Shown here: positions 1 to 51,506 of the stretch, one piece after another
How the letters are laid out: each line of letters starts with the position of its first letter
Numbering within the stretch: position 1 is the first letter of the stretch
Assembly: GCA_030264375.1 (NCBI GenBank)
Contig: JASCQW010000072.1
Span: 27,301,447-27,352,952, forward strand
Length of the DNA stretch: 51,506 nucleotides
Source: Carcharhinus longimanus
Lineage: Eukaryota
Direction: 5' to 3'
The notes under the pieces: generated by a model
The model's input: the letters and a program-made list of their open reading frames with translations, nothing else
The model's database searches: none
Told to the model about the DNA's origin: nothing
Translations under genes and position numbers: made by a program

Positions 1-12428: not shown

Positions 12429-13134
12429 GACAATATTGCACAGAGTATCTGAATCAACCACAAGTAGTACGTAGTATATCCAATGGTCTCTTTATTTCAT
12501 GTTTCATTTATATATAACCAGCTAGCTTTATATTCTAAGTATGAATTCTGGTCAGTTTTGCTTGAAGAAGATGTCATTCTAACCCAAATGTCTCCAAAGG
12601 AAAGATTTTTCTTTATGTTTATCATTGAACAGTGGTGTTCTCCAAGATACAGTTCCTTTGGCATAAAAAGGATTCTTCTGACATTAACAATGTTACCTTT
12701 GTAAGATTAAAACATCATCATTCTTTGTACTGTGTATCAATGTTTGGCAGTCAGTAACACACTGGTTAAAAAAGTAGAAACCTCTTTTAACTGACATGCT
12801 TTACAGCAGAGCTCTCTGATCCCACATTATAAAAAAAAGCTACATTACACAAAAAGACTCAGCAACCATCGGAATGGTGATTAGGTTTGTAAACCAAATG
12901 CACCAAGCCGCCATATATTTCAAGTTCTGTCATTTTGCAGTATGTCTCACCTGATATTTATTTGTCAGTAATGAAGATGCACTACTAAGTGTTACCTTGA
13001 ATCTGCCGACTCTTTCCTAGGTGATCTGCAAACTGGTTAACTTCCGTCATCACCTCTTTATACAGGGAATCAAAAATGCGTATAAACAAGCTTTCGGCAA
13101 TGTCTAACTTGAACACATGTTTATTACTCATCAG

Positions 13135-13282
13135 AGATGTGCTGGTTAGGTGCACTGCCCATGCTAAATTCTCCTTCACTGTACCCGAACAGGCGCCAGA
13201 GTGGGGACCAGGGGATTTTCACAGTAACTTTATTGCAATGCTAATGTAAGTATGCTTGTGACACTAATAAATAAACTTTAAA
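13135..13282 (+). mobile_element. V-SINE 3' fragment with the alternative tail (same subfamily as 24133-24442)
   Basis: ggttagg..gcccatgctaaattctcc followed by ggggattttcacagtaact..cttgtgacactaataaataaactttaaa. Confidence 0.8.
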
Positions 13283-15710
13283 GTTAGTATGACTCTCTGA
13301 TAAATACTTTGCTTCGTCTCAACTTTGACTTTATCATAAGTTATTTCTGTCTCTCTTAGTAATAATGTATTTTCGTAATCATCAAAAATGATCTTGTCAC
13401 AGCATGGGCAATAGACTACTCTGCCCCAGGAACTCCTATCAATATAAAATATATCCAAAAATACTGAATAAATCCAGAGTACTTTTGATAATGGAACTTT
13501 TGAAGCTGTTAAATGTTTACACAAAAAAACCCATAATATTAGTGAGTTGAGTGCCTTTAATGAGATCATTAAACTAAAGTAAAATTAAATTCTCTAGCTT
13601 TATGAATGATTCAGTTTGTATCGCACGTTCACTTAATACACTAGCCAGCGAATACGCCACCACAGAAATTTAAAGAAAAAAATACATTCAATTCCTCAGA
13701 TGTTATTCTTCACTTCACTCAAAATCCTTTCCATTATCAGAAAAGAAAGACAGCAGCACTGTGTTTTCTACTGTAATCCCCTTTCCAAATACTTCTGTGT
13801 TACTGGCTTTTAAGAGAAAAACTGTAAACTGCTTTTTAGTTAAGAGAAGTTCCACTTCAGCACCCAGACAGGATTCCCTTAGAAATTTCCATCAGTCAAC
13901 TATCTGAATCCACAACATTGGCCTGGATAGTTTTTCATTCCAATGGCAAGCATGCTTTATTAATTTTTTATTGTAGTACAGTATACTTGCATTAACTCTA
14001 TTGCAAACCAGTAGTGTGCTTTTTCTTTCCTTTTATGAGGATATGCGCTTAGATTAGGAATACTCTAAGGCCCAACCACCTTAATGACTTAACTGCTATT
14101 CTGAGTTACATATAACATGCTTGGGAAGCTGCAGCCTTTAATTCTGTTTTTCACTATAAAGTTAATGGATTGGAAAACAGTTTGTCTCTTAACTAAGAAG
14201 CATTTAATAGAAAGCTAAATCTGCTGCAAAGAAAAAAATGTAATTGTCAATATCCCATATTGTGCATTAATATTAACATTATAACATTATAACTGCTAGA
14301 ACTGGGTCACCATCAAAAGATCAAAGTACCCATATTTAGTACAACGGTATTTCTGAATTTTATGCACAACAGTTCTATTTGCAATTACAGAAAAGAACGC
14401 ACCAAAGATACCAATAAGCAATTTTCTACATCATAGCTACAAAACACAAATAAATGGTTGGGTTATTTATGATTATTAATATTTCCAGATCATACTCTTT
14501 TAGACAATTGATTTCCAATGTGCAAGTACAGATGACAAAGTCTAATGCAGCTTTAATAATGCAAACATCTATCACGTAAATGTATTATATTTGGGTTTAA
14601 TTACCTACATCATTTGTTGTTATTTTACTTCTTTCTCAATCATACTTTCTAAAAGCATCTCATGTTTCAGCCCTTATCTTGTTGAATCAGAATAGCTGGA
14701 ATGCATACATAAAATATTATGGCTGGACTTTTAGGGTTAATGCAAAATAGATCAGGATGATCAAGCAACATAATATGGTCTAATTCTTGATTTTTTCATT
14801 CTCATATCTTTGGGACGATTTATTCAACAAATCTTCCAAAATACTGTCTAATATTGAAACAATATCAAAGAAATCTAATTTTTCTAAGTTGTGCATTTGC
14901 AAAATAATATGGTATTAGCTAAGCAAATGATAAGGATAGGGCTACATAATGTTATTTCTTTCCTTGACCACTATATTTGATTTGTATTTTGGGATCAATT
15001 CCTTTTTCTGGCATGTCTTTCTTGATGCTGAACTGTTTTGTAATACCCTGTAATCTATAGTACTGTAAACACATCTTTGAAGTTTCAGCTAACATCCTGG
15101 CAACAAAGCAATGCAATTACAAATGAGCTAATTAACTAAATTGTTGATGGAGCATGAACAGTTCATTCACCCTGTTAGTTGCACCATGACAACAAGGGAT
15201 TCTCAAATTGTGAAGTTACTCATCTATACAAACTGCCTAAAGCCTATACGAGATGAAGGGAACAAGATTGAACCATCCAGGAGGACTCTGTCACCCAAGC
15301 TGTTGTAATTTTGCATTGATTTTAATTATGCTGTCGAATTTCAGAACAGTGGGCAGTTTTTAAATTTGTACTTTCACACTTCTACATTTCAATCATTAAA
15401 GTTTGCTGGTAGGTTTAGTTTGCAGCTCAAGGATGAACAGCTTATGAAATTACAAATAAATCTCTCCACGTATGATATTCTGAATGAGTAAAACCTATTA
15501 GAAAAAGTACATACACGTGTACGGGAACATCATGAGAAAATGAGCAATTTTAAGATTTTATTTCTATGGATACAGAAACATTTTTGCAAATGTCAAAGGG
15601 TTAATTTCAGCCAAAAGCAAAGACAGCCTGTATTAAAAAAATACTCCTGGAGGTAAACAATGAACAGCAATTTGCCAGTCGTCTTACTGACTGTTTATGT
15701 GATAAACTTA

Positions 15711-15970
<260 letters not shown>

Positions 15971-17367
15971 ACAACTGCCAAGGCTGTATGATGTTCCAAT
16001 TAGGAAAGAAAGAGAGCCAAGATGGCTGTTAATAAAGAGTGAAAGAAAATAAGATGACTGCATAACACTGCCTGATTACTTAGCCAGGTGACACTGATGT
16101 AGGATTTTTCACATCAAAATGCTGAATACAGTCATCACAGCAGAAACACAATAATTTTAACCTTCACTCCACATAAAATTCAACTCTAGGAATAAGATAA
16201 CCCATATATTCACTTGATACTAGTTATTTCAAAAAGCCATAAAATGTTAAATTGTTTGCAATCATAATAAGAATCCTACACGTTTACAATCAAAAACAAT
16301 TAATTGAAGAGCACATAAATTGTGGCTTCATTTATTATTGTACAATATCTCATTAGAGGAGATTTATGAATTGGCAAACCTAGCAAAACAATTATTTTCG
16401 CAAGTGTTTTAACTTGAAGAAATGTGCAATTTCCTTATTATGGTAAACCTGAACTGCTGCTGCAAAACAGACATCAGGGTGATGAATTTGATTGAACATT
16501 TTATTGTTGTGTTGGGTGACAAGGACATTTGATGTTAGCCAAGTTAATAAAAACTGTCATCCTATCTAAATACTTGCAAACAGAAGTTTTAACTTTTTGC
16601 CTTAAGTTCCTATTAACACAAAGGACTTTCACAAGTAAATCCTCTGAAAATACTCAGCATATTTCTTACTTTCTCCAATAAAACTGCAAGTGATTTGTTT
16701 TGTTCCTTGTGCACACACAAATCTGGATGTGCACAACTGGTGCCCTCTATAAAAGTGAGACTTTCTCCAAGGTATAGTGTAAGAAAATGAGAGTACGATT
16801 CTTTATGAATTAATATGTGGTGCACTAATTCTGACTTAGCCGATGTTTGCTGAGCTATGCACAGAGTAAACAGGCAGCAGGAGTTGATCAAGGTAAGCCA
16901 TTTTCCAGGACTTGATAAATGTCCAACAGAGCAGTTTTTGTTAAATCCCACTTTACTTCTTAAGCAGTTAGATTTCTTACTCAAGAGCAGGTCATGAAGA
17001 ATTTATATGGTGCCAATTGCACCCACATCAATGCAGAGGGGAAAGAGCAAATAGCAGAAGTGAGCAGGAGATGATTAAGATGGATGTTAGGGCCTTCTGC
17101 AAGAGGTTTTCAATAACTTTCCACATCCAGGATCAGGCTGTGTTCTTTGGTCATCATTGGGATGTGGGCATGACAAAACAGATTCTTCGATTATCAAGAA
17201 ACTTGATAATCACTACTGGATTGTAGAAAATCAGATGTATTAACATTTCGAACTGTTGGCATTTACTAGATAAAAATTTGACAATCATAGTCAGTTTTAA
17301 GCCAATTGTTGGATAGTTTTCCAATGTGAGTTCCACCACCATTGTGGAGGCAGAGAATTAGTTGCCA

Positions 17368-18560
17368 TCGTTGTTGCTTGAATGGAGGATGATGTCTACT
17401 CAGGATTGTAGTTTTCCGTTATGGGTCTTCGTGTAACTGAACAGGCTGATTCTGGACTTACAGATCTTTGCAAACATGGGGCTGTATATCCTACAAGGAA
17501 GAGGGATCGGGAGTGCAAGATTTGCTTCCTTTTCCCCCTCTCCCCTCCCCTCCTGTCACTCTGACTCATCATTCAGCAACTTGAGCAACAGGCTGTCACC
17601 ATTTTGAACAACAGATAGCAAGCCCTCTCAGTTGTTTCTGTCAATGCTGTTCTGCTTCTAAGAGAGTTTCTGTGCATCTTTGAAGCATTTTCTTTGTCTT
17701 CCCCTGGAACATTGGCCATTAGAAAGTTGAGAAAACAGGATCTGGCAGGAGAGGCGCTTTTTGGCGGTTGATGTTGATTTTGCAGGAGTTTTCTTCTGAA
17801 TGCTTATGACGTTGGCTTCAAGAACAACAACAGTATTTGTTCAATGGTCCTTGAGGATATGGCGGAAACACTGCTGATGGAATTTCTCTAGTGCTCTTAT
17901 GCATCACTGATGCACAGTCCAGGTCTCACTGCAGTACAGGAATGTGATGATGCCAACTGCTCTGTACACTAGAACCTTTGTTGATTTGCAGAGATCTTTG
18001 TTGTTATTCCCTGCCATATTTTGTAGATATGTAGTAAGTCTTCCGAGGCAGAAGTTCCTTTATTAAAGTCCCTTTATTTACAATCGCAACAGCAGTACAC
18101 TATCCGTGCTATCCGTCAGCAGTCTACCCCAGAGGAACTGACACTCCCAATTAAATACAAGGAAGAGACTCCCTGATTGGCCCATCAATTGACTCCTTAA
18201 TCAGGGAACTCTTTTTCCAATGGACCAACTTCAACGCCTGATTGAAGTCATTGTAGTTGAAGGCTGAGTATGCACAGCTAATTGGATCTTCTCCTCAACA
18301 GGAGCTTTTTGACAGAGTTGACTGCTAAGGTAGGGGAAGGCTCAACATAATCCCATTCAACATGTATGGGAGGTGGAATATTTGGCTGACCAGGTGTGAG
18401 TTGATACCTGAGTTTTGATCTAGCAACATTCGTGCACAGGAGCGATTCTTATATGCGTAATTTAAAAGATTTGAGAGTGGCTTGCAAATCCAGTAGAGAG
18501 TGGGCGAAGACAACAGTTCTTTGTAAGTATGCTTATGGTGATCAGTTTAGTTCTTGCATG
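17368..18560 (-). mobile_element. RTE-clade LINE 3' fragment, decayed, with an internal insertion at ~18030-18250
   Basis: Minus-strand translations STKVLVYRAV..FLYCSETWT..ALEKFHQQCFRHIL and RLSCQILFSQLSNG..RGRQRKCFKD match RTE RT C-terminal motifs. Confidence 0.8.
18030..18252. mobile_element. Possible solo LTR nested in the RTE fragment
   Basis: Starts tgtagt, has TTTATT (minus-strand AATAAA) and CCAAT-like motifs, and interrupts the RTE reading frame. The terminal CA is not intact. Confidence 0.35.
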
Positions 18561-19561
18561 GAGATGATCGAGGTTTTTGAGTTTCAAACAATTCTTATTG
18601 AATAAATAGGCACTGAATGAAAGGTAAAGTATTTTTGATTCTTTGAAAAGGGTAAAGAATAGATCGAAAAATTCTATCTCCTATTAGGAGATAGAATGGA
18701 GAAACAGAAAGACAGGATGAGAAGAGGAGAAATACTTAAAATTCAAATTTAATTTTTATATTATTTTTATATAGGGTCAAAGTTACAATAGTAAAGTTAA
18801 TCCTGACATGCAAGTCGCTTTGTTACTATAAAAATAAGTTGCCAAATACCTAATTTTATTGGTTTGAAGTTTTTAAGGTACATGCAATGTTCCATTGTGG
18901 AAAATCCTGTTCAATGTAACTGTCAGCAGCCTTTTGTAGTATAAAAATAATGGGTGCCTGGAACTCTGAGCCACTGGCTGTGTTTGCTGGGATTTTCTTT
19001 TTAGAAGGAATTTGTTGTAACTTGATGTTAGATAGGAAGGTAATTTCTGATTCTTGTCTTGTGCACATGAAACCACGTGATGAATCCTGATTAACTTGTT
19101 TACCACATTTGTATCTTGTGAATCATTTTCTAATATTTGTCTCCAGGCTTCTCAATGGTAGTGGAACCAAATCACCCAACAACTGGCTGAAAACTGACTG
19201 TGAAGGTCAAGCTCATTCCTAATTAGTAATACACCTGATTCTCTGGGATCAACTAAAAATGTTTCGTCATTTTATCATAAAGGGTGATATTGCTCTGGAA
19301 CGGTTGGGTTTCCACATCAATGGAAATGCTTTCTCTTTCAAAGGAATTAAGGGATAAAAGTCAGAATGCTGTTGTTGTTCCTTAGTCCTTATGGTATTTC
19401 TTCGGCGCATTCAAGCTAAAAAAAAAGCTCTGTAAGGGGTGGCTTATGTAGTTTGCTCGAAACTTTTCACTTGATATATTGTTTCATTTCAAGAGACTGA
19501 AATAGCAAATCAGATTCCTGGAGGGGAACTTTTAGGTGGAAGCAATTTTAAGTATTGCTTA

Positions 19562-20062
19562 AAAGACTTGCATTTATATAGCACCCTTCACGATTTCACA
19601 ACCACCCAAACTGCTTCAAGATCAACGGTAATCATTGGGCGTGATCTTACGAAACAAAGTGCCGTATGAGCAAGGAAACAGGAAAGTTTCAGCCCGAGCT
19701 TGCTGGGGAAGCCGGCTGTTCAGCTCTTGGGGTGACATTGCACAGGCGCCCCAATCTCCCGGTGTACCAGGAGATCTCCTGCCACATCGCCCCATCCAGC
19801 CCATGCACATAGGGACTCCCATGCCAATCGTCCTGTGCCGGTCACTCACCCCGACTTCAGTGAGACAAGGTGATAAGATTGGGTGGGATGAGGTTGGAAG
19901 ATCAGATTGTTGCAATGTGCGAAATGCAGCAGCTGATTCGTGCAAAGCAAGTTTACCACAGACAGCAATGAAACTAATGACCAGATCATTTGTTTTAAGT
20001 GTCGATTGCAGGATAAATTTTAATCATGACACAGACAGAACGCTGAATACTGCCTGGGATCT
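19562..20062 (-). mobile_element. DeuSINE (SacSINE1-like) split by a MITE-like insertion at ~19637-19905
   Basis: Tail cttgcatttatatagcacccttcacg; Deu-domain-like gttgcaatgtgcgaaatgcagcagctgattcgtgcaaagcaag..ccacagacagcaatg..aatgaccagat resumes after the insert. Confidence 0.65.
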
Positions 20063-20699
20063 CTGGGGGGGTACATGAGGGGAACTTAGTGAGGGCAGGT
20101 AGCATTATAGCTGAGGCCATGGTTAGAATAAAACCCTCTATAGAACAGAGTGCCCGAACAGGCCTCACTCCCACCCATTCTCCTGTGCACTGGAAGGCCA
20201 CCCTGCCTCTGGCTGAATGCCAGGAGAAGAGGAAAGTGGTCTTTATTTGACCATTTAAGCAGCTCAATTGGGCTTTGAACAGGTCACTGACCTGCCACCT
20301 TTTCTGCCACTGGCAAGGTGGTTTGCTAATGAGAAAACGATGGAAACTCTACTAGCTGCCTTCCCTTGCCATTTTACAGGCTCTCAGCTTGTCCCTAGAG
20401 GGTTGGTAAAAGCCAGCCTTTTGTGTACACTTAATAAAAAATATTAAGTTTTGTAAATGATTTTAAAGTGTCGATAAATTTTAGAAGTTGAAAGAAGTAC
20501 ATGAGAATCTTACATAAATTCCAATACGTAGGTCTCACAATCATGTTTATTACTTAGGCCTGGTCAGAAATTGAAGGACCCAGATATTAGATTCTAAGAT
20601 GAATGATTTGCAGAAGAAGTCAATTCAAGCCAGAGGCCACAATTTAAAAGCCCAAATTGCAGCAGAGAATTTGTTTCAAAGTCACGTGCAAGCCTAAGC

Positions 20700-22450
20700 C
20701 CTGTGTTTGCTGACCGCTATGATTTAACATCATGGCACCACACTTTGACAACGGAGGCTGAATCCAAGAGCGAGGTTTTCTCCAAAATCAGCAAACACCG
20801 ATGCCGGGTGGGAAAAGCAGCATTCAGCCCGCCAATGGCAATGGAGGCTTTTCACGCTTTTCATTTAGTGTGGCACTTACTGCCAAATACTCTCTAGAAA
20901 AGGTTCCATGCCATATCGCTGGTGGGCAGTCTCTAATTCACCAATCCCACCATCATCTCAACACTTCAATGATTGCCCGCATTTAAAGGCGATCCCAGTG
21001 CATAGCAGCCACACTTCACAGGTTGTCGGGAAGTGATGGCTGCCAGGAAATGTGCCCCAAAGTTCTTCGACACCTCCTTGGAGAGCCTGCTGTGAAGGCC
21101 CATCATTATATCATCTACNNNNNNNNNNNNNNNNNNNNNNNNNNNNNNNTTATTCACCCAGTGTGGGAGGCAGTGGCAGCATGACTGCCCAATCTATTCT
21201 GGCGACGACTGCCATCCAGTGCTGGAGGAAAATGAATGATCTCCTCTGTTGAGTCAGGGCAAGTCACTCTTCTCATCACTCTCAACGCACCACTCACAAA
21301 CCCCTCACACATCCACAGGGATCTCAGTCAATGCAATGCCAACTCAAAGGACAGCACCACTCACTCTCCTACACACAGCTTCAACACCCTTGAGGAGCAT
21401 GTCCTCTCCCATCCATGGCCACACTCATCACCTGAACATGCCAGGCATCCTTATCAACAGGCCTGGCAGGTGTCCTGCTTACACTCTCTCCATCCGTCTT
21501 TATGCAGGACAAGCTGACATAACAAGAGGGAAGATCCCAGACTGCTGATGGATGGAAGCACATTTGGGAAGCAGCCTTGAGGGGTCTACCAGTCAATCCC
21601 TGGACACAGCTCAGAGAGCAGCACTGACAATGCTTTTTCATAGCCCTCAATGGGAGATCCATCACAGCATTCACCCACACCCTTCATTAATGTTGAGACA
21701 TACACCTTGGGGCAGCCTCAGAGTAACAATCTGGTGATCACAACACAATGTCCGATCCACAGCAGGAGGAGGCAGGGACATCCCAACATGCTGGCACCCT
21801 GTGGATTGCTGAGGTCAGGAATCTGCTGAGTCCAAGTCAGATGAGGAGCCTCTGGACTCAGTTTTGGTTCAGCTGCTGAAGCTCCAAAGACAAGCTTGGC
21901 AAAATCAGGAAGAGATGTCTGCTCCATTGCCTGGATTGAAAGCTGTATTGGTGAAGTCTGTCCACCTTCAGTCTGAGATGATTGTGGTGATAGGCCAGTG
22001 CACTGAGGTCAATGCTGGTAGTGTGGCGGCTACAGTATTATCCTTGGGGNNNNNNNNNNNNNNNNNNNNNNNNNNNNNNNNNNNNNNNNNNNNNNNNNNN
22101 NNNNNNNNNNNNNNNNNNNNNNNNNNNNNNNNNNNNNNNNNNNNNNNNNNNNNNNNNNNNNNNNNNNNNNNNNNNNNNNNNNNAGCCAGAGACCCTTGGG
22201 CACCCACAGGGAGAGGGTCAGCTGGTACACATCCCAGGGCCATGCACCCAGGTGGCTCCATGAATTTCCTGCCCATCTGAATCCCCTCCTGTGATCCCAT
22301 CAGCTCCAGCTCCACAGGCCAAGGAAGGTGATACTACTACACAGTAGAACTGAGAAAGCAGGCCAGGGTGCCCCAGGTCCTAACTCTCCAGAGGATACCT
22401 GCCAAGGTTGTTTCAGACAAAAGGGTGTAGCAGACAGCCTTCACCTCCAT
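20700..22450 (+). mobile_element. Decayed PIF/Harbinger element, Myb/SANT-like ORF remnant
   Basis: MAARKCAPKFFDTSLESLL..WEAVAA..TTAIQCWRKMNDLL at 21036-21247, then ttatgcag|GACAAGCTG (DKL..RSQT), an intron-containing Harbinger ORF2 pattern. Boundaries approximate. Confidence 0.6.
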
Positions 22451-22909
22451 TATGGATATAATCATATCTTTCATTTCCTGAGGGAAAAAATAGTAAAACC
22501 GGGAAATAAGAATACTGGTCTGAACATTTATTTTCCTTCTGGGTTATGATATTTTATCTGATTTAAGTCTGTTGTGATTCATAAAGACCTTTCTTCTCAG
22601 TAAATGCAGTAACTGCCTGACTTTACTGACACTTCTACACTCGCTGTGGCTTCACTGGATTAGCATTGAAAAGAATGCCACCATTGCAGAAAACATGCAC
22701 AATTTTCCTGCATCCAACGGCATGCAGGTTGGCATAGAGGGGGGAAGAATTGGATTAGGCCCAATATCAGATGCAGGCAATCACTGAAAAGTACAATTTC
22801 CCTATGCCCGGTCCTGTTGAGGCAGGCACTGTGCAACCTGTATGCCATCTGCTCCTCAACAGGATTGTAGTGTGCATGGAGTGGAGTGAAACAGGCTGTA
22901 TATTCATTA

Positions 22910-23560
22910 GGAGTCACAGATGGACAAAATGGTGAAGAAAGTATTCGGCATGCTTGGTTTCATTGGTCAGAATATTGACTACAGGTGTTGGGATGTCTTG
23001 TTGAAGTTCTACAAGACATTGGTAAGGCTACACTTGGAATACTGTGTCCAATTCTGGTCACCCCAATTTCAGAAAGGATATTATTAAACTAGAAAGAGTG
23101 CTGAAAAGATTTACTAGGATGCTACCAGGACTTGATGGTTTGAGTTATAAGGAGAGGCTGGATAGACTGGGGCGTTTTTTCTCCAGAGCGTAGGAGGCTT
23201 AGGAGTGATCTTATAGAGGTCTATAAAATAACAAGGGGCATAGATCAGCTAGATAGTCAACATCTTTTCCCAAAGGTAGAGCAGCCTAAAATTATAGGGC
23301 ACAGGTTTAAAGTTAGAGAGGAGAGATACAAAAGGAGCAATTTTTCACGCAGAGGGTGATGGGTGTCTGGAACAAGCTGCCAGAGATAGTAATAGAGGCA
23401 GGTACAATTTTGTCTTTTAAAAAGCATTTAGTCAGTTACAGATATAGACAGATATGGGCCAAAACTGGACAATTGGGACTAGCTTAGTGATCAAAAAAAA
23501 GGGCGGCATGGACAAGTTGGGCTGAAGAGCCTATTTCATGCTGTAAACCTCTATGTCTCT
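22910..23560 (+). mobile_element. CR1 LINE 3' fragment including the 3' tail
   Basis: LLKFYKTLVRLHLEYCVQFWSPQFQ..DIIKLERVLKRFTRMLPGLDGLSYKERLDRLG; ends atgctgtaaacctctatgtctct. Confidence 0.9.
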
Positions 23561-24132
23561 GAGACCCTGGTCTGTGCATGGCCAGCACAACACTGATCCT
23601 GAATACCTTACAGGCAGCCTGCCCCTACTAAAGGGCAGCTGAACTCACGCTACAGGAGGTTCTGTGTTAATACCAGGGCTGGAAGGGAGGAAACTGAAGA
23701 TGGAGTAAACAGCCAGAAAGTGTTGCAGGGATGGAAGGGGAGGTATTGGGTGGGTAGAACTCCACGCAGACACAACACCATTGTTCAATATCACCAATCA
23801 GAATTCATGCCTAACACCTAGATACTCCATTTCGCCCTCGGACACAGACTGTGACTGCGTGTTTCGTACCCACCTCACACTGCCTTTGCATACCTCAAGT
23901 TTTCAGCTGTGGCCACTGCATCACCCAAACACATTGCAATGCACTCATGATCATTTGTCACTAATTATTGGGCAAGTTGGCACATAACTCCAGGGAGCGG
24001 CAAAAAACTAACTGGAGACAGGCATGTCCACACTCCCTGAAGGAGGAGGCAGTGACTCGATCGCGGGGCTGACTGTGACTGAGGTCATTACGTCAGTGTG
24101 ACAGCGAACATTCAGAAGGAAGTTTATTCAAA

Positions 24133-24442
24133 GTTTTAAAGTTTATTTATTAGTGTCACAAGTAGGCTTACATTAACATGCAACAAAATTATTGTGAAAA
24201 TCCCCTAGTCACCGCACTCTGGCACGAATTCAGATACGCTGAGGAAGAATTTAACATGGCCAATGTACCTAACATGCATGTCTTTCGGAATGTGGGAGGA
24301 AACCACTGCATCCGGAGGAAGCCCACATAGACACGGGGAGAACATACAAACTCCACACAGACAATGACTCAAGTAGGGATTCAAACCCGGATCCCTAACA
24401 CTGTGAGGCAGCAGTGCCAACCACTGTGCCACCATGCCACCC
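24133..24442 (-). mobile_element. Full-length V-SINE with the alternative 3' tail
   Basis: Minus-strand head gggtggcatggtggcacagtggttggcactgctgcctcacag, V-domain, and tail ..cttgtgacactaataaataaactttaaaac. Confidence 0.88.
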
Positions 24443-24524
24443 TGATTGGATGGAATATTGAATGTTTCTGCCTGTACCTTGTGAAATTTCACCACTGCCA
24501 TCTGGCCATCTGGCACGAAGTGAG

Positions 24525-24603
24525 ACACAGTAAGAAGTCTCACAACACCAGGTTAAAATCCAACCAGTTTATTTGATAGTAAACCCACAAGCTTTTGGGG
24601 TTT
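24525..24603. mobile_element. Penelope-like family B arm, truncated by a 100-N gap
   Basis: Nearly identical to ~25699-25779 (agtaagaagtctca..ccaggttaaaatccaaccagtttatttgatagtaaacccacaagcttttggggttt). Confidence 0.75.
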
Positions 24604-25668
24604 NNNNNNNNNNNNNNNNNNNNNNNNNNNNNNNNNNNNNNNNNNNNNNNNNNNNNNNNNNNNNNNNNNNNNNNNNNNNNNNNNNNNNNNNNNNNNNNNN
24701 NNNACCACCCGCCCGCTCCCGCCCCACCCCCCCCCCCCCCCTAAAATTAAAACAGAAAATCCCCCCGAGGTGGAAACTTATAATTGGATGTTAAGACTTG
24801 ATAACTTGCTGTAGTTTCTTATCAAGTGGTTGTATCAATTACTGTGCAAACATTTTGCAGTGAATGCTATTTGTTTCTATGGTACCTGCTCCTTTTAAAC
24901 AGTGAAGGTCACCAGTTACTATGAGGTACATTTCACACTTCTTTTCTGCTTTGATCATTTGTTGTAGGCAACAAAAGGCCATGTCTTACCAATTGTGCAA
25001 TGTTTGAAAGCTCTGTTTGACTTTTCAGCTTTGACCTTGTGTCACGGAAACTTTCATATTAGCAGGAAGGCAATATTTCTGGGAATGTGACTTTTTATTG
25101 CAAGTGGCCAGTAGATTGACAGTGTAATGTTTGAAAAGGTACATTGAAAATCACCACATAGGTGAGAGAATAAACTCCAGACCCAGTTTAATGGTTTTAC
25201 ATTGGAGCCCGACAGCTCCTAGGCATTTGTTTTGCCACTTTATTGATTTAAAGAGTGACTACAACTGGTATAGATCATTAAACATATCAAAGAGTAAAGG
25301 GAGCTTTCAAAGCCAAATGCACAATTTCAAAGGTTCCTAACCATTTTCACAAACACCTCTCTAGGATTTTCCATTCCAACTAGCAGCATGCGCATTGCAG
25401 ACAGGAGGGGATCATTTGGAGAACAGCTCCCCAAAACTTCCTGCCCTACCCACAATGGTGCCCACCACTGGCGTGGCTGGAAAATCCCACTCTTTCACAG
25501 AAATGTGCCAGAAACTGGAACAACACCTGGGCACACAGAGAGCTCACGCTGATGTATCCAGGTGCACCAATGAACAACAAATGAGAATCATCATGAGCGA
25601 AGGTAGGAATTCCTACATCAGGAATTCCTTCATTTCAGCACCTCAAGATAATCTGATGTGTGTCATCA

Positions 25669-25984
25669 GATGTGGAGATGCCGGCGTTGGACTGGGGTAA
25701 ACATAGTAAGAAGTCTCATAATACCAGGTTAAAATCCAACCAGTTTATTTGATAGTAAACCCACAAGCTTTTGGGGTTTGCCCCTTCGTCAGGTGAGTGG
25801 AGAGTTCTGGTCTCAAACCAGAGACCAGAACCAGATTTGAGACCAGGACGCTCCACTCATCTGACGAACAGGCAAACCCTGAAAGCTTGTGGGTTTACTA
25901 TCAAATAAACTGTATGGATTTTAACCTGGTGTTGTGAGACTTCTTACTGTATTTACCCCAGTCCAATGCCGGCATCTCCACATC
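25669..25984. mobile_element. Penelope-like-derived long palindrome with a minimal hammerhead motif in each arm (family B)
   Basis: Arms 25669-25817 and 25836-25984 are near-perfect reverse complements. Plus-strand motif actcat-CTGACGA-acaggcaaaccct-GAAA-gctt-gtgggt at 25855-25894. Confidence 0.8.

Positions 25985-51506: not shown

What the first reader, a model, noticed from the sequence alone, without database searches (positions are those of the whole stretch)
25669..25984. 316-bp palindrome in FOXP2 intron 7 carrying a minimal hammerhead ribozyme motif on each strand
Seen: two ~149-bp arms are near-perfect reverse complements around an 18-nt spacer. The two arms give the consensus ACUCAC-CUGACGA-A-GGGG-CAAA-CCCC-GAAA-GC-UU-GUGGGU. 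That is helix I (ACUCAC/GUGGGU), the CUGANGA and GAAA core, helix II, and a palindromic AGCU in place of helix III. Established: Penelope-like elements carry minimal type-I hammerheads of this kind, which can cleave as dimers and often form inverted terminal repeats. Inference: this is an ORF-less, ribozyme-bearing hairpin element mobilised by a Penelope-like RT, possibly a shark retrozyme-like family. Its status as undescribed is not verified.
Basis: partly seen in the sequence, partly recalled or inferred. Interest (0 to 1): 0.72.

Follow-up and report, generated by a model that had tools for sequence, protein, structure and literature searches.

The report
Decayed back-to-back Penelope retroelement ends
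This mirror-image stretch in an intron of a FOXP gene is two back-to-back, decayed ends of a very common Penelope-type jumping gene, a footprint already described; both of its ribozymes are predicted to be broken, and the odd extra kilobase wedged in beside it is likely an assembly error.

Summary
The palindrome is real (149-nt arms, 135 of 149 matching, 18-nt turn), and the hammerhead consensus is right. It is not an ORF-less retrozyme. The arm is the pseudo-LTR end of a high-copy Penelope-like retrotransposon, likely Neptune clade: at least 1,034 copies of the motif exist, and copies run on into GIY-YIG and RT sequence. Head-to-head pairs of all sizes, with one 'tail' and a target duplication, are the family's normal footprint and are in print. 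Each arm here has a lesion in its ribozyme. One oddity: both arms carry the tail and no target duplication flanks them. The duplication (11 of 13) instead pairs the right end with a third, tail-less arm 1.1 kb to the left, around single-copy DNA. This layout recurs (9 of 17 loci with a third arm), but no donor copy was found in 3 of 3 cases, and 7 of 7 long inserts hold a 100-N run. An assembly mis-join is likeliest; real capture is not excluded. The scan noted such palindromes before on other DNA (155 notes, 16 or more genomes).

The parts
25669..25817 (-). Left (middle) arm: 5'-truncated PLE pseudo-LTR in element sense on the minus strand, with the roughly 36-nt 'tail' at 25669-25704
   Evidence: arm starts cluster at position 1-4 (81 copies) and 28-40 (48 copies)
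25818..25835 (.). Turn of the palindrome; holds an 11-nt piece (25821-25831) that is the reverse complement of 25804-25814, likely a templated filler at the join
   Evidence: sequence
25836..25984 (+). Right arm: 5'-truncated PLE pseudo-LTR in element sense on the plus strand, with tail
25759..25798 (-). Minimal type I hammerhead, core G12 changed to A at 25772 (CpG decay); same sense as the host gene; predicted inactive
25855..25894 (+). Minimal type I hammerhead, core letters intact but the two inner helix II pairs broken; predicted inactive
24514..24526 (+). Left copy of the likely target-site duplication
   Evidence: 11 of 13 match to 25984-25996; control 21 of 1,980 mismatched flank pairs reach 9 of 11
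25984..25996 (+). Right copy of the likely target-site duplication (its first five letters also fit the element's own tail)
24525..24603 (-). Third, tail-less pseudo-LTR arm, 96% identical to the left arm, running into a 100-N stretch; likely the true left end of the insertion
24704..25668 (.). 965 bp of single-copy, non-PLE DNA between the third and the left arm; no second copy found
31980..32204 (-). Open frame holding the host-gene exon upstream of the intron (FOXP2 exon 7 by recalled numbering)
15699..15782 (-). FOXP-CC match in the host-gene exon downstream of the intron
   Evidence: (38.5 bits, over the cut-off)

Best explanation
The palindrome is two truncated, head-to-head copies of the hammerhead-bearing end (pseudo-LTR) of a high-copy Penelope-like retrotransposon, likely of the Neptune clade, likely made when the element's enzyme cut both DNA strands and copied its RNA from each cut end, and both ribozymes are predicted to be dead. 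Shown: family identity, copy number, the size series, the two start points 36 nt apart, target duplications around ordinary copies, and the lesions. Inferred: priming from both ends (about 60%). The insertion's real boundaries are likely the 13-nt duplication at 24514-24526 and 25984-25996 (about 85%), with the tail-less arm at 24525-24603 as its left end. The 965 bp of single-copy DNA and the outer part of the left arm most likely come from another locus and were joined here by the assembler through the shared arm sequence (about 50%). In that case the true locus is an ordinary one-tailed palindrome of about 280 bp.
For: Family: 3,756 first-look candidates for the arm; 1,034 exact matches to a CpG-degenerate 31-nt hammerhead pattern and 432 with an intact core, 0 for the reversed control. 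Coding link: arm copies continue into a C-x4-C-x2-C linker and GIY-YIG domain (PF01541 E 5e-4); the ORF part of a 94% arm copy is 81-88% identical in DNA to 5 of 5 tested loci that reach the RT core (RVT_1 E 2e-6 and 4e-4). Layout: of 29 position-ordered insertions 14 are one-tail palindromes, 2 two-tail, 2 no-tail, 11 unpaired; 22 of 35 one-tail palindromes have a flanking direct repeat of 7 nt or more against 35 of 1,190 control pairs; 3 of 3 tested 2.5-3.5 kb examples with ORF sequence in both arms have 8-11 nt duplications. A purified lizard PLE cuts and extends both strands and starts at two sites a tail apart (PMC11167929, main text). Outer duplication: 0 of 45 two-tail pairs have an adjacent duplication, but 9 of the 17 with a third tail-less arm match at the outer ends at 9 of 11 or better. 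A 464-nt contig of a related organism covers 24415-24522 and goes on for 355 letters not on the stretch laid; joined to the right flank it would end at 26347, 31 nt into the next SINE, as a contig of an empty site should. Mis-join: 7 of 7 inserts over 800 nt hold a 100-N run, 5 of 7 within 40 nt of the third arm against 16 of 52 for tail-less arms generally; no donor in 3 of 3; one contig per related organism across the insert; third and left arm identical over arm positions 55-111 and different at 36, 51, 54.
Against: All Pfam hits to GIY-YIG and RVT_1 fall just under the curated cut-offs, and no intact full-length copy with two direct pLTRs was seen; no tree was built. The covariation alignment was preselected for 3 or more helix II pairs (30 of 34 representatives plus the two arms). 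PMC3846280 (Discussion) reads such palindromes as self-priming, not two-ended priming, and nothing here separates the two. Against the mis-join: all three arms share a rare variant (6 of 130 copies, these three included); a poly-C tract beside the N run could explain the gap by itself; no left-over partner or second flank copy for the left arm lies within 100 kb on either side; at L217 the outer arms are only 82% alike against a median 92% in ordinary palindromes; 28 of 45 two-tail pairs have no third arm within about 4.8 kb.
Confidence: 0.8

Rival explanations
1. One reading: a fixed-length, ORF-less, ribozyme-bearing hairpin element (retrozyme-like family) that is mobilised as a unit by a PLE RT.
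For: Most copies are short and lack ORF sequence (protein hits beside few of 44 loci); 432 copies keep an intact core; a preprint derives animal retrozymes from pLTRs (10.64898/2026.07.22.740005, abstract and passages).
Against: No fixed length or turn point; a continuous series into the ORF; head-to-head, not tandem; both ribozymes here damaged; the hairpin would hide the motif.
Confidence: 0.04
2. The three-arm structure is real and is host-DNA capture by reverse transcription: a read-through RNA (pLTR, tail, 1 kb of flank) was copied into the site between two direct pLTRs and one inverted pLTR. (Confidence concerns the 965-bp insert only.)
For: [quoted passage not shown]
Against: Copying predicts a donor; none in 3 of 3 searches (only 40 of 6,341 and 40 of 143 candidates scored in the last two) and one contig per related organism; N run in 7 of 7.
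Confidence: 0.22
3. The three-arm structure is real and the insert was moved, not copied: DNA bounded by pLTRs was excised and re-joined into a new PLE insertion through arm homology. (Confidence concerns the 965-bp insert only.)
For: Explains the outer duplication, the lack of donors and the mosaic left arm together; the PLE endonuclease cuts at its own pLTR junction in vitro (PMC11167929, main text).
Against: The mis-join predicts the same three facts and also the N runs; no mechanism of this kind turned up in the literature searches.
Confidence: 0.12
4. The mirror half is made by fold-back self-priming of one cDNA or antisense template rather than by priming from both cut ends. (Confidence concerns how the palindrome forms.)
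For: Proposed in PMC3846280 (Discussion); the turn here holds an 11-nt inverted filler; L169 holds an inverted copy of its own flank.
Against: Either arm can be the longer one and either can carry the tail; the two start points match two RT start sites and both strands are extended in vitro (PMC11167929).
Confidence: 0.3

Closest known systems
EN+ Penelope-like element insertions with inverted pLTR, one-sided 30-40 bp tail and TSD (PMC8557442 Fig. 2 legend; Adineta vaga Pen2a_Av, PMC3846280)
   Same: Head-to-head 5'-truncated copies, tail of about 36 nt at either end, 7-14 nt duplications, heavy 5' truncation, noted assembly problems.
   Different: This copy is at the short end (no ORF sequence), has two tails as assembled, and its duplication lies beyond a third arm.
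Neptune clade PLEs (CX2-5CxxC linker before a C-terminal GIY-YIG; PMC8557442, passages)
   Same: C-x4-C-x2-C linker, C-terminal GIY-YIG, DKG motif before the RT core.
   Different: Nematis shares the linker; no tree was built, and Repbase/Dfam names could not be checked.
[quoted passage not shown]
   Same: Unpaired nucleotide between 9 and 10.1, G10.1-C11.1, palindromic 15-16 region with a 2-nt insert, variable helix II, opposite-strand pairs 100-700 bp apart already noted.
   Different: Helix II is 4-5 bp rather than 7-8; both copies here are mutated; sharks are not named in the parts read.
Host DNA captured between pLTRs in Adineta vaga (NRPS gene, Pen3a; PMC3846280)
   Same: Two direct plus one inverted pLTR around foreign DNA, one TSD outside.
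   Different: Here no donor copy is found and an N run interrupts every long example.
Non-LTR retrozymes (PMC7229834; 10.64898/2026.07.22.740005)
   Same: Short, non-coding, type I hammerhead, pLTR-related.
   Different: Those are head-to-tail tandem repeats of fixed monomer length expressed as circles; this is inverted, variable and decayed.

Membership tests
EN+ Penelope-like element | RT and C-terminal GIY-YIG in one ORF joined to this terminus | tested here: met
   Arm copies run into EN and RT thumb; RT core in loci 81-88% identical; Pfam hits weak, under cut-off
EN+ Penelope-like element | Inverted 5'-truncated copy, one-sided 30-40 bp tail, TSD | tested here: met
   14 of 29 ordered insertions one-tail; 22 of 35 with TSD vs 35 of 1,190 control
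EN+ Penelope-like element | Full-length ORF between two direct pLTRs (partial tandem) | tested here: inconclusive
   No intact copy among 20 8-kb loci; longest N-free frame 563 aa; many N gaps
Neptune clade | CX2-5CxxC linker between RT and EN | tested here: met
   feature taken from PMC8557442
Neptune clade | Placement in an RT phylogeny | not tested
   No reference PLE sequences were at hand
PLE minimal hammerhead (family level) | CUGANGA/GAAA core, extra nucleotide, G-C closing pair, palindromic helix III stub | tested here: met
   432 intact matches; 60 G-C and 16 G-U of 83
PLE minimal hammerhead (family level) | Compensatory changes in helices | tested here: met
   4 of 4 helix II pairs change on both sides, 25 cells vs 10.4 shuffled; preselected rows; helix I weak
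PLE minimal hammerhead (this locus) | Intact core and helix II in the genomic copy | tested here: not met
   G12 lost on the minus copy; inner helix II pairs lost on the plus copy
PLE minimal hammerhead | Self-cleavage as dimer or with protein | not testable with these tools
   bench assay
Non-LTR retrozyme | Head-to-tail tandem monomers each with a hammerhead | tested here: not met
   Arms are inverted; the one direct pair is 1.1 kb apart and both carry the G12 change
Non-LTR retrozyme | Expression as circular RNA | not tested
   The one run search was for DNA; 0 of 20 holders on record as RNA
PLE transduction of host DNA | Donor copy of the cargo elsewhere | tested here: not met
   0 of 3; assembly is gapped, so not final

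The most novel reading that the evidence does not exclude
The three-arm inserts are real, and this Penelope family relocates kilobase pieces of single-copy host DNA into its own new insertion sites without leaving a donor copy: a cut-and-move by-product of a retroelement, recurring at several loci of one genome.
Probability: 0.12. Interest if true: 0.7.

Novelty: new member of a known kind. Interest (0 to 1): 0.24.

Why it matters
As it stands it matters little: one decayed copy among thousands, in a layout already in print. Two things are usable. The family's ends (two start points a tail apart, either arm longer) fit the two-strand cutting seen in vitro for a lizard PLE and offer natural material on how inverted pLTRs form. 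And two-tailed palindromes without a target duplication flag either assembly mis-joins, a caution for short-read assemblies rich in these repeats, or real relocation of host DNA, which one long-read check would settle.

Tried and rejected
Rfam scan: no hammerhead family; miRNA hits rejected as generic hairpins. TSD directly around the 316 bp: none (longest shared word 4 nt). Donor of the 965 bp: none in the assembly (3 candidates, two 38-41 nt hits) or within 100 kb. Partner arm or second flank copy for the left arm nearby: none. Inversion between two neighbouring insertions: rejected by reasoning, as it leaves different duplications at the outer ends. Full-length element: not found in 20 loci. 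ARAGORN found no tRNA. No look-alike notes for this place. Literature: searches for Penelope with shark and Neptune, with transduction and pLTR and with twin priming gave no relevant listing; Repbase and Dfam could not be searched, so 'undescribed family' stays unverified. Supplements were not read; those of PMC4209133 may list fish or shark hammerheads. FOXP2 versus other FOXP paralogues was not settled by a call (PDB search gave only FOXP3).

Full report
Observation. It folds as one hairpin far beyond chance. The consensus motif quoted is right, but each arm is damaged: the minus-strand copy has lost core G12, and the plus-strand copy has lost the inner two pairs of helix II. Rfam has no hammerhead hit. 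The site lies in an intron of a minus-strand FOXP gene; the name FOXP2 and the intron number are recalled, not tested. The species was not determined.

What the arm is. A genome search gave 3,756 candidates, 40 scored, the best 93-95% identical. A 31-nt hammerhead pattern allowing CpG decay has 1,034 exact matches, 432 with an intact core, and 0 for the reversed control. Beyond the arm the copies share sequence for different lengths, from about 150 to over 900 nt, and the longer ones encode a C-x4-C-x2-C linker and a GIY-YIG domain. L155 holds RT thumb and endonuclease sequence between a tailed and a tail-less arm, 91-95% identical to ours, with a 12-nt duplication. Loci that reach the RT core are 81-88% identical in DNA to the ORF part of a 94% arm copy. 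The Pfam scores are just under the curated cut-offs. So the arm is the pseudo-LTR end of an endonuclease-bearing Penelope-like element. The linker points to Neptune or Nematis (PMC8557442, passages); Neptune and Poseidon are the clades reported from vertebrates (10.64898/2026.07.22.740005, passages).

The ribozyme. Of 83 distinct core-intact motifs in the loci held, all have one unpaired nucleotide after A9 (A in 82), 76 close helix II with G-C or G-U, and 66 have three or more pairs. Subfamilies swap whole pairs in helix II: 4 of 4 pairs change on both sides in an alignment of 30 of 34 preselected representatives plus the two arms (the preselection inflates this). These are the features listed for PLE minimal hammerheads, which cleave weakly and only as dimers (PMC4209133, parts 1-2 of 4 read). 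In a lizard PLE the hammerhead needs protein and is not needed for insertion (PMC11167929, parts 1-2 of 4 read). Here the pair is on opposite strands, so the host pre-mRNA carries one ribozyme-sense copy of the pair, mutated and base-paired with the other arm. I predict no activity.

The palindrome is the family's normal footprint. Among 29 insertions taken in genome order, 14 are palindromes with one tail, 2 with two, 2 with none, and 11 have no partner within 1.1 kb. Arm ends cluster at two points about 36 nt apart. One-tail palindromes have flanking direct repeats of 7 nt or more in 22 of 35 cases, against 35 of 1,190 control pairs. The same build reaches 2.5-3.5 kb with ORF sequence in both arms. 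This is the published layout (PMC8557442, PMC8969392, passages; PMC3846280, passages and Discussion). It is not a retrozyme, which is a head-to-tail repeat (PMC7229834, passages). Mechanism, inferred: a dimeric enzyme cuts both strands, each end primes cDNA at one of two start sites, and the two truncated cDNAs join head to head. Fold-back self-priming is the published alternative and is not excluded.

The oddity. This copy has two tails and no adjacent duplication. A third, tail-less arm at 24525-24603 runs into 100 N; its left flank matches the right flank of the palindrome at 11 of 13, and all three arms share a variant seen in 6 of 130 copies. I collected 50 candidate two-tail loci; 45 had a central pair by my rule (8 of them with another arm inside, so possibly two insertions). 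None of 45 had an adjacent duplication. Seventeen had a third tail-less arm within about 4.8 kb, and 9 of these matched at the outer ends at 9 of 11 or better (6 at 10 or better), against 21 and 0 of 1,980 controls.

What lies between. The 965 bp are single-copy in the assembly and gave one long contig in each of the four related runs laid; organism E also joins them to the tail. Two other inserts had no donor either. All 7 inserts over 800 nt hold a 100-N run, 5 within 40 nt of the third arm (6 within 50), against 16 of 52 tail-less arms generally; 130 of 243 N runs in the fetched loci are exactly 100 long. The third and left arms are identical on the head side and differ on the tail side. 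An assembler joining a foreign short contig through a shared arm explains all of this, and a rare shared variant would favour such a join. Against it: no left-over partner within 100 kb, a poly-C tract that could cause the gap alone, and a published real case of the same layout (PMC3846280). I put mis-join at about 0.5, copying with a lost or unassembled donor at 0.22, relocation without copying at 0.12, and chance or other routes at the rest.

Earlier notes of this scan (unchecked AI notes) report such palindromes 155 times in at least 16 genomes, two-ended priming several times, one insert without a source copy and one likely mis-join; the last prompted my gap test. Verdict: a real but ordinary, decayed PLE footprint; new member of a known kind; interest 0.24.

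Noticed in passing
window 31282-31433: A second piece of the same PLE end, with two 57-nt arms facing tail-to-tail 8 nt apart, the reverse of the usual order.
   Followed up: no
window 12196-12428: Another inverted repeat, 101-nt arms, 84% complementary, 31 nt apart, from a different repeat family also seen at 7421 and 28693.
   Followed up: no
window 30586-30827: Two 99% identical SINE pieces on either side of a 100-N run, likely a false duplication of the assembly.
   Followed up: no
window 25652-25672: An 8-bp inverted repeat around 5 nt sits across the junction of the left arm and the single-copy DNA.
   Followed up: no
L169:4805-5243: Three-arm insertion whose 39-nt insert holds a reversed copy of its own left flank, partly repeated; arms 100% identical, so young.
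   Followed up: partly
L067:2121-5204, L072:3138-6665, L074:2822-5280: Large head-to-head insertions with RT or endonuclease sequence in both arms, one tail and 8-11 nt duplications.
   Followed up: partly
G000, 28 of 45 two-tail loci (L168-L228): Two-tailed palindromes with neither a duplication nor a third arm nearby; could be deletions between neighbouring insertions or further mis-joins.
   Followed up: no
window 40387-40662: Host-gene exon with a long glutamine run on the minus strand.
   Followed up: no
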